Source of the DNA: a virus
Reading direction: 5' to 3' (one strand)
Virus record (IMG/VR): IMGVR_UViG_3300043446_001855
Coordinates: 7,502-71,501 of that record
DNA: 64,000 nucleotides
In this document: positions 1 to 64,000 of the stretch, one piece after another
Numbering within the stretch: position 1 is the first letter of the stretch
Layout: the number at the start of each line of letters is the position of its first letter
Program-made: the position numbers and the translations under genes
The notes under the pieces: generated by a model
Told to the model about the DNA's origin: nothing
What the model saw: the letters and a program-made list of their open reading frames with translations, nothing else
Databases searched by the model: none

Positions 1-732
1 AGAACTGCCAACGTCTGATGCGCCATCCGCTGTGTGCGTCACATCGACGCTAACAAAGTTTTTTATTGCGGCGAGCATTCCTTCCTGAGCGGACTTTGAC
101 GCTTTGAACTTCTTGTTGAAAGCAGTAAGCATTGTGCTTGGAAGATCTTGCGGCAGATCACCTATGGCTATACCGGCAGCGTCAACGTTACCGATCTCAA
201 TCAGGAAGTCGTGCAGCAATTGACCCATGCCCGCGTCTCTTGGAACGTTTCCAGAGTCTTGATTGCCTGTTCCTAATGCTTCCGGATTATAGAAAGCGTC
301 AAGATTACCATTGCCTCTTGGCACCCAGCCTTTCTCCGCCAACCAATTGAGGAAGCCAACACCCGGATCGAAGTGAGAGTAGAGGAATTGCTTAAGGGTG
401 CACGTCGCAGTGATCTCAATCTCGCCGGGATACGCCTGAAAGTACGGGATTGAATCTATGAAACCGGTGAATACCTGAACTGGTCTTCCAGCATATCTCT
501 GCAACCAAATCGTAATCCCGTCCATTGGATAGAACATCGGGTTGAATTTACCCGTGTACTTCCAGTCATCATTTCTCAATGTTATGTTGGCTTTCGACGG
601 CTGATTGATGAGTCGCTGAACGCTGCCGGCAGATACGTCGTTGCTGACATCGACTGTCTCTCCGGTCTTGCGAGAATAGATAAATACATACGCTTTAGGA
701 GCGTAGACGACTCTTCTTAGCGGACCGGACAT
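1..732 (-). CDS. baseplate hub-like virion protein, truncated at the window start
   Basis: Not in the ORF track. Its ATG overlaps the TAA of the upstream gene (TAATG at 730-734). Reads MSGPLRRVVYAPKAYVFIY...VDVSNDVSAGSVQRLINQPSKANITLRN...VQVFTGFIDSIP and stays open to position 1. Lies after the tape measure/hydrolase genes. Confidence 0.6.
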   Translation of the reverse strand, partial: MSGPLRRVVYAPKAYVFIYSRKTGETVDVSNDVSAGSVQRLINQPSKANITLRNDDWKYTGKFNPMFYPMDGITIWLQRYAGRPVQVFTGFIDSIPYFQAYPGEIEITATCTLKQFLYSHFDPGVGFLNWLAEKGWVPRGNGNLDAFYNPEALGTGNQDSGNVPRDAGMGQLLHDFLIEIGNVDAAGIAIGDLPQDLPSTMLTAFNKKFKASKSAQEGMLAAIKNFVSVDVTHTADGASDVGSS

Positions 733-1574
733 TAGCCTTGGTTTCCTCCCGGGCCACCCGGTATCGCGTCAAACGCTTCGCCGTACCCAGAGTCTGTCGT
801 TGGATTACCCCTGCTCACCTTTGCGCCATCAAGGTTGTAGCCTTTGCCAATTGAGTTCTTGAACTCCTGACTATAATCCTTGACTGGCGTGACAGGCGCT
901 TCCATAAGATCTTTGTCCGGGAAGTAACTTATCACGGCAAAACTTATTTCTATCTCTGGGTTGTAGATTCCTTTAGTGTGGCCCGCTCTTATTGCCATAG
1001 GGTATCCGTCAAATGAAACCGAATTATACTTGAAGTATGTGTATTGTCCGCTGGGATCGGCCTTCGGTGGAGGGTTGTCTCTTTCTCCTCTACCGTTTAC
1101 AAACTTTGCTGGTGGCATATAAAAACGAACTATGTCCACCTCTGTTGGGCTTTTTGTTGTGCCGGGGACAATCGCATTTGATTGAAAGTACAAAAGTTTC
1201 TCGACAATCTCATCGTAGTGAGCCTGACTTGCGGTCTGCGCCTTGATTGTGATGTTGGGATAGCGAGCGTGTCTCGGGTAAAACGATTTGCCAAATGCGG
1301 TTTGAGAGGACCTGTAATCCATTGACCAAGCAATGTTAAATTCATGAACCCACAATCGAAGAATGTTCTTTCTATTGTCGTCGTTCATTGACGGCTGCAC
1401 ACCAGCGGTATGGAGGATTAGATAAGCGTCGGATGGAGATTTCGGTCTTAGACGAACATCTGGGAAGTGCCCCTTGCCAGTGCTGCTCCACCTGTTCCCG
1501 GTGTTTGTTTTGTCGGTTACCTTTTGATTAGGAATAACAGGATCGAGTCCACCATATTTGATCTCATCAGCCAT
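732..1574 (-). CDS. putative tail/baseplate protein
   Basis: 280 aa, translationally coupled on both sides within the tail module. Confidence 0.5.
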   Translation of the reverse strand: MADEIKYGGLDPVIPNQKVTDKTNTGNRWSSTGKGHFPDVRLRPKSPSDAYLILHTAGVQPSMNDDNRKNILRLWVHEFNIAWSMDYRSSQTAFGKSFYPRHARYPNITIKAQTASQAHYDEIVEKLLYFQSNAIVPGTTKSPTEVDIVRFYMPPAKFVNGRGERDNPPPKADPSGQYTYFKYNSVSFDGYPMAIRAGHTKGIYNPEIEISFAVISYFPDKDLMEAPVTPVKDYSQEFKNSIGKGYNLDGAKVSRGNPTTDSGYGEAFDAIPGGPGGNQG

Positions 1575-3601
1575 TACTTCTTCACCTGCTTATAGACCTC
1601 GGCGAGGAATGTTTCGGGATTTCCAGACTCTCCTTCGCCATAGACACCGCCCTTCATTCCAAAGTGAAGATGACTGGCGCAACCGATAAGACTGCCGTTT
1701 TCGATATAGCCAAGAAGTTGTCCCTTCTTGATTTTTGCGCCCTGCTTGATTTCAGGACCAGCGTATCCTCTCTTCATGTGCTGATAGAAGAAGTAGCCAT
1801 ACTTCGTTCTCAGATGCAGACGAGCACCATATACTGTTCCGTTTGGTTCCGTGTATCCGAATCCGTCGGTAGTAATTTCTCCATCCGCAACAGCGTAGAC
1901 AGGGGTCCCGGCGTCCCTAAAGAGATCACAGGCGTTGTCTGATTCCCAATTTTTAAGTTGTCTGCTCATGTGATCGGCAACACCACCAGACCATTCCCCA
2001 GACCTCGGATTTGGAAGCGGGTAGGCAACGTCCTGCCCAACTGCAGGCGCTCCTCCACCGGTCCCCAAGTTGCCACTAATCGCTTGCTGATCATACTGTT
2101 GAGGATTCTTTAGATACTTGTCGACTGCGGCTTTTGCTTTTGCATCGATGCTTGAGTACTGAGACTTTCCATGTGCCACCCAAGAATCCCAACTCTCATT
2201 CCAATTAAGGTATATGATTGCCATGGCTTTTGCGTTGGCAAGAGGATCGTCAAGCATTTTCTGATGATTTTTGTTATCAATGTTTGCTTGAACACTTTCT
2301 TTCCAAGGTTCCGACTTTGCGGTTGGCGAGGTTCTGGATACGTTTTCGCCGCAGGCGACACGAATCTCATTCGGGTGCCAATAGTTATTGATCTGCCATA
2401 AGCCTAGATCGTAACTCGCAGAAGATCCTCCCGATGATTCGGTCGGCATCTTGTTTGCATCTCCGGCGATGTAGGATGCGTAGTCCTCTTGACCGCCGTC
2501 GCCGTTGTAATTGATTGACTGAGTGTTCCATCCGGATTCGCCGTAAGCAACCTTAACAGCCTCGACAAGAACGTTTCTATTCTTGGCCAATGAGTTCTCG
2601 CCGATTTGTTTGAAACCGTTTGCCGCAAGCGCAGCAACAAGTTCTGGCTCAAGAGTCCCGCTCAAACTGCTGGTTCCTCCGGGAGTCTCAAGCGCACCAC
2701 CGGCTCCAGTTCCTGTTGTCCCGGAGAACGGTGTCGAACTTCCGAATGTCTCCTCATATATCGACTGAGCGTCTTGAACCGGATCGGCGATGGGATTGTT
2801 CTGTAGTTGCTCTATCCCGCCTGTGGCCCAAGAAGCGATCATCGAATCAAAGTTCTCAGCGATCTTTCCTCTTCTGCCGTCAGCGAACTCTGTGAGATTC
2901 CCAAATGGATTGCTGGATTTACTGAAGTTTCTTGGACCGCGAACGGCTTTCTTGACTTTGATATAGGTTTTTGAATTGATTGGCTGATTGAGAACGCTTG
3001 CCCATTGATCTGTCCTCTGTTCGCCCAAGGCATAACGATCATTCTCTGAAACGATCTCCGCAGTGATAGACCACTGTGGGGCGACGATATCTCGTGAGAA
3101 GCGAATGTCCTGAACGTCTGTGACCATTATTATGAATGACCAACTTCTAGCCGGGTACACGAACTTAAGGAACTTTTGGTGCCTCTCCTTGTTGACCCAA
3201 CCGGTTGTGTACTGAATGTATCCACGGAAGTAATTCGCAATGCTCATCATCTCATGATAGTTGCGGCATGTTCCTTTAATTGTCATCTTGTCGGCGAATG
3301 TGGATAGAATCTGAACAACCTCTCCACCGTAGGTCGGGACCCTCTTCATGTTCATCCCGTAGCCCCAAGTGATCTCGTCTGCACCGGTTGGGATTAATAG
3401 ACCATCGTAAGCAGATGACGGGTTAAAAGACTTCATCCATTGCTTGAAGTCGTTGTCATCACCCGCAGGAGTAAACGAAAGGCCGATGTTGTATTCGTTA
3501 TAGCCAATAACGTTTCCCGATTTATCGCGAACAATCTCTCCCGGATTGGTTAGCGCAGCACGATTAAGTGGCTGGTTCTCATGAAAATACTTACGTTCCA
3601 T
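1574..3601 (-). CDS. tail-associated peptidoglycan hydrolase (structural N-terminus + lytic transglycosylase + M23 peptidase)
   Basis: SLT-like motifs AYGESGWN and DLGLWQIN. M23 motifs DLF..GTPVYAVADG, YQHM and HLHFG. Confidence 0.8.
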   Translation of the reverse strand: MERKYFHENQPLNRAALTNPGEIVRDKSGNVIGYNEYNIGLSFTPAGDDNDFKQWMKSFNPSSAYDGLLIPTGADEITWGYGMNMKRVPTYGGEVVQILSTFADKMTIKGTCRNYHEMMSIANYFRGYIQYTTGWVNKERHQKFLKFVYPARSWSFIIMVTDVQDIRFSRDIVAPQWSITAEIVSENDRYALGEQRTDQWASVLNQPINSKTYIKVKKAVRGPRNFSKSSNPFGNLTEFADGRRGKIAENFDSMIASWATGGIEQLQNNPIADPVQDAQSIYEETFGSSTPFSGTTGTGAGGALETPGGTSSLSGTLEPELVAALAANGFKQIGENSLAKNRNVLVEAVKVAYGESGWNTQSINYNGDGGQEDYASYIAGDANKMPTESSGGSSASYDLGLWQINNYWHPNEIRVACGENVSRTSPTAKSEPWKESVQANIDNKNHQKMLDDPLANAKAMAIIYLNWNESWDSWVAHGKSQYSSIDAKAKAAVDKYLKNPQQYDQQAISGNLGTGGGAPAVGQDVAYPLPNPRSGEWSGGVADHMSRQLKNWESDNACDLFRDAGTPVYAVADGEITTDGFGYTEPNGTVYGARLHLRTKYGYFFYQHMKRGYAGPEIKQGAKIKKGQLLGYIENGSLIGCASHLHFGMKGGVYGEGESGNPETFLAEVYKQVKK

Positions 3602-5841
3602 TACCCGACCTTAGTGCCACCGTAGTTGTATCTATCTGTCGGTGGATTGCTATCGACATAGTCTGAGCCGAACGACAACTTGAAGTACTTCTTGGCTTCA
3701 TCGGACAGATCTATTGTTCCGTCTTTACTGTCCTTTGATGTGTTTGCCCCAATATCTTGAGAGTACTTCTTGAGGAGGTTCCATGTCTCAATGCCTTGCT
3801 TGCCGCCCAGTTCGTCAAGTTGCTTCTGAAAGTCTTCGTATGCATTGGGATCTTGAGCCTTTAGTGCGCTCTCAATGGTACTAATTGGTTCCTCGTACAA
3901 GGATTGAATGTCGCTACCAGTAGACCTGTAAAGGTCTACGTTCTTGCCGCGAATCATTTGCGAAGTAACAACATCTCTTGTTGGTATGTTGCCGCCTCGA
4001 CCACCATATCTACCGGCAAACACAGGAACCTTTTTGGTTCTTGCTTTGCCCAGTTGCGTATCAGAAAACGCTCCCGTGAGGGCTGACGCGCCTTGGAAAT
4101 CATTTAGCCCTTGATCGTAGAGTTTCTGCATATCATCTGGGGACAGGCCAGTCATTGACGAAGCGACCATAACTTGCAGTGCGCCCTGATCGGTAAGGCG
4201 ATACTCAGCAAACTCGTCTCCAGTCATATCACCGACAGTCTGCTTGAGTGTTTCTGCAGCAGTGATCTGAAGTTGTGATGCTTGCTGACTGGCAGAGAAG
4301 TAACTGACTCCAAGCCTACTCGCCGTCTGTGCAGTGATTAATGCGTTTTGACCACCAGCGATTCCCATCATTCCGGGAGGCGCACCTGCGGCCTGTGCGG
4401 AGATCAAAGCCTGACTGATCTCCGTCTTCGTCCTCATGTTGTAGGGTGACTGGCTTACTGCTTCTGTCGTTTGCTGAACTGCCTGCGCCATCTGCTGAAG
4501 GCTCATACGAGATGCTGCTGCCGCCTTGGGAAGATCGTCTCTCAGCATCTTTGTGAGTTTCCCAAGTTCATCTTCTGTGCCGCCCTGACGTAAGAACTGC
4601 TCATAGAAGGGAGCAAGAGCGGACGTATCTAATTGTGTCTGCTCGATCACGTCGGTCATTGACTTGTAGTATTCGCCATACATGTTCTCGGATCCGGGGC
4701 CACCGACACCCATACCTTCAAGCGCTGCGCGAGCGGCTGCTGTTTGCTGACCGCTCAGTCCCATCGAGAAGAGGGCATCCATTCTCGTTTGAAGACTTCT
4801 GTTCATCGAAACCTGAGCGCCAGCGCTGAATGGGTTGTAACTAAACCCGTAGCCCAATCCTGCTGCGCTTCTGGCGGGATCGTAGAGAGTATTGGCCGCA
4901 TCATATGCAACCTGTCCTGCGGTTATAGCGGTCCCAATTGGTCCCGACAATAGACGCGCTCCACCCATCAGGGCACCACCGGCACCAAATCCAACGCGAC
5001 TTGCAAGACCGCCGAGCGCTCCCATGACTCCTGTTCCGCTAGAAAGAGTTTTGGCTGCGCTACGAATGAGAGGGCTTTCGCTATTCATCAGCATCTCAAG
5101 GCTTTGTCCACGCCCTAGTAGATGATTAACGATATCCTCTCTTGCTTTTCCTGCCCCCTCCGCTGTTCGGAATTCCCCCTTGGCTAATTTGATTTGCCGT
5201 GCTCTGAGTTTAGGATCCCCCGTAACCTCTTGGTTTAGAATCAAATCATCAAGCACTCCCGGAGCAAGGATCGCTTGTTTTTGTTCTGGCGATAGCGCCC
5301 CCAGTCCGACACCAGAGGAATAGGGAATCATTCTTCCTTGCGCATCGTATGCTTTTGAACCCTCGGGTCTGTATCTAACCGAGGCCTGTCTAATCAGTTC
5401 ACCAAAAGCATACGCTCGTGTGGTTCCGCCGCCTGAAAACGCTCTTCCAAAACTCGCAAAAGGTAACGCCTTCTCCGGATCTGGCAACCCAGAAGCCATA
5501 AGAGTTTTGAACAGACCGCTGACACCGCTTCCACCAGCACGAGATATGCGAGTATATTCTTCTTGCCAAAGTTCTGAAATGCTATCGTAGCCACGGTCTT
5601 TTGCATATCTCTTTAGGTCTGCTCTTCCAGACGGGGTCACAAATCCTTCTTCTTTTGCCGCCCTCTCATACATGCGAAGTTTTGCAGCGGGAACCTTCTG
5701 AAGCGCATCCTTTTGTTCGTCAACGTTTCCGGACAGTGTCTTAATAGCGGTACTCAGGTTTTGAACCTGAGAGCGGAGTTCTTTAATTACTTTTACAAGA
5801 GCGTCGTCTGACCCATGAGGAGGATTGATCGGTTCAGCCAT
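3601..5841 (-). CDS. tape measure-like protein
   Basis: 746 aa, Ala/Gly/Gln-rich and helical-looking, directly downstream of the tail chaperone pair. Confidence 0.65.
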   Translation of the reverse strand: MAEPINPPHGSDDALVKVIKELRSQVQNLSTAIKTLSGNVDEQKDALQKVPAAKLRMYERAAKEEGFVTPSGRADLKRYAKDRGYDSISELWQEEYTRISRAGGSGVSGLFKTLMASGLPDPEKALPFASFGRAFSGGGTTRAYAFGELIRQASVRYRPEGSKAYDAQGRMIPYSSGVGLGALSPEQKQAILAPGVLDDLILNQEVTGDPKLRARQIKLAKGEFRTAEGAGKAREDIVNHLLGRGQSLEMLMNSESPLIRSAAKTLSSGTGVMGALGGLASRVGFGAGGALMGGARLLSGPIGTAITAGQVAYDAANTLYDPARSAAGLGYGFSYNPFSAGAQVSMNRSLQTRMDALFSMGLSGQQTAAARAALEGMGVGGPGSENMYGEYYKSMTDVIEQTQLDTSALAPFYEQFLRQGGTEDELGKLTKMLRDDLPKAAAASRMSLQQMAQAVQQTTEAVSQSPYNMRTKTEISQALISAQAAGAPPGMMGIAGGQNALITAQTASRLGVSYFSASQQASQLQITAAETLKQTVGDMTGDEFAEYRLTDQGALQVMVASSMTGLSPDDMQKLYDQGLNDFQGASALTGAFSDTQLGKARTKKVPVFAGRYGGRGGNIPTRDVVTSQMIRGKNVDLYRSTGSDIQSLYEEPISTIESALKAQDPNAYEDFQKQLDELGGKQGIETWNLLKKYSQDIGANTSKDSKDGTIDLSDEAKKYFKLSFGSDYVDSNPPTDRYNYGGTKVG

Positions 5842-6188
5842 TACATATCCTCAATGTGGAAGCCGAAACTCTCAAGGGCTGAAAGCATGCTGTCGATGCC
5901 CTCCTGTGAGAAGCCGGGATTATCCGGATCAAGTTCCTCAATGCCTGCAATAAACTCATTGTTCTCATCAGACTGAGAGAAGATCTTTGCTGCAGCCTCA
6001 GGGAAAGCGAGAGCGGTCTGAACTTTGAATCGCATTGATTCTTTTTTGTTTTCATCCCGGATCTCTCCCTTGATTATTTCTTGCAAAGCCAGACGCTGTA
6101 GGTGATTCACATCACCTTTGAGGAGCCCTTGTCTTTCTAGGAGTCGGAAGAGGGCCTGCCAGTAGCCCGACTCCTCTATTATTTTCCC
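5841..6188 (-). CDS. tail assembly chaperone, -1 frameshift extension (GT-like)
   Basis: The -1 frame from GGGAAAA (6182-6188) is open (KIIEESGYWQALFRLLERQGLLKGDVNHLQR...) into ORF 5841..6110. Confidence 0.8.
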   Translation of the reverse strand, partial: GKIIEESGYWQALFRLLERQGLLKGDVNHLQRLALQEIIKGEIRDENKKESMRFKVQTALAFPEAAAKIFSQSDENNEFIAGIEELDPDNPGFSQEGIDSMLSALESFGFHIEDM

Positions 6189-6670
6189 TTTAACTCTTGA
6201 AACGCATTGATCTGTCTGCCGAGTAGAAGTTCGTAGTGTTCATACAGATCATTTATGATCACCCAATACCATTTGTTTCTTATGTACTGAAATTTCTGTC
6301 TGATGTTGTTCTTGGCATCCGGTCCGAGAGATCTCATGAGTGGTCTGCCATCAATTGTTTCGATGGAGGCCGCAACTGTTGCCGTTGCAATCGCCTTAGC
6401 CTGTGCAAAGTTGCCATCATACGCACCACAAATTTCAGCGACTGCTAATTCTTCGCCAATTGTTAGTGTTCTCATGACAAAAGTGTGGCCGGCCAATTCG
6501 ATTTCTTTAAAAATTCGACCGTTTGTAAGCAAGTTTTCAATGTCGCTCTTTAAAGAGGGCTCTATTTCCTCTTCATTTTGAAAATCTTGTTCCTCTTCTG
6601 TTACCGAAGCCTCATCAAAGTACTGATCTATCGCACCATCAAAGACTTCAGAAAAAAGATCGTTTTGCAA
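6179..6670 (-). CDS. tail assembly chaperone (G-like)
   Basis: Between tail tube and tape measure; FVMRTLTIGEEL motif; ends G-K-stop over the slippery site. Confidence 0.8.
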   Translation of the reverse strand: MQNDLFSEVFDGAIDQYFDEASVTEEEQDFQNEEEIEPSLKSDIENLLTNGRIFKEIELAGHTFVMRTLTIGEELAVAEICGAYDGNFAQAKAIATATVAASIETIDGRPLMRSLGPDAKNNIRQKFQYIRNKWYWVIINDLYEHYELLLGRQINAFQELKGK

Positions 6671-6717
6671 AATGGTTACCTCATACCTTATGTCACCGAT
6701 GTTTATGGCATGATAGC

Positions 6718-6749
6718 AAAAAAAGAGCCGCCTCTAAGGGCGGCTCTTT
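6718..6749 (-). terminator. Rho-independent terminator after tail tube
   Basis: GAGCCGCC/GGCGGCTC stem with a T-tract on the minus strand. Confidence 0.8.
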
Positions 6750-6769
6750 AACTAACGATGTTTGTATTA

Positions 6770-7399
6770 CTATTGATCTTGGAAGCCGCCGCGATAGGCG
6801 TCATCGCTTGGATAAAGCGTTGTGCCCCATCCGCCGACTGATGCGCCGATAGCGCCGACATCGTTGCCTGTGCGAGTAGCATGCGTGTATGCGATAGTAA
6901 CGTTCTTTACGATTTCCATTGTGCGAACATCGACTGTTTCACCATCATCGATGGCAGTGATGACGCAGTTGTGATAGATCTCACCGTATGGTTTGAGTTC
7001 TGTATCGCCCTGAAGATTCTGCGGAGGGATAATCATCTTGAGGGCATTGATGGGCGTGGAGGTTGACGCCATTGCAAAGAACACATCTGCAAGATCGTTA
7101 GCAGGCTTTGCGCTTTCGCCAAGGGCTGCCTTGATTAGACGATCCCAGACCTTAGTCTTGTAGAGTTCTAGGAGGCCGACATCAAGATAGCCTTCGGTGA
7201 TCGCACCCGGAGTAATGATCTGGAGCGGGTAGCGAGCATCCATGGGCTGAATCGGCACAGGATTTGTTACTGGTGAGGGTGAACGAACCGTTACGTTTTG
7301 AGCGAAGCCGATGACTTTGCCGTTCCAATAGAAGGCGGTAAACCCAGAGCCGCCGACGCGGAACTTTTGACGAGTGCTGTATGATAAATTATCTGCCAT
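6770..7399 (-). CDS. tail tube protein
   Basis: 209 aa following the sheath; RVGGSGFT..., YHNCVITAIDDGE pattern of Bxz1-like tubes. Confidence 0.75.
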   Translation of the reverse strand: MADNLSYSTRQKFRVGGSGFTAFYWNGKVIGFAQNVTVRSPSPVTNPVPIQPMDARYPLQIITPGAITEGYLDVGLLELYKTKVWDRLIKAALGESAKPANDLADVFFAMASTSTPINALKMIIPPQNLQGDTELKPYGEIYHNCVITAIDDGETVDVRTMEIVKNVTIAYTHATRTGNDVGAIGASVGGWGTTLYPSDDAYRGGFQDQ

Positions 7400-7409
7400 A
7401 TTCTATTCC

Positions 7410-9467
7410 TTATTGGCCAGTAATAGTCCCGCTGGCGGAGTCGATTGAGAGAACAACTTCGATATTGTTGACCGCATATGGCAGAGCATATGTGAATCGA
7501 ACGGTCATTGAGGTCGGCGAATTACCATTCTTGCTGGCAGAAACGCCGTTGTAAGACGCGATTGCCCCACTGTTTCTGAGGTATTCAAGAACACTGCTCA
7601 CTGCGGTTGAGACAATGAACGGAGCGCGATTGTCATTGATGATGCGACCGATGATGTTCTCATCGAGGTTTCTTCTAATGCTTTCGATCATGAAGAACTT
7701 GGAGCGCATTGCATTGAGTTCGCGCTTTGTCTCGTCACCGACAGCGGTGGTGATGGCATGTCGTACACGCACAACACCGTTCTTTGTTTCAAGAACCATG
7801 AGCCCGTATGAGGCGTCGGTGTTCTTGTCTGTCTCGTTTCTGTAGATGGCCACGTCGCTGATACCGACAACAGTCTTGCGTGTCAACGAACTCTGGACAG
7901 CGTCTCTTGCAAGCATGCCTGCAAGACCGGCTGCAACATACTGACCACCGATATCTGATGTGCTACCGGTGACGGGGTTGACATACTTGAATGCCGACGG
8001 AGAGACAAGCGCGGTTCTTTCAGACAGCACCTGCTGAGAAAGAACTTGAGCATGCTCGCGTAGTGTCGCCATGGTCGGCAGATTTGCAGCGGTTGCCGTT
8101 GTGCTTGTGGAGTCCTCACCGAATAAGGCAATGACATATTCATTGTCCTGATTCATGTAAGAGATGTGACTCACAACTGCAGATTGAATCGAAGAGATTG
8201 TGGCGTTGGTGATTGTATCGTTCTGGCCGACAACCGGGACAAGAACATTGATCGACGTCTGACCCCTTAGAGACTGAAGCGTTGTCTCCCAGTCTGCGAC
8301 CGTCGATTCAGATCCTTCAATGCGAGTACCATCCTCGTTCTCCGTGTACAGAGCCTGCGTAATGATCTCGTTGGAGCCAGATCTAAAGCACATGTATGCC
8401 GCCGCAGACAGCGGGTTCGCAACACTACCACTCGAATCAAAAGCCGGACCATACTTGTTCTCAACTTCTTGCAGAGAAGAGAAGACTGTTGGGTAGTAGT
8501 AGTCTTGAGGGATGTAAGCGTAATCAATTCTAACATCCACGCTGTTTGTGACAAGACCCATTGTTGTCGGGCCGTCAACATTGCGAGTCATGGTGTAAGA
8601 TGTCGCCTCAAGGGCGCCTGGAGAAAACTCGAACTCAAAATCAATACCAGCATTGCCGTTTGTGCCTGCGGTGAACACCACAACATCGGCGGAAGAGTCA
8701 CCCATGTTTGATTGATTTCTTACAACGATTGAGGAAACGTCAACACCTTCTGACTCGTTGCTGAGTGTTGCGGCAGTTGTGCCCGTCAAAGTGACGAGTT
8801 CATCTGTGTAGGTGTTTGCGCCACTATTTGTGGTGTAGGTGACGTATACCGTCTGACCGCTCATGATGTGACAGTCTGCGGGATCGGGACCATACGCCGA
8901 GGCGGCTCTTGTGATTCTGCCGTTTGAAGAGTTGACCGTATAGTCTGTAGTCAAAGCGTACTTGCCGGCTCTCTGAACTGAAACGTCCAAATCGGTAGGG
9001 CTGGAACCACTACTGACGGTGACCTTGCCGCCATTGCTGGGTGTTACAGTCGAAGAAGCGTTACTGTAATTGAACGTAACGTTGTTGGTCGTAACACCAG
9101 ACGGATCTGTTGTCTTAGTAACACAGACAACGTTCTCTGTTGAGGTCATCGTCGTGTGCAAACTTCTCTTAATGCTTGTGACGCCATTGACTGTTGTCAA
9201 CGTGTAATCATAAGAAGAGCCGGATTCATAAACCGTGTTAAGAAGGTTCATGTCTCTTACGACAAATGTAGAAGCGGGCGAGGTCTGAACATTCACACCA
9301 GTCAAGGTGTACTCGTCGTTGTCTACGAGATGCACAACCTCACTGCGAACCTCATTGCCACGCGCTTTACCGACTAATCCCACGACTGTGGGGCGATCAA
9401 TAACAAGGGTCGTATTAGGTGTATCGACCTCTGTTATTAGAATTCCGGGTTTTTGATAACCAGCCAT
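7410..9467 (-). CDS. contractile tail sheath protein
   Basis: N-terminal YQKPGILITE. C-terminal sheath motifs AAGLAGMLA, SLTRK, VRVRHAITT and YALPYAVNNIEV. Confidence 0.9.
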   Translation of the reverse strand: MAGYQKPGILITEVDTPNTTLVIDRPTVVGLVGKARGNEVRSEVVHLVDNDEYTLTGVNVQTSPASTFVVRDMNLLNTVYESGSSYDYTLTTVNGVTSIKRSLHTTMTSTENVVCVTKTTDPSGVTTNNVTFNYSNASSTVTPSNGGKVTVSSGSSPTDLDVSVQRAGKYALTTDYTVNSSNGRITRAASAYGPDPADCHIMSGQTVYVTYTTNSGANTYTDELVTLTGTTAATLSNESEGVDVSSIVVRNQSNMGDSSADVVVFTAGTNGNAGIDFEFEFSPGALEATSYTMTRNVDGPTTMGLVTNSVDVRIDYAYIPQDYYYPTVFSSLQEVENKYGPAFDSSGSVANPLSAAAYMCFRSGSNEIITQALYTENEDGTRIEGSESTVADWETTLQSLRGQTSINVLVPVVGQNDTITNATISSIQSAVVSHISYMNQDNEYVIALFGEDSTSTTATAANLPTMATLREHAQVLSQQVLSERTALVSPSAFKYVNPVTGSTSDIGGQYVAAGLAGMLARDAVQSSLTRKTVVGISDVAIYRNETDKNTDASYGLMVLETKNGVVRVRHAITTAVGDETKRELNAMRSKFFMIESIRRNLDENIIGRIINDNRAPFIVSTAVSSVLEYLRNSGAIASYNGVSASKNGNSPTSMTVRFTYALPYAVNNIEVVLSIDSASGTITGQ

Positions 9468-9530
9468 TCGTTTAAGTTGTCTCCAATCAAAAATTATACG
9501 TCAGCAACGGTCAGATTAATTGGGTATCCG

Positions 9531-10238
9531 TTATGAAGAAGCAATTCCTCTACCCTTTACATAGAAGGGATCGGGTGTATTACTACCAAACAATTCCAAT
9601 AGTTTTTCTTGCTCTTCTTCAAAGGCCTGACCGCCGTATACGACGATGTGATCAATGTAGTTAGTTATATCATCTTCAGTGAGCGTGCTATAGAAGCCGC
9701 CACTGCATGCAATTGTATATCCGGTTTGGTATACAAGAAGATCTTCTGAGCCCCAGAGGGTGCTCATTGTCGTGTCACCTGTGCCAGACAGGTAATCCGA
9801 ATGTAGCGATATCTGTGCGGAATCGCTGATGTTTTCATACAATGTTTCAAAAAACTTGTTGAGAAGATTGTCGAATCTTCCAAACGCCAGCAGTTCCATG
9901 ACGCTGTCTGAGAGGATGTCGAGATCTAGCGGCGACAGTGCATAGCATGTCATCTCTATACTTCCTTCGAACATGAAATGCTTTGTTCTATTGGTGAGGA
10001 AGTTGTCATCATAGATCTCCTCAAAGTGAGCGACACCAGCGTTCTTAACATGAGATTCGTTGTATGAAACGATTACCGCAGGGAACTGCTCTCTCTTTAG
10101 AGGGAACGCGGTAGACACATAAAGGTCTCTTAATTGCGGATCCGGATACTCTGCAGAGAATACAGTTCTCATCGCAGAGACAAGGGTTCGCTTTATTAGG
10201 CGCTTGTATTGTACTGCTGGTTCTGGTCTTAAAGGCAT
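9531..10238 (-). CDS. tail terminator / neck-type protein
   Basis: Directly upstream of the sheath; FPAVIVSY motif. Confidence 0.55.
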   Translation of the reverse strand: MPLRPEPAVQYKRLIKRTLVSAMRTVFSAEYPDPQLRDLYVSTAFPLKREQFPAVIVSYNESHVKNAGVAHFEEIYDDNFLTNRTKHFMFEGSIEMTCYALSPLDLDILSDSVMELLAFGRFDNLLNKFFETLYENISDSAQISLHSDYLSGTGDTTMSTLWGSEDLLVYQTGYTIACSGGFYSTLTEDDITNYIDHIVVYGGQAFEEEQEKLLELFGSNTPDPFYVKGRGIASS

Positions 10239-11617
10239 TACGAGTATTCTCCAACATCGTATTTGCCTTCAGGCCTGTTGGTCTGAGCCCAAGAGGATGA
10301 CGATGCACGATAAATGTAATATTTGTCCTCATCCGATCTGTAAAACAGATCGCCATCGGAAGGCGATACAGGGAAAGATGTCCCAGACGGATAGGTATAA
10401 TCGTATCTTGATGTCGAGGTACTGATTGGGGTGCCGAACGGAGTTCCCGATGATGAGTCGTTGGTCGTGCCGAGTGAGGAGACGCCTGCCGGTGACCCCT
10501 CAAGAGACACAGCGACTTCAAGATTGACAGAAAGCGATGTGGACCCTTTGATAACTCCAGCGAGAGCGGGCACATAAGTATAACTGTCAATTGAAGAGAT
10601 TGAATACCTTAGTGCAAACTTGTCGGCAATTGCGTTTGCGGCTGCATTAAGAACGACCGCTTCCACGGCTGTCCCGATGTCTGCGACACCGGTAACAATT
10701 CCATCGTTCAGCGGATTACCGTACAGATCGATTGTGCCGCCGTCAAGAGTTGTGGCGATGTGGGCGTCGATAATACCTTCGCCTTCTGCTGACCCAGTCT
10801 CCGTGAAGCCCTTGGAAGAGATTCTTCCTAGAGCGTCTGGGTTCTCGCTATTCGTTTCACCAACGCCAACGACCGTACCACTCTCATCAAACATTGATCT
10901 GATTTCTGCCACTCCCGTAAGAAGGTAGTAATCAACTGTGTCTGTGTTGAGAATAAATTTCTCGCCCAGAGTCATTACGGGATCATCAAGAGCGGTTTCG
11001 TCCAACACAAACTCATCACCGTATCCGCTACCGCAATTCGTATGAGCGTTAATTTCCCCTGACAGGAAGAAGTCTGCGCCTTCTTTTGATGTTGATGGTG
11101 TGCCTGAGCCAATGATTGTTCCGGAATCTATTGCACTGTATCTATCTTTGCCACCACTGGCGGGCCAGTTCAAATCGCCAAGGCCAATGACAGTTCCTGA
11201 TACATCCTGTTCACCCTCGTAGATGTTCGCTTTCCCGACCACTCTCTGTGCGTCTTCATGGTCTTGTGATTCATCAGCGGAAACTTCCGCGATTCCAATA
11301 ACGGTGCTTAGAAGATCGCCTTGAACTGCGGATATTACACCGAGGCCCACGACTAGATCGGAGATATTGACAACGGAAGCAAGCGACGAAGAGACAATCC
11401 CAACACCTATAGCAGAGCCAGAATCGATAGCGGACAACAGATCTATATCTGTGATAACCACGAAAGAAGCGGCGCGGCCAGCATCAATCGAATGACGTAT
11501 GTCTGATGCAGACGGTACTGCCGCGCCAATAATTGTTTCCGAATCAAGCAGCAGATTCCTTGTATCCTCGGACTCAAGAACCCCTTTGCCTATGACATAT
11601 GTCTCTAGGACTCCCAT
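10238..11617 (-). CDS. hypothetical virion structural protein
   Basis: Acidic and Gly/Ser/Val-rich; C-terminal FPVSPSDGDLFY motif seen in fibre proteins. Confidence 0.45.
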   Translation of the reverse strand: MGVLETYVIGKGVLESEDTRNLLLDSETIIGAAVPSASDIRHSIDAGRAASFVVITDIDLLSAIDSGSAIGVGIVSSSLASVVNISDLVVGLGVISAVQGDLLSTVIGIAEVSADESQDHEDAQRVVGKANIYEGEQDVSGTVIGLGDLNWPASGGKDRYSAIDSGTIIGSGTPSTSKEGADFFLSGEINAHTNCGSGYGDEFVLDETALDDPVMTLGEKFILNTDTVDYYLLTGVAEIRSMFDESGTVVGVGETNSENPDALGRISSKGFTETGSAEGEGIIDAHIATTLDGGTIDLYGNPLNDGIVTGVADIGTAVEAVVLNAAANAIADKFALRYSISSIDSYTYVPALAGVIKGSTSLSVNLEVAVSLEGSPAGVSSLGTTNDSSSGTPFGTPISTSTSRYDYTYPSGTSFPVSPSDGDLFYRSDEDKYYIYRASSSSWAQTNRPEGKYDVGEYS

Positions 11618-12679
11618 TTACACCAACCCGTATGAGACTGGACCCGGTGAGACATTTTTGAGGACGCTGTTCGGTGGAACCAGCGCCATCTCAAACTGCT
11701 GAGAAACGATGTATTGATTTTGATTCCTTACCCTTTTCCCCCAGCCACGAATTGTATGCTGGTTTGCCTTCTTTGCTTGGTAATGATCTAGAACGTTTTT
11801 AATGCTGTAGCCGTCGACAGCAACCTCTACAGTGATTAGTATGTCGTTGTCCGCAAAATATGGCGTGAAGTATGTATGGGCCGTCGCATCCTCAATGCGA
11901 GTGAGCACACCTCTTTCATTAATCTTGAATAGATCTATCGGAACATCTGGCTGCACCATTAGGGTGAGGGTCGGTTGAGCGAAGCCACCATACTTCGGCG
12001 CAACAATCGAAGTCGAATCCATTGTCGGATTGCCATCCGAATCGATGTACATTGTTTCACTATTCTCTGTGGAAACAAATCCAACCGAATAACAGACTGG
12101 GCAGTCATTTCTAACCTGACTATAGGCGTCATCAAAACACGCTGGGCATTTCTTGGCGATACCGCTAGCGACATCATCAAGCGTATACATATGCCTGTGC
12201 ACTACGGGCTGGCCGTAACGTCGCAACATATCGCCCACCTGACGCCTGTGTCTTTTAATCTCCTGAGGAGTGGACGGTGGCCCCACGTCTTTCATGTCCA
12301 CAATGTGGACGACACCCTCAGGGAGGACGCCAAGAAGCATGTTCTGACTGCTCTGTCCGGCAGCCCAAAGTAGTGGCTGACCGGTTACGATGAAGTCTTC
12401 TACCGCATAGACTTCTGCCGGGTCGCCGCCATCATCCCAGTAGATCGTGTACTGGCCTGTAGTCGGTGGGGCGTCACCGCTCCAAGCGTAGATGCCGCTG
12501 CCCTCAGGGTTCTCGTAGATGCCCTCAGAAGTGGGCTCTAGGAAATACCCGCCGGTCGGCGTATCGATGATAGATATGCGGAACGTGTGCCCGCCACCGG
12601 TATACACTGAATCGAGGGTTGCCTCGAACGTTGTGCCCGGAGACACATAAAGGATTCCGCTATTGTAATAGGAAGGCAT
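11618..12679 (-). CDS. head-closure/neck protein with CxxC-CxxC zinc motif
   Basis: KCPACFD...DCPVCYSVGF; position in the neck cluster. Confidence 0.55.
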   Translation of the reverse strand: MPSYYNSGILYVSPGTTFEATLDSVYTGGGHTFRISIIDTPTGGYFLEPTSEGIYENPEGSGIYAWSGDAPPTTGQYTIYWDDGGDPAEVYAVEDFIVTGQPLLWAAGQSSQNMLLGVLPEGVVHIVDMKDVGPPSTPQEIKRHRRQVGDMLRRYGQPVVHRHMYTLDDVASGIAKKCPACFDDAYSQVRNDCPVCYSVGFVSTENSETMYIDSDGNPTMDSTSIVAPKYGGFAQPTLTLMVQPDVPIDLFKINERGVLTRIEDATAHTYFTPYFADNDILITVEVAVDGYSIKNVLDHYQAKKANQHTIRGWGKRVRNQNQYIVSQQFEMALVPPNSVLKNVSPGPVSYGLV

Positions 12680-12681
12680 GC

Positions 12682-13734
12682 CTACTTATTAGAGGCACGA
12701 TATAACGCTAAATTCGCTATTAGTCTTTCGTCTTCTGGTGCGAATTTGATAGCCTCTTCCCCGTAGGCAATCGCTCTGCTCTTGAGACCGAGGTGGTGGC
12801 AGGCTACCGCAGCAAGATCATACGGATCAGACCCCCATGCGAACTCCTCACAAAGATACTCAAGTGGTTTGTCTGTGATCGAAAGCGCCCGCTTTGCGGC
12901 GGCTAGTGTCGGCTCCCATTCTTCTCTCATATAATGATAGAGTGACAGTTCTACCCACCCCTCACGTCTCTCAGGACACTCTGCGCAGGCTTTTAAGAGC
13001 CATTGCTCGCGCTGGTCTTCTTCTATGATTGCGAGATAGCGCATCGATCTGGCGCGTTCTGGGGCCCATACAGCGCGTGGTAGGGCTAGGTGCCGCCTAA
13101 ACTCAGCCGCTGCTCTTTCCCACTGGTTATAAAAGAAAAGTTCACGAGCAAAATAGAAGGCATTGCGGTCGTCGTCTGGATCCTCTTCCACTGATAACTC
13201 AAGCAATGGCAGGTAAGAAGATCGAGACTTGGTGTTGTCCGGGAAATGATGTATCTCTAAGCCACACCAGCCCTGCACCTCTGGCTTGGTCGAATGCAAA
13301 ACCTCGTGCACAGGATGACGCCAGACGTAATCTTTGCGTGTGTGGATCTTGTCTCCGCCGTATTGAAGTCCGGGGGTACCGTCTTCTTTCCACGACCATG
13401 TGTACTGGTAACGGACACGCATGACGCCCTGCTCATGCATCCTCTCTAGTTCTTCACGCCAGCCCGGAAGCAGAACCTCGTCAATGTCTAGGGCGATACA
13501 GTAGTCAAAGTCCTCGGGGATTGCCTCAAGACTTTTGTTTCTTGCCACATCGAAACGCCAAGGATCAACTTTGATCTCAATGACTTCAGCACCACACTCT
13601 TTGGCAAGAGAGACAGTGTTGTCTGTAGAGCCCGTATCCGCAAGGAGAATAAGATCAGCATCTTTGGCCGAGGCGATCCACCGCTTTACGAACTGCTCTT
13701 CGTTTTTGGAAATACTATAGACTGCAACCCTCAT
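12682..13734 (-). CDS. GT2-family glycosyltransferase with C-terminal TPR-like repeats
   Basis: VAVYSISKNEE, DTGSTD, FDVARN, LDIDE and VHE motifs; helical C-terminus. Confidence 0.9.
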   Translation of the reverse strand: MRVAVYSISKNEEQFVKRWIASAKDADLILLADTGSTDNTVSLAKECGAEVIEIKVDPWRFDVARNKSLEAIPEDFDYCIALDIDEVLLPGWREELERMHEQGVMRVRYQYTWSWKEDGTPGLQYGGDKIHTRKDYVWRHPVHEVLHSTKPEVQGWCGLEIHHFPDNTKSRSSYLPLLELSVEEDPDDDRNAFYFARELFFYNQWERAAAEFRRHLALPRAVWAPERARSMRYLAIIEEDQREQWLLKACAECPERREGWVELSLYHYMREEWEPTLAAAKRALSITDKPLEYLCEEFAWGSDPYDLAAVACHHLGLKSRAIAYGEEAIKFAPEDERLIANLALYRASNK

Positions 13735-13740
13735 GGCTGC

Positions 13741-13749
13741 ATTATATCA
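13741..13749 (-). promoter_or_regulatory. extended -10 promoter TGATATAAT (leaderless glycosyltransferase mRNA)
   Basis: TGnTATAAT lies 6 nt upstream of the ATG, with no SD sequence. Confidence 0.65.
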
Positions 13750-13751
13750 TA

Positions 13752-15005
13752 CTAACCGATTTTTGTTGCGGAAAAAGCCGACTGAAAATTCGCATTAGGA
13801 TGATACTGATATGTAGAGGCGTCTTGAGATCCCCAACAAGCAAGAAGAACTTTGACGTATTGTCCAGCAGTAAGATCGTATGTTCCAGAAATTTCTAGTG
13901 ACGCATTACTGCCGGCAGCAGGACCGATATGAGAAATCATTGAAAAATATTTTACTAGTGATCCGCCGGAATTGTATGCCCCAAGAACAAGATAGACTTC
14001 CCCATCGTCTGGTATGTAGTAGGTGATCTGCGCAGAAAACTGATACTTCCCAGAGGTATTTATGGTCACCCTGTCAGTGTTAGACGATGTGCTGTGCATA
14101 CTGTCTGTATCATAGGATTCTGCCGCCCAAGGTATTGGGGTATATCCGCCGCTCGCCGGGATTAGAGTGGCATCTGGATTGTATAATCTACACCCTATTA
14201 GAGTTGCACCAGCAGGTCCTGTAGGTCCTGTGGGACCGGTAACGTTAGATGCGGCTCCAGTAGGGCCTGTAGCGCCCTGAGCGCCTGTAGAACCGGTCGG
14301 TCCGGTAACTGTAGAGGCGGCTCCTGTAGGACCCGTAGGTCCTTGAATGCCTTGTGCTCCTGTCGGCCCCGTGACTGTTGAGGCGGCACCCTGTGAACCA
14401 GTTGCACCCGTGGGCCCCGTAGGTCCGAGAGGTCCCTGTGCTCCGGTCGGACCGGTGACTGTTGAAGCAGCGCCTGTAGCACCCGTGACGCCTTGAGCGC
14501 CCGTTGGGCCCGTTGATCCTGTCGGGCCAGTCGGCCCGGTCGAACCCGTAGGGCCTGTGACGCCTTGAGGACCTGTTGGACCAGAGTCTCCGATAGGACC
14601 AGTGGGACCGGTAGGACCTTGAGTTCCTGTTGGACCTGTTACATTTGAGGCAGCGCCGGTCGGACCTAATGGACCCGTAGGGCCGGTGGGACCGGTGGGT
14701 CCGGTGGGTCCGGTCGGACCCGTATTGCCCATGTTGCCCACAGGGCCAGTTGCACCAGTTGGACCGGTGGGGCCTTGCAAACCAGAATACTCATGCCAAG
14801 TTGTTAGAGCCGCATCATAATGAAAAATCTTATTCGTATCCGTCTCATAAATGAGCATATTGTCGACTGGCACGGCGGGGTGCGTCAACGATGTGCATAC
14901 GAAAATGCGCGAATTAAGATCATCTAGATTGACTCTGATCTGTTCCATGTCCGAAGAGGACAGGGTTTCACCAAAGTCAAATGGGTCTACCGGCTCAAAC
15001 GACAT
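13752..15005 (-). CDS. collagen-like (GPT repeat) fibre protein with C1q-like C-terminal domain
   Basis: Long Gly-X-Thr repeats; C-terminal YDTDSM...[10 protein letters not shown]...LTAGQYVKV...FSATKI. Start taken at MSFEPVD. Confidence 0.85.
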
Positions 15006-15006
15006 A

Positions 15007-16389
15007 CTAGACGGTGATTGCCTGCACAACCACCTTGGCGACAACTGGGCTGCCTATGGAGGCTGAGGTCGAAGTTAGGTAGAGATGAACCGTACCGGTT
15101 GAGATATCTACATCCAGTGTGGCATCAATCGTATTACCGGACTGAACCCTCGCATATTCTGTGGAGTAGCAGTTTGTGCCGTCATGGACAACAAGGATCT
15201 CTGTCGCCATATAGTCTGTGCTCTGCGTCAACTGAACGTGGATCTTTGCAGATCTGAAGTCCGCAGCCGCAAACGAACCGATTGACGTAGCCGATCCAGA
15301 TGTGACGCTTGTTGAGTTCGGAGCAAGAATGGACGCGTTTGTGAGCGCCAACTTGAGCGGAGTGAGGACATCAACGGCATTGATCTTGTAGGTCTTGCCA
15401 GAGGCAAGATCAAAGTTCTCGGACGAGACCCAAGAGTCGGTGTCGTTCTCCCAGAGGAGTGTCTTATCGCCTGTGCCCTTGAGGATGATACCGCCACCAT
15501 CAGCGCTTGTGTCTGATGGGCTTGCGGTAGCACCGAGTTCAATATTGATATCGTCAACGGTGACAATGGTTGAGTTAACGGTTGTCGTTGTGCCGTTAAC
15601 AACGAGGTCGCCTTGGACCGTAAGATCTTTATTGACAGTTACTGTGCCGCCGTCAGCATCGCCTAGGTAGATGTTTGTGGTTGAGCCAGTCGCACCGCCC
15701 GTACCGATGTTGACCGTCTTTGTCTCGCCGTTTGCGGTTACACCAGTTGCAATGTTGTAAGTTGATGAACCAGTTGAGGCGGAGCCGATGTTTAGTGTTT
15801 GAGCACTTGACGTTCCACCGATTGTAAGGCTTGTGGATGAAGCGAACGCGGCAAACGTTGCGCCACCATCAATGGACGTTGTGAATGTCGGAGATGTACC
15901 GAAGACAAGAACGCCAGTTCCGGTCTCGTTGGAGATAACGGAGGCTAGTTCCGAAGAAGTGGTGCTGGCAAAATCGCTAAGTTTGTTTGATAGCGTAGCA
16001 ACCGTGCCGCTTGACGGCAGGGTTAGGTTTGTATTTGCCCCGACGGTGAATGAGGTTGTGTAGGCCCCAGAGAATGTTACATTGCCACCAATAGTGATAG
16101 TGCTCGAACCATTGTTGACTCCCGTACCACCATAGGTCGGGCCGATGACGCTACCGTTCCATGTACCCGTCAGGGTCGAATCGGTGAACGCAATTGTTTT
16201 TGTTGCAGAGCCGTTGTAAAACTTCAGGACATTGGAGTTGTTCCAGAGATGACCCGTCTGTGGCGTACCGGGGTCGCCTCCTGCAGGGATCTTGATTGAG
16301 CCTGAGTTACCCGCAGCGACAGCAAGCGTAGTTAAACCGCCGACCTGTAGGCCATTCTTTACAACGAAATCTTTATTAACCGCCGCCAT
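15007..16389 (-). CDS. fibre-like virion structural protein
   Basis: [10 protein letters not shown] start, [14 protein letters not shown] repeat, C-terminal [19 protein letters not shown] domain. Confidence 0.7.
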
Positions 16390-16396
16390 TTCTCTC

Positions 16397-16804
16397 CTAA
16401 TTGTCTATTCGTGCGATCTTGATATACACCGGATTTAATGATGTCGCAGATGGACTGTCGGCGTATACCCGTATATTGATCCCTTCGACTGCCGCCGTCA
16501 GGTTTACTTCTAGTGTTCCAATATTTAATGTTGCGTATTCCACCCAATCTATGTCTGTGCCATTATGTATTAGTTGGAACTCTGTGGCATACGAATCAGA
16601 CTCTTGGATGGCCTGAAGAAGATATTTCGCTACGGTATGTTCGGTTTTCTCGAACTCATTAACCACAGCGGGCACTGGTGAGTACAGAATACTGGTCGCT
16701 CTAAACAGCCCGTCAGGACCAGTTGGTCCAGTAACGCTGTCGCCTTGAGGACCTTGAGGTCCGGTAGGTCCGGTAGGTCCGTATTTTCTTTGGACGGCAG
16801 TCAT
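16397..16804 (-). CDS. small structural protein sharing the C-terminal domain of 15007..16389, with a short collagen stub
   Basis: GPTGPQGPQG, then AKYLLQ..ATEFQLIHNG..VEYA. Confidence 0.6.
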   Translation of the reverse strand: MTAVQRKYGPTGPTGPQGPQGDSVTGPTGPDGLFRATSILYSPVPAVVNEFEKTEHTVAKYLLQAIQESDSYATEFQLIHNGTDIDWVEYATLNIGTLEVNLTAAVEGINIRVYADSPSATSLNPVYIKIARIDN

Positions 16805-16816
16805 TTAACCACCACC

Positions 16817-17662
16817 CTAGTTGTAGCCTCGGCCCATGTAGCGTGTGCGCATAGGCGCAGGAATGAGGCGACCAGCCTTCGTCGCAACAAGAAGTTTGCT
16901 CTTCCCAAGACCGAAGTACTGGCGCTTCCATAGGGCCAGTACGCGGCGATACTGAGCCTCCTCAACTTCAAGCATCTTTCCCCATGTCTCTTGATATCTT
17001 CTGCGATCAAGGAAAGCGACAGGGGAATTGTTTGTGTCCGGCTGTTCGGCATACGATCTCATGAGGTGACGGATCGTGACGACCAGAAGCGACTGGGACA
17101 GGAGCGCTCCACCACCATTATCAAGTGGGAAAGAGTCTTCTGTAAAGCCCGTAATTGGCTGCTGGAAGTTGATATCGAGCAGAGCGTCCGGCAGAAGAAC
17201 CTTGATCTTTGATTTGTCAAACCTAGCGAGAGTCATGTCTCTAAGCCAAGGTCCGCCTATTTCTGAATCAAAACAGTCTTCTAGTTTACGCCACGTTAGA
17301 TCAACCCAAGGATCGACAGGGCTCGCGCCAGTTGTCTCAAACGGATCGACCGCATCAAAGTCAACGATGATCGTTCTCTTCTCGCCATTGTTCAGAACAA
17401 ATTGAGCGGTGGCAAGATACTCGCCCGGCTCATCAACGATAAGAGAATCGACAAGGTACTGCGCATGGCCGTCGGCAATGATGGTGCCGGAGTCATTGGA
17501 AATTGTGGGTGTCTCCTCCGACGGCTTCTTAACCGTGAACAGCGCAGCATTTATTGCGGTTAACGGGATAAGAGTTTCATCGTCCGCCTCGTAGATATAA
17601 GCGTTGAGGAGGGCGGTGTCATTGATGAAGACACGCTTTTGTCGCTCGTAGCCAAAGGACAT
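16817..17662 (-). CDS. head-tail adaptor/neck protein
   Basis: Downstream of the capsid gene; DCFDSEIGGPWL motif. Confidence 0.55.
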   Translation of the reverse strand: MSFGYERQKRVFINDTALLNAYIYEADDETLIPLTAINAALFTVKKPSEETPTISNDSGTIIADGHAQYLVDSLIVDEPGEYLATAQFVLNNGEKRTIIVDFDAVDPFETTGASPVDPWVDLTWRKLEDCFDSEIGGPWLRDMTLARFDKSKIKVLLPDALLDINFQQPITGFTEDSFPLDNGGGALLSQSLLVVTIRHLMRSYAEQPDTNNSPVAFLDRRRYQETWGKMLEVEEAQYRRVLALWKRQYFGLGKSKLLVATKAGRLIPAPMRTRYMGRGYN

Positions 17663-17680
17663 CTCACCTATTAATAGAAA

Positions 17681-17707
17681 GGGATCGCCTCAAAAAGAGG
17701 CGATCCC
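17681..17707 (-). terminator. terminator-like hairpin
   Basis: GGGATCGCCTC/GAGGCGATCCC inverted repeat followed by TTTCT on the minus strand. Confidence 0.65.
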
Positions 17708-17716
17708 CACTATTAA

Positions 17717-18205
17717 CTACTTGCTTTTCTCAACCCCACCGAATGCTGGGAGGTCGGGCGACACCGGAGGCGCATCGCCTTCGCCACGAGACTCAGGGAT
17801 CGGGTTCTCTACCGTGCCCCTCGTTCGAGACTTCATCGGGTTTGTGTCACCGGTTCTGATGACACCACCGTTCTTCGGATTAGCATCGACTAGACCGACC
17901 GTTGTGGAGGTGTCCTCCATGCGCTCGATCTTGAAGTTCTTGTCGGAACTCATTGCGGTTTGCACAGTCGCTGTTTCATACTGGATCTTCTTGGCTTCGG
18001 CGCTACTGATGATTTCAAACGTAACACCGGCATTGCGATTGAAGTCCGGGTGATCTGTGAAGTCTGCCGGAACCTCAACTACATCACCTAGAGTGCCTCT
18101 ACGAGAGAGTGTGATGTAATACGGATCGCGCTTAGAACCAAAGCGCAGGTTCACCGGCATAGGGTGAAGGTTACGAATAACCTTTTTCGTGCTCTTAGTC
18201 GCCAT
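17717..18205 (-). CDS. hypothetical protein (head-associated)
   Basis: SD AGGAG; own TGATATAAT promoter at 18262-18270. Confidence 0.55.
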   Translation of the reverse strand: MATKSTKKVIRNLHPMPVNLRFGSKRDPYYITLSRRGTLGDVVEVPADFTDHPDFNRNAGVTFEIISSAEAKKIQYETATVQTAMSSDKNFKIERMEDTSTTVGLVDANPKNGGVIRTGDTNPMKSRTRGTVENPIPESRGEGDAPPVSPDLPAFGGVEKSK

Positions 18206-18281
18206 GATGTTCTCCTAATGTGACTGCTCCAAGATCATTCTTGGATGCATGGCTATTTCTTATTATATCAAAGTACTTAAC

Positions 18282-18316
18282 AAAAAGAAGAGGGCCGGGG
18301 CATAAGCCCCGACCCT
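18282..18316 (-). terminator. terminator after major capsid gene
   Basis: AGGGTCGGGGC...GCCCCGGCCCT stem followed by CTTCTTTTTG. Confidence 0.75.
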
Positions 18317-18341
18317 GTTCTCATTTCCTTGACTCGTAAGA

Positions 18342-19397
18342 TTACGAGTAGAGGCCGCGCTCGGCGATGTTGGTGACAACACCCGAGGTGGCGTAAGAAC
18401 TCGACTTGAGGATACGCGCTAGACCACGAGCGTTGAGCACGAGCATGCCCACGAGTTCGTCCATGACGAAGCCCTTGTAGAACTGCTCGACCTGATGGTT
18501 CTCTTCCACGTCGAGAGAGTACATGACGGGGAAGACGCCGACGTAGTTCGGCTCGGCGGCGAGGAAGACCTCACCCTGCGGCACGATGACCGACTTCATG
18601 AGTTGGAACTCACCGAACTGTGTGATGGTCTCGCCATTGACGACCTTGTCCTTGAAGGCCCAGCCCGTCATGTTGATGTCCCATGTGTAGAGGTCACGCA
18701 TATCCTGCGGATGCATGAGCATGCGCTTGGCCTCTAGTTGTTCGATCTCAACCATCGAGACGGCTGAGTAGAAGTCCACCGGCTCAAGCGGAGCACCGCT
18801 GCCGACGAGGACGGTCTTCTCGCTGTTGTGACCCGAAGGACCAGCGGAGATGCCTGTTTGTGTACCACCGACCGGATTGAGGCCAGCGTTGCCGTAATCG
18901 ACAATCGCGGACTCTAGGAGAAGGATGAGACGATAGTCTTCCTGCTTCTGGATGGCCTGACGTGACTCGTCCTGAGCGTACTCAATGGCGTTCACGCGGA
19001 GGTAGTAGAGATCTTCCTTACGGACACGCGGGAATGCCGCGATGCGGAAGAGGTTCGGGAAGGCTTGCTTGCCTTCGAACACCTGCACCTTGACCTCAGC
19101 GTCTGTCTGGTTAAGGACATACGCCATACCGAGATCGTCAAGGATGTCGTAAGGCATGAGAGGACCGCGCTCCAGTGTATCCTCAACGAGAACGTTGCGG
19201 ACGATACCTTCGTAGCGAAGGCGGATCTGGATCGGACCGATCATACCCTGACCGATGCGTTGCATCGCGTTGGTCTTATCGGCGAGGATTTGAGCGAGGC
19301 GCTCCTTCTTCTGTGACGATGTCAACTTGGGAAGGTTGGCCAACTTCTGCTCGTACTCTGCGCTTGAGACCGCTTTTCTGGCTGTTACTAGGCTCAT
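18342..19397 (-). CDS. major capsid protein (HK97 fold, Bxz1/cluster C-like)
   Basis: MIGPIQIRLRYEGIVRNVL, AQDESRQAIQKQED and FVMDELVGMLVLN motifs; strong codon bias. Confidence 0.9.
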   Translation of the reverse strand: MSLVTARKAVSSAEYEQKLANLPKLTSSQKKERLAQILADKTNAMQRIGQGMIGPIQIRLRYEGIVRNVLVEDTLERGPLMPYDILDDLGMAYVLNQTDAEVKVQVFEGKQAFPNLFRIAAFPRVRKEDLYYLRVNAIEYAQDESRQAIQKQEDYRLILLLESAIVDYGNAGLNPVGGTQTGISAGPSGHNSEKTVLVGSGAPLEPVDFYSAVSMVEIEQLEAKRMLMHPQDMRDLYTWDINMTGWAFKDKVVNGETITQFGEFQLMKSVIVPQGEVFLAAEPNYVGVFPVMYSLDVEENHQVEQFYKGFVMDELVGMLVLNARGLARILKSSSYATSGVVTNIAERGLYS

Positions 19398-19418
19398 AGT
19401 TCTTATTTCCTTTTAATA

Positions 19419-19973
19419 TTAGACTAGAAGTTCGACAATGATTGCGCGGTCTGAAAGACGCTTGACCAGACGGGCCGTAGCCTGATTCCAGTCAATGCCG
19501 GGACGAGCACCGTTGTCCCAGTAAAGACGGCTGGTGTCGTCGGCGCTCATGTAGATTTCGTTCGAGGCTGTGCCGTCTTCGGCAGCGGCCTCGCTGGCGA
19601 GACCATCGTCAACGAACACAGGGGCTAGGATCTCGAAGACCGAGCCTGTGCCACGCCAAACGCCGACCTCAGAACGATCACCAAGTTCATCCATTTCGCC
19701 GCCAACGAAGTTGGCGAAGAGACCGAACGGACGGCGGGGGCTTGAGTCGCTTGCATCGAACTGCGGGCGGACGTTCTCGCCGACAGTCTTTAGGGCGACC
19801 ATGCCCGGCCAAATTGCGGCCTTGCCTGATTCAGTGCCACCGAAAGGATCTGTGTTGGTGCGATCAACTTCAGCGTCAAGAGTCGCAGCATACGGGTACG
19901 CTTGTGTCTGCGCGTACATGGCGCGTAGCGTGCGGCGCTTGTTTACATTTGCTAGTTTTTGTAGTCTTAGCAT
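19419..19973 (-). CDS. capsid decoration / minor capsid protein
   Basis: Between scaffold and MCP; IWPGMV and PFGLFANFVGG motifs. Confidence 0.6.
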   Translation of the reverse strand: MLRLQKLANVNKRRTLRAMYAQTQAYPYAATLDAEVDRTNTDPFGGTESGKAAIWPGMVALKTVGENVRPQFDASDSSPRRPFGLFANFVGGEMDELGDRSEVGVWRGTGSVFEILAPVFVDDGLASEAAAEDGTASNEIYMSADDTSRLYWDNGARPGIDWNQATARLVKRLSDRAIIVELLV

Positions 19974-20015
19974 GTTGGAATTATCTCCTGTTTCTCTTCT
20001 TATTATTTTGAGATA

Positions 20016-22427
20016 TTACATAAACAAGGATGCGTCATCAACTTCTTCTGATGACACAACCGTTGAAGACTGTGTTTGGAATCCAGCCGTCTTGAGTGAG
20101 GGGACGCGACCGGCGACCTTCTTCGAAGGAGCAGCCTTTGCGTTCTCACGGACACGACTAAGTGTCTCTTCACGAGCGTCTAGTTCCTGAGAAGATTCCT
20201 TCTCCAATGAAGCCGCACGCTCGAACTTCTCACCTTCTTCAATTAGACCGAGTTTCATTTCGGTTTCGGCGATACGCAGTGAGCGGAAGATGTGCGAACG
20301 CACGTCATCCTCACTAGCAAACGCTGTGCCGATTGGACCACCAAGGGCGTTAGCGTTCTCGCCAGTTGTGACGGGATCGGTGATATGGAAATCATCCGAG
20401 CCGAATGTCATTGTGCTGGGGGCGACTTCCTCTAGAAGAGGAGCATCGACGGAAACACGATCCTGCGCCTCAGCGCCGGGGACAGAGATGCCATGCTCGG
20501 CAGCCTCTTTGCGAGCCTGCTTGCGGGCCTTCTTGACAGCCTTCTTGTCGAGGATCATTTCCTCAACGACATCAAGAACGAGATCAGTACCGGCAGCGTC
20601 GAGCATTGCCAGAACCTGATGACGCTTGACGCCAAGCGCCTTCGCCATCTTCTTAGAAGCCTTGTCTTCCTCTTCCTCTTCTTCTTCCTCTTCGTCCTCT
20701 TCCTTATCCTCGGACTTTGAGGCGGCTTCCTTCTTCTCTTCCTTCTCGTCTTCTTCGTCCTCGTCCTTTTCCTCTGATTCCTCAGCGGCGGCTTCCTTCT
20801 TGGACTCGTCCTTCTCTTCCTCTTCCTTCTCTTCTTCCTTCTCGTCCTTCTCTTCGGACTCGTCCTTATCCTTCATCTTTTCCTTAATAAAGTCGGGCAT
20901 TTCGCCAGCCTCCTTATCAACAGAAGCAGCAACGCCAATTGGGCCCTGACCAGCAGAGCCGACCTCAGAGGTGACAGGATCTTCCTGACCCTCGTCGGGG
21001 AAAGTCATGGTTGCGGGAGCAGGACCAGCGTCAACAGCCATAGCGGGATCTTGATGCTCGGTATGCCCGTCGCTCCATGTGGGCTCGGCAGCAGTCTTCG
21101 AAGCAAGATACTCCTGAAGATTGCTCAGAGCCTCACCGAGTTTGTCTTCTGTACTCATGTTTTGGTTTTCCTTCGTATTCGATTCGACAGGTTTCTGTGG
21201 ATTCTTCAGTGTTTTTGGATTAACAACCTTATCGTTTGTAATACGATTGGGAGGTAGAATCGGTTTCTCGACTCTCGTCAACAAACCAGCATCCTTAACA
21301 ATTTCCCATTCGTTATTTACAACCGTGGCATCAGAACTTTTTACAGTAGAGAATGCCATTCCGCCCGGTGCATTTTCCAACGGATTCATTGCACCAGCCG
21401 GGCCCTTCATTGCAGGATTAGGAAGTCCGCTCGGAGCATTTGGGATCATCTCACCGTAATTCGGACCGGGTAATTGCTCAGGCTCTGGTCCTAATTCAGA
21501 GAGATTACTCTTGGCTGCTTCGATATCTGGATCACCAAGACTGGCCGGAGGTTGTGCATCGTTAAGATTCACATCATCTGGCTGGTCATAACCGCAGACC
21601 TCGCACTTACCGTTCTCCATCTCATTGCCACACTGAGGACACGCCTTCTCTTGACGAAGGGTGTCAACTCTATCCGGAACCTTTGCAAGATCTGACTGTG
21701 GTAGATCCGCTGTCTTCATGCTGGCAATCTTGTCAAGCACTAGAGCCGTAGAGTCGGCGGGATCAAAGACGTAGGAGATCTCAAAGAAGTGGATGTCGTA
21801 GCAATCCTCATATGATTTACGACTTGTCTTTGCCCCGTTGCTTGACTCAAAGAAATCGAATGTCGCGCCCTTGCTTTTGATGTGATCACAATACTCTTTT
21901 ACGTTTGTCGCCCAGTTGTGACAGATGTTGCACTGGGTTCTATCAACGTTTGCGCCCATTGAAACCGAGTCGATATCTCCAGAGATAATCGCCTGAGCAA
22001 GTTTGGGGAACTGACGGGCGTCTGTCTCTAGCAGGAGTTCGATCCATGTGGGCGGCTTGTGATTGTCAGGAGCGGCAGCGTAATACGGATCAAGCGCCGA
22101 TGCCTTCTGAAGATCTTCCTCGACATGAAGTCTTGCATCCACCACAACACCACGGGCTCTTTGGGGATCGCTATTGTTGTGGTCAACAAAGATAGGCTTG
22201 CCAATAAAAGTTCTATACGCTTTGGCTAGTTCCTCTGCGGGCCAGCCGTCATTGTTCTTATTGACACGACTGGAGATGGCTCGCACCTTCGTGTAGATGT
22301 AACCATCCTCTAAGCGAAAGTCGGTGTCCTCACCGATTGAGGCAAACTTTTCTAGGCTAGCATTCTTGTGACGAGACTTGCTTGTTCGAACATCAAGAAT
22401 CTCTGCTTTGGCATACTTTGTAATCAT
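20016..22427 (-). CDS. prohead protease-scaffold polyprotein
   Basis: VNKNNDG, FIGKPIFVDH, SVSMGA, CNIC...CDH and FFEISYV motifs, then a Zn ribbon and an E/K-rich scaffold region. Confidence 0.8.
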   Translation of the reverse strand: MITKYAKAEILDVRTSKSRHKNASLEKFASIGEDTDFRLEDGYIYTKVRAISSRVNKNNDGWPAEELAKAYRTFIGKPIFVDHNNSDPQRARGVVVDARLHVEEDLQKASALDPYYAAAPDNHKPPTWIELLLETDARQFPKLAQAIISGDIDSVSMGANVDRTQCNICHNWATNVKEYCDHIKSKGATFDFFESSNGAKTSRKSYEDCYDIHFFEISYVFDPADSTALVLDKIASMKTADLPQSDLAKVPDRVDTLRQEKACPQCGNEMENGKCEVCGYDQPDDVNLNDAQPPASLGDPDIEAAKSNLSELGPEPEQLPGPNYGEMIPNAPSGLPNPAMKGPAGAMNPLENAPGGMAFSTVKSSDATVVNNEWEIVKDAGLLTRVEKPILPPNRITNDKVVNPKTLKNPQKPVESNTKENQNMSTEDKLGEALSNLQEYLASKTAAEPTWSDGHTEHQDPAMAVDAGPAPATMTFPDEGQEDPVTSEVGSAGQGPIGVAASVDKEAGEMPDFIKEKMKDKDESEEKDEKEEEKEEEEKDESKKEAAAEESEEKDEDEEDEKEEKKEAASKSEDKEEDEEEEEEEEEDKASKKMAKALGVKRHQVLAMLDAAGTDLVLDVVEEMILDKKAVKKARKQARKEAAEHGISVPGAEAQDRVSVDAPLLEEVAPSTMTFGSDDFHITDPVTTGENANALGGPIGTAFASEDDVRSHIFRSLRIAETEMKLGLIEEGEKFERAASLEKESSQELDAREETLSRVRENAKAAPSKKVAGRVPSLKTAGFQTQSSTVVSSEEVDDASLFM

Positions 22428-22448
22428 TCTATTATTTACTTGCCGTTG

Positions 22449-23912
22449 TTAAACGGAAGCCCACCCTTTCTCTGCCTCTTCGGGATTCTTTTTGTACTCG
22501 GCTTGTTCTCTCTGCCATCTCAGTTTGTCATAGTTCTCTTTGCCCGGACCGTATGTATCATAAAGATATTCGTAATACGGAGACATCCCCTTCGGTCTTG
22601 CGGGCGCTCTTCTCTGCTTGGGTTGGGCCTCCTCAACAGGAGCGGCAACGTCGGTCTTGAGCAGAGGCTTCGCCGTCTCAAAGATCTGGTTTCTGATATT
22701 TCTAATGCTGGGCTTTGCGGGACGCTCTCCATAGATCGACTGCACCAATGACAGTTGCTCCTGCTTTGGTACACGCAATATCATGTCGTTAAGGTCTTTG
22801 AGATCCTTGAGTCTGCGCACCGCCACAAGACTATCTTCTCTCTTTTGTGCGCTAGATAGTTGTGCCTCCGCAGATCGTGTCAACTCGGACAGGAGTTTTC
22901 GAGCCTCCGGATCAACCGAATGTCTCTCCGTTGGGGCAACAGTCTTCCTCTTCTTCTTCTTCTTCGGGACATAGTCTTGACCATACTTTCTCCACTCTTT
23001 GAATCTTTCTTTTGCTGTAGCCTGTTGTTGAGCGGGACTCATCTCCGCAAGCCATTCAATTTCGCCCAAGATATCGTCGTCTTCAGCACCGGCCTCATCC
23101 ATCAAACCGATCCATCTCTTGGCAAGACCGGTCAACTTCTTATAGTTCGGATCTTCGTAGATATCACGAGCGGGAGGTCTATTGCCTTTTTCCTTTTGCT
23201 TGGCTCTTTCTGACGCCTCTTGACGGTAGGCTCTTTCGTTCTCCTCCATCTGCTGTCTTCGCTCAAGCCAGTTTGATTCCTCGCCGGACCAGTCACGATC
23301 TACGTTCCAGTCGCCCTCGCCTTCGTCCTCTGATCTTTTAACAAGAGAAACGCGATAGACATTGCCCGCCTTTTTAATCTCTCCGACCTTGAAGTCTTTT
23401 GAGAACTCTCGAATTAGTTCGACTCTCGCGGCGGCTTTAGACACGTCAGCAGGACGCTCGACAACAACAGAAGCGACTGGGGTAATGCCTGAACCGACGC
23501 CGGCAACACCAAGTGGGGGCTGCTGTGGCTTGGGCAAAGGCTTTCGCTCATGATCGTCAGACATAATGTCTGGCGTTTCATTGACGATAGCGGGTGCCTC
23601 TTCTTTTTCTTCGGTCTCTTCCTCATCGACCAGTTTCTCAAGAAGATCGATGATCTTATTCATCTTCTCTTCTTCTTTGTCTTCGTGCTGCTTGTCCTCT
23701 ATGACTATGTCTTCGCTGTCCAAAACAACGTCATCGCTTTCGTCTGCGGTTGCAGCGACCCTGATGCGGGTGATGAAAAACTCACCGTCAGCACCAGCCT
23801 CTTTGATTTTGCGAAAGGAAAGGATCTCCGCATCCGGATAGGATTCTGCGATCTGATCCAATGCCTCTGCGCTGGTAACGCTGGCCTCTCTTTTTAAGAC
23901 TATTTCTTCCAA
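22449..23912 (-). CDS. hypothetical charged protein (head module)
   Basis: 487 aa ORF in the structural operon. Confidence 0.5.
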   Translation of the reverse strand: MEEIVLKREASVTSAEALDQIAESYPDAEILSFRKIKEAGADGEFFITRIRVAATADESDDVVLDSEDIVIEDKQHEDKEEEKMNKIIDLLEKLVDEEETEEKEEAPAIVNETPDIMSDDHERKPLPKPQQPPLGVAGVGSGITPVASVVVERPADVSKAAARVELIREFSKDFKVGEIKKAGNVYRVSLVKRSEDEGEGDWNVDRDWSGEESNWLERRQQMEENERAYRQEASERAKQKEKGNRPPARDIYEDPNYKKLTGLAKRWIGLMDEAGAEDDDILGEIEWLAEMSPAQQQATAKERFKEWRKYGQDYVPKKKKKRKTVAPTERHSVDPEARKLLSELTRSAEAQLSSAQKREDSLVAVRRLKDLKDLNDMILRVPKQEQLSLVQSIYGERPAKPSIRNIRNQIFETAKPLLKTDVAAPVEEAQPKQRRAPARPKGMSPYYEYLYDTYGPGKENYDKLRWQREQAEYKKNPEEAEKGWASV

Positions 23913-23923
23913 AACATATCCTC

Positions 23924-25411
23924 TTAGATTAGGTTGGTTGCAACCTTAACTTTCATTAGATACACGAGACCGACGTATTGTGGTCTTATATTAACATAAA
24001 TGCTTTCGTTTGTCGTTGTACCAAGCAACTTCTTTGAGTCCGCTATAACAGCAGCACTTGCCCCGGTAATGTTTCCGCTTCTACTGTTGTTGGAAGCACC
24101 ACCGGTTGTAATGTCACCAGCACTTGTAGAACCGTTAAGACCCGTGTCAAGTCTTTGATCGGTAAATGTCGCTGTATTTCCATAGTTGTCAGTGCTTAGT
24201 TTAACCGTGTGAGCGTTGATGGTGCTGTTTGCCACATCGACCGTTCTGCTTGTCGGGCTACTTGTGACGGAAGCATATCCATAACCCTGACCAGATCTAA
24301 GATTGTCCGGATCCGAGACATTCGCATATCCCCACAATTGAGGATTTGATGTTTTCATGTTGAATAAAGCGGTGTTGGCGTCGGCATAGCCCGGCAGGGT
24401 CGGATCATCGTATGGTCTTCTTCCACCGGTTTGACCCGCACCATTCATATCAATCTTATGCACATGGTTTCTAGATGCAGGTCTTGACTTGTACTTTGTC
24501 TGACCCTCTGTTATCTCAGTGAACGCATCCGAGGCATCGCTTGTAGATATTCGTGCTTGGCCACTAAAGAAACTATTAGTAATTCTAAAGTCGTGCTGAT
24601 GGCTTGGCATCATGTGAACATGATCCATGCCGTGACTGTGGGGGCCCAGATAGTGCCTATGCGGAGGAACAACGTGTGTGTGATCAATGGCATGAACGTG
24701 ATCTTTGATCTCTAACGTTCCAGCACCATGTGAGTGAGAGATGTTTCTCAGTATGTTGCTGCCTGACTTGGGCTCAGAAGTTTCAAGACCTGAATCGTAA
24801 CCCGCGCCGGGAGCACCGGTCGTGCCGCTTACCATTGCTGAACCACCGGACTGACGAGAAGTGTTCTCTTGATTCTGTGCGCTCTGAGCATTCGCTGCAA
24901 GTGTGTAACCGTTGACTGCGTTGATACCAGCGACAGTCTCGTCGGCACCAAGAACAAACTTATTTCTCAGATCCGGAAGAATGATTGCACTTGGAATCGG
25001 GAAAGAGTGATCCGCCTGCTCAACCTGTCGGCCATCACACGGGACCCACCCATCCGGAATAGCGATAGTTGATGCGGGACGCCACCAAGCAATGACGGTG
25101 CCAAGAGGAACATCGTTGTAGTTCAGGCCAGAGACTACGCTATAGAGAGTTCTTCTTCCCTGCTGCGCCTCGTAGCCAGAATTCTTTGTGCCCGGATACT
25201 TCGTAGCATCAGAAGATGGAATGACATCGCCATAGCCAAGCCAAGTTGCCGGGGTACCTGAGTAGCCTGTGCTTGTGGACGAGCCCGGGCTGCCGTTAGC
25301 GCCACCGATTAATTCATCAATGGCGTCAAAATTGTAGACAAGATCCTCACCGTTGAAGGAGTCCTGTGATCTATCCCAAACTCTAAATCTTCCCTTGTGA
25401 CTATTTCTCAT
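23924..25411 (-). CDS. tail-collar domain fibre protein with HxH repeats
   Basis: VPLGTVIAW, PDGWVPCDG and LPDLRNKFVLG motifs; HxH arrays; RPQYVGLVYLMK end. Confidence 0.8.
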   Translation of the reverse strand: MRNSHKGRFRVWDRSQDSFNGEDLVYNFDAIDELIGGANGSPGSSTSTGYSGTPATWLGYGDVIPSSDATKYPGTKNSGYEAQQGRRTLYSVVSGLNYNDVPLGTVIAWWRPASTIAIPDGWVPCDGRQVEQADHSFPIPSAIILPDLRNKFVLGADETVAGINAVNGYTLAANAQSAQNQENTSRQSGGSAMVSGTTGAPGAGYDSGLETSEPKSGSNILRNISHSHGAGTLEIKDHVHAIDHTHVVPPHRHYLGPHSHGMDHVHMMPSHQHDFRITNSFFSGQARISTSDASDAFTEITEGQTKYKSRPASRNHVHKIDMNGAGQTGGRRPYDDPTLPGYADANTALFNMKTSNPQLWGYANVSDPDNLRSGQGYGYASVTSSPTSRTVDVANSTINAHTVKLSTDNYGNTATFTDQRLDTGLNGSTSAGDITTGGASNNSRSGNITGASAAVIADSKKLLGTTTNESIYVNIRPQYVGLVYLMKVKVATNLI

Positions 25412-28131
25412 CAGACACCAAACAGGAAGTCGTCGTCAAAGTTCTCGCTAGCGGTCGTCTCGTTCTCTAGATAGTGTGTGCCCTCAAGCACTAACTTGTC
25501 TAGATTGCGAGCCTTGCCGGGCTCATTGATAAACTCTTTCTGCTGGTTAGGATAGTAATGACGGCCAGCAATGTGCGTATTTGATTTGCGCCCAGTGCTC
25601 AAGTCGGTCTCACCCACAATGTCTTGCTGACCAACACCAGCATCATCGTTTACCTCTGGGGTACCTTCAAGTCCAGAAGAAGACGGTAGTCCAATTTCGT
25701 TTGGATTGACTTGATCGGCCTTGTCAAACCTGATGTCCTCAACCGTAAACTGTTCTGTGCTGATCTTATAGGGCTCGCCCTCATTGTCAGGGAATGCTGA
25801 ATCAACACGGACAACAGAGACGCTTGAGGGAGAGACATCAGTCACCTTAACAATGTCAGGCTCGTTGTCCACACCGGAGAACACTCTGTAGACTTCGCCA
25901 GTCTCCAGCGGATTGTTGTCGATATCAACAACAGAAGATGAGCGATAACCGACGCTGCCTCCATGTCTAACCGCTTCGCATCCTGCCGGGGCTAGCGCCG
26001 GAGAATCCGCAAGGTTTGGCATGGCGCACTTGCCGGGAACGAAACTGCTCTCGCAATACCTGCAATAGTTGTCGTTTGGATCGTTCTCTCTGATCGGCTG
26101 CTGTGTCTCCGTGCCCATAGGCTTGTTCTGCTGCTGAGGAACAGAGTAGCCACCCATATCATTGTGCGGTGCAGCGTATCCCATACCGTAGCCGAACGCT
26201 CCGGGGATTCCTGTCGCTGTACGAATAGATGAGTTTTTCTTTTCCTTCGACTCTTCTTTGTTCTTCTTGAACTCGTCACCGAAGACCTGATCAAAGAACT
26301 TCTCAAGCGCCTTGACAACCTTGTTGCCTTCGCCTGACTCGTCACTGTCCGCCAGTTCAATAACCGTTGGCATACCGTTCATCACCATCTCGGGAGTGGC
26401 GTCAATGAAGCCGCCAAGATCATCGACATCTTTTAGATACTCTGGTGAATCGCCATGCTCTCTGTTGTAGTTACCGGTTCCACCGATGCTGGGGTCTGAG
26501 TCAATGCCATGAACGTGGATGGTGTAGATGTCTTCGCTCGGCTCAGTCACAGACTCATGAACACCGGCTAGCGCTTCGCCAAATAGTCTGCCAAGTTGTG
26601 CGGCCTGCGGCTGCAGAGCGAGTGCGATCTTTGTGAGACCGTCAACTCTCTCGGCATGGGCAAGTTTATTAGACCCACACACATGGCAGTTGCCATCGAC
26701 TAGAGGGTCTGAGCAGGTTGGGCACTCAAGATTCTTTGCGTAATGATTGTCTTCCCACTCGGCTTCTTCACGAACATGATTGTGCGAAAGCATTTGTTCC
26801 CAGACATCCTTGTTTGGATTTTCTATATCACTTGTGCGCTCTTTGATGATCTTCGCAACGTCTAGCGGCGGCTCAGGGAAGAACACGTCCTCATCTCCAA
26901 CGCCACGCGCCTGTGGGTTGCCCTCTTGATCACCGTGCTGGTTCTTCTGGGCCTCACCCTCGGCATGTCGTACATTTGAGTTGCCCCCTATATCGGAGCG
27001 CATGTGCTCGTCATCGAAGTCAAAGCCCTCGGACACCTCGTGTGGTGCGCCTGTCTCCCAATACTCTCTTGAATGCTTGTTCTTTGAGCCGGGATGTCTC
27101 GCCTTATGCAGTTGAGCGTCTACCTTAGCCGCCCATGAACGACCGGAGTCGCCGCCCCATGCGAGCCACGCAACATCCCACGCTGTGATCTCACCGGGCT
27201 TGGCTTTCTTGGAACGACCTCCAGCATGGCGCTCAAAGAATGAGTGCATGCGATTGATGTGCTCTTCGGTCAGCGCTTCGCCTGCTGCAATGCGGCGAGC
27301 ACGATCAGCAGTAGCGTCTTGGAAACCGTCTCCCGCTTTGCCCTCTTCAATGTACTTGAGTGCACGACGAGCGTTGGCACGAACACCAGAGGGCGGAACC
27401 GTATTGACTTTCTTTACTGCCTCTTCTGGGCTCTGCTTCTTGGCCGCTGATTCTTTACGAGCGGCATCACACTTCTCGCAAGAGCCGGGAGCGCAGGGCT
27501 TTGTTCCGGGAACACGCTTATACCCATCCCAACAGCCGCAGTCTTTAGCAACCTTGGCTGTCGGATTTAATGTCCCGGGGTTGCGCTCGTTGTAACTACC
27601 GGCTGGGAACTCCTCGTCGTAGGCCATGGGGTTCGGCTTTGTCGAACGGTCCCAATAAGAATCCTCAGTTGCATCATGGTCTTGACTCTGGACGGCGCTG
27701 TCATCCTCCCCGTCTAACTTGTCATGGACGGCCTTATCCTTTTCAACGAGGTCGTTCAGAGTGTCGAGAACCTCGTCTAGTTTTTCTTCGATGCTCGAAT
27801 GCTCGTCCTTGTTCTCTTCGTCGGTGTAGTCATCAACCCAATCATTTAGATCTGACGGCTCATTTACGATGTCAATTGAGTCATCCATTGCGCTGATGAT
27901 GTCCCAACCGATCTCGGGATCATAGACAAGGGATTCACCGTTGCCGATTGAAGACTGACGATAGAAAGCGATGTCTGGCTCAGACGGGATCGTCTTGTCC
28001 CAGAAGACCTTGGTCGTCTTGACGACTCGACCATCGGTGAACTCCACAAGGTATTCTTTAGTAGCAGAATCGAAGTCAAGAATGAGGCCGGGAGTGTTCC
28101 CGGCAAAAACAGTTAGGCCTAGGTAGTTCAT
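25411..28131 (-). CDS. large modular acidic head-associated protein
   Basis: 906 aa; Cys-rich CWDGYKRVPG motif, RMHSFFERH/AWGGD domain, Zn ribbons, C-terminal ARNLDKLVLEGTHY. Confidence 0.55.
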   Translation of the reverse strand: MNYLGLTVFAGNTPGLILDFDSATKEYLVEFTDGRVVKTTKVFWDKTIPSEPDIAFYRQSSIGNGESLVYDPEIGWDIISAMDDSIDIVNEPSDLNDWVDDYTDEENKDEHSSIEEKLDEVLDTLNDLVEKDKAVHDKLDGEDDSAVQSQDHDATEDSYWDRSTKPNPMAYDEEFPAGSYNERNPGTLNPTAKVAKDCGCWDGYKRVPGTKPCAPGSCEKCDAARKESAAKKQSPEEAVKKVNTVPPSGVRANARRALKYIEEGKAGDGFQDATADRARRIAAGEALTEEHINRMHSFFERHAGGRSKKAKPGEITAWDVAWLAWGGDSGRSWAAKVDAQLHKARHPGSKNKHSREYWETGAPHEVSEGFDFDDEHMRSDIGGNSNVRHAEGEAQKNQHGDQEGNPQARGVGDEDVFFPEPPLDVAKIIKERTSDIENPNKDVWEQMLSHNHVREEAEWEDNHYAKNLECPTCSDPLVDGNCHVCGSNKLAHAERVDGLTKIALALQPQAAQLGRLFGEALAGVHESVTEPSEDIYTIHVHGIDSDPSIGGTGNYNREHGDSPEYLKDVDDLGGFIDATPEMVMNGMPTVIELADSDESGEGNKVVKALEKFFDQVFGDEFKKNKEESKEKKNSSIRTATGIPGAFGYGMGYAAPHNDMGGYSVPQQQNKPMGTETQQPIRENDPNDNYCRYCESSFVPGKCAMPNLADSPALAPAGCEAVRHGGSVGYRSSSVVDIDNNPLETGEVYRVFSGVDNEPDIVKVTDVSPSSVSVVRVDSAFPDNEGEPYKISTEQFTVEDIRFDKADQVNPNEIGLPSSSGLEGTPEVNDDAGVGQQDIVGETDLSTGRKSNTHIAGRHYYPNQQKEFINEPGKARNLDKLVLEGTHYLENETTASENFDDDFLFGV

Positions 28132-28155
28132 GTCTTCTTTGTTTATGTTTTTGAT

Positions 28156-28812
28156 CTATGTCTTTATTATGTGCCAAACCAAAATGTATGGCGGGTAATC
28201 GCTGATGACAGAACCGCCGGACTTCGGTGCGGTAGAGTTTTGGGCGGTTGAAGCGTAGTGAGCATGAGAATGAGAATTTGTCGAATTGAGCGATCCGGCA
28301 TTTCCACCATGCTGATGACCCCATGTCAAATTCATCTCGGCAACAGACGAATGACTGTGATCATCTCGGGCCGTATAATTTGCAGTGCCGCTTACCAATA
28401 GTGTGTTTGCGCTTGAAGTATTTGTGTTCGCTCCGTTGGAGGCGTGATAATGATTTGCCTCATAATATGATGACGAGGCGGAATTAAAATTGTGGCCGTG
28501 TCCGCTTTCACCATTTGTGCTCACATATGAAGTATTTGTGAAAGCATGAATGTGGCTAAACCCAGAGTTCCCGACACCAAAACTGTTTGCTCCGGACATG
28601 AGTCTCATAGACGTAGGCAAAGTAAATGTGCTTGAACTAGTGGAGCCAAATGAGGTTGATATCGCAGAGAACAAATCGCCATAAGACGATCTTAAAACTT
28701 CAGATCCGTCACAATAAAGCCAACCGGATGGAGGCGCAGATTGAACGCCTCCAAGATAGGGCATAATAGTTCCTGCAGGGATGAGTGTTGCTGGGCTTTG
28801 TGTATTACTCAT
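28156..28812 (-). CDS. tail-collar domain protein 3
   Basis: PAGTIMPY, PSGWLYCDG, HxH repeats, PPYILVWHIIKT. Confidence 0.85.
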   Translation of the reverse strand: MSNTQSPATLIPAGTIMPYLGGVQSAPPSGWLYCDGSEVLRSSYGDLFSAISTSFGSTSSSTFTLPTSMRLMSGANSFGVGNSGFSHIHAFTNTSYVSTNGESGHGHNFNSASSSYYEANHYHASNGANTNTSSANTLLVSGTANYTARDDHSHSSVAEMNLTWGHQHGGNAGSLNSTNSHSHAHYASTAQNSTAPKSGGSVISDYPPYILVWHIIKT

Positions 28813-29468
28813 ATCTTAATAATGTATTTTACTTGGTGAGCCGGGGCGTAAGATGTTGTTGTCGCCGATATGGATGATACGTTGTTTGCAATAGTCAAAT
28901 GTGTATGATTGTGGGCTCCGCCCCCGCTTATTCCAGACGGTGTGGCATTATGCCAATGCCCTCCACTTGCGTCGGTAGCCCTAGCACCCACAGAGTGAGC
29001 GTGGTTTGCTAACGCTCTCGCTAACGTTCCGCTGGTAGATTTGGCATTGCCGGTATTAGATCCGGAAACGCTTGTGTTCGCCCCATACACAGTATGGGCA
29101 TGACTTCCCTGAGTATCTGTGTACGCTCCCCCCGCCTGATTGTGCGAATGATCACCAGTTGTGTTTGTGGATAATGCATTTATAGCACCACTTATTGAAT
29201 GGCTGTGGCTGTTTGACCCAGTGAGTGTTCCTGCGACAACAGTGGATGAAGCGCCCGCCGGCATTCTATTTATAAGGTCTGGCAATCTGAAATAACCAGA
29301 ACTCTCTGCGCCAGTGTTGTAGGTTGTTGCAATGGCATTGTAAAGGTCTTGATATTGTGTAATAAGTACTTGAGAGCCGTCGCAAAACAACCAGCCCGTG
29401 GGGGCGGTTGGTTCGCAACAAGCAACAATCATTCCCGAATAAACGCCCGAATGAAGACCGCCCGCCAC
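28809..29468 (-). CDS. tail-collar domain protein 2
   Basis: PTGWLFCDG, FRLPDL, HxH repeats, YIIKI. Confidence 0.85.
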   Translation of the reverse strand: MAGGLHSGVYSGMIVACCEPTAPTGWLFCDGSQVLITQYQDLYNAIATTYNTGAESSGYFRLPDLINRMPAGASSTVVAGTLTGSNSHSHSISGAINALSTNTTGDHSHNQAGGAYTDTQGSHAHTVYGANTSVSGSNTGNAKSTSGTLARALANHAHSVGARATDASGGHWHNATPSGISGGGAHNHTHLTIANNVSSISATTTSYAPAHQVKYIIKI

Positions 29469-30223
29469 TACTGCACCGCCAAAACTATGTAGTGAACTCT
29501 AAGATTTGCTGGAGCGTGTGAAACCTCTGATGGTGTTTGCGTGCTGCCCGTCAAAGTAACAACATGACTGTGGCCGGTTGTGTAGGCATAGTCTGTTCCG
29601 CCTAAAGAGTAATTAGAAATTAAATTGTGGGCATGTGTTCCGCTACCATAAGTGGTGTAACCGATATAATGAGAGTGCGTGTTGAACGCCGCTGCAGTAT
29701 TTCCTGTTGCTGCCGTTGTTGCGTTCGCATTAGTATTGTTATACGACGCAAGACCACCTAACTCATTGCCGGCATGAGTATGGTCTCCAGTATTATTGAG
29801 TCCACCTATATTAAAACCATGCTCATGATAATTTGTGTTAGTGGAATTGGTGTTGGTTGTTGAAACGGTGAAGTCGTGAGTGTGTGTGTTTGTACCGCCA
29901 GTCGTGGCGACGTATGCACTTCCGGGATTGTTTGTCGCTTTTGTTGGAGACATAAGAAACCTGTCTCTCATGTCTGGCAATCTAAAATGCGTAGAACCCG
30001 CTGCTCCCGATCCATTGGTATTTGCGCCATACGGAAACACCGTACCGGTTAAGGTGATTGAGTTGTACAGGGCCTGATACGAGGAGATCGAAACCTCTTG
30101 ACCGTCGCACAACAGCCAGCCATCAGGTGGTGTCGATGAGTGCCACGCCATAACCACGCCGATAGGCATGTTTGCTACGCTTCGGCGTCTGTCGGCGTCA
30201 GTGTTGAATACCTTTTTTATCAC
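29468..30223 (-). CDS. tail-collar domain protein 1
   Basis: PIGVVMAW, PDGWLLCDG, FRLPDMRDRF, HxH repeats. Confidence 0.85.
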   Translation of the reverse strand: MIKKVFNTDADRRRSVANMPIGVVMAWHSSTPPDGWLLCDGQEVSISSYQALYNSITLTGTVFPYGANTNGSGAAGSTHFRLPDMRDRFLMSPTKATNNPGSAYVATTGGTNTHTHDFTVSTTNTNSTNTNYHEHGFNIGGLNNTGDHTHAGNELGGLASYNNTNANATTAATGNTAAAFNTHSHYIGYTTYGSGTHAHNLISNYSLGGTDYAYTTGHSHVVTLTGSTQTPSEVSHAPANLRVHYIVLAVQ

Positions 30224-30225
30224 AA

Positions 30226-31839
30226 CTATGAGGCAATGACATCACCGATGAGAACCCATTCATCTGTGTTAATCTTAAGTAGTGTGGCACTAGAGTATTG
30301 GGTTCTGATATACGATCCGTCTGTCGTTCTTAAAGTAACGCCCGTGTCGCCGACAACCTGCACTGTGGATCCGCCGACACGAAGGATCTGAATCTGACAG
30401 CCGACTGGAAAGGCCACCGACGAGTTCGCAGGTATTGTCGCAGTCATTGATGAACTGTTATTAAACTGGATCAATACATTATCTGCATCGGTCAACACAA
30501 AGGTGTAGTTCGAACCGACACTAATGGTGTTAAACGAGAGGTTCTTCACATCACTGTTAAGTTTTGCGTATGTGACCGCTCCGGAAACAATCTGTGTTGA
30601 GTTTACGACATTGCTTGCGAGTGTCGGATTCGGATATGTACCCGTTAGAGAGCCACCGGCAGAGCCCGTTGGGGTTCTTGAATCGGTGAGTCTTGAGTCA
30701 CTAGAACTCACAGCGTCAGTAATACCGTAGCCCGAGAGAGTCGTCGGATTAGTTCCTGCGGTGACACGACCATAGGTATCAACGGTAACCGACTTGTAGG
30801 TACCTGTTGAACCGATAACACCTGAGGCTAGATCTATCGTCGGATTGCCCGATATGCCGTCACCATTTGCAATTGTGATTCTGGCAGAACTGGCAGTTGC
30901 AATACTGGCCGTCGTGGCTGTGCCCGAACCGCTTCGAACAATAAGACCTGTCGTAGACAAACCTGCGACAGCGGTGAGATCCGAATCAAGCGGCTGACCG
31001 TCAACGATACCGAATCCCGATAGAGTTGTTGGGTTCGTGCCACCCGTGACACGGCCTTTTGCATCAACAGTTACTGACTTATAAGTGCCAGCAGAAACAC
31101 CTGTGACGTTCAGCGCTGGATTGGGATATGTTCCGGTTAAATCGTAAGTGGGATAGGAGCCACCAACCGAACCGCTAGGCGTTCTTGAGTCTGTGAGTCT
31201 TGAGTCTGTCGTGATGACGACAGCAGATCCACCACTTGTTATTGCGCCGCTTACCGCAAGCGTTCCGGTGATGACCGTATTAGCAACAACACCGAGAGCA
31301 CCGACACCGGTTCTCTCAATGTAGGAGTCAACTGCTGCGGAACCAGACCCCCAAGAGATTCTTCCGTCTGCTCGAACAGCAAGCCTATTAACTGTGTCAA
31401 CATCAAGTTTGGATTGGAAGGCAATATCCGTGACAGCGCCACCCGTCAGGGTTTTAAACGAGAAGGGATAGTTGCCCTCAAGCACAGCGGATGCGGCTGG
31501 TCTGTAAAGGTTTGTATCTCCGCCAATGCGAAGACCGTAAGTGTCGCCCTGCGAACTCAGAGATAGTTTCTGAGCCGTCTCAAGGGTTCCGCCGGAACCT
31601 CGTGTAAGGAACACGTCAGTTGAGCCGACAGCAGGGGCAAACCCTAACTTGCCGTCCTTGACTTGAAGGGCCGTGCCCGCAGACGATGCCGGGGTCAGGG
31701 TTAGAGTTGTGCCCGTCGTGCCAAGAAGCACGTTGGATATAGATACGATTTCATCCCAAGCGTCATCGACGTGCAGATCATCAATGAGACCGCCCGCTAC
31801 AATGGATGGCTTGGTTGCAGTGCTGGATGGGAAAGCCAT
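30226..31839 (-). CDS. tail fibre protein with internal repeats
   Basis: Duplicated GTYKSVTVD.KGRVT.GTNPTTLSG and DSRLTDSRTP/LTGTYPNP repeats; W.L.GD end. Confidence 0.8.
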   Translation of the reverse strand: MAFPSSTATKPSIVAGGLIDDLHVDDAWDEIVSISNVLLGTTGTTLTLTPASSAGTALQVKDGKLGFAPAVGSTDVFLTRGSGGTLETAQKLSLSSQGDTYGLRIGGDTNLYRPAASAVLEGNYPFSFKTLTGGAVTDIAFQSKLDVDTVNRLAVRADGRISWGSGSAAVDSYIERTGVGALGVVANTVITGTLAVSGAITSGGSAVVITTDSRLTDSRTPSGSVGGSYPTYDLTGTYPNPALNVTGVSAGTYKSVTVDAKGRVTGGTNPTTLSGFGIVDGQPLDSDLTAVAGLSTTGLIVRSGSGTATTASIATASSARITIANGDGISGNPTIDLASGVIGSTGTYKSVTVDTYGRVTAGTNPTTLSGYGITDAVSSSDSRLTDSRTPTGSAGGSLTGTYPNPTLASNVVNSTQIVSGAVTYAKLNSDVKNLSFNTISVGSNYTFVLTDADNVLIQFNNSSSMTATIPANSSVAFPVGCQIQILRVGGSTVQVVGDTGVTLRTTDGSYIRTQYSSATLLKINTDEWVLIGDVIAS

Positions 31840-31844
31840 GTGAC

Positions 31845-32207
31845 CTACCCGACTACTTCGACAACCGCCGTCGCTGTTACATTGGCAGTACTAGTCACAC
31901 GAATGAACTTCGGTATGAAGGGTGACAAGTCGATTGTCGCGCTTCCCGCCGAAGCAAAAGTGATTACGAATGGTCCGCTGCCATCTTTTTTATACAGGGT
32001 GTGAGCGTCAGCACTGTCAGGCAGTGTGTTAAACCCAACCGATCCATCAGAGGGTGCGCACTCAAAACCGATTGTTGTCGCACCGCTGACCTTGATGTGA
32101 ACAGCGACATCCGTTTGTGCGCCAACCACGGTGTAACGAGACGCGCCGTTAACCCCGGTCGATTCCTCATCCCATATGGTTTCTACGCCACGATTAAGAA
32201 CAGCCAT
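31845..32207 (-). CDS. hypothetical structural protein
   Basis: 120 aa, beta-rich. Confidence 0.5.
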   Translation of the reverse strand: MAVLNRGVETIWDEESTGVNGASRYTVVGAQTDVAVHIKVSGATTIGFECAPSDGSVGFNTLPDSADAHTLYKKDGSGPFVITFASAGSATIDLSPFIPKFIRVTSTANVTATAVVEVVG

Positions 32208-32261
32208 TTACCTTATCCTTCTAGGGTTCACTACTTACATGAAAGGAAAGACCAAAAACTA

Positions 32262-32303
32262 CAGCCCCCGCATCCAAACCGTCCGGAGAGGGTGCGGGGG
32301 CTG
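32262..32303 (-). terminator. GC-rich hairpin / terminator
   Basis: CAGCCCCCGCA...TGCGGGGGCTG followed by TAGTTTTT on the minus strand. Confidence 0.6.
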
Positions 32304-32316
32304 AAGGCGAAACAAT

Positions 32317-32427
32317 TTATTTAAAGATGAACCAGAGTTTCTTCTTGAGGTTCATCGGTCGATGTAGACGCTTCAGATCTTTTTCTTTCGCCTCGTAGCG
32401 AATCTGCATATTGTGATGACTATGCAT
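32317..32427 (-). CDS. small basic peptide (36 aa)
   Basis: TGATG-coupled to the upstream gene; MHSHHNMQIRYEAKEKDLKRLHRPMNLKKKLWFIFK. Confidence 0.4.
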   Translation of the reverse strand: MHSHHNMQIRYEAKEKDLKRLHRPMNLKKKLWFIFK

Positions 32428-32861
32428 CAGTCTTCCGTAATGCTTAGAGCATAAGCGGAGAAACTTGCTGTGTCGCCAGTCGCAATAGGTTTTGCTGAGG
32501 TGAGGTCACCCCAGAAGAGGATGTTGCCAGCACTTGATGCATCGAGCAAGGCGAACTGATTAACAGTGCCCCATGATGCTGTTGCCGTTGTCCAAGTAAT
32601 GGCCGTACCGTTTTGCTTTAGACCTGTGGTCGAGCCTGATGCGTTCGGCCAGTTGGTCGTGTTGTTGGTGACAGACTGACGGGCATAAGCGGTGCCCGAT
32701 GTGCTTACCTCGGCTGTCGTTGAGCCCGTGGCGGCATCCGTAAGGGCACCGGCTGTTGTCCAAAGACCAACATAAACCGTAGCCGGAGCAGTGTAACCGG
32801 TATTGCCCAGAACATGATCAAGAACTTTCAAAGAAAGATAATTGGATTTTGACCCTGCCAT
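32427..32861 (-). CDS. phage fibre-associated structural protein
   Basis: SNYL...LDH, YARQSVT, WGTV..FAL.DA..GNILFWG.L pattern. Confidence 0.65.
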   Translation of the reverse strand: MAGSKSNYLSLKVLDHVLGNTGYTAPATVYVGLWTTAGALTDAATGSTTAEVSTSGTAYARQSVTNNTTNWPNASGSTTGLKQNGTAITWTTATASWGTVNQFALLDASSAGNILFWGDLTSAKPIATGDTASFSAYALSITED

Positions 32862-33034
32862 TACTTAAACTCCCATTGATTTGTTTCTTCGTTCCAGAAA
32901 ATTTCTGGCTGCTTGTCTATCTGTTCAACAGACATCGACGCATGAGTTTCTAAATCCTCAGGCATCGATACAAATTTCGTGCCCGTCCAACAGATTGGAC
33001 CAACAGTCTTTTGTTCGGACTTTTTCTTAACCAT
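32861..33034 (-). CDS. small hypothetical protein (57 aa)
   Basis: Coupled on both sides (TAATG); MVKKKSEQKTVGPICW...WEFK. Confidence 0.5.
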   Translation of the reverse strand: MVKKKSEQKTVGPICWTGTKFVSMPEDLETHASMSVEQIDKQPEIFWNEETNQWEFK

Positions 33035-33507
33035 TACGTCTGACGATAAGTGATTGTGATTCTCTCGGTATCGCCATTCGAGAAGTTGCGAGTGGCGGCA
33101 AGGTCTGCGCCGAAGAGGCAGTTGTCAGCGGCAGTCACACCAGTAAGAGCGACGAACCAAAGGGTCGCGCCATTAAGGTTTGGTGTGCCGGTGAATGTGA
33201 ACGTAACCTGCGGTGCGGTAGACTGATGCGAACCGGCCGATAGAGATGAGGCCGGCCAACCAGTAGAGCCAGAATCACGCGCAATGGCTTGACGAGAGTA
33301 ACCGGCTGCTGTGGTCTGACCGATCTCGGCAAGCGATGTGCTTGTTGACGTGCCGTTACCGACGGTCTTGTCGGAGCCAACGCCGCCTGTCTTCGCGCCC
33401 ATACCAACGTAAACGCTTGAACTCGGCACGTTGTTACCACTTGTGAAGCCACCCAGCCATGTGTTGATGAGGCTGGACTCTCCTCTGTTCCAAAGAATGT
33501 AAGCCAT
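33034..33507 (-). CDS. structural protein paralogous to 32427..32861
   Basis: GYSRQAI, VTFTFT and GDT motifs. Confidence 0.6.
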   Translation of the reverse strand: MAYILWNRGESSLINTWLGGFTSGNNVPSSSVYVGMGAKTGGVGSDKTVGNGTSTSTSLAEIGQTTAAGYSRQAIARDSGSTGWPASSLSAGSHQSTAPQVTFTFTGTPNLNGATLWFVALTGVTAADNCLFGADLAATRNFSNGDTERITITYRQT

Positions 33508-33547
33508 AGTTTGTGTTTTCTCCTAATGGTCTTTCAGGTATTATTTT

Positions 33548-34069
33548 TCAGTTAGTAGAAGATTTAATGTGCAAATCGAAAGTCGATGGCTTTAAGTTCT
33601 TTGGGTTGAGAACCTCACAGAGGCCACCTTGCTTGGTTCCATCGGTAAAGATTACCCACCATTTAAGTGGACGCAACCCCATAGAAATCTCTGTGCGATC
33701 CCAGTAGACCGTCTCCGCTAGTTGCGTTGGCCCCGGACCTAGATGTCCAGCACAGAATCCGGGGATCGGACCGTTGTAGTCTTTAGTGCTGACGACGTGC
33801 TGATTGATACCAATCTTCTCGCCGCGCATATCAAACTGCACCTCACGAACCCAGACTATCGGCTTCGCCTTACAGTCCAGACACCAGCACTCTTCCTGTC
33901 TGTCCTCTGATCTTAGAGACAGAAACTCATCGACCTTCTGCTGTGCAATCTTCCTTGATAGCGAGTGATCTTCCTTGTTCGCACCTATCTCAATGTCGGT
34001 ATAGGTGAACGAGCCATCGCTCTCGTGCTTCTCGTGAGGGAACTCCTCATCTGGTTCTCTATCGAGCAT
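33548..34069 (-). CDS. hypothetical protein
   Basis: 173 aa ORF. Confidence 0.5.
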   Translation of the reverse strand: MLDREPDEEFPHEKHESDGSFTYTDIEIGANKEDHSLSRKIAQQKVDEFLSLRSEDRQEECWCLDCKAKPIVWVREVQFDMRGEKIGINQHVVSTKDYNGPIPGFCAGHLGPGPTQLAETVYWDRTEISMGLRPLKWWVIFTDGTKQGGLCEVLNPKNLKPSTFDLHIKSSTN

Positions 34070-34072
34070 GGC

Positions 34073-35167
34073 CTAGATTATATCAAACTCATTTAAGATG
34101 ATGATAAGTTCGCTGTCCGGGTCAACTTCTTCCCAACCAGAGTCTTTTTTCACGACTTTGTCAACGAGTTTACGCATATGCTCTACTTCTTCCTCACCCT
34201 CGGCCTGCTTAGGCTTGCCCTGCATGTCACCAAGGCGGAGGGTCAGCATGTCGTACACACGCTCAGGGCTCCCCATGAGCGCTAGGAAGTCACGGGCTCC
34301 CTTCTTGTCATCAAAGTGCTCAAACATATGCGTCGTAATCATCAAACAGATCTCGGCAATGCTTTCATCGGAGAGACCGAAGCGGTCAAGGATGTCAACA
34401 GCCATCTCGCAACTGACCTTCTCATGATCGGCACCCTGTCCCTCGGGTCCTTTGCGGAAGCGAGTGATGCCGTTCTCGTCTACCCATACCGCCTTGGTCT
34501 TCCCCATGTCATGGATCAGAGCAGTCCAACGAAGGTCGGGATTGTTACTGTGCTTCGCAACATAATCAAGAGTCATCAGCAGGTGCGTGAACAACTCTGA
34601 GGATGTCTTCTTGTATCGCTGCCAGAAGCCAACTGTGTCCGCAAGTTCCGGGAAGATGTAACGCAGGATCTTAAGTTGAGAGGCGAGACGAAATGCAGCG
34701 GCAGGATTCTCTGACTCCATCACTGCCTGCATTGCTTTGCCAATCTCTTTGTCGCTGCACCCAACGAGGTTCTTACCGAACTTGGTGACATCATGCATGT
34801 CATCCTCGTCAGGGATATGTTCGTTCATCGCACGGGCAACAAGCAGGCTGAGAATGTTCGCCGGGTCTGAGAAGGGACTGTCGATGGCGGCAGTCCTCGG
34901 CTTCCTCATATGATCAGAGACGACATCGTATACCGTGTTTCGATTGCCTTGGCACTCTTGGAATCGAATGCGGTTCATGTGGTTGATGTTTCCTCGGGCA
35001 AGCAGACAAGAGTCGCTCGGTGGTGCCGCAAGATTTGCAGCCCAGCAATTGATCTCCCGCTTCAACTCGGGAGCGATCTCCTGCAAAAGCAGGAAGTGAT
35101 GTTTGTCCCCGATGTTTACACGAGGCTCCCCATTAAACGGAATTACTGCAACCCAGTTCTCAGCCAT
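34073..35167 (-). CDS. HD-domain phosphohydrolase resembling the C-terminal half of CCA-adding enzymes
   Basis: DPANIL, ILRYIFPEL, LFTHL, ALIHDMGK, HEKVS and HM motifs; no GGxVRD/DxD nucleotidyltransferase head. Confidence 0.7.
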   Translation of the reverse strand: MAENWVAVIPFNGEPRVNIGDKHHFLLLQEIAPELKREINCWAANLAAPPSDSCLLARGNINHMNRIRFQECQGNRNTVYDVVSDHMRKPRTAAIDSPFSDPANILSLLVARAMNEHIPDEDDMHDVTKFGKNLVGCSDKEIGKAMQAVMESENPAAAFRLASQLKILRYIFPELADTVGFWQRYKKTSSELFTHLLMTLDYVAKHSNNPDLRWTALIHDMGKTKAVWVDENGITRFRKGPEGQGADHEKVSCEMAVDILDRFGLSDESIAEICLMITTHMFEHFDDKKGARDFLALMGSPERVYDMLTLRLGDMQGKPKQAEGEEEVEHMRKLVDKVVKKDSGWEEVDPDSELIIILNEFDII

Positions 35168-35193
35168 TCATCATTTAAGGTAGCGGTCGGAAT

Positions 35194-35224
35194 AAAAAGA
35201 GAGCCGCCCCGGAGGGCGGCTCTC
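35194..35224 (-). terminator. terminator separating middle from late genes
   Basis: GAGAGCCGCCC/GGGCGGCTCTC followed by TTTTTA. Confidence 0.8.
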
Positions 35225-35282
35225 AGAGGAGAGAGGGCGGGGCTGCGACGTGGCAGAAGCCCCTAGTTGTGATGGTGGGGAA

Positions 35283-36146
35283 TTATCTTTTTCGGACGTG
35301 CTTCTTGACCAACCCCTTGCCCTTCTTCTTCTTGGGCTTGGTGATGACCTTAGAGATCTTAGCAGATGCCGTAGAACTTGCAACTGCTGGAGCGAACGAA
35401 GTGGTGGTAGTCGGAACCGGTGACAAGGAAGACAGCACCATGAGAGGCGCACTTCGACCCGGAATATAGACAGCAGCACAGTCCGCACTGAGGTTACTCA
35501 GATAGGGGTGAGAGAAAACAAATGTCCAACTCAAGTCGCTGTTGTTGACATCAACGCTCTGAGTAAGAGAGCCGTCGATACCATCGACATTGAGGTTGGC
35601 GACTCTCGTATTACGATCAGGATCAAGGATTGTATCCGTCGTAGGAGTGGGAACAGTTGAGTAGTGTCCCGGAATGATCCGGATCCAGCGGTAGCCGCTG
35701 GCATCAATCCCATCGTAGCGCCAACCCACGCCGCTCGGCGATGCGCCGACAGCAGTGTGGATTAGTTCAACCGAATCTGGAATCCAGACTCTGGAATCGA
35801 CATCACGAAGGACGGTTGTATAGAGATTACGATGCGTTATCCCGACCGTCATTGAAGTAACGCAGGACGAACCAACAGTCCTGCCAATGTTGACAGTGAA
35901 CGCACCCGTGCTCGGGGCCTCAAAGAAATCAAGGCGCACCGAAAATGTCTTGCGTCTGTTATCGAACTGCACAAGCAGGGTGTCTACATCATTGGGATTG
36001 AATCCCGGAGTGAAGGACGGGGCAGTCGTCCGTTCAAACTGTCCGTTAATTACCCAATCACCATCGTAGGCAGAGGCGGGTGCCGACATGACACCCGCCA
36101 CAGCCACGACAGCGGTAGCAGACGCGATGAGTCTGCGAAGATTCAC
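35283..36146 (-). CDS. secreted protein with Thr/Ser linker and Lys-rich tail
   Basis: Signal peptide ...VMSAPASA; C-terminal KPKKKKGKG. Confidence 0.65.
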   Translation of the reverse strand: MNLRRLIASATAVVAVAGVMSAPASAYDGDWVINGQFERTTAPSFTPGFNPNDVDTLLVQFDNRRKTFSVRLDFFEAPSTGAFTVNIGRTVGSSCVTSMTVGITHRNLYTTVLRDVDSRVWIPDSVELIHTAVGASPSGVGWRYDGIDASGYRWIRIIPGHYSTVPTPTTDTILDPDRNTRVANLNVDGIDGSLTQSVDVNNSDLSWTFVFSHPYLSNLSADCAAVYIPGRSAPLMVLSSLSPVPTTTTSFAPAVASSTASAKISKVITKPKKKKGKGLVKKHVRKR

Positions 36147-36478
36147 TAGGAACCAATCTCCTTCTGGAGTTCCAGCAGGCGCTGAATCTTGCCGGAGGCA
36201 TCAGCCGACGAGCGGGTGGGCTCGAAGCCGCAGGCTCTCTGATAAGCACCGAAGGACTTGAAGTGCTTGATGATAGTCGCCGACGAGGGCCAGCAGGCAT
36301 CCTCGTTGAAGCGCTGGATCAGAATGTCCTTGTCGTTGCGCTTCGACTTACGCGCACCGTTCGGATAGAAGTGCGCCTGTGTCGGCACCTCTCCATACTT
36401 CTTATGATAGAGGCGACCAGCCTCAATAAGAAGATCCTGCGTCCATTCCGACGAGATCGTGGTCGTCTTGGTAGCCAT
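36146..36478 (-). CDS. homing-endonuclease-associated-repeat-like DNA-binding protein
   Basis: W...L......KYGEVPT, WPS..TI.KHF.SF....ACG pattern. Confidence 0.55.
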   Translation of the reverse strand: MATKTTTISSEWTQDLLIEAGRLYHKKYGEVPTQAHFYPNGARKSKRNDKDILIQRFNEDACWPSSATIIKHFKSFGAYQRACGFEPTRSSADASGKIQRLLELQKEIGS

Positions 36479-36488
36479 AGGTCCTCCT

Positions 36489-36843
36489 TTAGACCGTCAG
36501 AGCCTTGCGGAGATTGGTGACAATCTCCTCGTTCTTCTTGTTCTGCTGCTCAAGCAGATCAATCGTCTGAAGAGCCGACTGAAGAGAAGCGCGAATGACA
36601 TTGAGGTCAAGGCTGCTCTTCGGCTTCGTGGTCGTCTTCTTCGTGGTCGTCTTCTTGGGAGGCGCAGCGACGGCACCCTTCGCCCTACGAAGCATCTTGT
36701 AGTAGCCGACCTGAACAGTGCTAGCCGACTTCTTGTGAGCCTTGGCAACCTGATCGATAGCGGCACGAGTCGTCGTGCCCGGGTTGTCCTCAAGGTACTT
36801 CTTGACAGCGAGGTAGTCTCGCTCCTGCTTTCCGGTCTTCATG
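36489..36843 (-). CDS. basic DNA-binding-like protein with coiled coil
   Basis: SD GAAAGGAG; KKTTTKKTTTK segment. Confidence 0.5.
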
Positions 36844-36907
36844 GAGTTCTCCTTTCGCATGAAGTTAGATGACACTGAGAACCATAACACAGGTCCATCA
36901 CGATATG

Positions 36908-37303
36908 TCAAGCGGCAAGTGTTCCGCGCCTATGCTGACGATAATGCCGGTTGCAGAAACTTCCGGCATGCATAGATTCTTCGCAGCCATCGATAGAGCA
37001 GACTCTCTTCGGAACGATGAGGACAGGACAGTCCTCACTACTGAGTGAAAAGAATTCATCGTTATCGTACTCCGGGTAGAAGTCGATAAGGCTTCGTCCA
37101 CCCTCGTTCGTGATCATCGTGTCGATGTTCTTGAAGGACATGCTTTTCGAGCGACCGGAAAGAACCTCTCTGATTCTACGATCAGAGACACCACATCTGG
37201 AGGCGAATACCTCAATCGTTTCCTGCGCCGTCTTCTCCCTCAGCCAAGGGATAAGAGGGGCGACGGGAAGATACGGTGGAATCTTCTTTCCTGTACTCAA
37301 CAT
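36908..37303 (-). CDS. HTH protein with C-terminal Zn-finger
   Basis: FASRCGVSDRRI; CSIDGC...CNRHY. Confidence 0.55.
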   Translation of the reverse strand: MLSTGKKIPPYLPVAPLIPWLREKTAQETIEVFASRCGVSDRRIREVLSGRSKSMSFKNIDTMITNEGGRSLIDFYPEYDNDEFFSLSSEDCPVLIVPKRVCSIDGCEESMHAGSFCNRHYRQHRRGTLAA

Positions 37304-37320
37304 TCCTCCTTGGAAAATTA

Positions 37321-37395
37321 GTCCGCGAGGCAGGATTCGAACCTGCGACCTAGGGATTAGAAGTCCCTCGCTCTATCCACTGAGCCACTCGCGGA
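37321..37395 (-). tRNA. tRNA-Arg(TCT), no encoded CCA
   Basis: TCCGCGA acceptor, TGGCTCAGTGGATAGAGC D arm, AGGGA-CTTCTAA-TCCCT anticodon arm, GCAGG-TTCGAAT-CCTGC T arm. Confidence 0.92.
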
Positions 37396-37400
37396 GGTAT

Positions 37401-37940
37401 CTATAGCAGGTGATCGAGATCGAGGGGACCTACCTCTTGTCCACACTTTGTGCAGAGGAAGTTGCCCTCATCATCCTGAACGATATTAACGTGACGACAG
37501 TTCGTATTCACGCCTGTCGATCCGAACCCTTCTTCGCCCCGGTCGGTCGAACCAATAAGTTCGAACGCCGAACGGAGGGTGAAGGAATCCATCTTCTGAA
37601 AAAGTATCTGAGCGATGCGGTCGTGCTTCGCTACAGGAAACTCAGAGGCGGATGCGTTATAAAGGACCACCCCGATCTCTCCACGATAGCCGGGATCGAT
37701 CAGCCCCGGACTATTCAACACGAAGACTGAGGACTTGAGCGCCAGACCGGAGCGACTCAAGATGAGAGCGAGGACATCGCTCGGCAACTGTATTGCGATC
37801 CCCGTTTTGATTAGGCGGGTCGAATACGAGGCAATGACCGCCGGCTCTGCGGCATACAAATCAAATGCGGCATCACTGTCGTGAGCCTTCTTTGGGACAA
37901 TCGCATCGGGGGTCAGTTTGCGACACGGGATATCAGTCAT
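37401..37940 (-). CDS. dut: dUTPase with C-terminal Zn-ribbon extension
   Basis: AAFDL, SRSGLA, GLIDPGYRGE, RIAQ and RGEEGFGSTG motifs. Confidence 0.95.
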   Translation of the reverse strand: MTDIPCRKLTPDAIVPKKAHDSDAAFDLYAAEPAVIASYSTRLIKTGIAIQLPSDVLALILSRSGLALKSSVFVLNSPGLIDPGYRGEIGVVLYNASASEFPVAKHDRIAQILFQKMDSFTLRSAFELIGSTDRGEEGFGSTGVNTNCRHVNIVQDDEGNFLCTKCGQEVGPLDLDHLL

Positions 37941-38241
37941 CGAGACCGATCTTCCCATCCATCTCAACGACGATGTCATCATGGAGTTGTCTAAGAAGAT
38001 CTGTATCGCCGATACAATCTCTAGCGATGTCATCAAGATCAAGGACGCACTGGATCTTGTCACGAACATCCATCAGAACAGTCATGCATGCACTGACCAT
38101 CAGTTTCTGCTGGAGAAGCGAAAGCGGATCGTCCATATCCTCGCAGCATCTTATTCCTACAATGAATGCCTCTGAGAATGCCTCGGCTAGCATCACGGAT
38201 ATGTCGGATGCGAGGGCTGCGTTGCCGCTACTCTTGTTCAT
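37933..38241 (-). CDS. hypothetical protein
   Basis: SD AAGGAG before MNKSSG. Confidence 0.45.
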   Translation of the reverse strand: MNKSSGNAALASDISVMLAEAFSEAFIVGIRCCEDMDDPLSLLQQKLMVSACMTVLMDVRDKIQCVLDLDDIARDCIGDTDLLRQLHDDIVVEMDGKIGLDD

Positions 38242-38428
38242 GGGTCTCCTTCTGACAGCAGGTGTCCGCAAGGAGCCGTGAAGCATGAAGGTAGCCGCAG
38301 TCATAGCAGCGCCAGCATTTGACAAGAGGGTAGCGATCAGACGCACAACAGAATGCGGCGTCACCGATCTCTCGGTAGAACCGTCGACATTCGCGGCACT
38401 GATATGCAGATGTCTCTCTCGCCTTCAC
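38228..38428 (-). CDS. small Cys-rich Zn-binding protein
   Basis: Two CxxC...CC units. Confidence 0.5.
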   Translation of the reverse strand: MKARETSAYQCRECRRFYREIGDAAFCCASDRYPLVKCWRCYDCGYLHASRLLADTCCQKETHEQE

Positions 38429-38473
38429 TCCACTCCTTCCGTTCGCACACAGTAGCGGAGGTCAGGGAGATGT

Positions 38474-38821
38474 TCAACTATTAAAAAATCCGCCCGCTGA
38501 AGAGTAGTCCTTGTCGTCATCCATGAACCTGTAGATGACGGAGAACTCTTCCTCTGGACCGAATGTCCAGCCAGCAGGAACGGAAAGATCTAGCGCCCAG
38601 ACTAGATCCTCAAACAAAAACTCTTTGTTGTCTTCAGATGCGAACTCGATATTCTTGTAGACATCAGAGTATCCTTCTCTTATTCTGCTATGACGAGAAG
38701 GATCTAACTCTTTGAGTATCCCATCCATCTTGGTTATCGCGTCATCGATACCGTCACTGATATCTATCACGACAACTTCGTACTTATCTCCAAAGGCTGT
38801 CACCCTAGGAGATCTCCCCAC
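38474..38821 (-). CDS. hypothetical protein
   Basis: 115 aa ORF. Confidence 0.5.
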   Translation of the reverse strand: MGRSPRVTAFGDKYEVVVIDISDGIDDAITKMDGILKELDPSRHSRIREGYSDVYKNIEFASEDNKEFLFEDLVWALDLSVPAGWTFGPEEEFSVIYRFMDDDKDYSSAGGFFNS

Positions 38822-39231
38822 TTGTACTCCTCATGCTCTTCAAAGGCATCAATCATTCCTGTCAGATTGACACACTGAGCAGGAGAGTTGACCTTCCAAG
38901 TAAACATGTTCTTATTGTACTCATCAATGTGAGCATTGATTCGGATAGGAACTAGATACGAAGCACTCTTGACTTCGATGCTAGCCCAGATCTCATACAT
39001 CTGAACATCATCCACTTCGATAACACGACGCTGAAGAACTTTGACTGGAGTATCCCAGACAGCATCCTTGATGATGTTGATGTCAACATCAAACATTCCA
39101 CCGTCATTCCAAGCGTTGTTTGCCATCTTCATGAAATCGACAAAAGTAACTGATTCAAAATCAGTTTCATTGATGTCATCAACATCAAGATACGAAAGAT
39201 TATCAAGATTGATATCGTCGTCGTAAGTCAT
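38800..39231 (-). CDS. hypothetical acidic protein
   Basis: SD AAAGGAG before MTYDDD. Confidence 0.55.
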   Translation of the reverse strand: MTYDDDINLDNLSYLDVDDINETDFESVTFVDFMKMANNAWNDGGMFDVDINIIKDAVWDTPVKVLQRRVIEVDDVQMYEIWASIEVKSASYLVPIRINAHIDEYNKNMFTWKVNSPAQCVNLTGMIDAFEEHEEYKWGDLLG

Positions 39232-39270
39232 TGCAGTCTCCTTTACTTTATGAATGACCTTGGTTGAATA

Positions 39271-39397
39271 TAGTAGCCCCGGTTCCCACCCGGCTGTTCT
39301 GGTCAGCCTGCTACCCAACGTGTCGCGCACCCACGTTAGGACCCGACCCTCTAACGGCCTACGTCCCGGATGCGAACCGGGGACTACTATTATATCA
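39271..39397 (-). ncRNA. candidate multibranch structured RNA or leader with its own promoter
   Basis: Long closing helix plus three internal hairpins; TGATATAAT at 39389-39397. Confidence 0.5.
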
Positions 39398-39401
39398 GAA
39401 T

Positions 39402-39854
39402 TTATCTCACCTCATGGTAGGGTGCCTGCGACAGCGCAACGCCTGTGCATCCCCACGCCCACACTCCGTAACGATTGATGATTCGCTGCGCTTGAATCAT
39501 CTGCTCTCTTGGTGTCGCCCTATCTGCAGTCGGAGCCATATCGGTACCAGCGATACCCTCCTCATGCCATAGCGGCTCCCATATACCCAAACCTCCGGGG
39601 AACGACCAGTTCCTACGCTGGTGCCAATCGATACCCCACATGTACTTCTTCGGCCATGACCCGTCCTTCCTACGGGCGCTAGCGGGAGCGGGTTGTTCGC
39701 ACCTGCCGATGGCTCTGAAGAATCTCCAGTTAATCACTCGCGGCTGCCTATGCTGCTTGAGAGTGCGGCTGCTGTTGTTATCCGAATGAACGATCTGAGC
39801 GGACGCTGGGGCAGCCAGAACCAGCATGACTAATATTGAAACGAGCACCTTCAC
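39402..39854 (-). CDS. secreted resuscitation-promoting factor (Rpf)-like transglycosylase
   Basis: Signal peptide ..LAAPASA; AIGRCE, GGLGI...W, ATPREQMIQAQRI and GVWAWGC match the Rpf pattern; GTG start after AGGAG. Confidence 0.8.
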   Translation of the reverse strand: MKVLVSILVMLVLAAPASAQIVHSDNNSSRTLKQHRQPRVINWRFFRAIGRCEQPAPASARRKDGSWPKKYMWGIDWHQRRNWSFPGGLGIWEPLWHEEGIAGTDMAPTADRATPREQMIQAQRIINRYGVWAWGCTGVALSQAPYHEVR

Positions 39855-40386
39855 AATATCTCCTGACACTCGGGAGTTTTTCACCCGGTCGATAGCCGGG
39901 TCCGACAGGGCCAAGAGTCTTGCGAACTCTATCTACCGTTGCCGGTGTCAAGCGGCTGGGCCTCCCGGGAAGGACGGTTATTCGCACCTTCCCTACCCAC
40001 CCCGCTGGGTTAGGCACATGCAAGTACTGTGCCACACCAATGTGTAGATCAATGTGATAATAGCAGCAAGCACCACCAATATCTGCGAGAACAGTTATGA
40101 CGGTGCGCTTGCCATATCGAACAAGGATCCGTGTTCCTCCGGGTAGGCTGCCCATGGCCGAATGATTGGCCAGTTCGGCAACTCCCCATTTGAGCCTGAA
40201 CAGGTCGATGCCACCGAAGTATCCGATCCCATTGTCGTCCCATGATGTGCCGCCGAAGGTTGTGGCGTTGACCACATACTCTCGGCCCACGACAGGACGT
40301 TCCCCATATGGGAGGGGCTTTGCGGCTTGCGCCACCCCAACCCATAGAGGGAGGACCAGCATGATTGCTAACAGGTAGCGTTTCAT
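39778..40386 (-). CDS. secreted RlpA/3D-like double-psi beta-barrel protein
   Basis: Signal peptide ..VAQA; ATTFG, LPGGTRILVRY, ADIGG and HIDL motifs. Confidence 0.7.
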   Translation of the reverse strand: MKRYLLAIMLVLPLWVGVAQAAKPLPYGERPVVGREYVVNATTFGGTSWDDNGIGYFGGIDLFRLKWGVAELANHSAMGSLPGGTRILVRYGKRTVITVLADIGGACCYYHIDLHIGVAQYLHVPNPAGWVGKVRITVLPGRPSRLTPATVDRVRKTLGPVGPGYRPGEKLPSVRRYCEGARFNISHAGSGCPSVRSDRSFG

Positions 40387-40432
40387 GACCTTGCCCTTTT
40401 CGATTAAGATTAGGGCTAGAATATAGTGAGCC

Positions 40433-42271
40433 CTAGAACTCGCCTTCGGTGAGACGACGAACCAGATCAACGAGAATGTTGTCATCACGTTCGACCCTTT
40501 CACCGTCAACAATAGCGGAGATCACCGCTCGCTTGTTGTCGATAAGCGTGGCCAGATACTCGTCAATGGTCTGGTTTGCGAGCAGGTAGTAGCAGGTCAC
40601 AGGATTCTGCTGACCGCTGCGATGACAGCGATCCTCGGCCTGATGGTGCTTGCTCGGCGTCCACGTCAACTCAAGGAATGCAACGTTGGAGCAGACATGC
40701 TGCCAACCGTCGATGCCCTCAGCAGCGGCGTCGATATTGGCGACAACGATACGAACGTTATCGTCATTGACGAAGGTATCGATTGCCTTCTGACGAGCAT
40801 CGGCACTCATGCCACCGATCACCTTGACAGCCTGATCACCGAACCGCTCGGCAAGAATGTTGACAGCCTCACGATGAATGCAGAAGACTACAATCTTCTC
40901 TTCGGAGGTGAGGAAGTCATCAAGCCAAGAGCAGGCCGCATCCATCTTGCCACGCATACAGACCTGACGAAGAGCAGACAACTTGGTGATCGTCGCAGCA
41001 GACTGGGCACGGGCAACCTTCTCGCGCATCACACGCTCGAAGACCAACTGCCTTTCGTGCACAGGCAGGAACTTAATCGCCTCAAGATATTCGGGGTCGG
41101 TCTCGATCTGCTGACGAACCCAGTAGGCAATGCTGTTGCGAACCTTGATGTACTCGTCGCGGTTGCTGATGTCGAGGGGAATCGACACGCGCTCCTTCGG
41201 CGGAAGGTCAGCAAGAACATCGTCCTTGCGCCGACGGATAAGGATGCCCGTCTTGCGGAGACGGTCGTTGAGTTCGAACAAGTTGCTGGATCCGCTGGTG
41301 TCCCAGCCGTACCCATTGTTGAACGGACGACAGTAGCGCTCGATGAACCACCAAGCCTTACGACCCTCGGTCATGTCACTCATGCGACCGATGGCCTCCA
41401 ACTGAGACACGAGTTCAATCGGACGGCTGGTGACCGGGGTACCGGACATGGCGATCCGCATGTCAGCACCCTGAGCAAGGACGACGGCGGCACGAGTGCG
41501 CTTGGCCTTGCGGCTCTTGATGAAGTGAGCCTCGTCCAGAATCACAGCACGATAACGATGGTGCTGGATACGGGTGAGCCAACTAGAGAGGATGTCGTAA
41601 TTGATAACGATGATCTTGACATCGCTCGGGATGGCCTTGGTCACACGACCGCTGCACAGGTAGATGTGCTCGTCGGGCATGTCCGGGAAGAACTTCTTGA
41701 TCTGCCGCTGCCAGCCCATCTTGACTGATGCCGGGCAGACGACAACAAGGGGCAGCGAACCGTCAGCAATGACAGCAGCCAGAGAACAGAGCGTCTTGCC
41801 GGTTCCCATCTCGTCACCGATGTAGACCCGGCGATTGCGCAGGATCCAATCGACGGCGGCTCGCTGGTAGTTGCGGAGTTCGCCGTCGAGTCCGGGGACG
41901 TAGACGGGAGGACCGTCGTGAGCCTCGGACGCAGCACGGTTAGCCGCATGCTCTTCCTTCTGCTTCTCAACAGAGTCGATGACCGTCTGGATCAGGCGCT
42001 CGGCAGACTGCGTCCGCTTGAACCCGAAGCGATCAACGATGTCCAGCATTGGATCGATGACCTCATGCTCGGCGGGAAGCACCCAAGCATTAATCATCTT
42101 TCCGTTGCGGGGGTAGTAGTTCGGGTGATACTTGACACCCTGAATGTTGGCCTTGAGTGCCCGAAGGCTGTCGTTGATCTGAGCCGCCTCAAGCGGATCA
42201 ATATCATCAACGGCGATGCCAAAGCCATTGCCATTCTTCAGAGCACCGAAGTGCTTAAAGGGCCTAGACAC
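40433..42271 (-). CDS. SNF2-family (SMARCAL1-like) helicase/ATPase
   Basis: DEMGTGKT, DEAH, SGTP, RRRK and QAEDRCHRSGQ motifs. Confidence 0.92.
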   Translation of the reverse strand: MSRPFKHFGALKNGNGFGIAVDDIDPLEAAQINDSLRALKANIQGVKYHPNYYPRNGKMINAWVLPAEHEVIDPMLDIVDRFGFKRTQSAERLIQTVIDSVEKQKEEHAANRAASEAHDGPPVYVPGLDGELRNYQRAAVDWILRNRRVYIGDEMGTGKTLCSLAAVIADGSLPLVVVCPASVKMGWQRQIKKFFPDMPDEHIYLCSGRVTKAIPSDVKIIVINYDILSSWLTRIQHHRYRAVILDEAHFIKSRKAKRTRAAVVLAQGADMRIAMSGTPVTSRPIELVSQLEAIGRMSDMTEGRKAWWFIERYCRPFNNGYGWDTSGSSNLFELNDRLRKTGILIRRRKDDVLADLPPKERVSIPLDISNRDEYIKVRNSIAYWVRQQIETDPEYLEAIKFLPVHERQLVFERVMREKVARAQSAATITKLSALRQVCMRGKMDAACSWLDDFLTSEEKIVVFCIHREAVNILAERFGDQAVKVIGGMSADARQKAIDTFVNDDNVRIVVANIDAAAEGIDGWQHVCSNVAFLELTWTPSKHHQAEDRCHRSGQQNPVTCYYLLANQTIDEYLATLIDNKRAVISAIVDGERVERDDNILVDLVRRLTEGEF

Positions 42272-42305
42272 ATGATCTCCTTTCGTGTGTCTTATTTACG
42301 ATTTA

Positions 42306-43100
42306 CTATCGGAACAGGTCTTCGTCTGTGTCCGGAACAATGCCGCGAGCGCTTGCGATGCGCTTCATATTCTGTCCGTACTCGTCGTCGCTGAGATTGT
42401 AGACGAGGCCGCTACGAATGGCAACCTCGTCCATCGCAAGATCCGCAGCGGACACACGCTCGCCGATTTCATCAATGTTCTCATCCTTGAGACCGAACGT
42501 GAACACCTCTGCAAGACCCTCAAGGCTGAGGGACGAGAGGTGCTGCCTATACTCATTGATACCGACCTTGCTAAAACTAATCTTATTCATCGCCGCCTCC
42601 TTCGTTCTTCCTATTACTGAGCCAGTTCTCTTTTCGTTCCACACTATCGAACTGAATGATACCACAGGTCGCGCTTGCGCCAACCTGACCATCTCTTGAA
42701 AGATCTGATCTTGCTCTCCGGATATGCCATACATGGTCATGTGCAGATAACCCGGATTATATTTCTTATCGTTCTCATCGCCAAGCCCTTGACCGCGAGG
42801 CAATACCTGAACTCTTATGAGGGCCTTCACGAACTTGCTAAGTCTATCTCTTGTGCTCTCTTCAAAGATGCCAAGAGTGTATGTAGCGATATACTTTTCT
42901 TCTACAAACCTTGCGCCCACCACTGTTGTTTGGTAGGGCATCTGTTTGCCAGACATGTCCATGATCTTGAAGAAGTTCAGGGCTTCGTTTCTCATCCTCC
43001 GTCCGTAAAACAGAGTCGCATGGAATTCTCTGACGACGGGTCGAGCGTTCGGTACTTGCGGCACGTTTTGAGCGTCCGTAAGTTTCGCATAAAGGGTCAT
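42306..43100 (-). CDS. 2H phosphoesterase-like protein with C-terminal extension (in-frame internal start at 42590)
   Basis: Two HxT motifs (FHATLFY, LHMTMY); internal AAGGAGG...ATG. Confidence 0.6.
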   Translation of the reverse strand: MTLYAKLTDAQNVPQVPNARPVVREFHATLFYGRRMRNEALNFFKIMDMSGKQMPYQTTVVGARFVEEKYIATYTLGIFEESTRDRLSKFVKALIRVQVLPRGQGLGDENDKKYNPGYLHMTMYGISGEQDQIFQEMVRLAQARPVVSFSSIVWNEKRTGSVIGRTKEAAMNKISFSKVGINEYRQHLSSLSLEGLAEVFTFGLKDENIDEIGERVSAADLAMDEVAIRSGLVYNLSDDEYGQNMKRIASARGIVPDTDEDLFR

Positions 43101-43127
43101 ATCACCCCTTAGGTGTCGGAAGAACAA

Positions 43128-43197
43128 GGCATCAAGGGGAGTCGAACCCCTTCCCCAATGACTAGTTCCGACCGCCGAGGGGCAAACCTGCGATGCC
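43128..43197 (-). ncRNA. non-canonical tRNA-like element
   Basis: Acceptor GGCATCG/TGATGCC; T arm AGGGG-TTCGACT-CCCCT; no D stem. Confidence 0.6.
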
Positions 43198-43198
43198 A

Positions 43199-43270
43199 TA
43201 GCCCGTCGGAGAATCGAACTCCGCTTACCGCCGTGAAAGGGCGGCGTCCTAACCGATAGACGAACGGGCC
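43199..43270 (-). tRNA. tRNA-Glu(TTC), no encoded CCA
   Basis: GGCCCGT/ACGGGCT acceptor, CCGCC-CTTTCAC-GGCGG anticodon arm, TTCGATT loop. Confidence 0.92.
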
Positions 43271-43312
43271 AAGGGGGCTGGCGACCCGTAAGCCACCAGC
43301 CCCCGTATTTTA

Positions 43313-43631
43313 TCAGACCTTCGCGGTGACCTGCCGCTTGATCTTGACGAACTTGCCCTTGACCCGACGCGGGCCAGTGCCCGCAGCGACCAGAGCGAAG
43401 CGGTCAGTCGGGTTCTTGACGACACCCTTGCCGACCTCCTTCGTCTTGCCCGGAGCCACGACCTCAGCAGCGATGCCGCTGGCAAGGAGGTTGCGCCGAT
43501 GGTGGTAGGCGAGCGCAGGCGTAGAAGCCAGCGCCTGCAGAACCACAGGCTGACCCTCCGGCGTGGTGTTGACCACGCTGAGGAAGGTCGGGGTGAGCGA
43601 GGGGCGACCCCTCTTCTTAGCAGTGTCCATG
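43313..43631 (-). CDS. basic AT-hook (KRGRP) protein
   Basis: SD GAAAGGAG; MDTAKKRGRPS; Lys/Arg-rich. Confidence 0.55.
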
Positions 43632-43650
43632 ATTTCTCCTTTCGCAGACA

Positions 43651-43893
43651 CTAGAACGGAACTTCGTCCGTTGCGATTGATCGAACAATGTCGAGGCACG
43701 AGTTGCAGAACTTTGACGGGCGGCCTCGCTTACCCGTCCTTTCGACTGGTCCTTCGCACCGCATGCACGAATGGTTGTGGTGCTCTGAAACCTGAGAGCG
43801 ACAGTCATGACAGACGACAGACGGTCGGCCTCTTTTGTTTGTGTGCGGAATCTTACCACCGCACACATTGCACGGCTGATTGTAATATCTCAT
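43651..43893 (-). CDS. double Zn-ribbon/AT-hook protein
   Basis: Two CxxC-KRGRPS-CxxC units; ends DEVPF. Confidence 0.6.
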   Translation of the reverse strand: MRYYNQPCNVCGGKIPHTNKRGRPSVVCHDCRSQVSEHHNHSCMRCEGPVERTGKRGRPSKFCNSCLDIVRSIATDEVPF

Positions 43894-44054
43894 GTGAGGA
43901 TAATTCCCAGTAGGCAGATTATCACACCCAACATAATTCCAAGAGCGAACCCTAGCACACCAGCAAGGATGATATTCGCTCTTTGAGTCTGACGCTCTAT
44001 ATTCCTACCGCGTCTTATCCCAGAGATATAATCTTTTATCTCGGATTCAGACAT
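43890..44054 (-). CDS. small membrane protein, leaderless
   Basis: 54 aa with a C-terminal TM helix; TGCTACACT at 44061-44069, 6 nt before the ATG. Confidence 0.55.
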   Translation of the reverse strand: MSESEIKDYISGIRRGRNIERQTQRANIILAGVLGFALGIMLGVIICLLGIILT

Positions 44055-44074
44055 GATGCTAGTGTAGCAGATAA

Positions 44075-44764
44075 TTACAGAGATGCAGCAAGCATCGTCT
44101 TTGCGGTCTCAATACTCTGTCGTGCCAGCCGCTCGAACAACTCGGCCTTGTCACCCGGAGTGATGACACCGTTGACTACGCTGTCGACACGATTGTGCGG
44201 TCGCTTGAGCGCAGGCATGTTGGCTCGCTTGTTGGCGAGTGCTAGCGAGCACAGGGTGTAGTGCAGTTCCTCATTGGCCTTGGCCTCGATCTCGAAGGAG
44301 ATAAGACGGTAGGCCTTGGTGAACGGCATCGCACCGCTGGCGGCGATAGCACGAGCCTCTGCGAGTTCCTTGGCATACTGCTCAACGTAGTAGTCAGGAT
44401 CACGCTGATACTGAGCAGCATGGGTCAGTTCATGCCAGAGAGCACGGCTCGCCGCCTCGGGGGTGAGGCGAGCAGAGATTGTGATCTTGTGATACATGAA
44501 CGAGTTGAGTTCGTCGTCGGTCATCTGGCTGACGATCTCCATATCACGCGGAGCATTGTCATGCAGTTTGATGCCGTGATATCGACCAAGGAGTTCCCGG
44601 GTCGCGGAACGACGAATATGAACAGGGACATCGATGTTGAGATGATCGCAAGCGATGTCGATGTTGGCGTGATTGACACGCCAAGGAGCAGCGGTGTCAC
44701 GACAGTCGTCACAGTACTTAGCGCGGCCAGCAGTTGCTGTACCGCAGGATGGGCAGTTATGCAT
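44075..44764 (-). CDS. HExxH zinc metallopeptidase-like protein with N-terminal Zn ribbon
   Basis: LWHELTHAAQ...FEIEA. Confidence 0.65.
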   Translation of the reverse strand: MHNCPSCGTATAGRAKYCDDCRDTAAPWRVNHANIDIACDHLNIDVPVHIRRSATRELLGRYHGIKLHDNAPRDMEIVSQMTDDELNSFMYHKITISARLTPEAASRALWHELTHAAQYQRDPDYYVEQYAKELAEARAIAASGAMPFTKAYRLISFEIEAKANEELHYTLCSLALANKRANMPALKRPHNRVDSVVNGVITPGDKAELFERLARQSIETAKTMLAASL

Positions 44765-44775
44765 AGTGTCCTTTC

Positions 44776-46246
44776 TTATTCGCTAGGGCGAGGACGATAG
44801 TTAATGCAGCCATAGAGGTACTGAAAGAGTTCCTCGGCCTGCTCACGAGTCATGCTGAGATAGATGGCTGCGCCGGGCTCGTCACCTGTCTCAAAGATCT
44901 TTGTGATGGTCAGGCCGCGATCACCGAAAGACTCGTCCCAATCAAAGAACAGATCATACTCGGGATTATCTGTCAGGTGCTTGTGGAGGGTATATGGGCC
45001 GGAAAACCTCACCGCTTCCACCACCGCTTCTTCTTCATGTTGTAGACCTCCATTGCGATGTCATCAAGAGAATCATCGAGATCATCAATTTGATGTCGGA
45101 TGTCGTCAAACTCATCCTGCAGGTCGCGGATCCATGACGCGAGGCCAGACTCAACCTCAAGGACCCCACTCCATACTGCCGACATCGCTTCGATGGGGTC
45201 TGTATACACTACGCCATTAACATTGATCGAAAACCTGTCCTTCTTTTTGCTCACTTGGTGTCTCCTTTCCAGTAGGACATGATTGAATCGACCGACTCCT
45301 TGAGTCGCTCCACGTCTGCCGTGGGGGTGTTCTTTCCATGGCCGGGCAGCGGATTGCCTGCCTTCTTTGCACCACGGACAATGCGGCGCATCTTCGCCGC
45401 CTCCAACTTCTTCTTCTTGGTGTTCCCAATAGTTGCCATGTTACTCATCAACCTCAAAATGGTCGGTGTTCTCTTCAATGTCTACAAAAGACATCTGACC
45501 GGGCTTAATAACGTCGGGCTCGGTAATCCAGCGATTGAAGTCCGACCAGTTCTCGCGAGCGTCCTGCTCATTGTCGGCCTCAATAACAACATACCACATG
45601 TCGCCCTGATTGTAGAATACATTGTACTTAGGCATTATTGTTCTCCTTTAGATTGCGGGCTGATCCCGCTCGCCATCCCATGCGTTCATGATTGCATCGC
45701 GAGGATCATAGCCGGGGTCGGGCTCTTCGTCATCAACACTCTCAACATGCCACGAATCATTGCGTTTTGCGATCTCGTCAATCTCGTCCTGAGTGAGTTT
45801 ACGAGACCTGAGATTTGTGATCGATCCATCCTTGGAGAAAGCCTCAAGCGCCTTGTCCTTGGCCTCGTCGTGGCTTGATGCCATTAGCCTGACACCACCA
45901 TCAAAAATGCCGTCAAGCGTCCACTGTACCAAATACTGATTCATATTACTCATGATTCTTTTCCGTATTAGTCTAGAAGAACAGGGGTCGCGGTATCATC
46001 CACTTCTCCGGTCCACAACCACTCCATAAGGCCCTGACGGACCTGTTCATTGCCGCTGATCTTGTCAGCAAACGCTACATAACCGATGAGATCATCGACA
46101 GTGCCATCAATACCGTCATTCTTAACCTCGTAAAACTCGGCCATAGATTCTCCCGGCGTAAAACAGACGGCGAAGTTCACATCGCTATCTGTTCGAGTGC
46201 AGATCTCGCAACTGCTATTGAAGAAGAGATATACGTTCTCAATCAT
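44776..46246 (-). other. cluster of six small hypothetical ORFs (44776-45024, 45009-45254, 45251-45439, 45441-45635, 45648-45953, 45968-46246)
   Basis: Tightly packed minus-strand ORFs, mostly with SD sites or overlapping start/stop codons. Confidence 0.5.
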
Positions 46247-46256
46247 TATCTTTCCT

Positions 46257-46682
46257 TTACACAGGCCAATAGTATTCTAGTTTGTCGCTATCCTCTGGCC
46301 AATACTGACGATAGTGATCAGGGTCTTTGCGTAGAAGATTAGAACGATGGGACGCATGAACACGATAGTCGCCCCACCACTCGGGATTATATTCAGAATT
46401 TGGACGAGAGAAATTACTATCAAACACCGCCGTAGTCTTATCAAGACAGGTATCTTTGTAGCCACGTCCGGTCCACTCATTGCAGGTCGCCACCTGATAG
46501 AGAAGAAGCCCGTACTCGTGCCCCCTCCACATCTTGACGGCGGGATGATTGACCCACCCCTTGCTCAGACCGGCGAGTACGTTCATGATCTGCAGGGTCT
46601 CAACTCGCTGCTTGCCTAGCCGCTTGTTATCAAGAACAGCGACAGACCCGATGTAGTCTGGTTCTGGAATGAAGGTTTGCAT
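46257..46682 (-). CDS. pyrimidine-dimer DNA glycosylase-like (MSMEG_6728 family)
   Basis: MQTFIP, LDNKRLGKQRVE, HPAVKMWRG and SHRSNLLRKDP motifs. Confidence 0.85.
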   Translation of the reverse strand: MQTFIPEPDYIGSVAVLDNKRLGKQRVETLQIMNVLAGLSKGWVNHPAVKMWRGHEYGLLLYQVATCNEWTGRGYKDTCLDKTTAVFDSNFSRPNSEYNPEWWGDYRVHASHRSNLLRKDPDHYRQYWPEDSDKLEYYWPV

Positions 46683-47033
46683 TTAGGAAGTGCGCTTCTC
46701 GACCGTGACCGCAATGTTAGAACGGAGCCACTGAGCCTCCTTGCTGCCCTTGGGCGTGATCACCGTGACACCCGTCCAACCGATGCGCTCGACAAAGCCA
46801 CGCTCCTGCATGCGCAGAGCCACCTGCTTGGTCTGACTGGTCGATGCAGCGATCCGCTCGGCCATCTCAGCAGTGGTTGCGGGGTTGTTGTGATCATCAA
46901 GCGCCATCAGAAGATACGCCTCCATCGGACGCAGTTTGCGGGTTCGAGCAACGTCGAGAACCGCACGATCAATGAGACGAACAGACTCCATGGGGATGTC
47001 AGAAATAGAGTTCATAGAAACGTTAAGCATCAT
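46683..47033 (-). CDS. winged-helix (MarR-like) regulator
   Basis: TTAEMAERI...MQERGFVER...ITPKG. Confidence 0.65.
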   Translation of the reverse strand: MMLNVSMNSISDIPMESVRLIDRAVLDVARTRKLRPMEAYLLMALDDHNNPATTAEMAERIAASTSQTKQVALRMQERGFVERIGWTGVTVITPKGSKEAQWLRSNIAVTVEKRTS

Positions 47034-47046
47034 GTGATTATCTCCT

Positions 47047-47514
47047 TTAGATAGTAACGCTGGGGGTGATGTTGTCGACGCGGCGAGCGCCCTCGCCCAC
47101 TTCTGCTGCGACCTCATCGTCGGACTGATGATTGACGCTACGAGCCATGAGATGATCTCCCCAATGGAAGATGCGGATCTGCTCCGGCTTGTAGTTGCCC
47201 TTCTTGGCCACCTTGGCTCTGAGCGCCTTAGCGTCCTTGATCAGCAGCGCCTCATTGACAAGGTCACCGACGATCCAGTCAAGGTCCTTGGTTAGCGTAG
47301 TGCCATACGCCTTGACCTGAATGTTTGCGGCCTCAACAAGGGCGATGAGTTCCCTCTCGGCGTTCCAATTATCGTACTCGTTGGCACCGCCCTTGCCGGC
47401 ATTTCTCACACGGCCGACAGACTTGCCATCGACGTAGAGCGTAGCCTCAAAGCAAAGCGTTTCCTCCGAAGCGAACTCGGCGAACTTCAGATTCTTGATT
47501 GTGATGGTGGTCAC
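47047..47514 (-). CDS. conserved phage hypothetical protein
   Basis: SEETLCFEATLYVDGK...N.G.GG motif. Confidence 0.55.
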   Translation of the reverse strand: MTTITIKNLKFAEFASEETLCFEATLYVDGKSVGRVRNAGKGGANEYDNWNAERELIALVEAANIQVKAYGTTLTKDLDWIVGDLVNEALLIKDAKALRAKVAKKGNYKPEQIRIFHWGDHLMARSVNHQSDDEVAAEVGEGARRVDNITPSVTI

Positions 47515-47747
47515 TGGTTCTCCTTTTCGTTTTCCATGCTCTTGAAAAAATCCTCAATTGCCTCGTCTACGCCGCACGACCAGCAGATATCGGTCTTGCC
47601 ATCCCTGCGACTAGTCGCCGGGCGTCGAGGCATCCCGTCGAACGATGATACCCAGTAGGGCGTGTAGAAGTTTACCTTACAGACAGGGCAGAGGACAATG
47701 TCCTCATTCTGCTGCAGTTCGATATGTAGGTCAGACATCTTACCCAT
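47511..47747 (-). CDS. small Zn-binding protein
   Basis: CPVC...SRRDGKTDICWSCG; SD AGGAGG. Confidence 0.5.
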   Translation of the reverse strand: MGKMSDLHIELQQNEDIVLCPVCKVNFYTPYWVSSFDGMPRRPATSRRDGKTDICWSCGVDEAIEDFFKSMENEKENQ

Positions 47748-47878
47748 GATTCCTCCTAGGGTTTTGAAGGGGTGGATCGGCACACGGGATCACCATGTCC
47801 AGAGGAGACCTTTTGATAGGTTCGTTGTTCGGCAGAGCCCGTTACAGTCCCTGACCCATGCCGATCCACCCACATTGA

Positions 47879-49057
47879 TTAGACGGAGTCTTCGGTGTCG
47901 ATATCGAGATCGATATCGCCCTCGTTATATGCCTGCTGCATGTTGAGCATGAAGTTGGCGTTAGCCGTCATATCCTGCTCGTTATTGCGAAAGCAAAAGA
48001 TCAGGCACTGCATGATCTCCTGCTTCTGAACCTGCGTCAGCGGGAAGCCGTTCGCCTCGCAGCCCTCGAAGGCGACGAGCAGACCCTCGGAGAGGGACCT
48101 GCTGGCCTCAATGACGTTGTTCATAATGATGGCGTCAATGAGAGTGCGGTGAACAAAGATCTGGGGGGCGGGGTTGCTGTCCATGATGGACTCCTTTCGT
48201 CGGGCTTCATTGCCCGTTCGTAATGGATGTCGCTGCTCCTGCAGCCGACATTACCGGCTTAACAGAATCTTTACGAAGTGACGATCTACTCTACGTCAAC
48301 CGTGATCGTCAGGCCGGTTGCCTGACTGTCCTGAAACGCTGTCTCTGACAGCGAATCCATAAGAGAGGACGCACCGTTCTGTGCGTCCTCGTCGCTGATA
48401 TCACCCTCGATGTTGATAGTCACAACGTAGGTGAACTGGTGGATGCTCATACTGACTCCTTGGTCGGAATGGACGGGAGACCATTGATCAGTTCCTGCCA
48501 ACGGCGATCCCGCTCAATCATTTCCTTGATATCCGAAATCCGAAGCCCACGAATGAGGGCTTCCTCTACGTCCCACGCATCGCCGATCTCAAGGTGGATC
48601 AACTCAAGCGGCTTGGTGTTCCACACCATAAACTCGGCATAACCGTCTCCACGCTGCCAGCGGACAATCTGACCAAGGAGATCAGACTTGCCGTTTTCCT
48701 TTGCCATTGCGGCAAGCGTGTCGATGTAATTCTGTTCGCGCCGCTGCTGTTCGTCGTAATTGTACGGAGTGACCCATCCGGGCGGATCAATCGGTGCTTT
48801 GTATGCTTTTGCCATCTTCTCTCTCCTTATCTGTGCTCAAGGCACTTCGTTGGCGGACGACCGGGCTTGCCGGTCCTTTCAATGGGTTTACCACAAACGC
48901 TGCAGGCGCTGTCTGGATAGAAGGTCTTGAGGTTGACCATCTCGACAGCCTTAGTCTTAGACTTGGCGACCTTTCTTCCACCGCCAAGGTTGTACTCATC
49001 GAATACTCGACGTGCTGCTTCTCGCAGTCTCTTGCGCCGCTCTTCTTCTCTGGTCAT
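47879..49057 (-). other. small hypothetical ORFs (47879-48184, 48286-48450, 48447-48815, 48827-49057; the last has a Zn-ribbon/GRP motif)
   Basis: SD-preceded minus-strand ORFs. Confidence 0.5.
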
Positions 49058-49776
49058 TCCTTTATCCCGTGAAAGATCGGATTACGATAACGACGTTTAT
49101 TCATTCCGTAATGCTTGATGACACAGGGCTTCCCAATATAGTCCGCCCCGTTGAGTGTCAGCATCCTGCGAGTTTTAGAATCAAATCCAGCGGCAGTTCC
49201 TAGAACCGTCCCGTCTGCCGTTCCGAACACGACCTTGCCAACACCATCAGACCAGCGGCCCTTACCTCGCTCAAGATTGAGGATGACCGCATCCATGTAG
49301 TTGACGTGCTTCCACTTGACCCACGACACACGACCGGCTCGATAGGGAGACAGGAGCGGCTTGCCAATCACGCCCTCCCATTCCTCGGGCACCTCGGGCA
49401 TCTTCTCCTCGGGGAATGCAAAGATGGGAAGAGCATCGGCGACGACTTTACTGAGGAGGTTGAGCCGCACAAGCAGCGACTCGTTGCGGACATCATCACC
49501 GTCATGCTTGACGATATCGAAGGGTACGAACTTAACTGCGCCCCAGTCCCTCTTGGTCAGGGCGGGGACAACATCAGAGAACCTGTCTCCAACGATCTCT
49601 CCGTCGAGCACACACCCAGCCGGAACCTCGATGCCGTGATTGGCATACGAAATGGTTCGCAACTGGATGCGGCTCTCGGAGACAAACGCCCTGACGCCAT
49701 CCAACTTCTGCTGCCAGAGCATGTTTCCCGTAGACTCGGGCAGATCAGTCAGTTCCTTGCACAGGGCGAAGTTCAT
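49054..49776 (-). CDS. minimal ATP-dependent DNA ligase
   Basis: KLDG, LDGEI, FDIV, EGVI and WVKWK motifs; OB-fold tail. Confidence 0.88.
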   Translation of the reverse strand: MNFALCKELTDLPESTGNMLWQQKLDGVRAFVSESRIQLRTISYANHGIEVPAGCVLDGEIVGDRFSDVVPALTKRDWGAVKFVPFDIVKHDGDDVRNESLLVRLNLLSKVVADALPIFAFPEEKMPEVPEEWEGVIGKPLLSPYRAGRVSWVKWKHVNYMDAVILNLERGKGRWSDGVGKVVFGTADGTVLGTAAGFDSKTRRMLTLNGADYIGKPCVIKHYGMNKRRYRNPIFHGIKE

Positions 49777-50625
49777 TTAGACCGTGGTCTTCTTCTTAGC
49801 GGAGGGCTTGCTGGGCTGCACCGCCTTGAGGTTGGCGAGCAGCGCCTCCTTGCTGGCCTCGGCCTTCGCCTTCTTGGGCGCAGCGACAGGAACCTGACCG
49901 CTAGCCTTGGCGTGGACCAGATCCAGCACCGCGTCCTTGAACTCGTTCTTGAATGCGAACGGGTCGAAGGTGCCACGAAGCGAGTCGACAAGAGCAGACG
50001 CGGCCTCGACAAGATCAGCGTCAGCCTCGCCCTCAATCACCGGAGCGGGATTGATTGCATTCGCCGTGTGCAGAGTGGACAGCATCAGACGACCGTCGCG
50101 GTTGTAGACAGCGACAGCCTGATGCTTGTTGCGAAGGACGATATCACCAACGCCAACGCTATCGCCAAGCATCGCGCTGACAAGATGATAACGACCTGTC
50201 GCATGCTCCTCGTCTGCCTTCGTTGCCACGCCAACATAGTAGGTGGCATTGAGCATCAGCGGATCAATCTCGTTCATCGCAACGATGTTCGTGATGTTCA
50301 CAGCCGAAGACTTCTCGGGGAGCAGGGCGTTGATCTCCTCCTGATCAAGCACAACGATCTCGTCCTCGGACAGGAAGAAGCCCTTGCGGATGTCGCTGCT
50401 CTGGAGGGCATCGCACTCCTTGATAGCGACGACCTTCTCGCCCTTGGAATCAAGGACAATCGAGGAGCCGGCAACGGTCGGGCGCTTGGTGCGCTGACCG
50501 TCAGGGCCGATCTCGCAGAAGGTCACCTTGTCCTCACGGTCATTGACCGTCGAGTACAGGGAGATGGGAGCATCGACAATGCCAATGCTCAGGGTAAGGT
50601 TGGACGCACCGGGAGTGGGTCGCAT
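49777..50625 (-). CDS. ku: Ku DNA end-binding protein
   Basis: LSIGIVDAPISLYS, IRKGF, EIDPLML..TYY, LMLSTL, FDP..FKNEF; basic tail. Confidence 0.88.
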   Translation of the reverse strand: MRPTPGASNLTLSIGIVDAPISLYSTVNDREDKVTFCEIGPDGQRTKRPTVAGSSIVLDSKGEKVVAIKECDALQSSDIRKGFFLSEDEIVVLDQEEINALLPEKSSAVNITNIVAMNEIDPLMLNATYYVGVATKADEEHATGRYHLVSAMLGDSVGVGDIVLRNKHQAVAVYNRDGRLMLSTLHTANAINPAPVIEGEADADLVEAASALVDSLRGTFDPFAFKNEFKDAVLDLVHAKASGQVPVAAPKKAKAEASKEALLANLKAVQPSKPSAKKKTTV

Positions 50626-50688
50626 ATTCTTTCTCCTTTTCTTGATTACCGGGCCGGGGCCGAAGCCCCGACCCGGCTCCTTTCATCG

Positions 50689-51714
50689 TCAGACTGCGGT
50701 GAGCAGTCCGTACGCCTTGTCCACGATGGTGGCGTTGCCGTCGCCCATCGTGCGGCGGAAGCGGTTCTCCTCCGCCGAAGCGCGCTTCGTCTTCTTGGAC
50801 GTAGCGAAGTGCTGGTTGTAGGTGGACACGGAGTTGAGCGCCCACCACTTGGTGTTCTTGATCGGCTCCATGTCCGGCAGGTTGACCTGCACGTTGCGGT
50901 TGCCATCCTCAACCCGGAGGTTGTTGTAGGCGATGGAGCGAATCACGTCCTGCGTGTTCGTGGCGATGGTCTTGCCACGCCCCTCCTCCTCGGGCATCGG
51001 CAGGAGGGACGAGAGGAAGGTCTCGAACTCCTGATCGGAGAACGAGGTGTGGAGCATCTCGTCCGCCTTGGTCTCGAACTCTGCCATGTAGTTGAAGACC
51101 ACACCCAGAGCGGTGCGAGCCTCCGACAGACGACCCGACAGCGACGACGTGTGGCGGACCTTGAAGGTGCGCTTCGCCGTGCTGAGGGCGAGGGACAGGG
51201 TGTTCTGGCAGACGACCCGGACAGGGGTCGCAGCCAGCGTGATCGCCGAAGAGCCGTCGTGGCTGTTCGACAGGAGGATGAAGGTGGCGAGATCCTCGTC
51301 GCCGATCTTCACCTCACGGGGCAGACGAGCCAGCAGCGAGACCTTCGCGCCATCCTTGAGCGAGATGACAGCCTCGTACTTGGCCTCGCCGCTGTCCACC
51401 AGATCGTCGAGGAACGAGAGAGCCTCAACGTTCTGAAGGATCTTGTAGCGCTCACCGACGATGGCAAGAGGCTTGAAGTCCTCCGACCGCACGTTGGCGA
51501 CGTAGCCCGGGACGGGAATGAACAGTCCCGTGTCCGGGTTCTTGGCGTAGACCGGCTCCGGCACGATGGGGGAGGCCAGTTCGGGGACGCGCTTGAGGCA
51601 GTCCTCGGCGGTCATCAGACCGTCTACGACAACGCCCAGCCCATGCCACGCGGGCTTGTAGGCATAGGCGGCTGCACCGGTACCATCGGCGCGGATTTCC
51701 AGTTCATGAGCCAT
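50689..51714 (-). CDS. DUF932 phage/plasmid-like protein
   Basis: MAHE, AWHGLG, VGERY..LQN, NSHDGSSA and TPVRVVCQNTL motifs. Confidence 0.88.
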   Translation of the reverse strand: MAHELEIRADGTGAAAYAYKPAWHGLGVVVDGLMTAEDCLKRVPELASPIVPEPVYAKNPDTGLFIPVPGYVANVRSEDFKPLAIVGERYKILQNVEALSFLDDLVDSGEAKYEAVISLKDGAKVSLLARLPREVKIGDEDLATFILLSNSHDGSSAITLAATPVRVVCQNTLSLALSTAKRTFKVRHTSSLSGRLSEARTALGVVFNYMAEFETKADEMLHTSFSDQEFETFLSSLLPMPEEEGRGKTIATNTQDVIRSIAYNNLRVEDGNRNVQVNLPDMEPIKNTKWWALNSVSTYNQHFATSKKTKRASAEENRFRRTMGDGNATIVDKAYGLLTAV

Positions 51715-51755
51715 TTGTGTTCTCCTTTGTTTATGGCTGTTGACTAGGTACAGGA

Positions 51756-51784
51756 AAGATACAGACTTGACGACAAGTTGTCAA
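51756..51784 (-). promoter_or_regulatory. sigma-A type promoter of the DUF932-Ku-ligase operon
   Basis: TTGACA-17 nt-TATCTT; spacer contains the palindrome ACTTG-TCGT-CAAGT. Confidence 0.7.
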
Positions 51785-52103
51785 GCCCGGTTTTAGATGT
51801 CGGTGTCTCTGGTGTCGAAGCAGCGGCAGCGCCGTCGCTTCTCCCGCCAGTCATGGACGACCACGATCAGCGCCCATGTGAGAAAACCGATATAAAAAAG
51901 AATCATGAGGAACGCTGCGACGAATCCCCAGAAGAGAAGACTGCTCGCCATATCCTGCGGGGTCACGAGAAGTCCTCCGGTCGTGCAAACAGCCAGACCA
52001 CACATCCGACTGTCGGAATGGCAACGCACATCCAATGCGGAAGAACCGTGAGCGCATCCATCAGAGCCACGGCGATCATCCACAGAAAGAACAGGGCTAG
52101 CAT

Positions 52104-52829
52104 TTACTCCTCCTTTCCGGTGAACACGAACGGGTTGGTCTTACCCCGCAGTCCACCCTTGGCGTAGAGACCGACGACATGACCAGCCGGGTCAAGGAAC
52201 CGGAGGTCGTCCTTGTCGCCGTTGATAACAGGGTGCCCGTACCATGTCTCAGGCAGCGGGTCACCCTTTCGGACATCAAAGACGGCAGCCACCGTCTGCC
52301 CCTCATACAGGGCTTCGCGGCACTCTCTGGTGTTGGTGCCGGACGCGCTGTAGGTCAGATGATACTTGCTTGTGGGCTGACGCTTGCCGAACGGGTGCTT
52401 GGTGTAGTCATAGAAGATGACCTTGTCACCGTAGGCCTCGATCAGCGTCGTCTTCTCGCCGTTGATCTTGAGAGCGGTACGCTCCCACGGGATGTCGGAG
52501 AAGACGTTGAGCCGGACGCAAGGGATGACGTTATCCTCTTCCGACTTCTTGATAAACTTCTCGATGTCTCGTGAGATTAGATCTGCGAACTTGTCCCGCT
52601 CCTCAAAGAACATCTTGGTCTTGCGGATGCGGCCAGCCATGACTGCGGGATACCGACCGTTGCCGGACGTGGCAACGCAAGCAGGCGGCTTGCACCAGAT
52701 GGTGTGATACTGACAGACGTTCTTGCCAGAGGAGTCAGCCGGAGCAAGCGAGAGGCCACGAATAACGTAGCGGCTCTTGCCCTCCGACTTCTCCAACTTG
52801 GCCGTGGTCGAAAGAAGGTTATAAGTCAT
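52104..52829 (-). CDS. GP88-family phage protein
   Basis: LSLAPA...C...C...C, VRLNVFSDIPW, FYDYTK, YHLTYS and GDKDDLRFLD motifs. Confidence 0.7.
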   Translation of the reverse strand: MTYNLLSTTAKLEKSEGKSRYVIRGLSLAPADSSGKNVCQYHTIWCKPPACVATSGNGRYPAVMAGRIRKTKMFFEERDKFADLISRDIEKFIKKSEEDNVIPCVRLNVFSDIPWERTALKINGEKTTLIEAYGDKVIFYDYTKHPFGKRQPTSKYHLTYSASGTNTRECREALYEGQTVAAVFDVRKGDPLPETWYGHPVINGDKDDLRFLDPAGHVVGLYAKGGLRGKTNPFVFTGKEE

Positions 52830-54468
52830 TCGCTAAGTCCCTCCGCAATCTCTTCGTAGGTAGCCGCCTCGGTATTTACAACCGTTCCGAAGCGGTCGAT
52901 AAGGTCAATGATGATTCCCTCTGACGTAAGCCTGATATTTAGAGAGATATCATTGTTGACTTCGCCGAAGCGGACGGTCAGACGTATGCCACCGCCATCG
53001 GCGCTCCACTCGATGTCATCATCAAACATAGGAAAGACGCTCCTCGATGCGCTTCTGCTTGTCGATATGATCCTCCAGCATACGGATCACCTGCTTGTCC
53101 AGTTCGCTCTGGCACTCACTGTAACCGCCGCCACGCTCAAGAAAGCGCTGGGTCATGTCCCAGTACTTACGAAACAGCGTAGAGTCTGCACGGAAGATGA
53201 TGTCATTCGCCAACTCCTTGCAGCGATCACACTCATCGCAGAACCCATGAGTGAGGATGTCCTCGTGATAGATGTGCACGGTCATGAAGTCTCCTTAGTT
53301 CGACAGTTCATTACTAATCCTCCCACGCATCGTCCGGGATATCAAGTCGGAGGATGTCGAGTAGATGGGCGGCACCGATGTGCCAACCATCCTCCTTCTC
53401 TACTGCATCCCGTGGTGTCGGATCAACACCGAACGGGATCACTACAGTTGCGTCGTAGTGCCCCTTGATGCAGAGATCATAAGCCTGCACCGCAGGCTCA
53501 ACATAATCCTGCGGAAGCGGAGGATAGAAGTTGCCGGACAGGTGGAGGCTAACCACCTGCCGGTAATCCATTGTCTCCGGGAACCAGTTATACGGGGGCA
53601 TTACTCCTCCTCTTTCTCTGCCTCGACCCGCTCAAGATGCTCTTCGCAGCGCCAGCAGTACTCCTCCTCGGCGGAGCCAAGGGTCTCGCCGCAACGCTGG
53701 CACTCGTCGTCCTGCTCGATCAGAACGTGATCGCTGAAGTCGATCTCCAACTTCATGATGCGCTCGCCCCAACCACCAAGGTTCTCGATGGTTGCGTAGA
53801 CCGGGTAGTAGCCGTCACCGATGCCGCTGCTGGCGACAACGGCAAGGTTCCTCATGATCGGACCTGCGTTGTCTTCCGTGTCGCAGGTGGTGCGGCAGCA
53901 CTCCTCGTACTCCTGCTCGCCGAACTTGCCGTCGATCACATAGCACGGATCGACAATCATGATCTGACCGCTGTCAACACCGCAGCGACCGATCTCGATG
54001 GTCTTGCTCATTAGAGAATCTCCTTCTGCTCGGTAAAAGTAATACGGATCGCGCTTGTAAGATCGTTGCGCTTCACCATGTCATAGACATCATCAACGAA
54101 CGTATCAACAACGTAATCAACCAGTTGCTCGTCGGTCAGGGCGTTGTCGCCCTCCTCCGTCATTGCCTCGTTGATCCTGTCCTCGTCAAACGTGAAACAG
54201 ATCTTAGCGTGAATGGTGCGGCTCACGATTCCTCCTCCTGCTCACTCAGTTCATGAGCGGCTTGGTTGATAGTGTGATCCCAGCCGTCCGAACATGCCAT
54301 GTCCTCCCAAGTATCAAGGTCAACCATGTTGTCCAACTCGTCCGGGTCAACCTTGTACTCTGCTGCGGCATCTTCGATATCTCGCCGCTGCCAAATGACA
54401 CATCCTCGAAAATCTGGATGGCGTCTGAGCGCCATGCAGAGGTCGTCAAAGTTATTCGGGTCAATCAT
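52826..54468 (-). other. small hypothetical ORFs (52826-53029, 53022-53285, 53314-53601, 53601-54011 DUF4241-like, 54011-54226, 54223-54468)
   Basis: Coupled ORFs; 53601-54011 carries GVDSGQIMIVDPCY and SGIGDGYYPVY. Confidence 0.55.
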
Positions 54469-54477
54469 ATCTACCTC

Positions 54478-55110
54478 CTAGAACGAAGTCTCGTGGTACT
54501 CGTAAGAGGACTCGGAGTATTCCATGCGGCAATACTCACCCTTGTCGAGAGCGCCCTCGTCCGGCGGCTGATGATCGCCGCGCTCACGCTCAGAGTCGGG
54601 GCTGATGTCGTAATACATCGTGCCGTGAACGCTGAACTCACCGGCGAACGATCCCCACTTCCAGTAGAGCGGAGCGTCGATGAGAGTGAGGAAGTTGTTG
54701 TCCTCCTTCTCGTCGTCGGTGAGATCGACGGTATGCCACTTACCGTCCTCCAAACGACGGTTGGTGCTGTGGTAATGCGTCCGGATGTCGAGTTTGTTGC
54801 CCTCGGCACCAAAGAAGGTATGGCTATCGGCTCCGCCGGAGTCATTGCCGCCGGAGAACTCGATCTCTGCGAAGACAATGCCACGCTTGGTGAACGCCTC
54901 GGTCAGACGAGTCCTATGCTCGCGCTGATCCTTGTCCTGCTTGAGGGAAAGCGCCTTGTAGTAACTAGCGTGGTCGTAGATCCAGCGATCCTGCTCCTGC
55001 TCCTCGCCGTCAACAATAACCGTCTTCGTCTCCTTGCCGACGAAGAAGTCCTTGTAGTCGAAGTTGTCGAGGTCAACCGTCCACTTGCCGATAGTAACGA
55101 TGTCAGTCAT
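54478..55110 (-). CDS. DUF6878-like protein
   Basis: GIVFAEIEFSGGNDSG motif. Confidence 0.45.
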   Translation of the reverse strand: MTDIVTIGKWTVDLDNFDYKDFFVGKETKTVIVDGEEQEQDRWIYDHASYYKALSLKQDKDQREHRTRLTEAFTKRGIVFAEIEFSGGNDSGGADSHTFFGAEGNKLDIRTHYHSTNRRLEDGKWHTVDLTDDEKEDNNFLTLIDAPLYWKWGSFAGEFSVHGTMYYDISPDSERERGDHQPPDEGALDKGEYCRMEYSESSYEYHETSF

Positions 55111-55121
55111 GCTTGTCTCCT

Positions 55122-55550
55122 TTAGACGTTGAGTACACGAGCCTTGGCGGTCATCCAAGGCTCAGGTCGAATGTTGAGGATAAGGGCAGCCATCTTCTCG
55201 CCGTCATCCGTGAGTTGATTGGGGGTCACCATGCCGTGCCACCAGTCATCGAACTTCGGAATGCAATCGAAGTCCTCGTACATGTGCTGAGTAGCAATAT
55301 CCATTACCTCAATGGCAACGCCATCTGAGTTCAGGATCTTGTAGTCGAACAGGTAGTCGGCAATCTCCATGCCAACGTCATGATGACGAAGGGCACGGTG
55401 CCGGAAGTCCGGAGTGCCGACCCAGTGCGGGGCGACGATGTCACGAGTCACGTCAAAGAAGTCGTGAATCGCAATGTAGTCCTGCCACTTGCCGCCGAAG
55501 TGCTCGACGGAAGACTTGGCGTGATCTTCTGCGCTAGCCACAATAAACAT
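55122..55550 (-). CDS. DUF6915-like protein
   Basis: HAKSSV..FGG..QDY..IH, RHRALRHH motifs. Confidence 0.55.
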   Translation of the reverse strand: MFIVASAEDHAKSSVEHFGGKWQDYIAIHDFFDVTRDIVAPHWVGTPDFRHRALRHHDVGMEIADYLFDYKILNSDGVAIEVMDIATQHMYEDFDCIPKFDDWWHGMVTPNQLTDDGEKMAALILNIRPEPWMTAKARVLNV

Positions 55551-58500
55551 CCTTATTCGGGTAGTCGATGATCTCTAGCATTTCGCGCTCGGTCGCACTT
55601 GCCTTGACAAGTTCCTCACCAATCAGGATGTTGTAGAAGTTGTCGAAGTCACCACGACGATATACTCGAAACTCCTTATACACAAAGAAGTTTGCGTAAT
55701 CGCCCTCCTCGTCCGGACCTTCTAGATCCCAGTTGATGCGCTCCTGATTATCCATGATAACCCTCCAGTTCGATATTCATGCACACCTCGTGGGGAACGC
55801 CGAGGCGACCAAGAAGGCGGATGATCCCAACGTTCGGATCAAGCCCGGTCACATCAACCGAACCCACCACACCGACGGGCAGCGGCGAGTCAATCAGCGT
55901 AGCCCAATCCCAATCGCCGGGATCGCCCTGTGTTTCATCCGTCTCAATGGCGACGGTTACAAGATACTCAGACACTGAGTTCCTCCCTGTTCTCGTCGTA
56001 GAAGGAGATGTTGTCCATGCCGCCTGAGTCTACGATCTCGCACACCGGACAGGCAGCATCAAAGACAATGCTCCAGTAATCTCCGATGGAGCCGTTGTCT
56101 TTCGCCTCAACAGCCCTGTCCATAGCCTCGCGGCTAATCCTTGCCTCGTAGGTCACAAACTCATTCCACATCACAATGACGTCACTCATCAGTGCTCCTC
56201 TGCTTCGCCGTCGTTATAATCAAGCGGCTCAACGTAGTATTCATCGAAGTGCTCATCGTAGAACTCCTCGATGTCTGACGGGCTGCCGCAGCACATAGGC
56301 CACTCGCTACCACGAGCGGTGCCCTTGCCGCCACAGTCGGGGTGATGCTCAATCGTGTCGTCGGTCATTAGTCCTCCGTTTCGTAAGAGAGCGGAACAAT
56401 GCTGATGTTCTCAAGGACATGCTCCATGAAGTCCTGCGGCATGTTATTCAGGATGTCCTCGGGATCATCGCAGTCCCAGTTGACATACGCAACCGTCGAA
56501 CTAAACGACGGCTCGAAAATAAGATCAACCTGAAAGATGTAAGAATCCATCATTCCTCCTTAGAGGTTTGCGAGAGTTGTAGAACGGCTTGCGGCGTCAA
56601 GCATGTAGTCGGGAAGTTCACGCATGTCCCCAGCCACATAGTCATCATGACTGATGACTTCACGAACCGCCATAGAAATGTCGGTAAAGTTCTCAACGAC
56701 ATAAGAGTACGGATGATCGCCGATACGTTCGGCATCTGCGATCATCCGGTAAAGAGCATCCGTTCCCGGATCGCCCGGCTCGGTGTAGTCACCAAGGACG
56801 ATGATGCGATCACCAGACCAGCGACCGCAGATACGGCTGTCGTTGATGCGAAGATCGCCGCCGCCACGATTGTGAGAGCAGGCGAGCAGAACAGTGAGGG
56901 CAACGGTGGTACCGCCACCGCTACCCCACTCCAGCATCTTCAGGCCGTTATTCAGAAGATGCGGGTAGATGAACTCGCGCTTGTCAATGTTTACGGGAAG
57001 GTGATACTGACCCATTATGTTCTCCTTTACGCTCCGCTAGTTGCAACGATCCAAAGGAGTGCCATGATGCAACACACTCCAACCAAAAATCCGAACAGAA
57101 ATCCGATAAGTGCTTCTCTGTTCACTCTGCCTCCTCAGTATCCTGTGGATTGTTTAGAGTCATAGCCCACCCCTGATCCATGTCGTGTGCTGCAAAGCAA
57201 TCATCCATGGAATCATAAGGTCCGTATGCTATAAACCCTTCGGACAGGCTGCCGGAGAGCCAAACAACAGCACTCATTAGTCGTAGGTCTCCTCGGTGGA
57301 GTCGAAGTGAGCCTCGTAAGAGTTGACCTCATAGACCTCAACGTCACTGGAACGAGAGGTGATGATGGCGTTGCTGAGGATATTGCTTGCCTTCTCCTCT
57401 GCGTCCTCCTCGTCGGTTGCCGACTCAACGTAGACCGCCATCTCGACAGGCACCGTGACGTGAACCTTATACGCCTTGCAAACGCCCTCGTTGAGAAGGT
57501 CGGAATCGCAGCCAAGGCTGATGAGCGAGTCACGAACCTCGGCAACCGTCGTGCAGCCAGCCTCCGGGCTGAAGTTGCCGGTGTTGATGTCCTCCCACGG
57601 CAGGTTCTCGATGATGCTGCGAATGCTATCCAACTGAGCCTTGGCGTTATGGAACCGCTGGTTGAGGATCTCATAATCGCGCATTGCGACCATATCCGGG
57701 GTGGTCGGCTCGGGGGTGGTGGTATCCATCTGAATCTCCTTGTGGTTTCGGAACTTGTTAGAAAGAAAGACCATTACTACTTGTCCTCGTGAAGAGGGCA
57801 GGTGTCGCCGTCATGCATCACGGTGAACTCCAGATACTCAAACGACATGTCACCGACGGGGGTTTCTCCCAGTAGGACATGAATCCAGCCGGTGCAGCCG
57901 GGGCGCAGGCGAACCGTCACCTGCTCTTCGTTGTAGTCAACAACGAAACGATCACTCTCTGCGTTCTCGGTAATCAGCATGCTTCCTCCACTTCGATGTC
58001 GTTGGACAGGGCGGCGATGTCGAACGAGTAGTGCCGCTTTAGAAACTGGTTCGCCTTGGCGATGATCTGCTCCTCGTCCATACCCTCGGTGTCAGTCACC
58101 GTAGTATGCAGGACAAAGTAATCAGCAACAAACTGAACGTTGTGCATCATTCCTCCTACCCGTAGATGATCTCGTCAAAGATTGCCTGCTGGAGAATGCC
58201 GTCGGCAACTACAGAGTCGTAGCCACCGCCGAAGTCTCCCGTTGCAGCGAACTCGCTGAGGGCACCGCTGGGGTAGCGGGTGTCCCACCCGTTCTCAATC
58301 AGTTCGCTGATTGCGTTTGCCACCCTCTGTGGGGTGATGCGATAGCGAGCCCACTGTTCGTTGTTGTCGGGATTTGCTACCACCGCCCGAATCACATTGG
58401 TCTCCGGATTGAGTCGCAGCACTCCCCACCACGATCCGAACAGGCCTGCATCGCAGGCAAGGCACTCCATGTCCCACGGGGTAATCTTGACGCTGATCGC

Positions 58501-59681
58501 AACCGGGCACTCGGCAAGCACCGTCATGTTTTCTGTGTACATCGTTTCTCCTTTACCAGTTCACGTCGATGTCGAGGGTCTGCTTCTTGCAGTTGGGGCA
58601 GATCTTGTCGCTGATGTCCCGCCAGCCGATGGCGTCGGGGACGTAGCAGCCATCGCGGTCAATGATGTCCAGACCATGCACAGACACCGCGAAGTCGCAG
58701 TTGTCGTCGGTGCAGAACAGTTCGTAGTCCATCATGCCCGACCAGAAGTCGTCGGTGCAGTTGCCCTTGTAGCGGAAGGCGTAGGGCTTGGTGTAGCCAC
58801 CGCGAACATCTGCGCCGTTGTGCAGCATGACGATGAGGAACGGAACGCCGTAGTCGTCCTCCATCTCACTACCCTCAAAGACCTGCGACAGGTGAATGTT
58901 GTCGGGGTCGTTGTAGGTGTTGTAGGTGTTGTGGAACTTGTAGCCGCTTGAGTAGCACAGACTACCAATGGCGAGCCCGCGAATGTCGAACCACGACTCT
59001 TTTGGATTCTCGTCAGCCACCTTGTCGATGATCGCCTGAATCTTGGGGTCGTGCTCAAGGAACTCGCAGAAGAAGTGAAAGATGCTAATGCTTGCGCCCC
59101 AGTCAAGGCAAGCCCTCGGGCTGTTCATGAAGTCCTCAGCGGAGAACTTCTGATTGCGCTGCCATGCTCTTCCTGAGCCACCGCCGCTATCCAGCATATG
59201 GATGCCGGTGTTCTCAGTCATCATGCCGTAGACGATCTCGGCCGTGTCGGTCTTGGTCACGCTTGCTCCTTGTTAGACTTTTCCAGCAGGTACAGGTACT
59301 CCTCAACCACTGAGATAAGAGCATTCTGGTCCCGGTATTCCCACGAAGACATTGCCTCCGACTGCTCTAGGATCAGCCGCACACCGCGACCAAGGCAAGT
59401 GTCGTCGGCAGGCCACAGTGCGTCGATCCGCTTGTGTAGATCGTTGATGCGCTCGGTTTCCGTTTTCATGCCGCCTCCTATCCTCGAACCTGATTGTCTT
59501 GCTGAAACTCATAGTGCCGTGACGCAATAACGATCTCGGCACCGTTGTTCTTGAACCCGCTAGTATTTAGGAAATACATCTCGCCGGGCTTCTTTGCGCC
59601 GCAGTCGATACAGTAGGCATAGCCCGCATCAGTCAGTCGCCGCTCCGGCATATCGTTGCCGCATTCGCAACATGGAATCAA
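55534..59681 (-). other. run of small early hypothetical ORFs (incl. 56560-57015, 57277-57729, 58156-58542, 58553-59260)
   Basis: Densely packed, SD-preceded minus-strand ORFs. Confidence 0.5.
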
Positions 59682-59684
59682 GGT

Positions 59685-59996
59685 TCACTCCTCCTTAGAA
59701 AGAGTTGTTCCGCTGCCCTGATAGCCGTGACGTATCAGCGTTCGCCGCATGTTGTCACGACCAACAGGGTTCGACGTATGGATGTGGACGAACCTCGGCA
59801 GGTTGCCGGTCGCCACCATCCAATCTACGAACTTGATGGCATCGCCGCCGTCCTCTGCGTAGTCGCCAAGGTCATGGTCAAGCGATACCTCGTCCCACCT
59901 GTTCGACCTCTCCACCATCTTGATTGCCTCGTTGACGGAGTAGGCACGCTGCCATCCGGCAGGCGTCATGCGAAGGTCGTCAAGAAATAGTTTCAT
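59685..59996 (-). CDS. cyclic-phosphate-processing receiver-domain protein
   Basis: KLFLDDLR, VSLDHDLG and HTSNPVGRDNM motifs. Confidence 0.8.
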   Translation of the reverse strand: MKLFLDDLRMTPAGWQRAYSVNEAIKMVERSNRWDEVSLDHDLGDYAEDGGDAIKFVDWMVATGNLPRFVHIHTSNPVGRDNMRRTLIRHGYQGSGTTLSKEE

Positions 59997-60250
59997 TTCT
60001 CCACCCAGTTAGCAGTTGCTCCGACACGATGCGCCTCCTTGATGAGAACATCCTCAAGATGTAGCGCCTTCCGCTGTGCTTCGCCTCCCGCCGTGGCGGG
60101 GACGGTCACCTTCACCCTCCAGACGAAGGTGTAGGTGCCGTCACCGTTGTACTTCCTCACATCATCACCTCCAAGGTCGCGGCGAAGATCGCCAACAGGA
60201 CGACTCCCAGCAGGGAGCCGATGATGTTCCACTTCATGTCGTCGGTCACG

Positions 60251-60784
60251 CTAGAACTTGATCTCGGTGCTGGACTTCATGAGGTCCTCCAGCGTGAGCG
60301 CCGTTTCGGCGAGGTACTTGGCGTCCCCGTCGCCGGGGTGGACGACCTGCGGGAAGTAGCCCTCGTCGTAGAGGCGGTCGGAGATCTCCTTCGCCTCGTC
60401 GGAGCCCTTGTAGCCGACGAACACGTCCGCCCCCTCCGTCGAGTCCACGATCTTCTTCGCCTCGTAGAGGGAGAGACCGAAGGCGTCCTTGACGATCTTG
60501 ATCGCCGGGATCTTGCTCTTGTACCCACCCGACCGCCGGAGGATGTAGAACGCCGTCATCTCCGGCATGTTGTCCTCGGGGAACTCCGGGTACTTGGGGG
60601 CGAGCGAGTCGAACTCCGCCATGCCGTTGAGGATCGCCGTCAGGTCGCGGGCGGCGCGGGCAGCCCTCTTGTACTCGCCGTCCAGCACGTCCTCGCTGAT
60701 CGTCGTCTGGAGGACGCGCACCTTGGTGTCCAGCGCCATGAGGACGGGCGTGATCTCGTCGCGGGTGAACTTGTTGTCGATCAT
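60251..60784 (-). CDS. protein with ribosomal L7/L12 C-terminal-like domain
   Basis: SKIPAIKIVKDAFGLSLYEAKKIVDS...EAKEISDRL. Confidence 0.7.
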   Translation of the reverse strand: MIDNKFTRDEITPVLMALDTKVRVLQTTISEDVLDGEYKRAARAARDLTAILNGMAEFDSLAPKYPEFPEDNMPEMTAFYILRRSGGYKSKIPAIKIVKDAFGLSLYEAKKIVDSTEGADVFVGYKGSDEAKEISDRLYDEGYFPQVVHPGDGDAKYLAETALTLEDLMKSSTEIKF

Positions 60785-60793
60785 GATAGCCTC

Positions 60794-61508
60794 CTAGTTG
60801 GTCTTCGTTTCAGCGTACAGGTTAGCGGCGGCCCTACGCGCCTCTTCCAGAGAGTAACACGTCAAGACGTAGTGCCCGATGTAGTTCGGATCGGCCGCGG
60901 CCTCGTCGTCGTCCACCTCCCAGACCTCGTAGAGCACGTCGCGCTCGATCTCTTCGATATGAAACACCGTAGCCCCCTTCTCCCTACCTACCTGCGCTCG
61001 CCCGTGAACGGGTCGTACCGCGGGACGAGGTTCCGGTACGCCATCGCCACCACCTCGCGGTTCGTGCTCCTGTACCCCCAGCACTCGTACTCGTACGCCG
61101 CGTCCTGCATCGCGTCGTGCACCGCCTTGGCGATCCGCTGCGGCGCGTTGTCCACCACGAACCACATTACCCTGCTGAACATTACGACCTCCTCAGGTCA
61201 ATGATTACACTCACAGCAAAGCACACGCAAGTGTGCTATCCCACGAATACGTCCCACCCCAGCATTTGCATCCGCCCCTCGAACTCCATCACGTCGTCCG
61301 TGTACTCGCGGACCTGCGCTACCCACTCGTACTCGCCGACCTCCGCGTACTTTGCCACGTTGTCCGCCGCCACGACATGCCACTTCTCTTGCGGAGCGTT
61401 CAGCGTCACGCCCGACTGCCACAGTCGGCTGATTGCGTACGCCACCGGCACCGAAGGTGCTTCGTACTCTGGCTTGCGGATCATTACCGTGAAGAACTCT
61501 TCCATCAC
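60794..61508 (-). other. three small early ORFs (60794-60968 approx., 60988-61182, 61236-61508)
   Basis: SD-preceded, high GC3. Confidence 0.45.
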
Positions 61509-61609
61509 ACAATCCTTTCAATAGGGACACAGCGTTGTCGCCGTAATCAACGCCGACCTTACATCGAGGTTGATTACGGCGGGGAGCCGAAGCCCCCCGC
61601 CGGTTCGAT

Positions 61610-62035
61610 CTAGAGGGCGACGGCGGTCGCCTTCGGGGACTTCTTGGAGAGGAGCAGCATGATGCTGCGCCGCGCCGTGGAGTCCTTGATCGGGTGGTTC
61701 GGGCTGACGCGCTCCACCCAGAACGCCCCGGTCTTGGTGTGGTTCACCTTGACCGTCGTCTTCTCCTCGCCGAAGTAGGGCTCGCCCTTGTAGTTCAGGA
61801 CGGTCGCCGCCTGCTTCGCCGTCAGGGTGTAGACCCCGTCGGTGACCCCGGCGATGGACTCGCGCTCCTTCGCCGTCTTCGACCCCGCCTTGACCGGCAG
61901 GGCGAGGGTCTTGCTGATGATCTGGCTCGCCTCGTAGGTGTCCATCTCGGCGATGGAGTCCACCACGAAGTCGGCGGGGAACTCGCGATCCTTCTTGAGG
62001 CGGTCGAACAGGTCGATCTGCTTGTCGGTGGCCAT
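61610..62035 (-). CDS. early protein with MATDKQ N-terminal motif
   Basis: SD GAGGAG; ATDKQI...EASQII motif common in actinophages. Confidence 0.6.
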   Translation of the reverse strand: MATDKQIDLFDRLKKDREFPADFVVDSIAEMDTYEASQIISKTLALPVKAGSKTAKERESIAGVTDGVYTLTAKQAATVLNYKGEPYFGEEKTTVKVNHTKTGAFWVERVSPNHPIKDSTARRSIMLLLSKKSPKATAVAL

Positions 62036-62067
62036 GTTGGCACTCCTCTGGAAGCGGTATTGCTGAT

Positions 62068-62122
62068 TGCGTTTCGGCAGGCTGCCGTCATCAGGCTACA
62101 GGCACCACCCTGTAACGACGCA
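62068..62122 (-). ncRNA. type III hammerhead ribozyme
   Basis: TGCGTC^GTTACAGG-GTGGTG-CCTGTAGC-CTGATGA-C-GGCA-GCC-TGCC-GAAACGCA: complete core and all three stems. Confidence 0.85.
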
Positions 62123-62152
62123 GGGAGGGGGACTTTGCCCCCTCCCGTTGTT

Positions 62153-63175
62153 TCAGATCAGACCGGCGGCGATCAGCCCCAGCCTGATTTCGCGGCGGAG
62201 CCGGTTGGACTCCACGCTGAGGGCGTTGATGTCGGTGGAGTAGTCCACCTCGTCGATGATCTCGTCGATCATCAGGTTCACCGCCGTCAGGTCGCAGCCC
62301 AGCGCCCTGTCGTAGAGGTCGCGGATGGACATGTTGGGGTACTTGGGAGCGTAGATGCTCATGGTCAGTCCTCCTCGGTGAGGGAGTTGATGGCGATGGC
62401 GAAGCCGCGCTCGGACTTCACCGACTGTCCGCTGCGAAGCAGCGCCTTGCGGAACGCCTCCTTCATGGCGTCCGACCCCATGACGGGGTTGATCTTGATG
62501 GAGCGGGTCTTGCCGGTCTCGACCGGCTCGCTCCAGCCGTGGCTCTTGGCCATGCTTTCCTCCTTTGTGGGGTTTTACTGAAGCGGGGCGAAGCCCCGCG
62601 CCGTCGCGCTCGGTGCGGCTACGCCGCGAGAAGACTCTTGTTGAGCCTCCGCTAGCCCTTGTCGATGGGCTGCTTGCGAACGAAGTGGACGATGTAGAGC
62701 AGCGCCCCCACACCCAGCAGGGCGAGGACGATGTAGGTCTCGGGGCTGCCGATCTCAGCGCGGAACATCTGGGCGATGCACATGACCTCCCAGAGCAGCG
62801 TCATGATGAGGGTGGCGATGTAGACGATCACCTTCTGCGTGATGGTCATGCCTTCTCCTTCTTGCAGTCGGGACAGGACTTGATGAGACGTTCGGTGCCG
62901 TTGGGCTCCGTCAGCATCCACCGTCCTGTCTGCTGGGCGGAGTGCTGGGAGTAGTGAAGTCCGTCCCGCTTGGTGTGCTCGCAGGGGTAGAACTTCATCC
63001 GGTTGGTGTCGATGCGAGTCATCAGGACGCCTCCTCGATCTTGATGTTCTCGATGCGGAGCCTGCCGGGCTCCTCCTTGTGGTTGGCGAGGATGGTCTTG
63101 TAGTCCTCCTCGGTGCAGGTGACGCTTGCCACCTTGCCGTGGTCGTCCATGAGGTCGAACTTGTACTTCTTCACC
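62153..63175 (-). other. five small early ORFs (62153-62362, 62365-62553, 62652-62849 membrane, 62846-63022, 63022-63174)
   Basis: SD-preceded or coupled ORFs with high GC3. Confidence 0.5.
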
Positions 63176-63197
63176 GGGACACCTCCTTGTTGCGGAA

Positions 63198-63258
63198 TAG
63201 CCGCAGACGAATCGAACGTCTGTTCTCTAGTTGAGAACCCGGCACCAGCCGGACGGCT
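63198..63258 (-). ncRNA. compact tRNA-like cloverleaf
   Basis: AGCCGT/GCGGCT acceptor; CCGGC-TGGT-GCCGG; GTTCTC-AACTA-GAGAAC; AGACG-TTCGATT-CGTCT. Confidence 0.6.
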
Positions 63259-63278
63259 TGGTTTCTAGTCCTTACGGA

Positions 63279-63674
63279 CTAGGCGACGGGGATGATGCCC
63301 GCCGCGAACGCCTGCCGGAGCAGGCGGTAGGACTCGGTGAACTCGCCGTCGTCGGTGCGGCGGCGCACCGGGGTGCCGTCGAGGGTGAACATGGGGTAGA
63401 ACTGCGTGTACCCCTTCTTCCAGCGGACGCCGCAGACCTCGCCGCCGATGACCTTCTGGTGCTCGGCGGGGACGGCGTAGTCGCCGGTCTTGCTGCCCTT
63501 CGGCATGGTCGGGATGCTGCGGTAGTCGCGCTCCGCGAGCACCGACACGGCGCGGTCGGCGTCACCCTTGCGGACGACGGAGGGGACGAGGGACAGGGCG
63601 TCAGCCGTGGGCTGCGCCGTCTGGTGGAGCAGCACCGACTTGACGAGAGCCTGCGTCTTGTTCAGGTTGGACAT
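63279..63674 (-). CDS. first early hypothetical protein
   Basis: SD GGAGG; very high GC3; preceded by a non-coding region extending to the window end. Confidence 0.6.
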   Translation of the reverse strand: MSNLNKTQALVKSVLLHQTAQPTADALSLVPSVVRKGDADRAVSVLAERDYRSIPTMPKGSKTGDYAVPAEHQKVIGGEVCGVRWKKGYTQFYPMFTLDGTPVRRRTDDGEFTESYRLLRQAFAAGIIPVA

Positions 63675-64000
63675 GAGTGACCTCCATGGTCAAGGATTGG
63701 CTAGTGACTTGTCCATTGTCACTAGCATGGACAGTTAGAGTGACCTAATGGTCGCCCTAATCCCAAATGAGCCACATTTTGGAGGGGTGGGCACCTCTCC
63801 TAATGGGTCCCATCTGAATCGAAAGACGGACGGTTTGATACCCCCCTCCCTACTGGGAGTTATTGAGGGGTATCTTGTGGCAGAACCGCCCCACTACCTG
63901 AGTGTGAGCGTATACACATACGTTGCGTATACATACACGAGAGGGCTAAGTCTTTGTCTTGACTTTGTGTCGGGGTGATGTCCCCTGCCGCTCACAAACC

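Follow-up and report, generated by a model that had tools for sequence, protein, structure and literature searches.

A GC-rich RNA element of 109 nt, encoded on the minus strand (39384-39276), stands directly behind a promoter motif in the genome of an uncultured freshwater phage. The positions are those of the window, the 64,000-nt stretch of DNA that was analyzed, which belongs to an uncultured freshwater virus record of 71.5 kb scored as 45% complete. The element is a conserved, non-coding, structured RNA that falls into no catalogued family, and it has so far been seen only in three related uncultured freshwater phages. The reading that we favor, tentatively and at somewhat below an even chance, is that it constitutes a phage-specific, cis-encoded 5' leader domain that is recognized by some macromolecule.

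The consensus fold of the three sequences, calculated with RNAalifold, is a four-helix junction in which a long closing helix, P1, surrounds the hairpins P2, P3 and P4 (Table 1). A preliminary description of this DNA had proposed a multibranch RNA of about 110 nt and had listed on the minus strand the box TGATATAAT, a closing helix, and hairpins GGAC/GTCC, TAACGTG/CACGTTG and GGCTG/CAGCC. All of these are present, and the size and the branched form agree with the 109 nt and four helices found here; the additions are the hairpin GGCC/GGUC and an outer extension of P1, AGUAG/CUACU. With the outer stem counted, the full duplex in the window comprises 5-7 + 9 + 5-7 bp, or 21-23 bp, interrupted by one bulge and one mismatch, and without it P1 still has at least 16 bp and is GC-rich. 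The outer stem of the homologue L009 has only 4 bp. The element had also been described as a GC-rich island with AT-rich flanks, which holds for the island itself (GC fraction 0.59 at 39250-39399) and for the downstream side (0.34-0.44) but not for the upstream coding flank, at 0.54-0.55.

Table 1. Coordinates of the element and of the features that adjoin it, as positions in the window
Feature	Positions	Strand	Remarks
Extended -10 box TGATATAAT (TGnTATAAT), perfect	39389..39397	-	Homologues carry counterparts at the same place
Outer P1 extension, 5' strand AGUAG plus bulged U (39383)	39383..39388	-	Partner is CUACU, 39272-39276
P1 5' strand: CCCCGGUUC (39382-39374), G, CAUCC(GG) (39372-39366)	39366..39382	-	
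P1 3' strand: (CC)GGGUG (39293-39287), G, GAACCGGGG (39285-39277); outer CUACU 39276-39272	39272..39291	-	
P2 lower stem GGGAC/GUCCU (39367-39363 / 39342-39338), internal loop GUA/GG	39338..39367	-	
P2 upper stem GGCC/GGUC (39359-39356 / 39348-39345), loop GUUAGAG		-	
P3 hairpin AACGUG (39337-39332), loop GGUGCGCGA, CACGUU (39322-39317)	39317..39337	-	Sequence variable
J3/4 junction GGGUAGCA, 8 nt	39309..39316	-	Unpaired; holds the conserved GGUAG
P4 hairpin GGCUG (39308-39304), loop ACCAGAA, CAGCC (39296-39292)	39292..39308	-	
A/U-rich linker with Shine-Dalgarno AAGGAG (39243-39238)	39232..39271	-	Unconserved; without a terminator
First gene of the unit, encoding an acidic 143-aa orphan protein	38800..39231	-	AT-rich stretch; ATG at 39231

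The fold is considerably stronger than its base composition would predict. The minimum free energy (MFE) of a 151-nt region around the element is -68.4 kcal/mol, as compared to -48.6 +/- 4.0 kcal/mol for 200 dinucleotide shuffles (z = -4.94), none of which folded as well, and the corresponding elements of the three phages (125-129 nt) gave z values of -5.5, -3.6 and -5.5. An independent search of the window for inverted repeats also recovered the P1 repeat. The sense strand is the more stable one in all three phages, by 5.6-17 kcal/mol (sense versus antisense MFE of -65.8/-48.7, -56.1/-50.5 and -69.6/-60.3 kcal/mol), and P1 contains an invariant U-G pair; together, these properties favor an RNA with the polarity of the genes over a palindrome that functions as DNA.

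The interior of the fold is more ambiguous than its closing helix. The MFE structure of each single sequence lacks P4 in all three cases and P2 as well in the window and L009, and the consensus fold lies 1.7-4.5 kcal/mol above the MFE. All three sequences also allow a rival helix, CGUAGR with YCUA..CG, in differing registers; the resulting fold is 4-5 kcal/mol worse in two of them and nearly equal in the third, L011 (-54.5 versus -54.7 kcal/mol), and a second state that contains this helix is possible. The P3 region of L011 can also form a different, more stable hairpin. This ambiguity, and the small sample of three independent sequences and one near-identical strain, count against the reading as a leader domain. 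The element does behave as an autonomous domain, in that the linker and the Shine-Dalgarno sequence are unpaired with it in the MFE folds of all three leaders.

Pattern and synteny searches of viral contigs, metagenomes and genomes uncovered two real homologues of the RNA. Each resides on a single contig that carries several labels (L009, L010 and L035 for the first; L011, L012, L030 and L036 for the second). The other pattern matches were taken as chance, most of them in high-GC unrelated coding DNA: 7 of 8 and 1 of 3 in viral contigs, 20 of 21 in metagenomes and 11 of 11 in genomes, the twenty-first metagenome match being the same contig as L011. The genome matches bore no likeness to the RNA beyond the pattern itself. 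The window, L009 and L011 are collinear, with an SNF2 helicase gene, a transglycosylase-like ORF, the promoter box, the RNA and the acidic ORF in the same order. The helicase of the window is 65% and 62% identical to those of the two relatives, and its relatives in the phage collection are at most 34% identical. A covariance model built from the three sequences found exactly one copy in each record (145.5, 137.8 and 129.1 bits), and a sample of 151 Actinomycetota genomes yielded no match at E<=0.01; a lone 24-bit match (E 0.07) in one of two MAGs was taken as noise. Near-identical DNA is present in freshwater metagenome runs of several studies. The region 38400-40600 has no DNA match among 50,697 phage records (blastn, distant setting), and tblastn searches of the phage collection with the downstream acidic protein and with a relative, P0017, found no match. 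Some relatives of the acidic protein sit on long contigs elsewhere, and the RNA family may exceed its three known members.

The ORF upstream of the promoter had been called an Rpf gene. Its match to PF06737 (Transglycosylase-like; E 3.7e-5, 24.7 bits) scores below the 27-bit cut-off, and the name is a weak one. A small ORF for a single-pass membrane peptide (635-730 of L009) is found in L009 between the transglycosylase-like gene and the module of promoter and RNA; the module itself is unchanged.

Sequence conservation across the locus is sharply focused on the RNA. When the window is compared with L035 in 60-nt segments, identity reaches 0.83-0.95 in the RNA but 0.23-0.47 in the spacers to both sides and 0.35-0.62 in the gene that follows, and comparison with the more distant L036 reveals the same peak over the 5' half of the RNA (0.81-0.90). 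The peak stops exactly at the ends of the element. At the protein level, the upstream transglycosylase-like protein is 70% identical to that of L009 (92/131) and the acidic downstream protein 32% (39/123). A further strain, about 97% identical to the window, is represented by contigs of four runs from four studies; along 1168 nt of the longest contig there are 36 differences. Within the RNA this strain differs only at 39299-39300, where the P4 loop changes from ACCAGAA to ACCGUAA; the same loop reads ACCAUAA in L009. In two of the runs the strain diverges from about 39867 onward, inside the overlap of ORFs 39402-39914 and 39778-40512, which points to a putative mosaic breakpoint.

Changes within the element largely preserve its base pairs. 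In a MAFFT alignment of the three sequences (39 pairs, 117 cells), 95.7% of the cells are standard pairs and 5 of the 39 pairs have changed on both sides, a result as high as which was obtained in 1-2 of 500 column shuffles. When the 3' partners were slid by 1-3 columns as a control, pairing dropped to 31-49%, with 0-1 compensatory pairs. Because the data consist of three sequences and one near-identical strain, this covariation is suggestive rather than statistical, and the relatedness of the sequences tempers the shuffle controls. The proposal of a structured RNA has thus come through the covariation check that was suggested along with it, at the level of suggestive evidence.

The changes are unevenly spread over the helices. 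In P1, 15 of 19 pairs are invariant, and the 3' strand is identical in all three sequences except for the middle pair of the outer extension (columns 7/122), which is U-A in the window, A-U in L009 and G-C in L011. On the 5' strand of P1, UUC is replaced by UCA in L011, so that two pairs are lost and the mismatch becomes a 3x3 loop opposite an unchanged 3' strand. The upper stem of P2 is paired in 100% of cells (with a change from G-U to A-U) and the lower stem in 86.7%, there being two mismatches in L009; the P2 loop is conserved as GUYAGAK. All six pairs of P3 are maintained in 100% of cells, two of them with changes on both sides, and two of the five pairs of P4 have likewise changed on both sides (GGCUG/CAGCC versus GGCAA/UUGCC in L011). 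Several nucleotides are invariant beyond what pairing explains, namely the bulged U of P1, the CGUAG stretch in J1/2, and the P2 loop, and this conservation beyond the needs of pairing suggests recognition by a macromolecule. A coding explanation for the conservation was rejected: a single frame stays open in both the window and L011, and in L009 it is broken by a stop and a frameshift; the peptides that the variable segments would encode are unrelated, and the conserved part shows no differences at any codon position.

The element matches none of the known RNA families that were searched. These comprised riboswitches, ribozymes, sRNAs, tRNA, tmRNA, SRP, RNase P, 6S and Y-like RNAs, to the extent that Rfam includes them. 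Rfam 15 at the gathering score found two matches in the 64 kb, both of them tRNAs elsewhere; with the threshold relaxed to E<=10, there were six matches in 38900-39800, none overlapping 39271-39397, and four in the three homologous loci, all of them away from the RNA. ARAGORN found only tRNA-Arg (37321-37394) and tRNA-Glu (43198-43271) in the window and nothing at the element, and the Phage_pRNA covariance model (RF00044) had no match in any of the three records at E<=10. These results bear out the initial failure to match the element to tRNA, SRP, RNase P or the ydaO riboswitch, and since an Rfam scan had been named beforehand as a possible refutation, the novelty of the RNA stands. Two other resemblances were considered and dropped. 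The 5' arm of P1 (GGUUCGCAUCC) resembles a tRNA T arm, which raised a tRNA-like or attP-core reading, but what remains of the element does not fit a cloverleaf, L011 has lost the T-arm-like string (GGUCAGCAUCC), and an integrase context was not seen. A likeness to the hairpin ribozyme (ACACGUUG.GGUA) found no support in Rfam.

The extended -10 box in front of the element is a credible promoter. The upstream ORF (39402-39914) ends in TAA (39404-39402), the TGATATAAT box begins four bases farther on, and the RNA element begins within 6 nt after the box; the distance from the end of the box to P1 is 6-8 nt in all three phages. The motif TGNTATAAT occurs four times in the window versus 0.92 expected (3 of 100 shuffles reach four), and all four copies are TGATATAAT on the minus strand, which is the coding strand. 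The other three boxes lie at 13741-13749, 18262-18270 and 34077-34085. Two of them stand 6-7 nt before the ATG of a plausible protein (GCAGCC-ATG and CTAGGCC-ATG), which suggests that these messages may be leaderless; the remaining one, at 18262, stands behind a canonical terminator, and its leader measures about 55 nt. The letters GCC precede the ATG at all three of these other promoters. From the four coding-strand copies, two of them close to an ATG, it would appear that the phage uses host-type extended -10 promoters, in part for leaderless messages, and that the box at 39397-39389 is one of these promoters. The boxes of the homologues, TGCTACAAT in L009 and TGGTATAAT in L011, differ from TGATATAAT only at non-consensus positions. 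The earlier suggestion that the RNA is promoter-driven is thus credible from the motif count, its strand, and the presence of an own box in both homologues. The RNA element itself is found at only one of the four TGATATAAT promoters. Leaderless starts and the transglycosylase-like domain upstream together suggest that the host might be actinobacterial.

Transcription from this promoter is predicted to start 5-8 nt past the box, at about 39384-39381, which puts the first base at, or no more than about 2 nt from, the foot of P1. Since most of the outer P1 stem precedes this predicted start, the stem could arise only in read-through RNA or at the DNA level. No terminator follows the element, either among the minus-strand terminator-like sites of the window or in L009 and L011; the 3' tails in the three phages (CUACUAUAUUC, CUUCUGUACUUUCUUUU and CUCCUAACUAACC) contain no hairpin with a U run. 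Because the phage does have canonical terminators, their absence behind the element argues that the RNA starts out as the 5' end of a transcription unit about 4 kb long. An intrinsic terminator with an 11-bp stem (9 GC pairs) followed by TTTTTATT lies on the minus strand at 35224-35199, about 4.2 kb downstream, and probably ends the transcription unit that the RNA would head; genes on the same strand continue past it. The unit contains the orphan acidic gene, further small ORFs, a dUTPase gene and the gene for tRNA-Arg. Between the last P1 pair and the ATG there are about 40 nt in the window, about 80 nt in L009 and about 45 nt in L011.

The first gene of the unit, whose product is an orphan, provides no clue to the role of the RNA. 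The acidic protein has no match in Pfam, PHROG or PADLOC, and its family has none in 401 sampled genomes; relatives do occur in Logan, ENA and JGI assemblies. A word search found four proteins of the family, and a search of 1.84 billion representatives gave ten clusters at E<=0.001, of which one is a weak match in a long protein. An AlphaFold (AF2) model built from a five-sequence alignment has a mean pLDDT of 81.4. Foldseek found nothing for this model at E<=0.001, and the best Z of VIA, 4.9 for small beta-barrels such as EF-P domain I, is under the noise level stated for the tool. Relatives P0006 and P0011 both report a longest contig of 39,268, and P0008 and P0012 both report 2,583, which suggests that some phages carry two diverged copies of the acidic protein gene on one contig. 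The two genes directly behind the RNA (38474-39231) are both orphans with a GC content of 0.34-0.48, in surroundings of about 0.55, and the same gene pair follows the RNA in L009 and L011.

As a 5'-terminal leader domain, the element could operate as follows. Transcription would start at the base of P1 from the host-type extended -10 promoter, the first 109 nt or so would fold into the P1-P4 junction, and the polymerase would continue into the acidic gene and the rest of the roughly 4-kb unit. P1 would bury, and may thereby protect, the 5' end of the message. The invariant parts of P1 (its bulged U and internal loop), CGUAG in J1/2 and the P2 loop would then present a docking surface for a partner, for which the host RNA polymerase, a ribonuclease or a phage protein are candidates. 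With the element acting presumably in cis, this partner would set the fate of the early message, that is, its stability, its processing out of read-through RNA, or its elongation. Two features fit the leader domain less well. A plain 5' stabilizer would not need 110 nt of conserved sequence, and the covarying outer stem upstream of the predicted start is unexplained if the RNA is made only from the local promoter.

The outer stem finds a readier explanation if the element is instead a discrete, stable phage RNA that acts in trans, released from the primary transcript by a cut on the 3' side of P1, and from read-through RNA at the extended P1. It would serve a host or phage protein as decoy, scaffold or sponge, and the downstream gene would merely share its promoter. 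This is the close rival of the leader domain, though we consider it somewhat unlikely. A long helix that joins the 5' and 3' ends is a hallmark of stable RNAs, and P1 does pair both ends; furthermore, the outer stem covaries past the mature ends in the manner of processing stems (columns 7/122), the sequence is conserved well past the needs of pairing, and the linker that separates P1 from the ATG ranges from about 40 to 80 nt, is A/U-rich and is neither conserved nor structured. There is a general likeness to the pRNA of phi29-type phages, an RNA of about 120 nt whose paired ends form a long bulged helix that closes a multi-helix center with hairpin loops. The element shares the long bulged helix between its ends and the multi-helix center, but differs in having no RF00044 match, in belonging to large genomes (71.5 kb being 45% of one), and in continuing into an mRNA. 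Against a trans-acting RNA, the three loci have no terminator or conserved 3'-end signal, and the same gene family is directly downstream in all three; this linkage weighs little, however, since the three genomes are collinear throughout. Leader and small RNA are inseparable on present data, and the missing terminator shows only that the RNA is initially synthesized as an mRNA 5' end. The preliminary description had offered precisely these two alternatives, a novel sRNA or a structured leader, and the pair is supported by the lack of an Rfam family, the compensatory changes, and the own box and homologous ORF in two relatives. A processing role could coexist with either one. In T7 early transcripts RNase III cuts at intergenic stems, and bacterial mRNAs can carry 5'-terminal stabilizing stem-loops. 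If the extended P1 were an RNase III-type processing and insulating site, its cleavage in read-through RNA would part the upstream and downstream messages and leave protective hairpins behind. The long imperfect duplex between genes, the burial of the 5' end in a helix, and the covarying outer stem, which includes bases upstream of the local start, all fit this idea, as does the fact that no terminator separates the element from the upstream ORF (stop at 39402). The T7 stems and 5' stabilizers are simple hairpins, however, with neither a branched, conserved interior nor an own promoter. A near-continuous duplex of about two helical turns is all that RNase III would need, so that the conserved and covarying P2-P4 and the promoter are left unexplained, and L009 has an outer stem of only 4 bp; as the main function of the element, RNase III-type processing is improbable.

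The leader position, the multi-helix junction and the conserved junction and loop nucleotides are also reminiscent of junction riboswitches, including ydaO, and the two L011 folds of similar energy could serve a switch. Several points nonetheless argue against a classical riboswitch: P1 is far too long and stable for displacement, no terminator or conserved expression platform is present, the Shine-Dalgarno sequence is free in all three leaders, the linker is variable and unconserved, no riboswitch family matches in Rfam, and the genes that would be regulated are orphans of no known function. A related idea is an antitermination RNA that modifies RNA polymerase, like the put RNAs, and we regard an aptamer or put-like control of the early unit, taken together, as improbable, on a par with the processing site. 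HK022 putL directly follows an early phage promoter, and its effect extends over 10 kb or more; put RNAs are V-shaped molecules of about 70 nt with two stem-loops that suppress termination by way of the zinc-binding domain of the RNA polymerase beta' subunit (PMC9378689). Like put as described there, the element is a structured phage RNA right behind a promoter and co-transcribed with an operon ("early" being a designation taken here from the host-type promoter), its sequence is conserved, which in put reflects docking on RNA polymerase, and the strong terminator 4.2 kb downstream has same-strand genes beyond it. In architecture, however, the element departs from put as that source portrays it (PMC9378689): it measures about 109 nt instead of about 70, and four helices meet in a junction, P1 alone reaching at least 16 bp, where put has two stem-loops. 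The restriction of the element to a single TGATATAAT promoter also speaks against this role. Less probable than any of these is an element that functions as DNA (an inverted-repeat binding site, a cruciform or an origin-like structure), or one without function that appears conserved because of recent exchange between phages. The invariant P1 arms and the overlap of the outer stem with the promoter would fit a DNA element, and the window and L035 do share other blocks of high identity (e.g. 0.85-0.97 at about 39950-40040), as exchange would produce. Strand stability is asymmetric in all three phages, however, and G-U pairs, one of them invariant, would be A-C mismatches on the other strand; the interior hairpins show compensatory changes, and the identity peak stops where the element does and recurs against the more distant L036.

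To our knowledge, structured phage RNAs are few but instructive, with pRNA, put and the self-cleaving ribozymes as examples. The element is a new family of a familiar kind, a phage leader or small RNA, with three known members. It amounts to a compact module of promoter and four-way junction at the head of a set of orphan genes, in a lineage without cultured relatives, and purifying selection acts on it more strongly than on the surrounding proteins. Binding to RNA polymerase, to a ribonuclease or to a defense protein would make it a new RNA-based means of controlling or protecting phage early transcripts; if it is merely a stabilizing or processing leader, it would be a modest addition to the catalogue of RNA motifs. 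A more far-reaching but unlikely possibility is that it is the first member of a new functional class of RNA in phages of hosts with leaderless mRNAs, binding a host machine while still nascent. It could then act on RNA polymerase as a put-like processive antiterminator made of RNA alone, or else block decay that depends on the 5' end, and in either case the early unit would be switched on without any phage protein. A self-cleaving ribozyme or a ligand sensor is a less likely variant of such a new class. The small size and well-defined sequence of the element lend themselves to direct in vitro work.

Some other features of the neighborhood deserve mention. Both tRNA genes of the window are on the minus strand, that for tRNA-Arg (anticodon TCT), which lies within the unit, and that for tRNA-Glu (TTC). 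ORF 36908-37303, which adjoins the tRNA-Arg gene, has a weak match to HNH endonucleases. The dUTPase ORF (37401-38069, minus strand) has, as listed, an N-terminal extension of about 50 aa, and its C-terminal tail is zinc-ribbon-like (PF08271, E 0.0011, below the cut-off). A match to the sRNA NsiR9 at 39072-39189 scored 24.3 bits against a gathering score of 90 and was taken as chance; the same minus-strand segment, which lies inside the acidic ORF, contains a 17-nt inverted repeat that is 88% complementary.

Follow-up and report, generated by a model that had tools for sequence, protein, structure and literature searches.

The hammerhead motif and its neighbourhood

The locus lies in a stretch of 64,000 nucleotides (hereafter the window), which makes up most of a 71,501-base IMG/VR virus record. 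This source record is classed as linear and, with a CheckV completeness of 45%, is a fragment. All of its long open reading frames (ORFs) are carried by the minus strand, and the encoded proteins include a tail sheath C-terminal domain, an M23 peptidase, an SNF2 helicase, Ku and DUF932. Nearly identical DNA was found in freshwater metagenome runs of several studies. The locus is situated near one end of the record, within a row of small minus-strand ORFs without assigned function. Along the minus strand, an ORF of 69 amino acids (62362-62153) is followed by a 9-bp hairpin (62146-62123), a 55-nt hammerhead motif (62122-62068), a Shine-Dalgarno (SD) sequence (62048-62043) and a gene of 141 amino acids (61610-62035).

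The 55-nt motif was assigned to the type III hammerheads by its sequence, its minimum free energy (MFE) fold, a structural descriptor and a covariance model. Stem III comprises 5 bp (UGCGU/ACGCA; 62122-62118 paired with 62072-62068), and both ends of the motif lie inside it. Its 5' strand is followed by C17 of the GUC triplet (62117) and by the stem I hairpin (62116-62095), in which GUUACAGG and CCUGUAGC enclose the loop GUGGUG and form 8 bp including one G-U. Next come the core box CUGAUGA (C3 to A9; 62094-62088), an extra C between A9 and G10.1 (62087), recognised from the sequence and by comparison with relatives, and the stem II hairpin (62086-62076; GGCA, loop GCC, UGCC), whose 4 bp are closed by the pair G10.1-C11.1. 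The core box GAAA (G12, A13, A14 and A15.1; 62075-62072) leads back into stem III, where A15.1 (A62072) pairs with U16.1 (U62118), the base before C17 in the GUC triplet. All positions conserved among hammerheads are present (C3, U4, G5, A6, U7, G8 and A9; G12, A13, A14 and A15.1; U16.1; C17). The helices of 8, 4 and 5 bp are flush with the core, where 1.1-2.1 and 10.1-11.1 are G-C pairs and 15.1-16.1 is an A-U pair. Since hammerheads cleave 3' of H17, the scissile bond is predicted to lie between C17 (62117) and G1.1 (62116).

The MFE fold of 62125-62060 is a three-way junction. Its fold energy has a z-score of only -1.0, so that fold energy alone shows nothing. Loop 2 of the window is unusually small (3 nt), and its complementarity to loop 1 amounts to GG:CC (two Watson-Crick pairs) or GGU:GCC (three pairs with one G-U). 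In 82 relatives, the longest Watson-Crick run between loops 1 and 2 had a mean of 2.41, compared with 1.90 for permuted loops (highest of 200 permutations, 2.06). With a loop 2 of 3 nt and two to three loop-loop pairs, the tertiary contact that is needed for fast cleavage is uncertain in the window.

The initial annotation had placed at 62068-62146 a hammerhead with a CUGAUGA/GAAA core, one extra C and a GUC cleavage site, preceded directly by a GC hairpin and followed after about 20 nt by the SD of the gene at 61610-62035. Reading of the minus strand bore out this description, with all coordinates right. The hairpin (62146-62123) is a perfect 9-bp, G+C-rich structure with a 6-nt loop, GGGAGGGGG-CAAAGU-CCCCCUCCC, in which 9 of 9 pairs are complementary. 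It begins 6 nt past the stop codon of the upstream ORF, adjoins stem III with a gap of 0 nt, and has no U-rich tail on the gene strand. The SD, GAGGAG, is separated by 19 nt from the hammerhead and by 7 nt from the ATG (62035-62033), and it is unpaired or weakly paired in a 125-nt context fold.

Neither flanking gene has an assigned family. The 69-aa ORF ends within the sequence UGAAAC, which contains its stop codon. The AF2 model of the 141-aa protein has a pLDDT of 87, and a Foldseek search of the PDB with this model gave no match at E≤0.001. The small flanking proteins had no family match in Pfam or PHROGs and nothing above 0.9 in the protein atlas. Searches of the GenBank phage collection by blastn and tblastn, with the region and the 141-aa protein, gave no match, and protein-guided scans of viral_contigs (IMG/VR) detected no relative of the flanking proteins. 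Nine metagenomic homologs of the 141-aa protein were found, namely L002 and P0002-P0009, the latter on ENA/Logan contigs.

Relatives of the motif and the inserted base

The whole 71,501-base record was scanned with a type III descriptor composed of CUGANGA, zero or one extra base, GAAA and UH, with at least 4, 3 and 4 bp in stems I, II and III, respectively; strict quality required at least 6, 4 and 5 bp. Exactly one site was returned, the hammerhead at 62122-62068. In 300 first-order Markov randomisations of the record, by comparison, there was one loose match in total and no strict match. The bare box pattern CTGATGA..GAAA occurred three times in the record against 1.9 expected. Because the boxes alone are not rare, the significance comes from the three flush helices. 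The hammerhead at 62122-62068 is not a product of chance.

An Infernal search with RF00008, which the initial annotation had named as a check, yielded no match either at the gathering threshold (48.5 bits) or at E≤10, and an Rfam search of the region at gathering thresholds called nothing. As a control, RF00008 was applied to the canonical phage hammerheads L071, L061 and L049 and to L073, which carries U4C; these scored 38.2-41.8 bits. Given that four phage hammerheads without an insertion also fall under 48.5 bits, the RF00008 threshold is insensitive here, and the silence of Rfam is weak evidence.

A metagenome scan with the 141-aa protein gave one locus with DNA, L002, whose downstream protein is 48% identical. 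The gene order of L002 is that of the window. A small membrane protein is 34% identical (E 9e-12), and the ORF upstream is weakly similar to the 69-aa ORF, with which it shares a short motif. A hairpin of similar sequence is found in the same place. The series in L002 reads strong hairpin, AUGCGU, C, GUGGUG-AUUG-CACCAC, CCGAUGA, U, GACAG-UCACU-CUGUC, GAAACGCAU, SD and ATG. Compared with the window, 4 of 6 pairs of stem I and one pair of stem II are altered on both sides, while the GAUGA, GAAAC and GUC boxes and stem III are kept. Where proteins are 34-48% identical, neutrally evolving DNA should no longer be recognisable, yet the boxes persist here and stems I and II have been re-formed with other base pairs.

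More distant relatives were sought with a pattern that fixed stem III, GAUGA and GAAAC only. It matched 92 stretches in viral_contigs and at least 120 in genome_contigs, with at least 218 matches overall. Among the matches listed, at least 10 of the at least 218, the window included, had flush stems I and II, and the listed stretches from genome_contigs (at least 120) contained one valid hammerhead, L133. An exact 25-nt string of the hammerhead had no match in viral_contigs. A covariance model built from five relatives, with the window left out, gave the window 34.3 bits (E 6e-7). The ten-row alignment (A5) was cut at E≤0.001, with L012 and a second weak match of L061 left out; with a stem II of only 2 bp, L025 does not pass the stricter descriptors and was dropped from them.

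Across all ten rows, stem I is 100% paired, and all six modelled pairs are changed on both sides. Its covariation score was 0.504, compared with 0.109 in shuffled alignments (0 of 500 reached 0.504) and with at most 0.113 for slid partners. Stem III is invariant in these ten rows by construction, having been fixed by the search pattern, and is therefore uninformative. Where a row has no insertion, the model-guided alignment places stem II 1 nt out of register. When the ten sequences were parsed directly, stem II was paired in 10 of 10, with compensatory variation at pairs 10.2 to 10.4. The pair G10.1-C11.1 is present in all ten sequences with the common stem III; for this reason, the extra pyrimidine is read as an insertion and not as position 10.1. 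Taken together, the complete core, the three helices and a syntenic ortholog with compensatory changes support the view that the motif is a genuine element of the hammerhead family.

Closely related strains were also compared. Logan contigs from four freshwater runs of four studies, collected at a likeness of at least 80%, match the window base for base, with no joint, across 62068-62146, and the extra C is unchanged. Since the overall divergence is 1.5-2% and about 1-1.5 changes would be expected in this interval, the identity among the four runs is uninformative.

The definition of Perreault et al. 2011 calls for an uninterrupted core, and the core in the window is interrupted by one inserted C (62087). 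The distribution of inserted bases was determined by scanning IMG/VR with four equal-sized patterns (U4 or C4, combined with an extra C or U), and the matches were validated by the descriptor. With an extra C, the scan gave one valid hammerhead (L222) in 14 loci for U4 and none in 17 loci for C4. With an extra U, it gave at least 50 in at least 115 loci for U4 and 53 in 68 loci for C4. The invalid loci, 13-17 per pattern, equal the chance expectation and served as an internal control. These matches show a large subclass of predicted phage hammerheads with a U inserted after A9, with more than 100 valid examples. In about half of this subclass, C replaces the U that is normally invariant at position 4. 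According to Perreault et al. (PMC3088659), a viroid U4C variant retains sufficient activity in vivo. Among hammerheads in the scanned loci that lay outside all four patterns, 11 were distinct, of which nine had an extra U and two had none, in a sample that is biased to the subclass.

An inserted C is rare by comparison, being limited to the window and L222 in the four-pattern scan. L222 (hammerhead at 3159-3213) is intact, with a hairpin and a downstream ORF. The rarity of C relative to U at the inserted position suggests selection against C. A covariation of position 4 with the inserted base, U4 with C and C4 with U as in the window and L002, was considered and rejected because U4 with an extra U is as common as C4 with an extra U. 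In view of the more than 100 natural relatives with a U inserted there, and of the one- or two-nt insertions that, according to Eckert and Weinberg (PMC10085705), occur beside CUGAnGA in known hammerhead alignments, we treat the inserted C as tolerated variation and see no ground for excluding the motif from the hammerheads. The extra-U subclass and the module with a flush hairpin (see below) were not found described in the openly accessible main texts searched; the supplements S5-S8 of Perreault et al. 2011 may show insertion variants.

Context, proposed mechanism and alternative readings

We next examined the surroundings of the validated hammerheads. From the matches listed, 114 validated hammerheads in 91 loci were reduced to 94 distinct contexts, the window included; these loci were chosen by hammerhead-like patterns and include many related phages, so the counts are descriptive and not independent. 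In 75 of the 94 listed contexts, the same strand offers an SD, followed by a start codon and an ORF no shorter than 40 aa, within 60 nt downstream, compared with 84 of 470 random places. The distance to this ORF had a median of 24 nt across the listed contexts and is 32 nt in the window. Upstream, an MFE of -15 or lower over 45 nt was found in 47 of the 94 listed contexts; the corresponding figures are 63 of 470 for random places and 351 of 2051 for windows that follow a stop codon. These 47 listed hairpins end a median of 1 nt before stem III (0-4 nt), and in none of them do the following 8 nt contain five or more U. The arrangement of hairpin, hammerhead and ORF is common to the window (gap 0), L002 and L222. 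The order of hairpin, hammerhead and SD that the initial annotation had pointed out in the window thus recurs in other phages.

A role of the hairpin at 62146-62123 in classical intrinsic termination on the strand of the genes was also considered and was rejected, since the hairpin lacks a U-run, as do all 47 of the related hairpins.

The layout fits the splitting of a transcript into an upstream RNA that would end in a hairpin and a downstream mRNA with a 5'-OH end. The best explanation of the locus, to which we assign a probability of roughly 0.6, is an active type III hammerhead in a recurring module, in which a hairpin without a U-tract is followed by the hammerhead and by the SD and its gene. 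In this mechanism, the 55-nt motif would fold as RNA polymerase passes from the 69-aa into the 141-aa gene and would then cut itself between C62117 and G62116. Hammerhead cleavage yields a 2',3'-cyclic phosphate and a 5'-OH end. The upstream RNA would accordingly carry, at its 3' end, the 9-bp hairpin, then UGCGUC and a terminal 2',3'-cyclic phosphate, and would be a poor substrate for 3' exonucleases. The downstream mRNA would begin with a 5'-OH G that is paired in stem I, that is, with a terminal hairpin and without a 5' phosphate, and the SD would be left free 19 nt past the ribozyme. Both predicted ends are of kinds that bacterial exonucleases and 5'-end-dependent RNases handle poorly. The two cistrons could thus gain separate stabilities and separate translation. 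This scheme accords with the inference of the initial annotation, in which the early timing of the downstream gene and a polycistronic transcript are assumptions, and with the processing role put forward for phage hammerheads (PMC3088659, PMC6765202). A further possibility is that the hairpin stacks on the short stem III and helps it to form. The extra C probably slows cleavage by competing for G12 without abolishing it.

How far the extra C matters bears on the most serious competing explanation. In the nearest-neighbour model, a C62087-G12 pair is preferred to a free G12 by 2.0 kcal/mol, and the paired conformer is the MFE structure; in three extra-U relatives, G12 stays unpaired. During the hammerhead reaction, G12 acts as general base. 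Since C62087 can pair with it, the extra C is a plausible handicap; the initial annotation had passed over this possible liability, and by the model the activity may be reduced. On the competing explanation, the element would descend from an extra-U ancestor and be an attenuated or dead hammerhead, in which the U-to-C change locks G12 in a C-G pair that lengthens stem II. Cleavage would then be negligible, and what would matter instead is the structured leader together with the hairpin, which would serve as stabiliser or terminator. The 2.0 kcal/mol preference agrees with this, as do the near absence of an extra C from the four-pattern scan and the U in the ortholog L002. The plus-strand hammerhead of chrysanthemum chlorotic mottle viroid (CChMVd) reportedly has an extra A between A9 and G10.1, and De la Pena and Flores are said to have found in 2001 that its replacement by C is detrimental. 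A dead element would, however, be expected to decay, and here all other core positions and all 17 helix pairs are intact. The C is also kept in the run contigs of four other studies, although these come from strains that are about 98% identical, and L222 has an extra C and is likewise intact with its hairpin and downstream ORF. Moreover, core tertiary folding can pay a penalty of 2 kcal/mol. We consider loss or near loss of cleavage to be unlikely, but a prospect to be taken seriously.

A bolder version of the preferred explanation, the active hammerhead in a recurring module, can also be put forward. Hammerheads with a pyrimidine inserted after A9, often with C4, would constitute a possibly undescribed subclass that makes transcript ends together with the flush hairpin lacking a U-tract, and the extra C of the window, far from a defect, would be a built-in attenuator that tunes the ratio of joined to split transcripts through G12. 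We offer this as speculation that will probably not hold in full.

Very little speaks for a chance resemblance or for an element of the plus strand, either an RsmZ-like small RNA or a terminator formed by the hairpin and the GTTGTTT that follows it on that strand. The RF00166 (PrrB/RsmZ) model does score 25 bits on the plus strand (E 0.0006-0.016), a scan for terminator-like structures reports 62123-62146 there, and the z-score of -1.0 would suit a chance fold. However, 25 bits is well under the gathering threshold of 44, and the long ORFs of the record are all on the minus strand; on these grounds the RsmZ reading was rejected. A chance origin is opposed by the descriptor counts from the randomised records, and both ideas are opposed by the strand-specific boxes kept in L002 and by the more than 100 relatives that lie upstream of ORFs on their own strand.

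Least credible of all is a type II hammerhead built from the GAAAC at the upstream stop codon (62154-62150), the GC hairpin as stem III, the GUC, stem I, CUGAUGA and an open stem II made by distant strands. It was rejected on two grounds. Such a stem II cannot form, since the bases past CUGAUGA find at most two partners in the strand that precedes GAAAC (..GAUCU), and the arrangement is missing from L002, which has no GAAA upstream of its hairpin yet keeps the type III arrangement. The type II reading had been raised by RF02276, the sole sub-threshold Rfam match on the hammerhead strand (27.8 bits, where gathering requires 37; E 0.001 for 401 nt, E 4.7e-5 per genome), whose alignment draws on the stop-codon sequence UGAAAC and treats the GC hairpin as stem III, and by the GCAGCC after CUGAUGA and the UGGUG of loop 1, which look like the type II consensus; this stem III would nevertheless hold a 3x3 internal loop, and sub-threshold RF02276 matches occurred in 11 of 14 ordinary genomes in a control search. 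The active type III hammerhead remains the preferred reading.

Comparison with known systems

Intergenic hammerheads of phages have been known since 2010-2011. It has been proposed by Perreault et al. 2011 (PMC3088659) that they cut long phage transcripts into gene-length mRNAs; the same idea of transcript processing is voiced in a 2019 review (PMC6765202), and reviews of 2017 and 2019 call their biological role open (PMC6155905, PMC6765202). A single site adds little to this question alone. Its context gives a concrete picture of what phage hammerheads may do: a flush hairpin without a U-tract in about half, and an SD-led gene about 24 nt on in about four fifths, of the 94 listed contexts could provide defined and protected mRNA ends in phage operons. 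The contrast between an extra C (two examples) and an extra U (more than 100) amounts to a natural experiment on an insertion near the catalytic G12. These class-level regularities, namely an extra-U subclass with frequent C4 and a hairpin flush with stem III, are of more interest than the site itself.

The type II hammerheads (RF02276) resemble the window in the GUC, stem I, a UGG-containing loop 1, CUGAUGA and GCAGCC. They differ in that stem II of the window is closed by a loop and its stem III is open, and that no open stem II, as needed for type II, can form in it. The CChMVd plus hammerhead carries an extra A according to the figure legend of a review (PMC3705267), and it is likewise a natural and functional type III hammerhead with one extra core nucleotide. 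It differs from the window in belonging to a viroid replicon, where it processes rolling-circle multimers, and in that its extra A cannot pair with G12.

Among the closest counterparts are the extra-U hammerheads of IMG/VR (C[U/C]GAUGA-U-G10.1), which have the same architecture and insertion position, a hairpin at stem III and an SD-led ORF about 24 nt downstream, and which include the ortholog L002 (hammerhead at 2914-2966) and L043 (686-742). The window differs from this subclass in that the inserted base is C and not U, as in L222 only, and in that it has the canonical U4, compared with C4 in about half of the subclass. With the type III hammerheads of phages and prophages (RF00008, clan CL00010), as described in PMC3088659, it shares CUGANGA, GAAA, GUC, three helices and ends in stem III, an intergenic site just upstream of a gene, potential pairs between loops 1 and 2, and the proposed role in dividing long transcripts. 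It differs from them in the extra C between A9 and G10.1, the 3-nt loop 2 and the lack of an RF00008 match. Phage hammerheads are often clustered, with two to three in 22 of the 91 loci among the matches listed, whereas the 71.5-kb fragment that holds the window has one. The element in the window is an ordinary intergenic type III hammerhead of phages save for its rare extra core base.

Inserted-base hammerheads

The window's type III hammerhead (62122-62068, minus strand) carries an extra C between A9 and G10.1. A pattern scan of IMG/VR revealed that phage type III hammerheads include a large subclass in which a single U is inserted at this place (loci L229-L409; examples at 5370-5424 in L231, 5396-5451 in L244 and 3902-3955 in L300). 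Position 4, normally an invariant U, is a C in about half of the extra-U subclass among the matches listed: the scan for C4 with an inserted U yielded 53 valid hammerheads in 68 loci, and that for U4 with an inserted U yielded at least 50 among 115 loci listed. An inserted C was almost never met in the IMG/VR scans (1/14 and 0/17 loci).

The hairpin adjoining stem III

A stable hairpin ending 0-4 nt (median 1) 5' of stem III was found in 47 of 94 hammerhead contexts, which comprised the hammerheads in scanned loci L002-L426 and that of the window (hairpin at 62123-62146, minus strand); among controls, a stable upstream hairpin was present at 13% of random places and in 17% of windows following stop codons. 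A U-rich tail was absent from these 47 hairpins. The hairpin may serve as a coaxial helper of stem III, may cap the 3' end of the upstream product, or may do both. The DNA around the window hairpin and around its ortholog, at approximately 2866-2897 of the syntenic metagenomic locus L002, has diverged, yet the two hairpins have G-rich and C-rich arm sequence in common (GGAGGG ... CCCCCUCC), and their 3' arm shows a likeness to an anti-SD sequence. In a comparison of 1.1 kb among four freshwater sequencing runs, neither the hammerhead nor the hairpin had any change. The most strain-variable part was the intergenic stretch following the 141-aa gene (61564-61597), with six substitutions and one inserted base in X3, X4 and X6, the three of the four runs that cover it.

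The downstream protein and other genes

The 141-aa protein encoded downstream of the ribozyme (61610-62035, minus strand) is a member of a small conserved family, and its AlphaFold model is confident (pLDDT 87.3). It matched no Pfam or PHROG family, Foldseek returned nothing in the PDB at E<=0.001 for the model, and a protein atlas search gave no match above 0.9. Elsewhere in the window, a 177-aa phage protein (60251-60784, minus strand) gave a match to PF00542, the C-terminal domain of ribosomal protein L7/L12, with E 1.8e-7 and 31.8 bits (cut-off 25.9). Two tRNA genes (37322-37394, 74.7 bits; 43199-43270, 54.9 bits) and adjoining Ku-domain and DUF932 genes (49777-51714; E 4e-13 and 1.2e-54, respectively) also lie on the minus strand, and a collagen-repeat protein is encoded at 13752-15005.

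Clustering of hammerheads

Two or three hammerheads per locus occurred in 22 of the 91 hammerhead-bearing loci (for example L234, L244, L245, L248, L253 and L265), approximately 1.2-2.8 kb apart with one or a few genes between them. The record of the window has a single hammerhead, unlike these clustered loci, which agree with the clustering reported by Perreault et al. 2011 (PMC3088659).
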